In this document: in pieces, positions 1-64,000 of the stretch | Position numbering within the stretch: position 1 is the stretch's first letter | Layout: each line of letters opens with the position of its first letter | NCBI RefSeq assembly: GCF_022045235.1 | Contig: NW_027266275.1 | Coordinates: 28,644,001-28,708,000 of the forward strand | Origin: Haliotis cracherodii | Taxonomy: Eukaryota | Length of the DNA stretch: 64,000 bases | Direction of reading: 5' to 3' | Position numbers and translations under genes: made by a program | The notes under the pieces: model-generated | What the model was told of the DNA's origin: nothing | The model's database searches: none | What the model saw: the letters and a program-made list of their open reading frames with translations, nothing else

Positions 1-1083
1 TATCGTCTTAGCCTGGAATTGGTCAGGCTGTGGGCACAGTCTCTGTCAAGAGCTCGAGTTTACTTTTCAAAAAGAATCACCCGGTCACTGCGAACAAGAA
101 CCAGTTAGGGATGTGGATGGCGAACCGCCCTGCCCCATCAAGACAGCATGCCAGCCATATTTTAAAATACGGCTATTGCGGTATTAAAGCTGTCATTCTG
201 CCCCTAACAATTTAGGGAATGTTCATTACATTGAAATGTAATCTTATACCACATAAACAACATGCCGTCTTTGTTTGTCTGATGGCATGCCGCCCTTAAA
301 CCACCCCATATATTTATGACAATTTGCCTTCTGATCAATGTATCTTATTTTATGATCTGACGTCTGAATGTCATTTCACACATGTACACTCGCATCCCAC
401 GTGAAAACAGCCGCCATACAAACAAAGAAGGGTTTGTTGGGTATTTTGAGAGGCAATCTTTCTGTAAAATCTTCCATAATGAAATAGGTGCAGCATCCTG
501 CACGGTGCAGAGATTTAGAAGACAGTTGAAGATGTAACTATGTGTATACCGACGATTACAGAGCTGATATAGGAGTTATCCAATGTACGTACAAAACCTA
601 GGATACAATGAAAGTACAACCTCGTTAAACCGTACAGTAATGTCCCCAATAGATTGCCCGGATTACGAAGCCCGTTTTAACGATCATTACAAACGAGTAA
701 TGCCCCTTGTTATGTAACTGTAGAGGTTGTTGTAAACGTACGAGTAGTGTCAGTGGCAGAAAGTGATTGAAGTGTTAGTAAAATGTCGAGAACTGAATTT
801 TAGCGGCAGTCGGTCGGAGCGAGTAACTTAGAGTTATCCGCCTTTGTTGTTTATGAACCAAGCTCCTTCTTACCGCGTGACACCTTCGTTACACTCTCGG
901 TAACATGAGAGCTCCGCGAACGGGTTATCGTTGTGAGGAGCTTGTTTATGAACATGATAAACTGGTTCCGCTGTTGGTACGCGCTTAGCGCGATTTACTA
1001 GTTTACGTTTAAATATAATGTAGTTAGTATTTATTGATCTTTGTGGTCATTTACTGATTTCTTTGTACCTAGATGCCACCAAC

Positions 1084-1085
<2 letters not shown>

Positions 1086-1137
<52 letters not shown>
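1086..1137. repeat. (GA)n microsatellite
   Basis: Pure GA run visible in the sequence. Confidence 0.98.
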
Positions 1138-1139
<2 letters not shown>

Positions 1140-1142
<3 letters not shown>

Positions 1143-1890
1143 AAAACCCAGAATATCAAACAGTCCGTCGCTTAAAATCATATACTCAACAAGATGATAT
1201 TCTGAAAAGCAGTTTTAACGTGTGAGATGTAGCATTGAAGACGCCCCTGTCCTGGAAGGCCTGTCATGTCAACAACACCAACAACGATGTGTGACTATGG
1301 CTGCTACCTGGGTTCACCACTTCCAGCTTGAGTCTTACCAATCAAAACAATGGAAACGTGTGACATCATCACCCCCAACGAAGACACATACTATCCCTTC
1401 AGCTGAAAGGGCTATGGCGTCCTTGGTCTGGGATGCCGAGGCTGTCATCCTAGTGGACTATCCTCCAAAGGGCCAATTTGATCGGAGCATATTATGCTGC
1501 ACAATTGACGCAATTACGGGAGGAAAGACTAAGAGACGTGGGAAGCTGAGAAAAGCTTCCATTACCATGGCTACAATCCACGAGTGTGGCTTTTGACTTC
1601 TCCAGAACCCACCTTATTCGCCTGATCTCGCTCCGTCAGCCTCCCATCTGTTCCCAAACGTTCAGAACGCTCTAAGGAACGAACTTCGCCTCTAACGATG
1701 GCATCATAGCAGCTGTGGAGAAATTTTTGGACAGCCATGAGAAGGACGTCTACGAATCTTGGATAAAACCCCTCAAACATCGTTGGCAACAGTGTATCAA
1801 TGTTAAAGAGGATTAGGTTGAAAAATACATCATTTTAATGTTTTCAGTTCAAGTCCTTCTATGTGAGGCTCAGAATGTATCCATCAGACT
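1140..1890 (+). mobile_element. Decayed mariner (Tc1/mariner) transposon, internally deleted and frameshifted
   Basis: Fragments SIEDAP..GRP, TWVHHF..QSKQW, MASLVWDAEAVILVDY, KRRGKL, PYSPDLAPS (~1611-1640) and HRWQQCINV..VEK match mariner transposase motifs across shifting frames. Confidence 0.88.
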
Positions 1891-2610
1891 GAACGAGCTA
1901 AACCATTAACATGTTGAAATAACAGTCGGAATTTCTCAATATAGTCATTCGCCCAACGTTTCATTAGGCAGGAAAGTTACGTTAAGTATGGTTTAATAAA
2001 TTATTGTTAGGCTTGAAAGTATTGGGTATGACTTGAATTAAGATAATTTAAAAGAAAATTCGGAATTTGTTAATGAAGTGACTTTTATTTATAAATTCAA
2101 CGTTTCTTTTGGCAGGAAAGTTATCAAATCCAAATTTGGTCATGGCTTGCATTAAAAATCGTCTGAATTGTAACACTTCAAAGTCTTAAATGATTTGAAT
2201 TGAGAGAATTTGTAAAGAAAGTTGGCATCCAGGATTCCATCAAACTCTTTTCCCATACACTGAATAGATCTGAAAATAACACTCATGTAAATGTGGCTTG
2301 AATTTGAATGTTTTGAAAAACATCTATTTTTTTAAGACATTGAGAATCTCACCTTCTTGTCTCCAAAAAAGTTTTGCCAAGAAGTTTTAAAATTGTATTG
2401 ACGACTGTTGATATATTTTGTTTTGTATCAAAAGACACAAAGGTGGGATTCTATTTATCATCCAAAATCATTCTGCCAACTTATTTAGTTTGTAAACAGT
2501 AATAATCAGTGTCTTCAGTGTAAAGTACAGCTAGAGATTAGTGATGTCATTTGTTCGACGTCATGGTAACCGATGACGTAACAATGGTCTGCTAAGCATT
2601 GCGATGCAAT
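1890..2610 (+). repeat. Local direct duplication, partner 4487-4937 plus 5665-5790; possibly a very decayed L1/Tx1-like LINE fragment
   Basis: Shared blocks cccaacgtttcat-aggcaggaaagttac, aggcttgaaagtattgggtatgact, tttatcatcc..ttgtaaacagtaat and gattagtgat..caatgg.ctgc.aagcattg. The LINE origin rests only on weak GLKVL and FCQEVLK peptides. Confidence 0.7.
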
Positions 2611-2632
2611 TTCTTTGCATGGTGTCTCATAG

Positions 2633-2800
2633 GAGTTAGTGAGTGAGTTAGGTTTAGCGCCGTTTTGAACAGTATTCACAGTATTTAGGTTGGAGGAAAG
2701 CACGAAGTGATGCAGGTATCAGACGTTTATCACTTTGGTAAAACCCATGAGCACGGGTAAATGCTAACATAATCGAGGCGAACCGGGATTCGCACCCACG
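2633..2800 (-). mobile_element. tRNA-derived SINE family C, partial
   Basis: Reverse complement matches 8391-8676 (cagacgttta.cactt, ggcgaaccgggattcg.accc); ACTC tail. Confidence 0.8.
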
Positions 2801-3297
2801 TTTCTCCTAGGAGATATCACTAGATCTCATCGAAGCTATATATCCCATGGAATCTAGTTTTTTAACCCACCCAGAAAGAATCGCGTTTACATTTTGATGA
2901 ATAGCCGCTGTTATCATCAGTTCTAAAGTCAAACCTCTGTGCATATGAATGTTATTATGAATGTGATATTGAATATATCTTTTATCTTGATAAGTTTGTA
3001 AGCGGACTTCTCCATTTAAATATTGTGATCTTTCTACCTCTGCAGCCTATGTAATGAGTGCACCTAATCAATGCACTGGGTGAACTCACAAATCTGGGCG
3101 GACGTGGCCTTGGGTAGCGAGTTTGGAATTTGTTTAAGGCTGAACAATGGCAAACCTGTTCATGGAACCAGTGTTTGTGTACTGGGGCCGCTAAAGAGGC
3201 TCTGAGATGTACGTCACGGGCTGAGAGAGACACGTGCCGAAAAGGACTAACTGATATAGTAGTGTTATTATAGAGTACTAACATTGCCGGGGTACCG

Positions 3298-3850
3298 TTA
3301 TACTGGACGTGTACTGTGTACAGAACACTCAGTATGACGTTTAACAGATTTCTTTTTCAAGTAACCGCGTTCCAGGGCCATTTGCTGAAGAACTGGACTT
3401 CCACCATTGCAGAGTTCACCCTCTCGACATTTTGAATAAATGAAGAAAAGGGATTTTTTTAAATGGCAAGAATTTGTTTTGGACACAACTATGAATACAC
3501 GCAAATATACATCACTGGCTGTGCAATGGTCGTATATAAAACTGGGAAAACGTGTGATTTTGTTGAAATTATTAATATATTACAAAATATTGCGTGACTT
3601 ATAACCCATGAAGCAACTAAGACAACAGCTTGAAGAACCATGCAGTATAAGAAACAGCAATTTGGTATCTTCCCATCCTGTCGCGATATACCTGGAATAA
3701 TGCCGATGCGACGTTAAATATTAACCCACTCACTCTTCCCATGCTTAAATATAACTATGTGTTGTTGAACGTATCCTGAACCCAACTTATACAGAACGGA
3801 GAGGAACATTTCGTAAGAATAAATAGAAGAGAAGTGTATACGGTAAGTGT
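3298..3850. repeat. Segment duplicated in inverted orientation at 13210-13700
   Basis: For example 3550-3640 is the reverse complement of 13395-13480, and 3760-3850 is the reverse complement of 13210-13300. Confidence 0.85.
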
Positions 3851-3875
3851 CTAAATAAGCCTGCGATAGGAAGGT

Positions 3876-4177
3876 CAATCTCATTAAAATCAGACCTTAG
3901 TTCTCGCTACCGCTAAACAAAGATCTGAGGACATCCCATTACGGGTCATGTCAGAACGACCTTTCGCGAACTTCGACCGACCAATCAAATGTCGAACAGG
4001 AAGTCGAAATTAGCCAATCAGGAAGCAGCTCTCTCCAGTTTTATGGCACTGGTTTCAAAATGGCGACTTCCATACCGGACAACGCTTTGGAAAATATTTT
4101 GACAAAGTTCGCGATTCCAAATCTGAAAACCGAACAAAAGCGGTATCGAGAACTAAGATCTGATTTTAATGAGATAG
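3876..4177 (+). mobile_element. Non-autonomous AcademH-like DNA transposon retaining promoter and RecQ-like helicase 5' end
   Basis: TIR CAATCTCATTAAAATCAGA.CTTAGTTCTCG at both ends; 9-bp TSD taggaaggt/tagggaggt; ATG at 4060 encodes MATSIPDNALENILTKFAIPNLKTEQK, resembling the RecQ Q-motif region. Confidence 0.75.
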
Positions 4178-4937
4178 TAGGGAGGTGAATATCAAAGTTA
4201 AAGGACGTAATTGTATCGAAGATGTTACATAGAGAATATAAATATATAAATATAATTATATTAAATATATCCACACGAATCGATAAAAGTTTAAAACTTC
4301 GAGGTTTGCCGAGGCTTACCATGATATCACAATGAAATGACATCACTGATCTCTCTGTAACAGAAGCTGGTTAGCAGTGCTTTTCACACTCTTTGCGAGG
4401 CTCAGAGGCTCAGAGGCTCTTTTAAATCAACCCTCGTGTATCGGTGTTATCAGCCAAGGAAACGTAAGGTCTTAAAGTATTCTCACTGAACAAGTTAAAC
4501 AATTAAAATGATGAAATAACATAGTTGAAATTTCTAAATATAGTGACTTTAAATCATACACCCAACGTTTCATAAGGCAGGAAAGTTACATTAAGTATGT
4601 TTTTTTTAGGCTTGAAAGTATTGGGTATGACTAAGGTAATTTATATGAAAGTTCCATCAATCTCTTTTCTCCTAAATCAAAAGCATCATACCCCGAAGCC
4701 ATCTAAAAATAGAACTCCAGTAACTTTGACCTTTGATTGAAAGTTTTGGACAAAAGGTATTGAAAAGAAACACCGAGAATCTCTCCCACGTGTCTCAGTA
4801 ACTTAACTTTAACTCCGAGTCTTGCAAAGTCATATTGACGAGTGTGGCTATATTTCATATCAATAGGCACGAAGGTGAGATTCCATTTATCATCCCAACT
4901 CTTTCTTCCAACATTTTCAGGTTGTAAACAGTAATAG

Positions 4938-5664
4938 AAGATATTTACGCGATAAATCGTAAAGAACAACGAAGAAAGAAGTGTAGTTTATTTCAGAAAT
5001 AAACTTCGAGTTGGTGTTGTTTATGTATAATATAACACTGAAATAAACCACACTTCGTTCTTCATTGTTCTTTGCGATTTATCGCGTAGATATCTTATAT
5101 TTAACGATAAAAACATTGTTCTATCATGACGTCATCTTGAGATTCGAACATGCGCTCGCAACTTGATGACGTCGACGTTATTTTTTAGAGGGAAGTGTCA
5201 TGTAAGTTGTTCCCCAATAGATGTAGCTGAGGTACGCAGATAAACGCAGTGGCCGAACGGTCGCATCCAAACGTGGGAGAGATATGACAATAGGTATTAT
5301 GAGAAAATGTACAGATAATTGAGTGAGGATTGTGAGAATATGCGGGAAATACCAAACTTAACCCAACTGTTAATAAATGGACTTGTCCGACATTGCCGAG
5401 GTCGGATTCTATTTAGGGATTCATCATTATCAAAAGTAAGGTAACTGTTTTTAAAGATCTTACATTTATATCAACATCCCTAAAGAGGGTGTACATAATG
5501 TGTATATATCATGTAAGATATACACGATCCGTGGTCGTTGTCTATCGTACAATAAAACACTGCAGTGGAGAATAAACCACTCGGGGCTGCGTCCTTCACG
5601 GTTTATTCTCCCTTGAGTGTTTTAATGTACGATAAACAACTCCCACTCGTTGTTTATTTCTTAA
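4938..5664. mobile_element. Non-autonomous element with a long hairpin at each end (Crypton-like, tentative)
   Basis: Left ~60-bp inverted repeat 4938-5096; right hairpin ~5515-5664 centred on CACTCGGGGCTGCG.CC.TC. The element is absent from the paralogous site near 2503. A second copy lies at 29545-29876. Confidence 0.6.
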
Positions 5665-5829
5665 ATAAACAGTGTGGTGTTAAAGGTACTGCCAATCAGC
5701 TTCTTTAGCAGACAGATTAGTGATAGTATTTGATAGTGACGTCATCGGTTATAACGTCACAATGGCCTGCCAAGCATTGTCATACATTCTCCTGTGGAGG
5801 CTAGTCTGAAATGATAAAGTTTTTCCCCT

Positions 5830-6100
5830 GTCGACGATGTTACAGTCGTGCCCTGTGGCGTTGCTGATTTCGAGTGCATAAGGGTGCAGATACCTTTGAA
5901 CATATCGGGCATTGCCTGGAGAGCTCCCCTCTCCCGACACCCCTCCCAAAGCAGCGTCTTGTAGTCTGCACTTGCCAGCAAGGTTGTAATATCAGTACAG
6001 CGACTACCTCGTCTGTCAAACCCTCTCTTACTAAAACGCATTTGTTACCTGCGAAACAAACTAGTAGTGCAAGTCTTCTAATGAGTCGCATGATTTAATT
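5830..6100. repeat. Segment duplicated in inverted orientation at 12885-13200
   Basis: Both ORF-track translations share LTDEVVA.LIL and A.AMPD.F.GICT on opposite strands. Confidence 0.85.
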
Positions 6101-6199
6101 CTGTGCAGAGCAGACATAAGCTGTTGTTTTCTTCTTTAGTGCATCAGCCTGGCTTAAGTAAAATAAAAAATGATGAAAAAAATATTTTTTTAAATTGCG

Positions 6200-6470
6200 T
6201 GTTTATGAATAACCTTGATTTGAACACACCCCGATTATATGATATTATTGCAAAAGATCCAAATCTCCAAGATTTATGGTAACTATTTGCAAATATTTTG
6301 AAGAAAGGGCGTTGTAACCACTTCACCTTCACTTGTAGGAAAAGGACATGGAATGCTTTGTTAGTCCGCGCGATGTTGTTTCCAGTCGTCCGGATTAACA
6401 AGTGTTCGGAATAACGAGTCCTCATAGGAATCGCTCTTTACGAGGGGTCTCCGTATTAGCGAGTTTCACT
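6200..6470. mobile_element. Decayed pogo/Tigger-like MITE
   Basis: Repeated ccggatta/cggaataacgag motifs and an end resembling cgtattagcgagtttcact; the other terminus is degraded. Confidence 0.4.
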
Positions 6471-6674
6471 TAACCTGGAATAGGTATCAGATGCAATCTA
6501 ACCAGTTTTGCCAAACTGATGTAACACAATCCTGTAAACATATGGCATAAAATGACTGATATACTAGCATCACAGTTGACACTAGCGAGAGTTTTTATCG
6601 CATTATAAAACCTCCGTCAATGGTTGAAATGCCATTGCAATCTGTTTCCATGACAACGTATGAACTTAGAGACA

Positions 6675-7306
6675 AGTGTGCATTAGTCTGTGCTATGTGT
6701 TCGCTTTCACGACACTTTGTAATGAATCAGTTCCCTAAAGTACTGTACTTAAAGTGGTTTCCTCAAAGTATCGATGAAACTGCAACACCGGTATACGATC
6801 GGAATGTTGTCGTCGTTGTTTCAAGACGAGGTCTTTTTACCATTGTTCGTCTCCACCTGTCAGTTCTGATGTATTGACTCATTCATACGAGAATCTCTGA
6901 AGAGCCAGAGTGGTTACGATAATGAAATATTCCCCGTCCTTGTGGGTACCGCGATGTAACGTGTTTGACAGCCCCACCCCCGCGTTGCCGGCTGTCAGGT
7001 ATTCCGGGGGAGAGGAGAGTGGAAATACAGCGTGTACGAGAGAAGGCTATCCAGACTGCATGCCGACGTCGTGAGTTGATGCCCACCACGTAGCATCGTA
7101 GATGATGTTGGCGTTGCAGAAATAATTACAATGAAAACAAAACTGATCAGCGTCAATCTATCAATATTCTGTTGTTGTTTTTGTTTGTTTTTTCTACACT
7201 TGATCTCAGTGTTCAGCGCATCATGGTTCTCCCTAGTAAGTCAATTATTCACGTCAGAAGATATTGACAGATATTCTACATAACGTGTACCTTTAGTGCT
7301 GACTTA
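6675..7306. repeat. GC-rich segment of unknown nature, direct duplicate of 15532-16150
   Basis: Roughly 90% identity by eye; near-identical ORF-track translations at 6620/15438 and 6883/15737. Confidence 0.92.
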
Positions 7307-7664
7307 CACTCTAAAAATGAGTGTCTATATATTAAACGCAAAATTAAACGCTTATTTGTCTCACCTTTTTAAACACCGTTTTGTGTTTATTATCTAAACA
7401 CTGTTTATGTTATTAACAAGTGTTTACGAATTAAACAATAGGTTAGTTTCTAAACGGTACTGGTGTTTACAAAATAAACACCTAACTGTTTAACCAATGT
7501 CTCACCCTTTTAAACGCAAAAACGTGTTTACATTGCTACTTGTGTTTAGGAATCAAACATCTGGCGACTAAACACAAGTAAACTAGTACTGTCAAAGTAG
7601 ATGTAAACGTGTGAACATCTGATGTCCATGTAGCGCAGTCTACAGTGGTCTTGTACATTTATCA

Positions 7665-7803
7665 NNNNNNNNNNNNNNNNNNNNNNNNNNNNNNNNNNNN
7701 NNNNNNNNNNNNNNNNNNNNNNNNNNNNNNNNNNNNNNNNNNNNNNNNNNNNNNNNNNNNNNNNNNNNNNNNNNNNNNNNNNNNNNNNNNNNNNNNNNNN
7801 NNN
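7665..7803. other. Assembly gap (N run)
   Basis: 139 N characters. Confidence 0.99.
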
Positions 7804-8390
7804 TTCGGGCTAGTATCTGTCCTTGTTGCTGTAAACAATGCCTATAATATAGCGTAAAGATATACTGGAAAACCAGTCACGTGTAAAGCAAGGTTTGCCA
7901 AAGTGAAAGTAGGAATAATATAATAGACTAAAGGCTGACAACCCGAAGCGAATGTAAAGTAAGTGAAGAGATTTATTCTTGACAGCATAACTATATCATC
8001 TTATGTATTAAATGACTATTACAAACATGATGATGATGACATACCTGGATGACAAAAGCTCCTCTATTCACAGAGAAAGTTAACTGTTGGAATAGAATCA
8101 TTAATGTGACAATAGGAATTGTGTGTTGCATAGTTGTACTTTACACCCTGAATAGCAGAATTATATAAACACAAAATAAGGAACAATCAATAGAACACTA
8201 AACACTTCAGTTAATCAAGTCGGATGTCCACGACCCTGAATGCAGTGGGATTTACAACTTCCGTTCCACGGGCCACAAATTAGTACAAAATGTGAGCACG
8301 TGGATAATGGACTTTCTAAATGTAGGACAAGAAAAGAGGTTTATATTTTCAGCTTTGACAGTTGCATAGGTAATTGTATTTCTTATCACT

Positions 8391-8676
8391 AGGGGCACGG
8401 GTGGCCCAGTCGTCTAAGGCGCCGCGATTCGCTGTGCAGAGTTGCGTCCCTTGGGCACGCCAGAAACCTATGATTGTGGGTTCGAATCCCGGTTCGCCCC
8501 AATTATCTTTCTAGGTTTGTCAGCACCATACCCGTGCTCGTTGGTTTCCCCGAAGTGGTAAACGTCTGAGACCTGCATCACTTCGGGCTTTCCTCCCACA
8601 TTAAGCTGACACGCCGTGATGTAACTGGAATACTGTTAAAAGCGGCGTTAAGTCCAACTCACTCACTCACTCACTC
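8391..8676 (+). mobile_element. tRNA-derived SINE family C, full length
   Basis: A-box TGGCCCAGTCG, B-box GGTTCGAATCC, body ending ..ggaatactgttaaaagcggcgttaa and a (ACTC)n tail. Confidence 0.9.
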
Positions 8677-8885
8677 TAATCACGAACACCATCAGACTTG
8701 GCGAATGTTCGTTGGACGCTTTCTGTACACCCTTGTCTACATCGTCAGGTGAAAAATCCCGAAACAAAACAACAAATAAACACTTTAACAACCTCAGTGA
8801 GATCGAATTGCATAGTCTTAATTTTATAAAATATATTTAATACTACCAGAGCAATGCTTCACATTAACATGACCTTAAATATGAC

Positions 8886-9012
8886 GGGACACGGGTGGCC
8901 CAGTCGCCTCCATACGTTGTGCAGAGTTGCTTCCCTTGGCACGCCAGAAACCTGTGATCGTGTGTTCGAATCCCAGTCCGTCCCGATTTATGTTTCGAAG
9001 TTTGTCAGCACC
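8886..9012 (+). mobile_element. SINE family C, 5' fragment
   Basis: Matches 8392-8530. Confidence 0.85.
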
Positions 9013-9824
9013 GTGGGGTACTAAACACCTTTGCCAGACGTGTGGACGAAGCAAAATGGAGAATAAACATGACGTCATATGCCACGTTCCTACCCAGAGA
9101 TCATTGCGGCTAATGCTCGAAGTGTGGTCAAATGCATTCATATGACATCGGGGAATTCCGACCCGTTGTGTATTGACCTAAATGCGGATTGTATTTTCAA
9201 CACAGTATGTTTAGAGTGCGAATGGTAGATCTAAACACCTGTGTTTAACATTGGTCAGTTTCATGTTAAAATTTAAGTATAAAAAATCATCAGCCATGAA
9301 GGAATGATTTAAGTCTTTAGATATCTGTATTCAGTTAGAGGTGATAGTAAAACTCCGCGGACAACTTTTTGACAAGTATGTATATCACACTGAACAGCAA
9401 AACTACGACACCGAAAGATGTATCTCTTTCATACCATGGTGTGTCATTAGAAAATTAAAATATTGCGTCCAAACTCATGTTATCTGGCAGACACTTTACA
9501 TTACATAATTTTCAGTAGTCTCTTACAATGCAAGTTAGCAACGTTTAGAACTTACACGCTGAGGTATTAACAGCTATGTGCGATCTAACCATACGCATGT
9601 TGTATAGTTATCATGCAGTGTAGTGTTTAAAATGTAAACAGGAAATGTATAAAACATTAACACTCTAAATACAGATGGTTTACAGTATAACGTTATGGTT
9701 AATATATTTTCTGGCACGTCTTCAACTGAATTCAAAGTCTAAGATGTTGTAGAAGTACCAAACACTGCTGGTTATTGCTTGACGTTTAATGTTGATCAGT
9801 CCATCCTGGTTTTATATTAATTAC

Positions 9825-10010
9825 ACGGATTATGTTTCAAGGTTTATCAGCACCATACCCGTGCTTGTGAGTTTCTTCACCATTTCGGGTCTTCCTCCCA
9901 CATCAAGCTGACACGCCGTGATATAGCTGAAATACTTTTCAAAGCGGCGTTTGACCCAATCGAACGAACGAACGAATACACGCTCGAACGGACGAACGAA
10001 CGAACGATCA
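9825..10010 (+). mobile_element. SINE family C, 3' part with (CGAA)n tail
   Basis: cagcaccatacccgtgct..aagctgacacgccgtgat..aagcggcgtt matches 8510-8650. Confidence 0.85.
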
Positions 10011-10506
10011 ATCAATCCGCTGTATTTAACTTTACCAGTGCATATAGTATGGGAAAAGTCCAGTTCATCAGCAAGTGGTTCTGGAACGAAATTACTTAAA
10101 TAGAAAATCTTTTGAACGTCACATTGAACACAGACCACGCCCTGTAGAACAGTACATTGACAATGTGAGAGAAAAAACAGCAATTTATCTGTCAGAACCC
10201 GAAACTTCGGCGAGGCGATCAAAAGGCTTAGCAGTGGAAAACCTTAAGGCCCCTCCGGTTTTTAACACAGATTTACAATAGTCGCAATTCATAGACATAT
10301 TTGTGAACAGATACATTTATGAATGTGGTCAAGGGCCAATTTTCACGAAGCAATCTAAGCGCTACGACTGTCGTAAATCAATGTTAGTTTATTATAACTT
10401 TAACAAAAACAGGATTACTGACAAACTAGGTATCAAAATTGTATTATACCATGGTCCATTGCATACATGACAATTGTCTTTGGCGTCGGGGGATTCTCAT
10501 GTTTAT

Positions 10507-10665
10507 GAGTGAGTGAGTTTTACGCCACTTTTAGCAATATTCCAGCAATATCACGGTGGGGGACACCAGACATTTGCTTCACACATTGTACCCATGTCGG
10601 GAATCGAACCCGGGTCTTCGGCGTGACGAGCGAACGCTTTAACAAATAGGCCACCCGACCGCCCC
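10507..10665 (-). mobile_element. tRNA-derived SINE family A (tRNA-Asp-like head)
   Basis: Minus strand carries a tRNA head with GTC anticodon context (GCTCGTCACGCCG) and B-box GGTTCGATTCC; flanked by TSD TTCTCATGTTTATG. Confidence 0.93.
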
Positions 10666-11524
10666 TTCTCATGTTTATGCTAACTACAACTTTAACAATG
10701 AAACCTGTGGTTGGGCATCAACCTTAACTAGACAGTTTACATGCCTAAGAATTGGCTGCAAACTACAAAGATATAGTGCCGCATGTGAATGAGCATCACC
10801 AGAACTCGAGGCAGCTTGACGGAGCATCAGTCATTATGACCCCAGCATGAAGGGTGCCGTCGAGTGTACGACCTACGCTTCTGTGTATCAGAAACAGTAG
10901 TTGGCAGCGTGCCATCAACACTATTTAGTGACTCCTAAACGCTAGATATGGATATGCTAAACTGCATATTAAACTTCATGAGAATCCATGTCCCTAGGGA
11001 TAGTTACAGAATTACAGAATGTTTGGTAAAAGACAATATCCCCTGAAAGATTATAGATATTTAACTAAGCTAGATGTGTACAGCTATGACTGATGGGGAG
11101 GGAGACAAATAACCCCTGGATCATTAAGGAATCTGAACTGCTAAACCGCAATATTAACACTGAGTATCACTGTCCCTGATACATTTAAAAATTGTGAAGC
11201 ATGTCCGGTAAAAAGACAATATGAACATTGAGACTGTGAACATGTCTAAGAGGTGGTGTTGAGGGAGGAGGTGGTATTTTTCAGCTCACAAAGCATGGCG
11301 GATAACAACTTTAGCACCGAATGTCAACATATGTAACGGAAGTAGTATGTGAAGTGCGCATGAGCAGAAGTACTGAATGGCAACACGTAACTGAACGATG
11401 ATAGTACCAAATATGTGACAAAGCTGTATTTATTATTGACTATGCATTGTGATTAACAACAATGTGATACAAGGCCGTGTGACGTCATCACGGGAGACTG
11501 ATCCGTACAAGAGTTCTCTTGTAA

Positions 11525-11986
11525 AGCCCCCGTTACACTATCAAAAACTTGGTCAAAGAAAACTTTGACCAAGTTTTCTTGGTCCAAGTTGGACTGTTTA
11601 CACTCATCAAAGTTTTGGACAGGCCGTCAAAGTCCGGGTAGGCAAAGGCATATTTGGTCCCGAGAATGGCTGCTCTTTGTTGAAACAAATCAATTAATTC
11701 TTCCAACATCTCGTCAGTCCAAAATAGTTGACTCATTTTGACTTGACTATATGTACTTCCGGTTGAAAAGGGGTAAATGTTCCTTGCAGTCTGATTGGCT
11801 AAATTAAATCAACGTCATCAAACTTTGATCAAAGTTTGACGAGAAATAGGATCGGTTTCTATTCCATCAAAGTCCCGTCAAAAACTTTGTTAAAGTTTTT
11901 GACGGCATGGTACAATATTAAAAACGTGGTCAAAATGGACTTTGACCAAGTTTTTGATAAAAGTTTTTGATAGTGAAACGGGGCCT
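11525..11986 (-). mobile_element. Non-autonomous PIF/Harbinger element retaining promoter and N-terminus of its Myb/SANT(MADF)-like gene
   Basis: TIR AG(G/C)CCCCGTT(T/A)CACTATCAAAAACTT; TAA TSD (11522-11524, 11987-11989); ATG at 11736 encodes MSQLFWTDEMLEELIDLFQQR. Confidence 0.8.
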
Positions 11987-12533
11987 TAAGACGCAACAAA
12001 TCATTTTGACTTAAATCCGCTTATATACGCTTAAATCCATTTCCCCTCATAGAACTGATACTGTCTCGTTCCATGAACACCCTTCAGTAGGGGCCTCAGT
12101 AGGGAAACCTGAAATATAAACTCGAAGATGTCATTCGATGATGATAACAAATAAAGTGCTCTAATTTCACAAACAATTTTACCTGTAAGGTAAAAAGGAT
12201 CAAGTGATATAACATAACTTAATTGCAATGTTTGTACATTTGTATTTTAGCGATTGTTTATGATGATTAGCGCTATGGCCTCACATTCCATCATTGTTGA
12301 GAATAATAAGATGTCACGTCATGAGTTTTTCATGACGTTAGAAATTGATAGCATTACGTTCTCTGAACAATATCTTGACATTAGTGACGTTTCTCTGTAA
12401 GGTTCCCATTTCATACGATTTTCTTTCGTAAATATTTTGACTTATTTCCTAATATATGAAATAACCTCGAAGCTCGACATCACGGATTATCTGTCCCCCG
12501 AATGAGTAGTGAAACTCTTAAACCATCCATTCA

Positions 12534-12810
12534 CCCGTGAAGATCCCGAGTAGAATAGGTCTTCAGCAACCCAGGCTTGCTGTAAGAGGCGACTTATATG
12601 CTTGTCGTAAGACGCAACTAACGGGATAGGGTGGTCAGACTCGCTGACTTGGTTGATGTATGTCATTCTATTCCAATTGCGTGGATCGATTCTCATGATG
12701 TCAATCGCTGGATTGTCTGATCCAAACTCGATTATTTACAGACCGTCGCCATATAGGTAGAATATTGCTAAGTGCGGCGTTAAACAACAAGCAAACAAAC
12801 AAACAAACAA
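12534..12810 (+). mobile_element. SINE family B (no recognisable Pol III head), full length
   Basis: Starts CCCGTGAAGATC, ends gaatattgct.agtgcggcgttaaac plus (AAAC)n; further copies at 16719, 28120 and 45081. Confidence 0.9.
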
Positions 12811-12884
12811 AATTTAAGGTGTTCAGAACTTAGGTCAGGCTGATGCGCTAAGTAAGTAACACTGACCTGCTCAAAACAATATAA

Positions 12885-13700
12885 CATGCGACTCATTTAA
12901 AGACTTGCACTACCAGCTAGTTTCGCAGGTAAGAAAGTGTTTGACAGACGAGGTAGTCGCGGAACTGATATTGTCAATACTTAACAACCTTTCTTGCATG
13001 TACAGACTTGAAGACGCTGCCTGGAGAGGGAAGGGGGGTCGGAGAGGGAAGGGGGGTCGGAGGGAGCACGAGGGGTTGAGTGCTCTCCTGGCAATGCCCG
13101 ATCTCTTTGAAGGTATCTGCACCTTCCTGCGCTAGGAATCACCGCTGGTTTTACTGCAGCTGAAGTTGACCGTAGAAACATACCTAACCTTCCTGTCGAC
13201 GCCGAACCTCGACAGTTATCGTAGACACTTCTCTAATATTTATTCTTACGAAATGTAGGTCACCGTTCTGTATAATTTGAGTTCAGGATAGTTTCAACAA
13301 CACTGTCCAGTTTAAACAAACACTACACCATCTCCAACTTCATACCACCATTAGTGATATGTAAGGATTGGAAGCTATCAAATAGTACTTTGTGTTCCTT
13401 CAGGCTGTTGTCATTAGTTGCTTCACATTTCATAAATTACACAATATTTTATATTAATAATTTCAACAATATCTCACGACCACTGAGTAGCCAATGCATC
13501 ATTGCGTTTATTCATATTTTGCGTCTAAAACAAATTCTTGTTATATGAAAGATTCCCTTTTCTTCATTTAATCAAATCAAACTCTTCAATGATGAAAGTC
13601 CAGTTCTTCGGCAAATTACCTTGGAACGCGGTTACACAAAATTGAAATCTGTTGAACTTTCAACAGTGTTCCATAAACACAGTGCATGTCCAGTATAACA
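12885..13700. repeat. Inverted copy of 5830-6100 joined to inverted copy of 3298-3850
   Basis: See partner features. Confidence 0.85.
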
Positions 13701-14261
13701 TATATTCGCCGCCATTTTGTTTGAAGCAAATGCAAGTGATATAAAAGGTGGATTCTGACTGGTCAATAGGAGGGACATAGAAGGGACATAACTCGTAATA
13801 ACCACTGGTGGCGCTACGACCGAGCCTAGAAATTCCAGCCTAGGTCGAGAAGGGTAGAAACTGAGCTTTTACAGTCAGTTCACTACCTTGCCTCGTGAAC
13901 ATGAGTATAACGGTGCTTCCACAATGTTAAAAAGAGCAGTTATTTTGTATCATTTAGTTATTGTCGGCATGTGTTGAAATGTCAGTATCACCTGTGCCGC
14001 ACGTCTGTGTCTACAGTGCACAAGTACTAATACCCTAAAAATAGGTTTGCAAATGTTCTTCCAAGGCCGCTTCCGCCCATTGTTATGAGTAGGATAGAGT
14101 AAGATACCCTAGTAGCACCCGAACATACAGACACTAGTAGGTTATCACTAATCTCATTGTGTATGAGCGAATATGTATGCAACAAGGATGAATGTCCTGT
14201 TCTTTAAGAACTTACTTCATTATTGTTTAATCATTGAATAAGTTAATATTTATTTATTTAT

Positions 14262-14415
14262 AGGAATTGACTTCAATCTTTTGGCGTTTATGGAGATATA
14301 CACACGCGAACCGGTTTACGAACTGTAAGTCCGCGTAGCGTATTTACGCAAAGTGTGCGCGCTGTTTTTACGTTTATATCTCCATAAACGCAAAAACGTC
14401 ACAGTCAATTCATAT
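14262..14415. mobile_element. Long hairpin terminus (Crypton-like element end, tentative)
   Basis: gaattgact..gcgtttatggagatata pairs with tatatctccataaacgc..agtcaattc around a central GCGTAGC. Confidence 0.5.
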
Positions 14416-15129
14416 GAAATAAATATAACTTATTCAATGATTAACACACACAAAACTGTAGAACAGTACGACATTAGTGACATCGTCCAGCGCAATAATG
14501 CAACACAAGCCCCGCCCATTCTGTAATCAGCCAATCGGTTAACAGTAGTTTCGAAGTAGGCGTGGCCTATATTTTTGTTCGGGTTAAGGAAACAAAAACG
14601 CAAACAACATTTCTTGGTTAGCCAATCAAATGCTACAGAGGCGCTTGCACTATATTTATTCAGCAAATGGTCCTGGAACGCGATTAAATAAAAAGCAATC
14701 TGTTGAACTTCCAATGAGTGTTCCGCAAACACAGTACACCTCTGGAATAACAGTGCTTCGACAGTATCAGAAAAAGAAACAGTATTTCATATCAGTTAGT
14801 CATTGTGTGCATGTGATGTCTCACGCAACCTGTGACGTACATCTCAGATCCGCAAGTAAACAAGTACCATAAACAGGTTTTGGAACTGTTCAGCCTTGAT
14901 GTATATTAGCGTTTATTCCCTTTTGTGTCCAAAACAAATTCTTGCTGTTTGAAAAATACCTGTGTTAAGGGAAATGGAATGTTCTGTTAATCAGCACAAT
15001 GTAATTTCCTGTTAAATCGTCCTGATTAGCATGTTTGGGGATTGACTCATCACGTAATCGTTCTTTACTGGGGGTAGCGGCTTTCCCGGAATATTCAGAC
15101 CAGACCTAGACCTAGATACTTGCCCGTTA

Positions 15130-15310
15130 TCTAACCAGTATTACCAAACCAATACAACACAATGCTGTAAACATGTGGCATAACGTGAATGATGTACCAC
15201 AGTTTTCAATAAATGTCGCACGCCAGACAGTAACAAGTACAATTTTTAAACGGCGTTTTTTTGTATGATCGGCCGGGAATCGAACTCCCGTACTATTCTC
15301 TTCACACTCT
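15130..15310 (-). mobile_element. Decayed SINE family D copy
   Basis: aacaagtac.atttttaa..tgtatga.cgg.cgggaatcgaac matches 36815-36880. Confidence 0.55.
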
Positions 15311-15324
15311 CTATTCACTAGACT

Positions 15325-15327
<3 letters not shown>

Positions 15328-15396
<69 letters not shown>
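15328..15396. repeat. (GA)n microsatellite
   Basis: Pure GA run. Confidence 0.98.
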
Positions 15397-15399
<3 letters not shown>

Positions 15400-15531
15400 C
15401 TGTGCCTGTGTGTGTAAGTGAGTGAGAGGAGGGGAGGGTGATACAACGAACGTGTACGGGAGAAGGCTATCCAGACTGCATGTCCATGCCGACGCCGATG
15501 ACGACGCCGACGCCGATGACGACGCCGATGC

Positions 15532-16180
15532 ATGCTTTACTCTGTGCTATGTGTTCGCTCTCACGACACATTGTAATGAATCAGTTCCTTAAAGTACTGT
15601 ACTCAAAGTGGTTTCCTCAAAGTTTCGATGAACCTGCAACACCGGTATACGATCGGAATGTTGTCGTCGTTGTTTCACGACGAGGTCTTTTTACCATTGT
15701 TCGTCTCCACCCGTTAGTTCCGATGTACTGACTCATTCATACGAGAACTTCTGAAGAGCCAGAGTGGTTACGATAATGAAATATTCCCCGTCCTTGTGGG
15801 TACCGTGATGTAACGTGTTTGACAGCCCCACCCCCGCGCTGCCGGCTGTCAGGTATTCCGGGGGAGAGGAGAGGGGAAATGCAGCGTGTACGAGAGAAGG
15901 CTATCCAGACTGCATGCCGACGTCGTGAGTTGATGCCCACCACGCAGCATCGTAAATGATGTTGTTGTTGCAGATAAAAATACAATGAAAACAAAACTGA
16001 TCAGCGTCATACTCAGAATACTCTGGTTTCTTGTTATTTCTACACTTGATCTCAGTGTTCAGCGCCTCATGGTTCTCACTGGTAAGTCAAACCTTCAGGA
16101 AAGAAGCTGTTATCAGATATTATACATGACGTATACTTTTAATGCTGGCTTATGGTTAATATATTTTCTGGAATGTCTTT
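15532..16180. repeat. Direct duplicate of 6675-7306 plus 9693-9720
   Basis: Colinear match; lacks the 7307-9692 insertion. Confidence 0.92.
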
Positions 16181-16375
16181 AATTTAAGTCTTCTATGAAT
16201 AATATTTCACCGAACATATTTCATTTCTTCAAGTTTATCAGTGAATCTTTGTTTCACATCCGTCACACCATGGATAATGCTTCATGACAGTGTTACCGGA
16301 TCTTTTCAGTCGCTTAAAGATGCAGTTCCAATATAGAGGATAATCAACGTTGCCAGTGTCCTATGTCCAAATCAA

Positions 16376-16539
16376 GAGTGAGTGAGTGTGGATTTACGCC
16401 GCTCACAGCAATATCTCAGCATTATCACGGCGGGGGACACCAGAAATGAGCTTCATACATTGTACCCATGTGGTTAATCGAACCCGGGTCTTTGGCGTGA
16501 CGAGTGAAAGCTTTAACCACTAGATTACCCCACCGCCCC
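16376..16539 (-). mobile_element. SINE family A
   Basis: Matches 10507-10665; TSD ATCAAGA. Confidence 0.92.
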
Positions 16540-16718
16540 ATCAAGAAAAAGGTGGTATAATATATAGTTCTTACTCTCACGCCTTCCATGTCAGTAGAAA
16601 GCCGTCGGTAGGCTGCAACAAACTACCATGGGTTCCTCCACCTTTCCTGGGATACCGGGCTGAAATAATTAGAGCATAGCTAACTGGATAACAGAAATTA
16701 TGGATTATATGTCCCTCG

Positions 16719-16972
16719 TGTTTGTTTGTTTATTGTTTAACGCCGCTCTCAGCAATATTCCAGCAAAATGACGGCGGTCTGTAAATAATCGAGTCTGGAC
16801 CAGACAATCCAGTGATTGATATCATTTGCATCGATCCACGCAGTTGGGATCAATGACATGCATCAACCAAGTCAGCAAGCCTGACCACACGATCCCGTTA
16901 GTCGCCTCTTACGACAAGCATAGTTGCCTTTTACGACAAGCATTGGTTGCTGAAGTCTGGAATCTTCACGGG
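16719..16972 (-). mobile_element. SINE family B
   Basis: Reverse complement of 12534-12810 with a small deletion near the 5' end. Confidence 0.9.
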
Positions 16973-18133
16973 TCGTGTAAGAGTTTCACTGCTCATTCCC
17001 GGGGGACAGATAATCCGTGATCTCGAACTTCGAGGTTATTTTATATATTAAGAAATAAGTTATAATATTTACGAAAGAAAACAAAGAAAATCGTATGAAA
17101 TGTCAACCTTACAGAGAAACGTCACTGATGACGTCAACCTATTGTTTAGATGACGTAATGCTATCAATTCGTACCGTCATGAAAACGGATTATTCTCAAC
17201 AATGGTGGAATCTGTCGCCATATCGCTAATCAACATTAAAAAATGCATGTGTACAAATATTGCAACTTAATTATGTTACATCAATTGATCTTTTTACCCT
17301 AACATGCGCAAATATTGGAATGTTATTACACTTGATCTTTGAAATCCTTCATTGAAATTAGAGCACATTGCATGTTCGGCTGACAAAATGGGTTATCCAT
17401 ATGTTGGGCCTAATGTTCGCCAGTCAGTTGCTTTCATGCTTACAAGAGGGCCTAGTCTCCCGTAATGACGTCAGCCTTGTATGAGATTGTTGTTAATCGC
17501 AATACATAGTCAATATACAGCTATGTCACATATTTGGTACTATCATCATAGACGACGACATGAGCGTTGCTAATTACACACAGGAACTTTCCTCTCACCA
17601 CAGACAAGTTGCTGCCTACACGCTGATTACATGCCATCTCGATAACTATCAGGGGCCACTTTCACAAAGCCGTCTATGTGTTACGACTGTCCTAAGTCTT
17701 TGTACGGCAGTCCTAGCGCTAAAGTCTACGAGGTGATTTCCAAATTGAAACGAAGATTCTAATCTAGTAATCGGAAAATGACAAGTTCAATATTTAAACA
17801 CAGTTTTAGATAAACAATCGAATGGCAATACAATGTGCCAAATAACTAACAGGCTTAATTAATGTAAATGCACGCACGTATGCTATAATGTTATCATAAT
17901 ATTGTCACCGTTGAATGTCCGGAGAGAGACTGTTTCCGTTCTTGAATCCAGAATAGTATTGGAACCGGGCAGGAATTCGTTATCCCTTTGGCAAGTAGGG
18001 TAGGAACGAGTCAGTCAAAAAAGGCCCCAAATCGCACTCACGTCGCCCTTATGTAGATACAGCCAGCCTTCTAGAAACTGCCCCATCTAGAAACCTCTCG
18101 AACAATCAAGTCTTCCATGCTCATGTTTACAAC

Positions 18134-18605
18134 CAATCTCGCTACCGCTACCGCTAAACAAAGATCTGCAGACATCCCATTAGGGGTCATGTCAAAACGA
18201 CCTTTCATCCGACCAATCAGAGCGTCACTTACCAGATCATGAAAGTGACAGTCGGAATGTGATTTCTAATCATACAACCTCGAAAACATTAACACGGGAT
18301 ATTCCGAACAATAGTTACGGGTTTAACGACTGAATCCTTACAATCTAGACCATCTATTAGCCATTCCAGAATGTTCTTTTGTTCAGGTTTCAAATTTGTA
18401 ATCGAGAATTTGTCAAAATATGTTTCGAAGCGTAGTCGCCAATTTGAAATTAGTGCCGGAAAGCACGAGAAAACTGCCTTCTGACTGGTCATTCCACTGG
18501 TCGGTCAAAGTTCGCGCAAGGTCGGTCTGACGTTACCCGTAATGGGATGTCCTCAGATCTTTGTTTAGCGGCAACGAGAACTAAGATCTGATTTTAATGA
18601 GATTG
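18134..18605 (-). mobile_element. Second non-autonomous AcademH-like element with RecQ-like fragment
   Basis: Same TIR family as 3876-4177 with ~90-bp arms; 10-bp TSD tgtttacaac/tgtatacaac; minus-strand peptide FDKFSITNLKPEQKNILEWLIDGLDC. Confidence 0.78.
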
Positions 18606-18784
18606 TGTATACAACAAGAACAGCTAAGTCTAATTCAAATCTGCGACAGCACTTGATATTGCCACTGACAATTAATAGAAATATTCACACTAAACTACTT
18701 ACGCAACACACCGGTAACAATTAGTTTTCACAAATATGTCCTGTTTTAGCGATTACTGTAAACCTGAGTTAAAGCATAAGGGAG

Positions 18785-18925
18785 GGGAGGTAGGAAATAC
18801 CATTGGTTAAGGCTCTCGCTCGTCTCGCTGAAGATTCGGGTTCGATTCCTGAAACTCTTTCTTGGTGTTTCTGGTGTAAATATCGTTGGAATTGTGTGCT
18901 AAAGCGGCGTCAAACAATACTCAAT
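18785..18925 (+). mobile_element. Decayed SINE family A
   Basis: ggttaaggctctcgctcgtc.cgc.gaaga..cgggttcgattcc..aaagcggcgt. Confidence 0.7.
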
Positions 18926-19276
18926 CAATATTGTTGGAATTGCAAAAGTACAAACACTTAGATTGCTTTGTGCAGACGAGCCTCCGTGTGAAACAATCAC
19001 AACTGATAAAACATTGCAAGCACATATAATGTTTCAACTCGTTCATATATAAGTGAAAAGGAGTCTGTACAGTAGCAGATATACACCAGACACCTTCATG
19101 TCTGTCTGCGTTACTGGCTGGGAGCCAAGGTCACTCGACATTAACATTCATTTGTAATTGTCCTGATACACATCTAGGCATGTGCAACACGTGGCATGAT
19201 AGACTCAACATTTAATATGCCAGGGAATTTCACAGTTAAACGACACTCACTGCAATAACAAACACGGAAGGCACGG

Positions 19277-20195
19277 AGCCTTATCCCTGTGTTCTACAAG
19301 AGGAATACGTGGCACTGGCCCCAAGCCTTATCCCTGTGTTCTACAAGGGGAATACACGGCACTCGCACCAAGCCTTAACCCTTGTGTTCTACAAGGGGAA
19401 TACATGGCACTCGCACCAAGCCTTATCACTATGTTCTACAAGGGGAATACACGGCACTCGCACCAAGCCTTATCCCTGTGTTCTACAAGGGGAATACACG
19501 GCACTCGCACCAAGCCTTAACCCTTGTGTTCTACAAGGGGAATACATGGCACTCGCACCAAGCCTTATCCCTGTGTTCTACAAGGGGAATACACGGCACT
19601 CGCACCAAGCCTTAACCCTTGTGTTCTACAAGGGGAATACGTGGCACTCGCACCAAGCCTTATCCCTGTGTTCTACAAGGCGAATACACGGCACTCGCAC
19701 CAAGCCTTAACCCTTGTGTTCTACAAGGGGAATACGTGGCACTCGCACCAAGCCTTATCACTATGTTCTACAAGGCGAATACACGGCACTCGCACCAAGC
19801 CTTATCACTATGTTCTACAAGGGGAATACACGGCACTCGCACCAAGCCTTAACCCTTGTGTTCTACAAGGGGAATACACGGCACTCGCACCAAGCCTTAT
19901 CCTTGTGTTCTACAAGGGGAATACACGGCACTCGCACCAAGCCTTATCACTATGTTCTACAAGGGGAATACACGGCACTCGCACCAAGCCTTATCACTAT
20001 GTTCTACAAGGGGAATACACGGCACTCGCACCAAGCCTTATCCCTGTGTTCTACAAGGCGAATACACGGCACTCGCACCAAGCCTTAACCCTTGTGTTCT
20101 ACAAGGGGAATACGTGGCACTCGCACCAAGCCTTATCACTATGTTCTACAAGGGGAATACGTGGCACTCGCACCAAGCCTTATCACTATGTTCTT
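19277..20195. repeat. 47/48-bp minisatellite, about 19 units
   Basis: Unit AGCCTTATCCCTGTGTTCTACAAGGGGAATACACGGCACTCGCACCA with three recurring variants. Confidence 0.97.
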
Positions 20196-20559
20196 CACGA
20201 GTATGGTTCAGACAAGCCCAGATGAATATACAGGGGGAATCTGGGATTCAAACCTACGATCATAGATATCTTGCCCACCTAAGGGACGTAACTCTGCACA
20301 ACGAATTGCACCTAAGACGACTGTGCCAGCCGTGCCTCTCGAACCAGAGAAACATTTCATTGCTCTTTACCCTCAGATGTCATACACCTGTTTTTTTTTA
20401 GAGCTGAGAGGTTTCTAGAGTTCGCGTGGCTGCTGTTGTATGGTAGACTGCGCTCTGACGTTGGGATGTGTGTCGGTCATGTCTCTGAAAGGCTGGGTGG
20501 GGTCGAGTGGGATTTGTTGGGCTAGGGTGAAATAGTATCGAGGTAGAGTGGTGTGCTGT

Positions 20560-22700
20560 GTGGCGGTGGTCTTAGATAAGGTGGTGCCGGGTGGCTGTGT
20601 CGGATGGACTGGTGGTGGGTGAGGTGGAGGGGTGTTGGGTTGGCTTGTGCCGGCTGGTGTTGGCTGGTGTTGGGTGGGCTTGAGCCGGCTGGTGTTGGCT
20701 GTGGTTGAGTCGGGTTGTGTTGTATTGGGTGGGGCTGAGTCGGGTTGTGTTGGATGGGGTGGGGTTGTGTCGAGAGGGGTTGGATGGGGTGGGGTTGTGT
20801 CGAGAGGGGTTGGATGGGGTGGGGTTGAGTCGAGAGGGGTTGGATGGGGTGGGGTTGAGTCGAGAGGGGATGGATGGGGTGGAGTTGTGTCGAGAGGGGT
20901 TGGATGGGGTGGGGTTGAGTCGAGAGGGGTTGGATGGGGTGGGGTTGAGTCGAGAGGGGTTGGACGGGGTGTGGTTGAGTCGAGAGGGGTTGGATGGGGT
21001 TGTGTTGTGTCGAGAGGGGTTGGATGGGGTGGAGTTGTGTGGAGAGGGGTTGGATGGGGTGTGGTTGAGTCGAGAGGGGTTGGATGGGGTGTGGTTGAGT
21101 CGAGAGGGGTTGGATGGGGTTGTGTTGTGTCGAGAGGGGTTGGATGGGGTGTGGTTGAGTCGAGAAGGGTTGGATGGGGTGGAGTTGTGTCGAGAGGGGT
21201 TGGATGGGGTGGGGTTGAGTCGAGAGGGTTTGGATGTGGTGTGGTTGAGTCGAGAGGGGTTGGATGGGGTGGAGTTGTGTCGAGAGGGGTTGGATGGGGT
21301 GGGGTTGAGTCGAGAGGGGTTGGATGGGGTGGAGTTGTGTCGAGAGGGGTTGGGTGGGATGGAGTTGAGTGGAGAGGGGTTGGATGGGGTGGGGTTGAGT
21401 CGAGAGGGTTTGGATGTGTGTGGTTGAGTCGAGAGGGGTTGGATGGGGTGGAGTTGTGTCGAGAGGGGTTGGATGGGGTGGAGTTGTGTCGAGAGGGGTT
21501 GGATGGGGTGTGGTTGAGTCGAGAGGGGTTGGATGGGGTTGTGTTGTGTCGAGAGGGGTTGGATGTGGTGTGGTTGAGTCGAGAGGGGTTGGATGTGGTG
21601 TGGTTGAGTCGAGAGGGGTTGGATGGGGTGGAGTTGTGTCGAGAGGGGTTGGATGGGGTGGGGTTGAGTCGAGAGGGTTTGGATGTGTGTGGTTGAGTCG
21701 AGAGGGGTTGGATGGGGTGGAGTTGTGTCGAGAGGGGTTGGATGGGGTGGAGTTGTGTCGAGAGGGGTTGGATGGGGTGTGGTTGAGTCGAGAGGGGTTG
21801 GATGGGGTTGTGTTGTGTCGAGAGGGGTTGGATGTGGTGTGGTTGAGTCGAGAGGGGTTGGATGTGGTGTGGTTGAGTCGAGAAGGGTTGGATGGGGTGG
21901 AGTTGTGTGGAGAGGGGTTGGATGGGGTGGGGTTGAGTCGAGAGGGTTTGGATGTGTGTGGTTGAGTCGAGAGGGGTTGGATGGGGTGGAGTTGTGTCGA
22001 GAGGGGTTGGATGGGGTGCAGTTGTGTCGAGAGGGGTTGGATGGGGTGGGGTTGAGTCGAGAGGGGTTTGGATGTGGTGTGGTTGAGTCGAGAGGGGTTG
22101 GATGGGGTGGAGTTGTGTCGAGAGGGGTTGGATGTGGTGTGGTTGAGTCGAGAGGGGTTGGATGGGATGGAGTTGTGTCGAGAGGGGTTGGATGGGGTGG
22201 GGTTGAGTCGAGAGGGTTTGGATGTGTGTGGTTGAGTCGAGAGGGGTTGGATGGGGTGGAGTTGTGTCGAGAGGGGTTGGATGGGGTGGAGTTGTGTCGA
22301 GAGGGGTTGGATGGGGTGTGGTTGAGTCGAGAGGGGTTGGATGGGGTTGTGTTGTGTCGAGAGGGTTTGGATGTGTGTGGTTGAGTCGAGAGGGGTTGGA
22401 TGGGGTGGAGTTGTGTCGAGAGGGGTTGGATGGGGTGGGGTTGTGTCGAGAGGGGTTGGATGGGGTGGGGTTGTGTCGAGAGGGGTTGGATGGGGTGGGG
22501 TTGAGTCGAGAGGGGTTGGATGGGGTGGAGTTGAGTCGAGAGGGGTTGGATGGGGTGGGGTTGTGTCGAGAGGGGTTGGATGGGGTGGGGTTGAGTCGAG
22601 AGGGGTTGGATGGGGTGGAGTTGAGTCGAGAGGGGTTGGATGGGGAGGAGTTGTGTCGAGAGGGGTTGGATGGGTTTGGGTTGAGTCGGGTGTTGTTGGA
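20560..22700. repeat. G-rich 30-bp minisatellite (~65 units) with 269-bp higher-order structure
   Basis: Unit GTCGAGAGGGGTTGGATGGGGTGGGGTTGA; a 29-bp variant recurs at 21402, 21671, 21940 and 22210. Confidence 0.97.
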
Positions 22701-23282
22701 TGATTATGCTGATGCTATATAGAGGTTCCATGTTGCACTGACTTGACTTCCTACCTGTTCCCACTTTATGCTGTACAAATACATGGCGATGTAATCAAAT
22801 GGTCTGCTTGCTTTATCAAACCTGAACACCTTCAAAACATAACGTAGTGTTCTCCACATGCATCTGGAATGTTTACGTTCTAATTTGTCTATCAAAAACT
22901 GCAGAAGGAAACACACATGCTGTGTTCTTGTATTCCCGGGGTATATTCCCTTTTATTCTGCACAGGTTTCCTTTAATGGTAGAAGCACGTACTGGGTGGT
23001 CTTATTGGCGAAATGCATCATGGTAAAACACGGTTCCCTATAAACTTTATATATAGAAATTGGTATGTTCCGTTACGTAATGAAATCTTGAGCAATGGTT
23101 TTTCATATGTGAAGTTTAAATTTAACGAGATTAATGTTTACCAACAGGTTTTGGCAGTAGGTTACAATACAACCGATACTTTGAAACCCCGTAAGTTTGG
23201 ACCTCCTTATTCCGGAATATTCGCTTTACGGACGATATAGTTGGGTAATACACATGTATATGTTAACATAAATGTGTAAAAT

Positions 23283-23484
23283 CAGTCAATGTGTAAAATG
23301 ACTGAAATTTTCACAAAGGCAATTTACAAAACGCCCATTTATTTAGTATATTGTGATGTTTTTAAGCCTTTTTTAAACTTTCAGTCAATCTGACGAGAAT
23401 TCTTTTTTTTGTAAAATGACTGAAATATTTTGGCGTTTTGTAAATCGCCTAAGTGAAAAATTCAGTCATTTTACACATTGACTG
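23283..23484. mobile_element. MITE with ~55-bp TIRs, apparently nested in a decayed pogo-like MITE (~23170-23555)
   Basis: CAGTCAATGTGTAAAATGACTGAA at the left end and TTCAGTCATTTTACACATTGACTG at the right end. Confidence 0.8.
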
Positions 23485-23604
23485 TAACATATATACAAAG
23501 TTGTATTTTTCCTTACCAAGAATTCTTTAATCCGGATATTTCTTAATCCGGATAGGTTCATTTGAAGGGTGTTGTGACGATTAACCTGGCTTCATTGTTT
23601 ATAG

Positions 23605-23755
23605 TGCGGTGGGGTAGCCTAGCGGTTAAAGTGTTCGCTCTGCCACGCCGAAGGTCCAGTTTCACCTCCCCACAACGTGTGAAACCCATTTCGCCGCTGT
23701 CATATTGCTGTAATCTTACAAAAAAGAGGTGTAAAACCACACTCACTTACTCACT
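23605..23755 (+). mobile_element. Decayed SINE family A
   Basis: gcggtggggtagcctagcggttaaagtgttcgctc head and ACTC tail. Confidence 0.8.
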
Positions 23756-23863
23756 GTTTATGATAAAGAGGCTGCTTCAGTGCAACAAGCCAACTGGACA
23801 GCGAAACTCGAGTACATATAGTCCTCACTTTGTAATCCTTTAGTTAATGTCCACAGTTGTATA

Positions 23864-23925
23864 GAATCCTAGTAGGGACATTATCGCATTGTCGCGACAA
23901 TGTGATAATGTCCCTACTAGAATTC
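23864..23925. repeat. 62-bp near-perfect palindrome with no loop
   Basis: GAATCCTAGTAGGGACATTATCGCATTGTCG|CGACAATGTGATAATGTCCCTACTAGAATTC; two mismatches. Confidence 0.95.
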
Positions 23926-25949
23926 CATTAGTTAATATATTGCATTTATAGGATAACACATCAGTTGTGTTTTCCGTCTCCTTTAGCCTATGTTTCAGCC
24001 GCTTGCAAGCGAAACAATCGCTGGCTGAGGTCGCTTCGTTCTCAAACCAAAATGGCGGCTGACTTTGACAGCGGGACAAGAAATTCCTGACTGGATCAAC
24101 GAGGAAATGTGCAAAGGTAGATAAAAACCCACCATCCTCAGTCTGCTCCACATCTCCAAAGAAGTCGTAAATTTCATCAGTTCGTCATCATCGAGCCTCT
24201 TTTATTACGTTCTTCTACGTCAAGGCAACCAAGCGGTAGTTGCGCCGCAATTTTGGAAGAGTCCGCATGCGCTTCGAACTGTTGCAGTGATTGATTTGCT
24301 TTCTCAAAGCGATTGGTGGCTTGCAACGCGCCCCTAGTCTACCAGTTGTCGGATTTTCATTTTTGTGGAAGCCTCGGTGGCTGAGGGGATTAGACAATAA
24401 CATTCCTGATAGCCTTACAACTGAACCAGACACCAACCTGCACAATACGCAATGATCGAAGTAAAAAATTCAATGTGCATATGCGTAAAATATATTCCAT
24501 TATGTACTTGAACAATCATCAAATTCATATCAGCACTCAGACTTTTACCGTGTTGAATGCAGAGCATAACGTGTAATTATAGCGTATTCCAGAGGTCAGC
24601 TTGTGGCATATTACATTGTGTAGAAATACAGAGGGACACTGTTGTATTTAAGTCGGCGGTGTTTCTCAAGGCCTCGTAATGTTAATGTCACGTTTTGTTT
24701 GATACCAAGTTTGTTTCAAACGGGATCTGTCGTTGCAATCCATTGTTAGTAATAGTCGCATTATCAAATGTGACATTGAAATTAAGTTCACAATGCATAA
24801 AGGCCCGGATGTAAACAACTATGAAAATGAACTTGCACACCACTTGATATTTGTTTAAGTTCAAGTTCTGTATTTCACCAAAACCACTCACAGTGGTTCA
24901 CGGTACAATTCAATTTTATTTGTAGCACTCAACATTTGTCAGGGGCCACATATTTGACTAATTGTGGCTATTTTGGTTCTTAGAATATGTTGAGTAGTAT
25001 ATCTACATGAGGCAGTTTCACAATACCTTTGCGAACTCTTGAAGTCAACAAAAACACAATACATTTTTGTTTTGTTTTCTGACTGTCAGTCCCCGTAGGA
25101 CCACAATATGATCTGAAGTTGCGCAGCCCTTACGGGAGAAAATAGTTTTACTTTCCACAATGATAGAAAATATAACTTTCCAAGACATAACAGAATAGTA
25201 ATTTGCCAGTAATTTTCGGAGTTGCTTATACACCAATCAGCCACGGTTCTAACCGGTATACCGAGATATGATCACATGGTTGTCCGCTGCTGAACCCTGT
25301 GTATTGCAGGTATCTCATCTTAAGTGAAACAATATCGACAATACATTCACTGTGATGCTAGCAAGCTGTTCCAATAATGTAATACTAATTAACTAAACAT
25401 ACAAACGGCAGTTGCTTAATGACACTTCATAAATGCTGCAATGGTGCGCTAGCCAATAAAACAAAGACAATCAATGACTTTCCGGTGTGGACTACATAAC
25501 TGTATTACTTTAGTCTACCTGACTTCAGACCAATCAAGCTGTTTTCTGCATAGTTTAAGTTTATTCGGTAACTAACCACTCAAGGTGGTACATGGACATA
25601 AATGCAAGAAAAAAGTTTCATTTACAGAGGATATTCACATGATTATAAGTATGAGAATATATGATAAATGTTTTAAGTATACAGGAGACAAATCTGCTGA
25701 GGTTTCTTAACACTGAGACTTTAGGGGTAGTAAATAGTTGTTGAAGTTTATGATAATTAGGTTTGACATAATAGTACTTTTTAAAATAGCGCTGACGGTC
25801 AGTTTCTAAATGTGTACTCTAAAACAAGTAGTGAAACTCGTCACCGACAGATGTATTACAACGTGGACAAATCCTACCAACAGGGTAAATCTATCCATCC
25901 TCCCTTCTCAACAGGTAGAGAGTGATTGCTGGCTCTAAACTTAGTCAAT

Positions 25950-26795
25950 GGTAACAAGTTTATATTATTTTTTATTAATATAGGGTCCAAGGCCGAATTC
26001 TGGTTTGATACAAGTGTAAAATATTGAACTTGATGACATAGTTTGATCGTTGTGCCATCCCTGTATAAACTGGTCTTTAAGCCTACTTTCTACAGTGGAC
26101 AGTAACCATTGTCTGTTGTCAACACTTTGGTTTAACCATACAAAGCTTAAACCACAACAATCTAATATATATATATATATATCATTGATACACTCGATCC
26201 ATTAAGAATGGTAATTGTTTGTGATATACATCTGGTAAAGTATGTTATAGATAATTACGTTATTATTCGTACAGGATATAGTTTTGTACCAGAATGCAAC
26301 CATTTGCTTCTTGATACTAATTGTTAAAGGGGTTCTACCAGTCTCACCATACAACATGTATAATGAAGTATGTTTTCTTAAATGGAGTATATACTTTAGA
26401 AACATTTTATGAAGTCCTTCCACCCAAGTGAGATCACTGAATCCCACACCTCGCAACCATACATTGCTAAAGGCGCTACCATGTGGTCAAAAGCTAATCA
26501 GTAAACATTCTGTTGGGAGATATATATTTCTGGCTTTGGATAATAAAGCAAACAAGTCTTTTAAAGATTGTTCTCTTGACCTTGTGATCTGTTTTTATTG
26601 AAAGCAATTCCCAAATATGTATAACACATCAAGTTTACCTTTTTTGAGGTGCCAGAACCAAAGATTACTATCTTTGTTTTATTTAGATTCACCTTCAGTT
26701 TCCATTCTTCGCAGTATTTTACAAAGACGTTTAGACTACTTTGTAAGTCAATGGGGTTTTCCGAAAATATTACAGTATCGTCAGCGTACAGACAT
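25950..26795 (-). mobile_element. Non-LTR retrotransposon (CR1-group-like) RT C-terminal fragment, 5'-truncated
   Basis: LYADDTVIFSENPIDLQSSLN..YCEEWKLKVNLNKTKIVIF, YTYLGI and LHKMFLKYILHLRKHTS..MLYGETGRTPL, with frameshifts. Confidence 0.92.
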
Positions 26796-27360
26796 ATACA
26801 GGCTGACATGGGCTATGAGTACTTAAGTGCCTTTGTGAATAAGTGCTCATGTCAGCCTGTATGTGTATGGGCAGGCCCATGGGCGACATAGTTTAAATTT
26901 TGAGTTTTCGAAACCTTATTTTTTCTACCTTAGTATGTACCCTTGGAAACAGCAATGTTGAATTTTGCAATAACCTTCGACCGAGATTGGACACAGCATG
27001 GAGCGTTTCTGGACAAATGAGTTTAAATAATTAAAATAATGTTATGGACCTATATAATATATTACCTCTTTGGATTAACAATATTATGCTTATTGAATAT
27101 AGTTAAAGTTATACTGTGGAACATTGTTGTTTTCGCTGCAGCCAGGGCCAAGAGGAGACAACAGCATTCCTGGAAATACGGACCGAAGTGTTTGGTGTAT
27201 AGAGGAATAGCCAAATACACCAGGATGGTTTTGTGGCGTTAAATTAATGCTAAGGATTGGATTTGTATCACTCAGCCACTGGCCGTTAAGTGGGTTGGGG
27301 TGTTCCTGGTATACCAATTTTTGTATTCAGTGTGATGCATGATACTGTTATACTATTATA

Positions 27361-27868
27361 GTTACCACAAAAATTTATCTGTCTCTGAATGCATATTAAA
27401 ATATGTTTCCACCAAACACCTACAATTATATCTTTGTTAGAATACCGATAAAACGTTATCCTAATTTCAAAACATTTTGGAAACGTTATAACCAAATGTT
27501 CACAGAAAACGTTCCTTAACGTTTTGGGAACCATACAAATTCACGTGAATAAAACGTTTCCAAAAGCATTTCTGGAATATTATACAGAAACATGTTAGAA
27601 ACGGTATAATCAAATGTTCACAGGAAATGTTTCTAAAACGTTTCCTTAACCATACAAAATCACATGATGAAAATGTTTTCATAAGAATTTCTACAATATT
27701 TTACACAAATATTTTTCAAACGTTATTACCAAATGTATCCGGAAAATGTTTCTAAAACGTTTCTGGAACCATACAAAATCACGTGAAGAAAACATTTTTT
27801 TAAACTTTTCCGGAACGTTTCGTGAAATGTTTTAGGGATGTTTTCATAACATGTTAGTGTTAGCTAGG
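27361..27868. mobile_element. MITE-like element with AAACGTT subterminal repeats and ~120-bp internal tandem units
   Basis: Right end tgttagctagg; repeated aaacgtt..accaaatgttc..aaccatacaaaatcacgtga blocks. Confidence 0.6.
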
Positions 27869-28119
27869 ATGGGGAATAACTCACTAGACACTTCCCTCTC
27901 AAAAACAAGAAAACATTGATGCAGAGCATCAAAGTTCCCCGCCATATGTGATGCCTCACAAACGCATAATTATGATGTTACTGAAAGGCATGAAGGAACA
28001 TAATTTTATTAACCACAAATAAGAAAACACTGTTATGGAAAAACATATTATTTATTTTGAGTATTTGGCAATATAGTTGAAACATTTGCATAGGGTAGGT
28101 CTATTTAGAAACAGTTTTC

Positions 28120-28305
28120 TTGTTTAACGCCCACTCAGCCTTATTCCAGCTACTTGACGGTGGACTGTAAATAATCGATCTGGTGATTTACATCAAGAGC
28201 ATCGAACTATGCAATTGGAATATGATGTCATGCATCAACCAAATCGTTGATCCTGACTACCCAATCCTGTTCGTCGCATCTTACGGCAAGCATGGGTTGC
28301 TGAAG
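28120..28305 (-). mobile_element. SINE family B, decayed
   Basis: gtcgcatcttacggcaagcatgggttgctgaag and tail gtttaacgcc..ctcagc. Confidence 0.8.
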
Positions 28306-29544
28306 AAATAGTATCTTTGTACATGCACTGTGTAAAATTACCATTGTCCAAAACCAGTTTTATTCATCACTGGACTTAACAAATAATATTTACATAATTT
28401 GATAATAAGTATATCACTGTGAATATTCATATGGAATACTAACAACAGGTACTTTTTGCACAAACCTGAAACCACAAAAGACTAAAAGTCTTGAATTGAA
28501 TTATGCAAGTAAAATAAAATACAAAACTTATGAATTACATACTTTCATTATGACCATGATAATGCATATTCGAATGGAATTCAAAATTAAGGGATATGTG
28601 TGTTTTACAGGTTACGGTTGGTATATCTATTTCAAATACTAAATAATAGTCATCAACATAATGTATAGTTTATACTAGAAGCCTTTCTTAATTTGATAAT
28701 TACACAACAATTTATGCACATGCTTTCTTCAGTGCATAAAAAACCTCCTTCATAATTTAAAATATTTCTTTAATAATTAACAAATTTCATCATGGAAGAT
28801 CATTTACTTTATTAAAGGTGTGTGACAGAGTGAATATAACTAAATGTAATGCATATTTACTCTTGAGTTTTAAACATATGACTGGTTTATTAAGTACTAA
28901 AATTACTAAATAAATAATTAAATAGAATATACTAAAATTAATTTCACGTTTAAAAACATCTTCATTGCAAAGATTTTCCAAATTACATACTCCAAATCTT
29001 GCCTTATAATTTAATGCCTATTCAAATTGTCAAAGGCACGGCTTCCATGACACTGCTCATGCAGTCAGATACCAGCATACCATGGTAAGTTGGCTAAAGT
29101 GGCCTACCTATTAGTAGTTACATTCTCATAAATAATCTAACATCACAGAAACATGTAACACATCCTCCGTAATCTTAAAACACTGTCCACTGAGACTATA
29201 AATACACGTCTGAACGATAGTACCGCACTGGTTGTTAAAATTATTGTAAAGGTAAAAAAAAGGACACATACCATTACGAAGGGTCCTATGGTTGTCAGTT
29301 GTCAGTCAGGAGCCAATAAACCTTGCAGGAATAACAAATAACCGATCATATTATTCCGAAATAAATAAACTTTTACGAGTGTCAACAGAGGTGACAACCA
29401 GGCTCGGTAGTATACTTGGTCCCGTCTACAGAGTTAGCTTAGGCGGTCGCGCATTTCGAAAGCAGAACTAGTTCATGAGATGAGGCATGTCACCGGAAAT
29501 GCTGGTACCGGAAGTTGCGCTTCGAGAGTCTTACGAACCCTATT

Positions 29545-29876
29545 GACGTAAGGATTATGAGAAAATGTGGGAAATACCCACCTGTTCATAAAATGGACTT
29601 GTCCGACATTGCCGAGGAGGGAGTCATCATTATAAAAAAACGGGTAAATATTTTTAAAGCTTATAATCTAAGCTAATACAATTTATTATCATCCATAAAA
29701 GGCTGTACATAATGTTGATATTTCATATAAGAAGTAAACGACTCGTGGTTCTTTATCGTACAAAAAAAACTCGGCAGAGAGAATAAACCACTCGAGGCTG
29801 CGCCCCTCATGTTATATTCTCCCTAACGTATTTCATTGTACGATAAACAACTCCTACTCGTCATTTATTTCTTAAA
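29545..29876. mobile_element. Second copy of the hairpin-ended element (matches 5295-5664)
   Basis: Shared aaatggacttgtccgacattgccgagg and gagaataaaccactcg.ggctgcg..cgataaacaactcc.actcgt..tttatttcttaaa. Confidence 0.8.
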
Positions 29877-29889
29877 CATACCACAACCA

Positions 29890-30095
29890 CATGGCACGGA
29901 AATTCGCTGGTCAGAGTTCTGTCATTTAGGCGTGCCCCAAACTTCGAATCCCAAAATCGCCCTGATTATGTTTCAAGGTTTGTCAACACCATACCTGTGC
30001 TCCTACGGCGTGGCAAACGTCTAATCTACATCACTTTGGACTTTCCTCCTACAGCCGACACGCCTCGACAAAATTAAAATAAAACTCACTCACAA
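29890..30095 (+). mobile_element. Decayed SINE family C
   Basis: ttcgaatccc..gattatgtttcaaggtttgtcaacaccatacc..tttcctcc..actcactcac. Confidence 0.65.
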
Positions 30096-30852
30096 ATAAA
30101 CACGTTCGAAGACGCCGGATTCTTCCAAGATCAGCCTCTAATCAATTACGCTGCGCATGTTCGCAGTTCTTGTTGGGGTCACGGTCTGTTACCCACGTAT
30201 CTGCCTAGCAGTAGTAGGGCGCATAACTTCAGTAATAGAGATATTAAACATGACCCAAGTCAACAGTATCGGGCGAACGGGAGCCCAAGAGACCCGGAGA
30301 GATAGACACTGATGGCACAAGACAGTTGTGTCTGAGGTTTTAAGAAATATAATTCTACTTATTGTCGAGAATTGATGGATAGTTTCTCAACACCTGTTCA
30401 TAGCCGCTGAAACTCTTGTGTTGTGATTCACTTTGGAAAAGCGGCGAAATATGTTCTTGTATGTTTAAATTCACAATATCGTTTGATGTATAAAACCTGC
30501 CCTACGTGTGCTATGGGAGATGTTTCAGGTTTCCTGAGTCCACAGACGCTATAAGAACCCGACCACATGTAGGTCTAGCGACGGTATGTCGGAAACTGCT
30601 GCTGACAGATACAGAATTGCCGAAAAACAAGCAGTTTCTCTCATAAACACTCCTCTTGGTCGACTCGACTCCATGTCAACCAGTGCGCGTGTGGCGTCAG
30701 ACAAATTTCTTTGCCATCAGGTGTCATTAACACTGATAGTGTTTCTCATCGCGGAATCCTATACCACTACATGGCTATAGACACTTAAAGTAGACTACAG
30801 CACTTTAGATCACTATAGTGAGTGAGTGAGTGAGTGAGTGAGTGAGTTGGGT

Positions 30853-31004
30853 TTACTCCGTTTTGAAAAGTTGTCCAGTTATATCACTACGTGTCAGTTG
30901 GACTGGGAAAGACACAGACGGAGATGCTGTTACACTGGGCAGTGTCATGGCCTCCGTGGTCTTTGGTGTCGTCAGGGGTTCTGTAGCTGCACTTGGAGGC
31001 AAAT
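30853..31004 (-). pseudogene. Partial duplicate of the MRTF-like terminal exon (first 104 nt) with intact acceptor and SINE-derived stop; pseudo-exon or alternative last exon
   Basis: 30901-31004 matches 63765-63868 at 101/104 nt; weaker intron and SINE homology continues to ~31145 (=64000); acceptor cttttgtcttgactagcAG; frame stays open to TAA at 30853-30855. Confidence 0.85.
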
Positions 31005-31056
31005 CTGCTAGTCAAGACAAAAGTGGTACAAAATATCAGAAACTACATTCCTACTG

Positions 31057-31245
31057 TGAGTGAGTTGGGTTTGACAATTCTGAGAACAGTAGCCCTCGAT
31101 TGAACATAGAACAGTTATATCACAGTGTGTCTGCTTAATTTCAGAGGAAAGCCCGAAGTGAGGAAGGTCTCAGACGTTTACCATTTTGGTGACACGCCCG
31201 AGCATGGGCATGGTGCTGACAAACCTAGAAACATAACCGAGACTA
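31057..31245 (-). mobile_element. SINE family C (paralog of the intronic copy at 63927-64000)
   Basis: gaggaaagcccgaagtga..ggtctcagacgtttacca..tggtgctgacaaacctagaaa. Confidence 0.85.
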
Positions 31246-31749
31246 TAGACCTACTTGATGACAATATGCACAGGACTATAGACCTATTTGATGACAATAT
31301 GTGCAGGACTATAGACCTATTTGATGACAATATGTACAGGACTATAGACCTACTTGATAACAATATGTACAGGACTACAGACCTACTTGATGACAATATG
31401 TGCAGGATCTAAGACCTACTTGATGACAATATGTACAGGACTATAGACCTACTTGATAACATGTACAGGACTATAGACCTACTTGATGACAATATGTACA
31501 GGACTATAGACCTACTTGATGACAATATGTACAGGACTATAGACCTACTTGATGACAATATGTACAGGACTGTAGACCTACTTGATAACATGTACAGGAC
31601 TATAGACCTACTTGATAACATGTACAGGACTATAGACCTACTTGATGACAATATTTAGAGGACTATAGACCTACTTGATGACAATATGTACAGGACTATA
31701 GACCTACTTGATGACAATATGTACAGGACTATAGACCTACTTGATGACA
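31241..31749. repeat. 33/30-bp minisatellite, about 15 units
   Basis: Unit GACTATAGACCTACTTGATGACAATATGTACAG. Confidence 0.97.
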
Positions 31750-32089
31750 GTGTTGAATTTGGAATTTGGAATCAAATATTTTTCAGATAAAACACAACCA
31801 GGTGCCATTCACCCATAGGAGCGACCGTAATGAATCGATGGAATACATGATGGTCTGTGGTTCAGTGGCCGGAGGCAAGGCTGTCGGTAGTTCGGGGGCG
31901 AGTTACTCACAACTGCGCAATATCCATAAATGCGTTAAAAGGTGTAAATATAAATTATCAGTTAGCCCGTTTTGTTTGTGCAGAGATAAACATTTGAGGA
32001 TTCCCCGGATACTGACACTGGAAATGGAACAGAGAGATGTATTGAGGAAAATGTGAATGTTTCACATTCTTTCATCGGCCGGTAATGGT

Positions 32090-32280
32090 TCCAGTATCAG
32101 TTGACAGTCGAACTGAGAGGCGCATCGCGTAATTGCAACGATGCACCAGTCGACGTCATTGGACGACCGTAGGGGGCGCGACGTGACTGGGTGCAGAAGA
32201 CGACCAGGAAAACTCTACAGTTCCGTCTAGCAACGCGGGACGTGATCAGGAGCCACACCGGTACTACACTCCCTTGTCAG
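32090..32280. promoter_or_regulatory. CpG-rich promoter/insulator-like patch
   Basis: High CpG density; CTCF-like CCGTAGGGGGCGC (~32167), GACGTCA, and RFX-like CTAGCAAC (~32227). Confidence 0.35.
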
Positions 32281-32370
32281 TTTACCCAAACACATTTCTA
32301 ATAAGATAAATAATTGGAAGTTGGTGAATGACGCAGTGGGAGATATAAGACAGGTGAATTACGGCTCGGG

Positions 32371-32528
32371 AGTGAGAGAGTTTAGTTTTATGCCGCTTAT
32401 AGCAATATTCCAGCAATATCACAGCATGGGACACCATAAATGGGCTTCACACATTGTAGCCATGTCGGGAATCGAACCCGGGTCTTCGGCGTGAAGGGGC
32501 GGATGCTTTGTCTCCTAGACTACCCCAC
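32371..32528 (-). mobile_element. SINE family A
   Basis: Matches 10507-10665. Confidence 0.9.
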
Positions 32529-33204
32529 AGGTTGTTGATGTTTACGATTTGGTGAAACCTACGAGCCCATTAGGGTGCTGGCAGACCGAGGATGCAGAAC
32601 ACAGAGAATGGTGGTGCCTTAGGCCCCTCAGACATTCGGTATCCGATAAACATGGACCGATGCTCATGCTATCAACCACTGGTTTGTCTGGACCAAGTTC
32701 GATTATGTGCAGCTCGAAGTGATATAGATGGTATAGTACTGACTGTGGCGTACTATAGAGGACTGACTGATAGAGCCGACAGTAAGTACAACGCATTGCC
32801 ATAGTGTTCCTGGAAGTCGTGAAGCCCATTTCTGGTGTCCCCCGCCGTGATATTGTTGGAATATTGCTACAAACGGTGCCAAACAATACTCACTCCCTCA
32901 CTCATCCTGGAAGCTTAAACTTTACAGCTTGAAACAGGCTTTGATGTTACCACTATGTGTACTGTGGCTGTGAGATTTCTGTTCTTCTTGTGCGCTTTGT
33001 ATCTGCTGATCTCTGACAAGAATCCATGGAGGAAAAGATCGCTGTAAAAATTCATGAGCTGAAGTGTTTCTCATAAAGAAAACACAAGTGGGGATTTATA
33101 GTATTCGTTTTCAAATGACGTCACCAAGTGCGGATATGTGTGTTGGTATAAAAATGTCATAAACATGGATAGCAAGAATTCGTACACCCACAGCTCACCC
33201 ACAG

Positions 33205-33630
33205 TGAACACTTGGCTAACATGACGGATAACATACGTAACATTTGGCTGATGTGTCGGATACCATGCTTAACATTTGCCTGATGTGACGGATAACATAC
33301 GTAACATTTGGCTGATGTGACGGATAACGTACGTAACATTTGGCTGATATGACGGTAAACATACTAACATTTGGCTAACATGAGGGATAGCATACGTAAC
33401 ATTTGGCTGACATGACGGATAACATACGTAACATTTGGCTAACATGACGGATAACATACGTTACATTTGGCTAACATGACGGATAACATACGTAACATGA
33501 CGGATAACATACGTAACATTAATTTGGCTAACATGACGCATAACATACGTAACATTTGGTTGACATGAAGGAAAACATACGTAACAATTGGCTGACATTA
33601 CAGCAATTGGCTGACATTACGGTACGCATG
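33205..33630. repeat. 32-bp minisatellite, sub-array 1
   Basis: Unit CATTTGGCTAACATGACGGATAACATACGTAA. Confidence 0.93.
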
Positions 33631-34980
33631 GGTAACTGATGGCTTATATGACATCAAGCATGAGTAACTGATGGCAAACATGACATCAAGCATGAGTAAC
33701 TGATGGCTAACATGACATCAAGCATGGGTAACTGATGGCTAACAAGACATCAAGCATGAGTAACTGATGGCTAACATGACATCAAGCATGAGTAACTGAT
33801 GGCTAACATGACATCAAGCATGGGTAACTGATGGCTAATATGACATCAAATATAGGTAACTGATGGCTAACAAGACATCAAATATAGGTAACTGATGGCT
33901 AACAAGACATCAAGCATGAGTAACTGATGGATAACATGACATCAAGCATGGGTAACTGATGGCTAACAAGACATCAAGCATGAGTAACTGATGGCTAACA
34001 TGACATCAAGCATGAGTAACTGATGGCTAACATGACATCAAGCATGGGTAACAGATGGCTAATATGACATCAAGCATGGGTAACTGATGGCTAATATGAC
34101 ATCAAATATAGGTAACTGATGGCTAACAAGACATCAAATATAGGTAACTGATGGCTAACAAGACATCAAGCATGAGTAACTGATGGCTAATATGACATCA
34201 AACACGGGTAACTGATGGCTAACAAGACATCAAGCATGAGTAACTGATGGCTAATATGACATCAAACATGGGTAAATGATGGCTAATATGACATCAAACA
34301 TGGGTAACTGATGGCTAATATGACATCAAGCATGAGTAACTGATTGCTAACATGACATCAAGCATGAGTAACTGATGGCTAACATGACATCAAGCATGGG
34401 TAACTGATGGCTAACAAGACATCAAGCATAAGTAACTGATGGCTAATATGACATCAAACATGGGTAACTGATGGCTTATATGACATCAAACATGGGTAAC
34501 TGATGGCTAATATGACATCAAACATGGGTAACTGATGGCTAACAAGACATCAAGCATGAGTAACTGATGGCTAACATGACATCAAACATGGGTAACTGAT
34601 GGCTTATATGACATCAAACATGGGTAACTGATGGCTAATATGACATCAAACATGGGTAACTGATGGCTAACAAGACATCAAGCATGAGTAACTGATGGCT
34701 AACATATCATCAAGCATGAGTAACTGATGGCTAACATGACATCAAGCATGAGTAACTGATGGCTAACATGACATCAAGCATGGCTACCTGATGGCAAACA
34801 TGACATCAAGCATGAGTAACTGATGGCTAACATGACATCAAGCATGCGGAAACTGATGGATTACATGACATCAAGCATACGGAAACCGATGGCTAACATG
34901 ACATCAAGCATACGGAAACTGATGGCTAACATGACATCAAGCATACGGAAACTGATGGCTAACATGACATTTAGCATACA
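33631..34980. repeat. 32-bp minisatellite, sub-array 2 (~42 units)
   Basis: Unit AACTGATGGCTAACATGACATCAAGCATGAGT. Confidence 0.97.
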
Positions 34981-35129
34981 CACCCATGGCTAACGCTTTA
35001 TTAATCAAACGCACATCCATGGCTTATAGGACAGCCAGTACACCTGCAACATTCGCAAATAGTGCAAAGAGTTTACATTTCGTCCAATTACACAGTCATT
35101 AACCTTTCTTGTACATCAAGCATATAGTT

Positions 35130-36500
35130 TACAGAAGAAAATAAACAAAAAGAAAAACACATTTTCTAAATTGCGAAATGCGATTGTAAAATGTGACATA
35201 ATAAATGCTTCATCGAGTAATACAAACGGAAGAACTTCATATAAAATTCAGTAAATATAAATTGGTTCTGAAATTGAATGATACATCTTTTAATACAAAT
35301 GCATGACGACGTCTCCCCTACTTGAAGGTCGTGGGTCTCAATTTGCACATGCATGTTCATGCACAACGCACCATTTGGATGTTTGCGTGGTTGTTGAGAG
35401 AACGATACTCACACACATGGTTTATGAATGTGAACAGCACACAGGGATAGTTAAGCTATCAGGTGCCCATGAAAAAACCTTTTGTTTAACCGTAAATAAC
35501 GCTTACGCAATGCCACGGCTTGCTGAAATCAACGCCGTGGGTAAGCTGCAAACAGAAATGGCGCAAAACGAACTTGCCAGACTTCATGCTCATAGAAAAA
35601 CAATATCATCTCTTTGGAGACGTTATCTGTTCCAGGGAAATACTGATGACTTGCGACTACTACATTCGGTTGGTGCATCTACGGAATCGATACCAAACTG
35701 CCCCAGTAACAGCTCGGACAATTCCTAGGTTTGGGTAGTGCAACATCCAGCCCGACGTCCAGCGATACGCCCATGTTTTTCCTTCACGTCATCGTGAGGC
35801 ACGCCTGGCTTGGTGTAGACACTGGCCCAGAAGACAAGACTGGGACACAGATGAATCTAGACTTCATCTGAAGAGCTCTGATGGTCGTGAAAGGCTCCAT
35901 GAGAACGCTTTAGCGACGCTTGCGTTACTCAACGTCAGTTTTCGGGGTGGAAGAGTAATAGTATGGGGTGGCATAACAATTCATTGGAGAACACAACTCA
36001 TCACTGTTAACGGTAATTTGAATGGCGTACCCCACAGGAACGACATTGTTTGAGATTATGTTCTACCCTTTGAGCAAATAATAGGACGTAACGCCCCGTC
36101 CGTCACATTGTTGCACGTGTTGTAACAGACTCTTTGAGGCAGCATACCATTGCTGTACTGCCATGGCCGGCCGTTTGTCCTGACCACTACCCAATGTCTG
36201 GCATGAGATGGAAGGACGCCTACGACAGGACCAGAACCTACCGGTCACGCTAGCTTTGTTGGGCCAATCTTTGGTTGACATTTGGAACAACATCCCGCAT
36301 CTCGTGTCTTCAATTCGCAGCCGCTGCCTCTTCTGCATTAACGCATATAGTGCCACGGCAGCTATTGACATTGCAACTTGAGTTGTGACACCAGTCCTCT
36401 TTTAGGACGTGTCGCTCTGTCTCTTGTTACCAGGTATGGTTTCGTCAATGATTTTTACATGATAAAACATTGATCAGACGAATGACTAAATATTATGTTG
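35130..36500 (+). mobile_element. Decayed Tc1-like transposon
   Basis: MPRL..AVGKLQ..TISSLWRRY (ATG at 35510), HREARLAWCR, TDESRLHL..SDGR, VIVWGGIT..NGNLNG and LVDIWNNIP, with many frameshifts; outer limits approximate. Confidence 0.85.
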
Positions 36501-36583
36501 TTTACACTACTTTATATGAACCGCCCTCATATAGCTGGAATATTGCTGAGTGCGGCGTAAAACAACAAACCAACTTTATATGA

Positions 36584-36924
36584 GGTGAGGTGAAATTGGG
36601 TTTAACGTCGCGTCCAAGATTATGGAACTTATATAGCGACGTGCATGTACGTGTGTGGCTGCTTGTACTAGTCCGGACTAATGCCGATTTATAGTGCTAG
36701 CTCACTGAGATACCATGCCGCAGTTTAACATGAATAACCCACTCAGACACAGTATACTGACTCCGAGCCGACCAGTCCTTGTTTCAGCTCCTTAATGCCG
36801 AGCGCCAGACAGGGTAACAACAAGTACCATTTTTTAACGTCTTTTGGTATGACGCGGTCGGGGATCGAGCCCCGGACCTTCCGCTCTCTGGGCGGACGCT
36901 CTACCACTATTCCACGGAGACGGT
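36584..36924 (-). mobile_element. tRNA-derived SINE family D (MetaSINE-like core)
   Basis: Head TAGTGGTAGAGCGTCCGCC..GGCTCGATCCCC; core GTCATACCAAAAGACGTTAAAAAATGGTACTTG..GGCGCTCGGCATTAAGG; 14-bp TSD CCAACTTTATATGA. Confidence 0.88.
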
Positions 36925-38689
36925 CCAACTTTATATGAAGCACAGTTACTTTTCCGGTTTCAGATATAAATCTGCTTTATGACAGACACCGTTTTGAAAA
37001 GGGACCTTCAAGAGGAACATTGAAACATGCACAACCAAGCTGCTTGTGTGGGAGAAAATAAAATCCATAATGTGACAATGTTGATTAGAGTTACAGCTTA
37101 TCTTTACTTAGCTTCCAATCTTTTGTTTACCCTAACGCTACTTTCTTTCTCCTCGTTGGTTCCTGGTCGTCAAGAGGCGAGTACAAGTTAAAAACAATCA
37201 AATACCTCCACGTTCTAACTGGTTTACGTTGTAAACAAAATCACTCACAGAAAAACACTGTTCTGAAACCCATCTCCCCGTATTTATCTCCGCAATTTGA
37301 GGTCCTACGTGCAACGCTTGAGCCAGAATTACACGCTGAATATATCACGATGGCAATAACGTCAGAGAAAGGGATCTTGGGTGTCCTATCTCCAATTATC
37401 ATATCGGTTGCAATGGATTGTCCTGGTGCCAAACTGTATTGTTTTGTAGAACTAGAAAAATGGTTGATGAGTGATCCACAGTCCCCTCTTAGCAGATGGT
37501 ACACGCAGCGAGTTGACACTAATTATCTGTACTACTAAGCCCGTGCTATTAAACCTGTAAATACGAAAGTGGTTTATTTGTTACTGTCCGACACTGTCAT
37601 TGACGGATGCTAGCGTACCGGGACGAGTCTTGCAGGTGCAAGTGCTTGGAATTTTCCGAACTAAAGAAGCTGTCTACTTTATTTTTGACTACTTGTGTAT
37701 CGCGTATTTAATGACAATAAGTGGGTACATGTTTCTGTGCTGTGTGACTCGGATACAGGTGGTACACGCTGAATCGCGTCATGGCGGGAGTGCCAGATTT
37801 ATTATGTAATGGGCAACTTACAAGATGTACCGTTCCCCCCCCCCCCCCACCTTTGAAAACCAAATGTACTATGTTGTAGTCAGGCAAACCACCCCCACCC
37901 CCTCCTCCCACTGAGAGAGGATCTTGATATTTTTTACCCCTCCCTTTAAAACCAAATGCAGTATGTTGTAGAGAATGTATATGGACTTTGATTTGACAAC
38001 GTGTTAATCGAATTTATCAACAGAAACGCTCATAAGCTAAGGGGAAAAGGAAGCTATACCTCTCAGTTGATGTTATCATATGTTCGATTGTCAAGTGAAA
38101 ATATCTTAAGTTATCGATATTATATCAAAAAGTTAAACTGTACTGACGCTAAGTCACTACTCAAAGAATACTTCGACATGGTTTTATTTCTAAAATATAA
38201 CTTGATTTAAAACTTTTGCAAAATGCACAACTGATGAGGGGTATCTTAGACATCTCATTTTTGAAAATCAATATTATTTGCTATTTTCGGCGCACATTTA
38301 CAACATTTCAAACATGGTAGGGGTCATGTGGATGCAAATACATTTCTTACCCCAGTCTTCATTGAACCAGTTTATTGTTACACAAAATTACACAGCCACA
38401 GATTATTGCACAAACTGGTGCAAGAAAGAGTGATAGTAAAATAGAAATAATCAAATTTAACAACAGTTCTTTCAATTTTCCATTACATAAAAAAGAAACT
38501 CGGTAAATTTTCTTTTGCTTCTCGGTTTATATGAAACTAGGCATAGACTGGGACATGGAACTTTTTTCAAGAATTCCTGTTAAGACTGATTAGTAGCGCC
38601 TTGGCACCGTCCCTGATCAGCTGGAGGCGACCGTTCTTCACTAACCGCACATGGCACAGGGAGATAGATGAACGTAAACTTGCAAGATA

Positions 38690-39487
38690 AGGGTATTCCA
38701 GGTTTGGAAAAAAGGAATCCTATATATTTATACTCACAAAACATACACGTTTATGTTAGAAAAAAGAACTGCAATCTTGTCCGAGGTACTCCATCAACAC
38801 AAAGATGATAGTTGATCTTTTGTATCTAAGGTCATGTTCGAACAGCATGCGTTCTGGACACTCATCCTATCTTGTACTTGCAGGAACCACTTAAAAGACA
38901 AGATCACACGAAATTGAACCTCTTTTTCTTGTTCCTTTTCAACATGAAAAGTATTTACCTGGTAGTTTTATAGAAAAAAAAATACAAATATCACAACTCT
39001 CTGATTTTTGGCATTAAGACGATTAATATTTTTCACATTTACCGACAGTTCTATTTCCATAATAAACACACCATGACTGATGTCTCTTGCAATATGACGT
39101 CAATGGCGTCAATTGATAAACATATGACGTCATTAGAACCGTATCACGTGGTGTAGGTACAGGTGTGTGATTCTAGTCTCAGTTTGCAGCCTCATGTTTT
39201 GAACATGGTTCGCTGTTTGGTGCCTCGCTGTTCAAATTACAACGCCAAGAAGAATGACTCTAAAATTAGTTATTTTCTTTTTGTAAAATCGCAACGGAGA
39301 AGACAACAATGGATAAAGCACTGTAAGATTCACCCAAATGGTTGGAAAGGTCCGATGTGAGAATAGCGCGTCTGTGTTGCGCGCTTTCGCTTGCTGTCTT
39401 GTTATGTCTGCCAGGTGTTCAACTGATCGTAAGCAATTACTCCCGGATTTTATATGATATTCCCAGCAAATGCGATTCAATGCCCTT
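38690..39487 (+). mobile_element. THAP-domain-bearing DNA transposon remnant (Kolobok-like, tentative)
   Basis: ATG at 39205 encodes MVRCLVPRCSN..ISYFLF..RRQQWIKHC..W, then frameshifted ARLC; putative ends taagggtatt and aatgcccttaa. Confidence 0.6.
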
Positions 39488-39989
39488 AAACACAACCTTT
39501 TTGTCTAATAGTTGATATTTTATTATGTTTATCCATCTAGCAGTTAATGATATCTACACAGAGGGAATGACACGTGGTTTTCATAACGATGTCCAACACT
39601 AGGCAATGCGTGCCCCTTTGCTGATGTAAGTAATGAATGTAGAAATACGTAACTACACCAAACCCAAATCCCAGTCCTGGGACCATCATGTGTAGCCTTA
39701 TCTGTAATTCGAGTTATGAGTATCGATATTAAACAATAGGGATTCTACTGGTTTTCTGAAGTTGCTTTGTCTACAAATATATATCGAGATAGCGGAGTTC
39801 GAGTTCACTATTCATTTAACACTTCTTTGGTGATGTATACTAGTACATGTATATAAAACGCCAGAGAACAGCCAGCCTCGACCATCCCCCGACACAGATT
39901 CCATTGGACGCAAAAGGCAAAATAGAAGTGAAAACTGCCTTCATGTGATTTTTTGCAATCAATCAATCATCAATCAATCATCAATCAAA

Positions 39990-40220
39990 CACTGGTACCT
40001 CCCAAACATGGCGTGTGTATCCGGGTTGCTACCAGAAACACAGCCCTTCTGACATTCTGGGCAATGCGGAAGGATGCAGTGTTTGGGAGTCATAACATTC
40101 TCCGAAAAGTTCTTGGTGGTTTCGACTAGGTCCCATTCGCTGTCTGAGTTGCGTGTAGGGGGCAAGGGCTCTGAGCTGAAGAGCCAAACCAGTCTGACTG
40201 TGCCAGGATCACACGAACCC
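39990..40220 (-). mobile_element. Possible hAT transposase fragment
   Basis: SDSEWDLVE..TKNFSENVMT..ILP resembles the hAT EW..T..LS.E..T...ILP region. Confidence 0.35.
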
Positions 40221-40368
40221 TCTTTGCTGCAATTGTTTTTTTAATATGTTAGTATAATACGTAATTTCATTCCACCACGATCGAACAGCGGTTGGAACAA
40301 CTGGAGAGTTGTCCACTCAACATTAATGAAAGTACGCATGTCATGCCAAGTATTCTCGTACTGCCATA

Positions 40369-40540
40369 AGGCGGTGGGGTAGTCCAGTGGTTAAATCGTT
40401 CGTTAATCTCGCCGCAGACCCGGGTTATAATCCCCACATGGGTACAATGGGTGAACATAGGTGAAGTCCGTTCTTGGTGATCCCGTCGCGATTTTGCTGG
40501 AATATTTCTAATAGTAGCCCAGACCCAACTCACTCACTCA
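40369..40540 (+). mobile_element. SINE family A
   Basis: ggcggtggggtagtccagtggttaaa head and ACTC tail. Confidence 0.88.
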
Positions 40541-40591
40541 CCAACTGAAGCGCTGTGGATGAAATAGCGGATTGGCTATATCAAAAGAAGG

Positions 40592-40757
40592 GTGAGTGAG
40601 TGAGTTTGATTTCACATCGCTTTTAGCAATATTCCAGCAATATTACGACGGGATCACCAAGAATGGACTTCACCCATTGTACCCATGTCCGGAATCAAAC
40701 CCGGGTCTTCGGCGTGACGAGCGAACTCTTTAACCACTAGGCTACCCGACTGACCCT
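40592..40757 (-). mobile_element. SINE family A
   Basis: 12-bp TSD TCAAAAGAAGGG. Confidence 0.92.
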
Positions 40758-40809
40758 TCAAAAGAAGGGAATTTGGCCAAATTGTTTAACTTAAGTTTCA
40801 GGTTTATGG

Positions 40810-41260
40810 AGACCGACGAAACCACCCATCTGTATCATATTTAGATCTATGCAAATAGATTTAGAGAGACTAAACACTCTCCACTTAACTGTATGAATGA
40901 GAAGGATGACTTCAACTTTCCAATACTCAACCTGCCATGCTGTCTGCATTTCACAACCCACAATCGAGCATGCTCTTCCTGCCAAGCTTTCAACATGTTC
41001 AAAGAGCGTCATACGACGCTTGTTCAGAAGTTGTTTGATCATGGTTGCAACTTTCAAGGCCTCAGCAAAGCTTTCAAAAGGTTTAATGGTAGACATGGTG
41101 AGGATATTTCAAGATTTGACGCATCAGTAACAAAAATGATGTCCAATGCAATCCCCGATTTTGACTTGTGCGATTTGTGTCTTTGCCTTTGCATGTATTT
41201 GTGACGGGTGTCATCGGTGGAGCAGGATGCGCTCACCTTTTCGCGAACATTTGGTATAAT
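40810..41260 (+). mobile_element. Penelope-like element 3' RT fragment
   Basis: SYLDL, KDDFNFPILNLP and RACSS..RHTTLVQKL..G...LSKAFKRF, followed by a tgacgggtgtca..gcaggatgcgctcacc block. Confidence 0.8.
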
Positions 41261-41579
41261 CATTATTTGATAGTGATTCATAAATTCATGCTCATGATAT
41301 TCGGAATCGTACAATTGCCTCTGCTTTTAGCACAGTTTTCTTTGACTATGAAAATGTTTTTTGACGCTTTTATTCGAATGTACAAAAGTGTTCTGTATGC
41401 AAATGTTTCACAGTTACAGCTTGACATCGACAAAAACTGCCGGGCAAAAGAAAGTATACAGCAACGTTTAATGGCGGCTAAAATGCAACAAATAAGATAT
41501 GGTTTTTTTCCGATGGAAATGTATTTTATACGGGTATCATAGTTACCAACACCTATTTCGAACACTGAGTCTTTGTTCT

Positions 41580-41810
41580 CAAATGTGTAAATGGACAGGT
41601 TCCTGAGTATCTTACCTGCCTACTTAATCAGGCCCAACATCTGGATTGTTGAGGTCCAGTGATCACCACTTTCTACAGGTTCCGTCTACATGCACAAAAT
41701 CACATGGCGACCACTCTTCCGATCTCAAGCTCAGAGCACAGCAACAAGTATGTACTTTTAAGTGTCAACAGAAGACACACTTTTCAAGATTGCTTTTACT
41801 GTGTGGCATA
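41580..41810 (+). mobile_element. L2/CR1-type LINE 3' end fragment
   Basis: LRSSDHHFLQVPSTCTKSHGD..FKCQQKTHF matches the LRS..L.VP..GDR..FK..LKTHLF terminus. Confidence 0.7.
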
Positions 41811-43119
41811 GTCAGTCTCAGATACTTCTCGCCCACTCGGGTCTCTGCTGAGGTTTCAGTAGACCATTATTTAGTACCTGAAATAAAGTTAAGTTATTCA
41901 AAAACATAAATCTGCAAAATACAAAATAAATCCAAATGGAGCCCAGAACAATGGTTACTTTGTTAGTCTAGAGCTGAGGCAAACTAGACTTGAGTTGTTT
42001 CGTTGATTAATATATTCTCTAGCATCCGGGACACAGACTAAGATTTCAGTTATTTTTTGCCCTCTGGACACAAAAGGGCTTTGAGAAGTGTTAACTGTTA
42101 TATTAGCGCTCTATGAATGTGTGTATGTGAGTATATCTGTATGTATGTAACTGCCCCAGTTAATGTCTTTACAATGACCCTTAGGGGTTTGGGATTGTCG
42201 TTTAGCCGGTACCAACTAGTCTGAGAATGTCTTGTCTATATACACCAACAGTTGGGACTGTCGCTGAGCGAGAATACTATAAGGTCGGAGAATGTTCTTG
42301 AATATGCACCAGTTGGTACTACGCTTAGAGACGTAGCTTATAATTATCACATCGACATGCTTTGCATTTTAGAAACATAGGCAAATCAATAATCCTTTTA
42401 AAAACTGCGTAATCATTCAACCTTTTACATACTCGCATCCATCTTAGTCTTTCCTTAATAAGTAAAGTGTACTGAAATCAACTGCGACTAATCCTAACAT
42501 CATTAAATCCTCAATAACGATTCCCTCATTTTCTCCTCACAGGCTTAAAGCAATTGGGAAAGTTAGATAAACAGGTACATATATAATGTGCCGCCAAGCT
42601 GAGGAAAGTTTCTTGCACCTGCCGTCATTTTTTAAAAGCGGGATATATATAGATGCATTCTATGCCAGAAAGCTGTTTGCAGCAACAAACAATACCTTGA
42701 TTTCTCAGAAAATATAAGCGATTAAAGTGCCTTAATTTAAATTCCCAGGCCTCTTTTTTATGCAATTTGAAATTGCCATGAAGACGTCTGGTGTATTGAT
42801 ATTGTTTAGGTTACTTTCTTGTGCACTTTTGAAAGTGAAATTGGATGTCATTGGCATTACTGCTTTGTTCCTTGTGTTTGTTCTTCATAATAGAAATGTC
42901 AAGATTGATAGGTATAAACTCTAAGACAAATAGTATAAACAACATTATGACAACAATCGAGGTATGTACATAAGGTTTATTTAAGGTTTGTGATATTCAG
43001 TGACTATAAATAGACTCTCCAGTTGAAGCTAACATCTCGCCTAGGAACTTTAAATATAACCTTCGCTTGTTACAGGGTGAGCGTGGGTGAGTTTAGATGT
43101 ATATAGGTTGAAGTACATA

Positions 43120-44410
43120 AAAAGTGTGTTGAATGTCTCATGTGTTGACGAAGTACACAATACGTGTGTTGAATGCTTGATGTGTTGTATCCAGGGTAAA
43201 AGACGAATAAGTGTGTTGAATGTCTCATGTGTTGACGCAGTACACAATACGTGTGTTGAATGTTTGATGTGTTGTATCCAGGGTAAAAGACGAATAAGTG
43301 TGTTGAATGTGTTATGTGTTGACGAAGTACACAATACGTGTGTTGAATGTTTGATGTGTTGTATCAAGGGTAAAAGACGAAGTGCACAAAAAGTGTGTTG
43401 AATGTCTCATGTGTTGACGAAGTACACAATACGTGTGTTGAATGTATGATGTGTTGCATCTAAGTTGAAGATGAAATACACAACAAATGAGTTGAATGTC
43501 TGACGTGTTCACGAATGACACAATTCGTGTGTTGAATGTCCGATGTGTTGAGGAAGTACAAAATAGGTGTGTTGAATGTCTGACGTGTTGTATCTAGGTA
43601 GAAGATGAAGAGCACAATACGTGTGTTGCATGTCTTACGTGTTGTATAGAGGGTAGAAGAGAAAGTACAATAATAAATGTGTTGAATGTAGAGGAGAACC
43701 ATCACCTTCAGCAACAGGACCCATGACCTACGACTAAAGGAACCATCACCTTCACAAACAGGAGCCATCGCCTTCACCAACAGGAACCACCACCTTCACA
43801 AACAGGAGCCATCACCTTCACAAACAGGAACCATCACCTTCAAGAACAGGAGCCATCACCTTCAGTATCAGGAACCATCACCTTCAGGAACAGGTACCAC
43901 CACCTTCAGCAAGATGCCTGACGTGTTGTCTTGAGGATAGAAGGGAAAGTACAGCAATAAATGTGCTGAATGTCTGACGTGTTGTATAGAGGGTAGAAGA
44001 GAAAGTACAGCCATTAATGTGCTGAATGTCTGACGTGTTGTATAGAGAGTAGAAGTGAAAGTACAACAATAAATGTGTTGAATGTCTGACGTGTTGTCTT
44101 GAGGGTCGAAGAGAAAGTACAGCCATTAATGTGCTGAATGTCTGACGTGTTATATAGGGTACAGGCGAAAGTACAGCCATTAATGTGCTGAATGTCTGAC
44201 GTGTTGTATAGGGTACAGGAGAAAGTACAGCCATTAATGTGTTGAATGTCTGACGTGTTGTATAGGGTACAGGAGAAAGTACAGCCATTAATGTGCTGAA
44301 TGTCTGACGTGTTGTATAGGGTACAGGAGAAAGTACAGCCATTAATGTGTTGAATGTCTGACGTGTTGTATAGGGTATAGGAGAAAGTATTAAACAAGTG
44401 TGCTGAATGT
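43120..44410. repeat. Composite minisatellite with core TGTGTTGAATGTCTGACGTGTTG (87-bp dimers on the left, 54-bp units on the right)
   Basis: Directly visible; interrupted at 43690-43912. Confidence 0.93.
43690..43912. repeat. 21-bp repeat block CAGGAACCATCACCTTCAGCAA-like, embedded in the preceding array
   Basis: Same unit as 45548-46360. Confidence 0.9.
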
Positions 44411-45080
44411 CTGATAAAGTGTGTCTAGGGTTGGTGTGCATTGTGTCTTTAAGTGATAAACGAGTATATACCACCGTCTTATCTCCCAAACAAATAAGTT
44501 GAAAGATCGCCCATTCCAGATAGGTTCCCACGTGTTTGAGATCAAGACCAGTATCTTTGTGTTGAAACGGTAATGTTCACGCATTCTGAAACCATCCAAG
44601 GATTTAAGCATTGTGTAAGAGCTTCTCAAGTTAGGAGACGTTATACATGCAATGTATATGACGATAAGTGTAGGTCATATCGATTTCTGCTGCCTGGTTC
44701 ATGTATACCCATAGTAAAATTATTATTAGCGTGACGTAGTTTTTCAGGGAATTATCACTCCTTCGTCGGGCAGCTAACAGCAGACCTCGGGCTTCTTCAA
44801 ATGATAATGCCTTGAAAAATAAGGTTGCCATTATCTCCATAGCTAAGAATTTGTAGCTACTCCCCGAATGAACAAAACAACTAACAGCGGCCTAGGTTTA
44901 GTGGCTGTATAAAAAAACTCATGAAAGAGGTCAATGATTTTCAAATAGTAATGTCTTAGAACATAACATAGGATGACGTCTCAAACAGGAAACGTGATGC
45001 CAAAGACGTCACATAACAACAGAATAGAAACCAGCCGTCGGTACGGAAAGTGCGGGCTGATAGTGTCCCGCAGATGTCTA

Positions 45081-45350
45081 GGTTGGTTGGTTGGTTGGTT
45101 TGTTGTTTTATGTCGCACTAAGCAATATTCCAGCTGTATGACAGCGGTCTGTAAATTATCGGGTCTGGACCAGACAATCCAGTGATTGATATCATGAGCA
45201 TCGATGCGCGCAATTGGGATCGATAACATGCATCAACCAAGTCAGCGAGATGACCAACCGATCCCGTTAGTCGCCACTTACGACAAGCAAACTCGCCTTT
45301 TACGGCAAGCATGGGTTACTGAAGACCTATTCTACCTGGGATCTTCACGG
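45081..45350 (-). mobile_element. SINE family B, full length
   Basis: Reverse complement of 12534-12810 with (CCAA)n tail. Confidence 0.92.
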
Positions 45351-45547
45351 TTCGCAGATGTCTGGGAACGTGCGGGCATTTTTATAATAATTCTATCCAT
45401 TTTATCTATAATATGCGATTCACGATTCAATACCCCCTACACGTGTTTATGCAGTTGATTATTTGTGGTGTGACAGTGACAGAGTTGTGAAGGAGATATT
45501 ACCACTTTTAACTCTTAGAAAATGTTAGAAACAATTAAAGGATCAAA

Positions 45548-46360
45548 GGTACCATCACCTTCAGCAACAGGAACCATCACCCATAGCAAGAGGAACCATC
45601 ACCTTCAGCAACATGTACCACCACCTTCAGCAACAGGAATCATCACCTTCACCAACAGGAACCCTCACCTTCACAAACAGGAACCATAACCTTCAGCAAC
45701 AGGAGCCATCACCTTCAGCAACAGGAACCATCACCTTCACAAACAGGAACCATAAACTTCAGCAACAGGAGCCATCACCTTCAGCAACAGGAACCCTCAC
45801 ATTCAGCAACAGGAACCCTCATCTTCACAAACAGGAAGCATCACCTTCAGGAACCGGAACCATAATTATCCTTCACAAACAGGAAGCATCACCTTGAGAA
45901 ACAGGAAGCATCACCTTCAGGAACCGGAACCATATCCTTCACAAACAGGAAGCATCACCTTGAGAAACAGGAACCATCACCATCAGCAACAGGATCCCTC
46001 ACCTTCACAAAAAGGAATCATCGGCTTCACAAACAGGAACCATCACCTTGATGAACAGGAACCATAACCTTCAGGAACAGGAACTATCACCTTCACAAAC
46101 AGGAACCACCACCTTCAGGAACAGGAACCATAACCTTCAGCAACAGCAACCATCACCTTCAACATCAGGAACCACCACTTTCACAGCAGAAGGTACCAAC
46201 ACCTTCAACATCAGGAACCACCACTTTCACAGCAAGAGGTACCAACAACTTCAGCAACAGGAACCCTCACCTTCAGCAACAGGAACCCTCAACTTCAGCA
46301 ACAGGAACCATCACCCTCAGGAACAGGAACCTATCACCTTCACCATCAGGAACTATCATC
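45548..46360. repeat. 21-bp minisatellite (~38 units)
   Basis: Unit ACAGGAACCATCACCTTCAGCA-like. Confidence 0.93.
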
Positions 46361-47299
46361 TTTATCGATGCACGAAGCACGCCTTCCCAAGAAAGCGTAC
46401 AATATGTTAATGTGTTTACATAACTCATCCGAAATAAGATATTTACTGTTTTCACATGGCTTTGGAATAGCATGGTTATCACAAACAGTGGTACTCATAA
46501 TTTTTTCAATAAACTGTTTGAGAATATACTATTAATATGTTTCATCTGAACTGGAAATTAACTCTAGAAATTTGTTCGAGATTTTATTGCATGTGTAATG
46601 TAAGACTGTGGAGCCAGAGAGTTATCTCACTGTAATAAAGTAACATATAGAAATATCTTAGTTAAATGTAGAGAGGAGCTGTTAACGGTAAAACATAACG
46701 AAGGTAGATGGCGAAGTATAGATGTCTCATTTATGCCAATCAGGAAACGAAGACGAATGTTGTTTCCTTCCACGATGTACTGCTCTTAAAGATAGTAGGA
46801 ACACGTTTATTCCAAGGAAAACGTTTAAAATTCTAAATATGTAAGTATGCAAAACATGTAGCAGATTATTCGTAACACGTGGTACAGTTAACTGATGTGC
46901 TTGGATGACCTCCATGTCAATATAACCCAGGTTTAAACTACGTAAATGGACATCTGTTTTCCTGGGTCGTCCTCAATAAACATTAGTTCACATTTACAAA
47001 TACATTTACACACTCATGTCACACAATAAAATATTCAAGAATACGTGGTATTCATAACAGTTCCTCGGTCGCCTGTCAAGAAAAAGAGATGTATGAAATG
47101 AAAACGCCAAATAAAATAACAAGAAGTTCTTTAACCAATGTGCCTTCACGGAAAAAGATTCCATGGATTCGTAATGACTATTAGACGACAAAAAGCTTCC
47201 ATATTCATGAGACATCTCTGCTAAAGGCTGAATCGAATTTACGATTCCGACTATGTCATAAAGATGTGTTTATAAATCAGTATCAAATACGAGTAGTGA

Positions 47300-47590
47300 T
47301 CACACAAGGTGTTTGCTAAAAGGTGAGCGTATCCTGTCAGTGGCACCCGTCACAAACACATGCAAATGCAAGTCAATTGTTCACCTGAAAATACACGAGA
47401 ACATATGGTACAACTAGGGAATTGCATCAGACATCCCTTTTGTCACTGATGCGAAATGTTTCCTCCACATGTGTACCATAAAACCTTTTGAAAGCTTTAC
47501 TGAGGTCGTGGATGTTGTTAACCTGGTGAAACGACTTTTGAGGAAGAGGCGTATGGTGATCTTTGAAAACTTGGTAGAGCATGCTCAAAA
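47300..47590 (-). mobile_element. Penelope-like fragment, inverted relative of 40960-41260
   Basis: ggtgagcgtatcctg..cacccgtcacaaa.acatgcaa..ccttttgaaagcttt.ctgagg..gagcatgctc. Confidence 0.8.
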
Positions 47591-47997
47591 GTTGTGAAGA
47601 GTCACTTTTATTTACTTTTCATGTTGTACCTTTTAGAAAGCCACAAGTCCCTTTCTTTCTTTGAAGATGTGTACTGATTTTCAATTGTGCTGAATATAGA
47701 TGTCTGAATATTATATTTTGGTTGTCTATATCAACATAACTACAAACATATGTTCAGTTTCAAATTGTTGTTCCTTTCTTTCCTAGTTTCGGAGGATAAC
47801 TCCTGGATTTAGCATCGTATTTATTTATCAGACCTCAGTTCAAGTATTTGGCGGAGAGTCAAGTTGGTCAGTGTCCATCCATAACATTGATGTCTGGTGA
47901 ACACGTGGTCATGTTCCAAATACTAGTCCTGTAGTCACCGTGTTCCAAGTAACCTATCCCGTTGGTAAGAGGCGACAAAAGTGGACTGGGTGGGCAG

Positions 47998-61500: not shown

Positions 61501-63074
61501 AGAATATAAGACCAGAAAGAGTTAATTTACATGGAACTGATAGTCTTGAGCACTGACTGGTCACGATGAGAACATATTTAGATTCCAATGAGTTGTGAAC
61601 GTGATCTGACTTTATGTAGAGCTTACAGGGCATGGTGATGATATGCATAACAAATTTATATAGTCGTGTAGATTCTTCAAATTACATGAAAATGGATGCT
61701 ATGAGAGACTATGCACAAAGTAGAAGATGCTGCAGCTAGTGACAAAGCTAGTTGGGGAATGTTAGAATTGCACCGATGATGGCTAGAGTAATACTGGTAA
61801 CACCCCTTACTCCCCTTAAAGGCATCTCATTAACAATGGTAGAAGAGTCCATTTGAGGAATGTATAGGGGGAAAGGGAAAGAGAATTGTGACCATATTCA
61901 TCAGATAATGGTCTTTCCTTAGACCCTTAAGGATTTTCTATGTTTAAGATTATTCTTAACAGGTTTTTAAAGTTTTTAACCTAGTGGAAGGTTGGATTAT
62001 CAATATGGTACTTGATAGTGTGGACAAACTCGGGATTTATCTACAGACTAGCATCTTGGAAGGTATTAATGCTGTGACAATATGGCTTGTATGCAATACA
62101 AACAATTAATTGACTTAAACCAGCCACTTGGTACTATTGCTGTCAATTCTGATGCTTATTAGAACCACACAGATGAAATGCTTGCTCCGGAGTCCTTGAC
62201 CCAATGATCTCTACATGATATAAGTTACAAGAAACTAGGAGAAGCAGATGCTTCATAATTCATGTTTTCGCTATTATTAACAGCTGCAATTGGATTTGAA
62301 TAATGCTTTAAATGAAGTGATGGCAGAACCACTCTTGAGGAAGTCTGAACCAGTGTTGCTGCCATTTCGAGGCCCTCCTGTCAGTGCCCATAAAGCTTAG
62401 TGTGATTCGTCCTACATGGTCCCCGCAAGGTTGATAACACATCATCATTGTCAAGCTCTAACTTCTACTTTGTGCATGCACAGCTCACACAGAGGGAGAG
62501 TGAAGTACGAATGGAATGCTTAGTTACAGAGGCAGATGACTGACTGATGAGAACAGAACATGTTCAGTGACGACCACTGCTCACAATGAACGAACGTGTC
62601 TACAGCACAGATATATGCAAAATACCAAAAAATAACAACATTCCGTTTTGATGGACCCAATAAACAGTGAACCAAACTGCCATAAAGTCAAGAAGTACAT
62701 AGGGACACACTGTGTTTTAGTAAACTATAGGCAACCATAAGAGGCATATTCAAAACCTGTTAGGAAGTAGATTTGTAATACATGTGGTACAAGAGTGTGA
62801 AGACTATCAGCTGTCGCAGCCCTACAACACACAGTGAGAGCCGATATCACAAGCATAATCTTTTGGCAGTTCCTAGTCACTGGGCAGTCTAGATCTAGAC
62901 ACATCCTACACTGGAGGTGCACTGGCTCTAGCTTGTCAGGCTGGCAGTCCACCTAGGTGCTGAGGAGGCACTTGGTCCAATAGAAGTAATCGGCATAATC
63001 TGGTCACAGCAGCCCTCGGGCTGGCATCAGCGTTAACATCAGCAGCAGCAGCAGCATTACATCACACACGACCA
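55485..63074 (-). other. Putative long 3' UTR (~7.6 kb) of the MRTF-like gene
   Basis: Follows the stop codon; unique sequence with no recognisable SINE, visibly CpG-poor, ending at the poly(A) signal. Confidence 0.5.
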
Positions 63075-63868
63075 CTAACTTGAGCTTGGTTCGGCCAGTT
63101 TCTCCCAGTTCAAACCACAGTGAGAATCTGTAGGAGTGCTGAAGTCTGCTTCGTCAAAGTTAAACAGGTCTAACACTTCTTGTTGTGTCTTGGGAGTTAG
63201 GATGGGGTCGGATGAGAATGATACTGGGGCATTAGTGCTGAGTGGGGTCAGCCCAGTGCTCGGGACAATAACATCCAGCCAATCAGACACGTCTATCTGC
63301 ATGTTGCTGTTGGCATCAGTGTCATTCAGTCCAAGGGATGCCAAATCGGGCTCAGATCCGTGAGTGCTGCCTGATTTTTGAGCACAACTAGTAGGCACAC
63401 TGAGGAGACCGGTGTCACTGTTGGTCAACCTTGTGTCCAGAGAGACTGGCGTCGGGTCTGTCAAATCCAGACCAGAGAAATGATGGTCACTTGTCCAATC
63501 CATTCCCCCTAATTCGCCAGCAGACAACATTTCTGTGAGATCAAGCAGTTCTGTGTTGGTGTCTGCTGGGCAGGGTGGCAGAGGGGAACTCACAACTACC
63601 GGGGCAACCAAATCGGGCACTTCTTTCTTAATGTTCTTTACCACGCAAATTGGCACATCATGGGCAGATCCCAAGGAGTTGACAGTCACAGTGTTTGTGG
63701 CAGTGTTTGACATGATGACATCTGCTTTAGAGAACATCAAGCCGCCACAGCTCTGTGCTGAGTTGACTGGGAGAGACACAGACGGAGATGCTGTTACACT
63801 GGGCAGTGTCATGGCCTCCGTGGTCTTTGGCGTCGTCAGGGGTTCTGTAGCTGCACTTGGAGGCAGAT
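63075..63868 (-). CDS. MRTF: Terminal coding exon of a probable myocardin-related transcription factor (MRTF/MKL-like); upstream exons lie beyond the window
   Basis: ~264-codon open frame after acceptor ttgattgttgcAG (phase 1). The acidic S/T/P-rich tail DVSDWLDVIVPSTGLTPLSTNAPVSFSSD..LNW resembles the MRTF-A/myocardin C-terminal motif MDWLEL..LAPLSTTAPSLFSTD..LHW (compared from memory, not searched). Confidence 0.7.
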
Positions 63869-63926
63869 CTGCAACAATCAAAGCAAATATGGTACCAATA
63901 ATCAGAAACTTTATGACATTCCTTAA

Positions 63927-64000
63927 GTGAGTGAGTTGGGATCAACACTTCTGAGAACAGTATTCCAGTTATATCCTGAGTGTGTTTGCTTAAGTTAGGA
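63927..64000 (-). mobile_element. Intronic SINE family C, 3' end
   Basis: gtgagtgagttggg..aacagtattccagttatatc..gtgtgt..gcttaa. Confidence 0.7.

What the first reader, a model, noticed from the sequence alone, without database searches (positions are those of the whole stretch)
30817..31245. Duplicated MRTF-like last-exon start with intact acceptor and SINE-supplied stop: candidate alternative terminal exon lacking the activation domain
Seen: 30901-31004 copies 63765-63868 at 101/104 nt on the same strand, 32.9 kb downstream. Two of the three changes are synonymous, while the adjoining intron copy is much more diverged and has indels. It still keeps a pyrimidine tract and AG. The frame reads DLPPSAATEPLTTPKTTEAMTLPSVTASPSVSFPV, then QLTRSDITGQLFKTE-stop inside a SINE C tail fragment. 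Known: myocardin/MRTF proteins lacking the C-terminal activation domain act as dominant negatives on SRF. Inference: splicing here would give a ~50-aa tail instead of ~264 aa. The SINE / intron end / exon start / SINE-tail layout suggests SINE 3' transduction or SINE-SINE recombination.
Basis: partly seen in the sequence, partly recalled or inferred. Interest (0 to 1): 0.78.

Follow-up and report, generated by a model that had tools for sequence, protein, structure and literature searches.

The report
Dead retro-copied fragment of MRTF exon
A short piece of a muscle-gene regulator's last exon was copied long ago, together with its intron end and a SINE, to a spot about 30 kb past the gene's end, and nothing seen so far shows that it is used as an exon.

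Summary
Window 30901-31004 matches 63765-63868 at 101/104, and these are the only two copies in the 1.18-Gb genome. The parent is a minus-strand RPEL+SAP (MRTF-like) gene.

The copy lies about 33 kb downstream of the gene's own last exon and stop, not inside the gene. Its anatomy is a roughly 424-bp insert flanked by a 7-bp direct repeat. In gene sense it reads: 5'-truncated SINE, 51-nt intron end, 109 nt of exon, then the last ~78 nt of another SINE with its (ACTC)n tail. This fits a chimeric retro-insert, made when reverse transcription started on a SINE RNA and switched onto unspliced MRTF pre-mRNA.

The event is old. The flanks are about 21-23% diverged from the parent, and two related species carry the copy.

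In two probable RNA runs, the only contig touching the exon part carries the parent's letter and the canonical splice. No RNA contig covers 30109-30774 just downstream, apart from one bin in one run.

The exon part is about three times more similar to the parent than copy-lineage drift predicts (p about 0.004-0.03). Synonymous sites are also too similar, so I favour later gene conversion over selection. Use as an alternative terminal exon is unsupported but not excluded.

The parts
30812..30818 (.). Left copy of the 7-bp direct repeat ACTATAG (putative target-site duplication). Its last 1-2 letters overlap the SINE tail repeat.
   Evidence: Read directly. The same heptamer abuts the other end of the insert at 31242-31248. 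The chance of this is about 3e-4, or 5e-3 if only 5 nt count. The flank 30560-30816 is single-copy in the genome.
30819..30895 (-). SINE-L: the last ~78 nt of a SINE with its (ACTC)n tail, in gene sense directly after the exon copy. It supplies 15 codons and the stop at 30853-30855.
   Evidence: It matches the SINE copy at 8606-8683 at 82% over 78 nt. It aligns to the 3' end of the majority consensus. TRF finds the 4-nt repeat at 30817-30847.
30896..31004 (-). Copy of the first 108 nt of the MRTF-like last exon (109 nt here, with a 1-nt insertion near 30900).
   Evidence: 101 of 104 identical over 30901-31004. Alignments. Only two places in the genome.
31005..31055 (-). Copy of the 3' end of the parent's last intron, with acceptor TAGCAG and a pyrimidine-rich tract.
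   Evidence: Aligns to 63869-63927 with 11 of 51 mismatches plus 5-nt and 2-nt indels.
31056..31241 (-). SINE-R: a 5'-truncated SINE, sister of the SINE inside the parent's intron. It carries a private 20-nt insertion at 31092-31111.
   Evidence: A 32-nt pattern across its 3' region occurs with 0 mismatches only here and at the parent in 1.18 Gb, and the reversed-pattern control gave 0. Three-way comparison with the consensus over 177 sites: 14 shared derived, 17 private to the copy, 18 private to the parent, 5 where all differ.
31242..31248 (.). Right copy of the direct repeat ACTATAG. It is the first letters of the minisatellite.
   Evidence: Similarity to the SINE consensus ends at about 31241.
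31241..31749 (.). 33-bp minisatellite (15.7 units, 92% matches) flanking the insert. It is not part of the copied segment.
   Evidence: TRF. It matches only itself in the genome. The left flank has a weak match to the unit, reached by 8 of 500 shuffles. There is no significant similarity to the parent's donor or penultimate exon, since 441 of 1000 shuffles reach the score.
63075..63868 (-). Parent: the coding part of the true last exon of the MRTF-like gene (264 aa, stop at 63075-63077). 63761-63868 is the source of the copy.
   Evidence: ORF. Acceptor and phase read. SAP domain (E 5.1e-12) and RPEL repeats lie in upstream exons beyond the window end.
63869..64000 (-). Parent intron, about 237 nt, running on to about 64105 outside the window. 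It has a 59-nt unique 3' piece (63869-63927), then a 5'-truncated SINE in gene sense.

Best explanation
The feature is an old, roughly 424-bp chimeric retro-insert (30819-31241), not a working exon.

**Proposed origin (inferred).** A LINE-type reverse transcriptase started on the (ACTC)n tail of a SINE RNA at a nick in single-copy DNA and copied about 78 nt. It then switched template onto unspliced MRTF pre-mRNA at nt 108 of the last exon. It ran back through the exon start, the intron's last 59 nt and the SINE in that intron. It stopped before the intron's 5' end, leaving a 7-bp target-site duplication.

**Shown.** The part order, the sisterhood of the two SINEs, the direct repeat, the age, and the presence of the copy in two other species.

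**Inferred.** The RNA intermediate and the template switch.

**Later history.** The copy sits about 33 kb past the gene's own terminal exon, and no RNA contig here supports its use. The exon part is more similar to the parent than the flanks. Half of that is because the parent exon is constrained. The rest is most likely later non-allelic gene conversion from the parent, which lies 33 kb away in the same orientation. That step is inferred.
For: **Layout**
- The true SINE orientation is the gene's strand, with tail (ACTC)n.
- The direct repeat ACTATAG abuts both ends (chance about 3e-4).
- The left flank and the minisatellite are unique to this locus.
- Homology to the parent stops inside the SINE and does not reach the donor or penultimate exon (441 of 1000 shuffles reach the score).
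- Homology also stops at the exon/SINE-L junction.

**The SINE was copied with the exon**
- A 32-nt variant pattern has 0-mismatch matches only at the copy and the parent (2 of 7 matches at up to 2 mismatches; control 0).
- 14 shared derived sites out of 177.

**Old, and not error-prone copying**
- Private changes are split 17 (copy) against 18 (parent), and parent-copy divergence is 40 of 177.
- The unique intron piece differs at 11 of 51.

**Real, and older than the species split**
- A contig of organism B spans 30856-31170. A contig of organism E spans 30901-31161. Both have T at 30967.
- Flank divergence is 27 of 898 (A-B) and 13 of 686 (A-E).

**No sign of use**
- In X22 and X23 the only contig on the exon part (5840 and 5830 nt) lies on 30901-31006, has C at 30967 and 3-4 other letters. 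It leaves the genome at the acceptor, whereas B's genomic parent contig aligns on to 31091.
- RNA-contig depth is 0 on 30109-30774, except 18.1 in one bin of X22.
- No short predicted protein shares words with the 49-aa product.

**Conversion rather than selection**
- 2 synonymous differences were seen against about 6.3 expected (P 0.05).

**Precedent**
- Chimeric retrocopies made by template jumps are described in PMC2104539 and bioRxiv 10.1101/2025.02.02.635956 (abstracts in the listing).
Against: - The direct repeat is short, and 1-2 of its letters could belong to the tail repeat. With only 5 nt counted, chance is about 5e-3.
- No partner LINE was identified.
- The exon part has 3 changes where copy-lineage drift predicts about 8-12. 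One-sided Fisher p is 0.026 to 0.004, and Poisson P is 0.034 to 0.0016. A purely neutral dead copy without conversion is therefore disfavoured, and selection is not excluded.
- The high-identity tract ends within about 4 nt of the exon/intron boundary. Plain DNA gene conversion does not predict that.
- The RNA evidence is weak. It rests on Logan contigs of two small runs from one study, labelled RNA only as a guess. Contigs drop rare isoforms, so this is no proof of absence.
- The positions of the private differences in the copies of B and E were not shown (228 rows hidden), so constraint across species could not be tested.
- In organism E, 230 nt of the 495-nt contig did not align, so the SINE-L junction is confirmed only in B.
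Confidence: 0.68

Rival explanations
1. One reading: a used distal alternative terminal exon. Transcripts skip the canonical last exon and its poly(A) site and splice from the penultimate exon to 31004. This gives an MRTF with a roughly 50-aa tail and no activation domain, a natural dominant negative on SRF, kept by purifying selection.
For: - Acceptor AG and pyrimidine tract are kept, and the frame is open for 34+15 codons to a stop.
- The exon part has fewer changes than copy-lineage drift predicts (p 0.004-0.026).
- The identity tract ends at the exon boundary.
- The copy has been retained in three species.
- C-terminally truncated MAL/MRTF acts as a dominant negative (passages read in PMC2848193).
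Against: - The copy is about 33 kb downstream of the canonical last exon. That exon follows a 237-nt intron and is itself spliced in the RNA contigs.
- No RNA contig carries the copy's letters, and depth on 30109-30774 is 0 except one bin of X22.
- The nearest AATAAA/ATTAAA is 983 nt past the stop.
- Synonymous sites are also too similar (2 seen, 6.3 expected).
- No predicted protein shares words with the product.
- A second AG 3 nt upstream (TAGCAG) and indels have altered the acceptor region.
Confidence: 0.06
2. A DNA-level origin. A double-strand break in or near a SINE was repaired by copying from the parent locus 33 kb away, using SINE homology for invasion. Alternatively a small segmental duplication occurred. 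In either case SINE-L joined by microhomology or was inserted later, and no RNA intermediate was involved.
For: - The two loci are linked and in the same orientation, and one end of the homology lies inside SINE sequence.
- Intron sequence is present, as expected for a DNA source.
- The direct repeat is short.
Against: - The insert ends in a SINE 3' fragment with its microsatellite tail directly on the flank, and it is bounded by a direct repeat. Those are hallmarks of target-primed reverse transcription.
- Homology to the parent does not continue beyond SINE-L.
- The rest of SINE-L is not found beyond the array.
Confidence: 0.15
3. The exon part is kept similar for some other reason than coding. 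Examples are a regulatory DNA element, part of an unrelated non-coding transcript, or repair templated by spliced MRTF mRNA, which would stop exactly at the exon edge.
For: - The identity tract is bounded by the exon edge within about 4 nt.
- Similarity is in excess at synonymous sites too.
Against: - No locus-specific RNA contig was seen in 28000-31300.
- The statistical excess is moderate.
Confidence: 0.08
4. The duplication is an assembly artefact.
For: None found.
Against: - Contigs from two other species carry the copy with the copy-specific T at 30967. The contig of organism B spans both junctions, and the contig of organism E contains the 20-nt private insertion without gaps.
- Nine DNA runs of organism A from three studies hold 0.46-0.85 of the sampled words of 29500-31240.
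Confidence: 0.01

Closest known systems
Chimeric retrocopies made by LINE reverse-transcriptase template switching (U6/L1 and other L1-RNA chimeras in mammals; bi- and tripartite chimeric pseudogenes in Magnaporthe, PMC2104539; bioRxiv 10.1101/2025.02.02.635956)
   Same: - The 3' module is a retroelement 3' end with its tail, and the 5' module is copied from an unrelated cellular RNA.
- The two are fused head to tail in the same orientation.
- The whole is flanked by a short direct repeat and is 5'-truncated.
   Different: - The 3' module here is a SINE rather than a LINE.
- The 5' module is unspliced pre-mRNA, carrying an intron end and an intronic SINE.
- The host is an invertebrate-like genome with (ACTC)n-tailed SINEs.
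- The RNA route is inferred, not shown.
- I saw these papers only as titles and abstracts in the listing.
SINE/LINE 3' transduction
   Same: Unique sequence lying 3' of a SINE tail in the source locus has been moved together with that SINE.
   Different: - The source SINE is 5'-truncated and shows no promoter part.
- The moved segment ends in a second SINE 3' fragment that is absent from the source locus. Read-through alone cannot produce that.
Alternative last exons, and engineered C-terminally truncated MAL/MRTF dominant negatives (PMC2848193)
   Same: If spliced, the product would keep the RPEL, SAP and other upstream parts and lose most of the C-terminal 264 aa, like the engineered deltaC constructs.
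   Different: - No transcript was seen.
- The candidate lies beyond the gene's own terminal exon.
- The published dominant negatives are laboratory constructs, not natural isoforms.
Exon-restricted non-allelic gene conversion between linked duplicates
   Same: Linked, same-orientation copies have a high-identity tract over coding sequence and diverged flanks. Synonymous sites are homogenised too.
   Different: The homologous tract is only about 109 nt, and one partner is a fragment. Conversion is inferred from the divergence pattern alone.

Membership tests
Myocardin/MRTF family (the parent gene) | N-terminal RPEL repeats | tested here: met
   Two RPEL matches above the Pfam cut-off lie on the same contig and strand, 7.6 and 10.8 kb beyond the window end. 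RPEL scores 27 bits in L009:7528-7800(-).
Myocardin/MRTF family (the parent gene) | SAP domain between a Q-rich region and a coiled coil | tested here: met
   SAP has E 5.1e-12 at residues 267-301 of the 677-aa exon L009:1778-3811(-). Q-rich runs are visible in that ORF. The coiled coil was not tested.
Myocardin/MRTF family (the parent gene) | C-terminal transactivation domain encoded by the last exon | tested here: inconclusive
   Pfam gives no family for the 264-aa last-exon product. My assignment as an activation domain rests on position and on recalled resemblance of motifs, not on a test.
Alternative terminal exon of the MRTF-like gene | Acceptor site, open frame, in-frame stop | tested here: met
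   TAGCAG acceptor with a pyrimidine-rich tract, then 34 exon codons plus 15 SINE codons and a stop at 30853-30855.
Alternative terminal exon of the MRTF-like gene | Lies within the transcribed unit, upstream of or competing with the canonical poly(A) site | tested here: not met
   It lies about 33 kb downstream of the canonical last exon and stop. The mRNA contigs carry about 2.77 kb beyond the first 104 nt of the last exon. By my inference they therefore end near window 61,000.
Alternative terminal exon of the MRTF-like gene | Spliced transcripts using the acceptor | tested here: not met
   In 2 of 2 probable RNA runs, the only contig on the exon part has the parent's letter at 30967 and the canonical junction. 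These are contigs only, so a rare isoform is not excluded.
Alternative terminal exon of the MRTF-like gene | Poly(A) signal shortly after the stop | tested here: inconclusive
   The nearest AATAAA is 983 nt after the stop. The parent itself has no canonical hexamer within 4.5 kb of its stop, so the hexamer is a poor guide in this genome.
Chimeric retrocopy by template switching | 3' module is a retroelement 3' end with its tail, abutting the flank | tested here: met
   SINE-L is the last ~78 nt of the SINE plus (ACTC)n, directly next to single-copy flank.
Chimeric retrocopy by template switching | Target-site duplication around the whole chimera | tested here: met
   ACTATAG occurs at 30812-30818 and 31242-31248, abutting both ends. 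It is short and partly overlaps the tail repeat.
Chimeric retrocopy by template switching | 5' module copied from a different RNA, in the same orientation, with an abrupt junction | tested here: met
   The exon, intron and SINE segment derives from the MRTF locus. The junction at 30895/30896 shows at most 2 nt of microhomology, by my reading.
Chimeric retrocopy by template switching | An RNA intermediate and a partner LINE | not testable with these tools
   No partner LINE was sought or found. The intron content means the template would have been pre-mRNA, which cannot be told from DNA by sequence alone.
SINE 3' transduction | A source SINE able to be transcribed, with the transduced flank ending in a new tail of its own | tested here: not met
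   The parent's intronic SINE is 5'-truncated and lacks the head part of the consensus. The moved segment ends in a second SINE fragment that is absent from the parent.

The most novel reading that the evidence does not exclude
The fragment is a working distal alternative last exon. A retro-inserted piece of MRTF pre-mRNA, with its own acceptor and a SINE-supplied stop, would give a natural activation-domain-less MRTF that damps SRF signalling. It would have been kept by selection since before the split of at least three species.

A second unexcluded novelty is that the exon-exact identity tract was written by repair templated on spliced MRTF mRNA.
Probability: 0.06. Interest if true: 0.7.

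Novelty: new member of a known kind. Interest (0 to 1): 0.25.

Why it matters
If the majority reading holds, this is a well-delimited example in a non-mammalian genome of a SINE-primed chimeric retro-insert that captured unspliced pre-mRNA.

It is useful for two things. It is evidence that the local LINE/SINE machinery switches templates. It is also a caution that comparing exon with intron divergence overstates constraint on a copy when the parent exon is itself constrained.

It has no shown consequence for the MRTF-SRF pathway. Only if transcripts using the acceptor were found would it bear on natural dominant-negative regulation of SRF.

Tried and rejected
1. **Homology running on through the parent's donor into the penultimate exon, with the minisatellite derived from it.** The only shared piece is a 7-mer, and 441 of 1000 shuffles reach its score. 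Rejected.

2. **Insertion into a pre-existing SINE whose remainder follows the array.** No SINE sequence follows 31749. Rejected.

3. **A 200-nt patch inside one SINE with a 22-nt duplicated SINE segment.** SINE-R is colinear with the parent's SINE over its whole length and shares a variant unique in the genome. Rejected.

4. **Error-prone copying as the cause of the diverged flanks.** Private changes are split 17 against 18 between copy and parent. Rejected.

5. **SINE-R as an independent family member.** Its body is 87-90% like many copies, and the parent is not among the 40 scored hits. That alone could not decide the matter. The shared derived pattern decided it.

6. **Assembly artefact.** Rejected.

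7. **Search for short predicted proteins like the 49-aa product.** No candidates. This is a weak negative, because only proteins of 0.55-1.75 times the query length are seen.

8. **ARAGORN on a young SINE copy (L013).** It found no tRNA. The tRNA-like head is my reading of box-like motifs, not a test result.

9. **Earlier findings of the scan.** Two notes on this window concern other places, and the word searches gave nothing.

10. **Pfam on 8 further ORFs of the window.** Three, at 1222-1596, 52348-52821 and 52454-52888, matched transposase or HTH families. The other five matched nothing. I saw no gene between the copy and the parent, but short exons would be missed.

11. **Constraint across species.** It could not be tested.

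12. **Supplementary files of papers.** None were asked for and none bear on the claims.

13. **A joined spliced model (penultimate exon plus copy exon).** It was not built or searched. The copy's product was searched alone.
Full report
**1. The observation**

Window 30901-31004 and 63765-63868 are identical at 101 of 104 letters. The differences are at 30909, 30967 and 31002. With gaps, the similarity runs 30896-31091 against 63761-63962 at 86.7% over 203 columns. A search of the whole 1.18-Gb assembly with 30896-31050 scored two places only, the copy and the parent.

**2. The parent gene**

- The parent segment opens a 264-aa reading frame on the minus strand, 63868 down to the stop at 63075-63077.
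- Pfam finds nothing in that last-exon product.
- Upstream exons beyond the window end carry RPEL repeats and a SAP domain, E 5.1e-12, inside a Q-rich 677-aa exon. The gene is therefore MRTF/myocardin-like.
- The penultimate exon ends about 105 nt beyond the window end, so the last intron is only about 237 nt.

Because the gene is on the minus strand, the copy lies downstream of the gene's own terminal exon and stop, by about 33 kb.

**3. Anatomy of the copy**

The repeated element around both loci is an abundant SINE:
- 1573 and 3232 first-look candidates were found, of which 40 were scored each time.
- A majority consensus of 30 copies shows that its true orientation is the gene's strand. 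It has a GC-rich head and an (ACTC)n tail.
- The head is tRNA-like by my reading. ARAGORN called no tRNA in a young copy.

In gene sense the copy reads as follows:
- the 33-bp minisatellite (31749-31241)
- ACTATAG (31248-31242)
- a 5'-truncated SINE, "SINE-R" (31241-31056, with a private 20-nt insertion at 31092-31111)
- 51 nt of intron end (31055-31005)
- 109 nt of exon (31004-30896)
- the last ~78 nt of a SINE with its tail, "SINE-L" (30895-30819)
- ACTATAG (30818-30812)
- single-copy flank

The parent has the same order, SINE then 59 nt of intron then exon, but nothing like SINE-L. Homology to the parent does not reach the donor or the penultimate exon, since 441 of 1000 shuffles reach the score. 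The rest of SINE-L is not found beyond the array.

**4. The SINE was copied along with the exon**

- A 32-nt pattern across the 3' part of SINE-R has 0-mismatch matches at only two places in the genome, the copy and the parent. Five more places match with 2 mismatches, and the reversed control gives none.
- A three-way comparison with the consensus over 177 sites gives 123 unchanged, 14 shared by copy and parent against the consensus, 17 private to the copy, 18 private to the parent, and 5 where all differ.

So the two SINEs are sisters. The even split of private changes rules out error-prone copying as the source of the flank divergence.

**5. Age**

- Copy and parent differ at 40 of 177 SINE sites, and at 33 of 156 outside CpG.
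- They differ at 11 of 51 letters of the unique intron piece, plus two indels.
- That is about 10% per lineage.
- Contigs of two related species carry the copy. Organism B's contig covers 30856-31170 with 12 differences and 11 gap letters. Organism E's covers 30901-31161 with 9 differences and no gaps. Both have the copy's T at 30967.
- In the single-copy flank, those species differ from the window at 27 of 898 and 13 of 686 letters.

The event therefore predates their split several-fold. It is not an assembly artefact. In addition, nine DNA runs of the same species from three studies hold 0.46-0.85 of the sampled words.

**6. How it most likely arose**

Three features are the marks of target-primed reverse transcription:
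- a retroelement 3' end with its tail set directly on the flank
- a short direct repeat round the whole insert (chance about 3e-4, or 5e-3 if only 5 nt count)
- 5' truncation

The part order fits synthesis that began on a SINE RNA, copied about 78 nt, and jumped to unspliced MRTF pre-mRNA at nt 108 of the last exon. It then continued back through the intron end and the intronic SINE. By my reading, the junction has at most 2 nt of microhomology.

Chimeric retrocopies of this kind are described in PMC2104539 and bioRxiv 10.1101/2025.02.02.635956. I saw those only as abstracts in the listing.

A DNA-level repair or duplication route remains possible, and I put it at about 0.15.

**7. Is it used as an exon?**

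- The acceptor survives as TAGCAG behind a pyrimidine-rich tract.
- The frame runs through 34 exon codons and 15 SINE codons to a stop.
- In the two probable RNA runs, exactly one long contig each (5840 and 5830 nt) touches the exon part. It lies on 30901-31006 only and carries C at 30967, the parent's letter, with 3-4 other letters.
- That contig leaves the genome at the acceptor, whereas organism B's genomic parent contig aligns on to 31091. It is therefore the canonically spliced MRTF mRNA.
- The contigs extend about 2.77 kb beyond the first 104 nt of the last exon. By my inference they end near window 61,000, about 30 kb short of the copy.
- RNA-contig depth is zero over 30109-30774, except 18.1 in one bin of one run.
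- The nearest AATAAA after the copy's stop is 983 nt away.
- No short predicted protein shares words with the 49-aa product.

These negatives are weak. They come from contigs, two small runs and one study, with the RNA label itself a guess.

**8. The uneven divergence**

- Exon 3 of 104 against SINE 40 of 177 gives Fisher p 2e-6. Against the unique intron piece, 11 of 51, it gives p 3e-4.
- The parent exon is constrained, however, so the fair null is drift in the copy lineage alone.
- That null predicts 17-22 changes per 177 sites, or about 8-12 changes in 104 nt, against at most 3 seen. One-sided Fisher p is 0.026 to 0.004, and Poisson P is 0.034 to 0.0016.
- The excess similarity is therefore real but moderate.
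- Protein-level selection would leave synonymous sites free in both lineages. Two synonymous differences are seen where about 6.3 are expected from 30 synonymous sites (P 0.05).
- All three differences are transitions, by my reading of the letters listed, and one is at a CpG. The 30967 difference is shared by three species.

I read this as a later homogenisation of the exon part by non-allelic gene conversion from the parent, before the species split. What speaks against simple conversion is that the tract ends within about 4 nt of the exon edge. Selection, or repair templated on spliced mRNA, would explain that and is not excluded.

**9. Comparison with what is known**

The parent passes the tested MRTF features: RPEL and SAP are met, and the activation domain is not testable by Pfam.

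The copy fails two defining features of an alternative terminal exon: a place within the transcription unit, and spliced transcripts.

It meets the three testable features of a template-switch chimeric retrocopy. Those are the tailed 3' module, the target-site duplication, and a foreign 5' module in the same orientation.

C-terminally truncated MAL/MRTF does act as a dominant negative in engineered constructs (passages read in PMC2848193).

**10. Verdict**

This is a new member of a known kind, a chimeric retro-insert or pseudo-exon. Interest is low to moderate. The exon-exact identity tract is the one feature that keeps a small probability, about 0.06, on the functional reading.

Noticed in passing
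window 63869-64000 and L002:1741-1850: The last intron of the MRTF-like gene is only about 237 nt. Most of it is a 5'-truncated SINE in gene sense, whose tail ends 59 nt before the acceptor.
   Followed up: partly
window 31241-31749: A 33-bp minisatellite (15.7 units, 92% matches) matches only itself in the 1.18-Gb genome. The single-copy flank on the other side of the insert has a weak match to its unit (8 of 500 shuffles reach it). The array may therefore have grown from the target site after the insertion.
   Followed up: partly
window 30901-31161 (organism E, record 16): The 495-nt contig of organism E aligns only over 261 nt, starting exactly at 30901. The other 230 nt lie on nothing shown. 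Whether E has the same SINE-L junction is open.
   Followed up: no
window 33207-34977: Two further 32-bp minisatellites lie at 33207-33598 and 33626-34977. The second has 42 units at 91% matches.
   Followed up: no
window 19309-22764: A large block of tandem repeats gives long open frames on both strands, for example a 730-aa frame of Pro/Ser/Thr-rich repeats at 20572-22764 on the minus strand. It looks like a satellite rather than a gene.
   Followed up: no
window 52348-52888 and 1222-1596: Remnants of Tc1/mariner-type transposases: HTH_Tnp_Tc3_2 and HTH_38 at 52348-52888 (minus), and a partial DDE (Transposase_1) at 1222-1596.
   Followed up: partly
window 8503-8683 (minus on the + strand numbering) and genome-wide: A young subfamily of the same SINE has copies 94-97% identical to this one on many contigs. 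The family has at least 1573-3232 first-look candidates. It has an (ACTC)n tail and a GC-rich head with box-like motifs, but ARAGORN calls no tRNA.
   Followed up: partly
L009:4895-6122: Another minisatellite with long open frames on both strands sits inside an intron of the MRTF-like gene.
   Followed up: no
G000:C34:70405587-70437733: A second cluster of four RPEL matches lies on another contig. It is probably a different RPEL protein, Phactr-like by my guess.
   Followed up: no
window 7665-7803: A run of 139 N, either an assembly gap or masked. I left it alone.
   Followed up: no
window 32100-32270: A CpG-rich stretch lies about 1.1 kb from the copy, on the side that is upstream in gene sense.
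   Followed up: no
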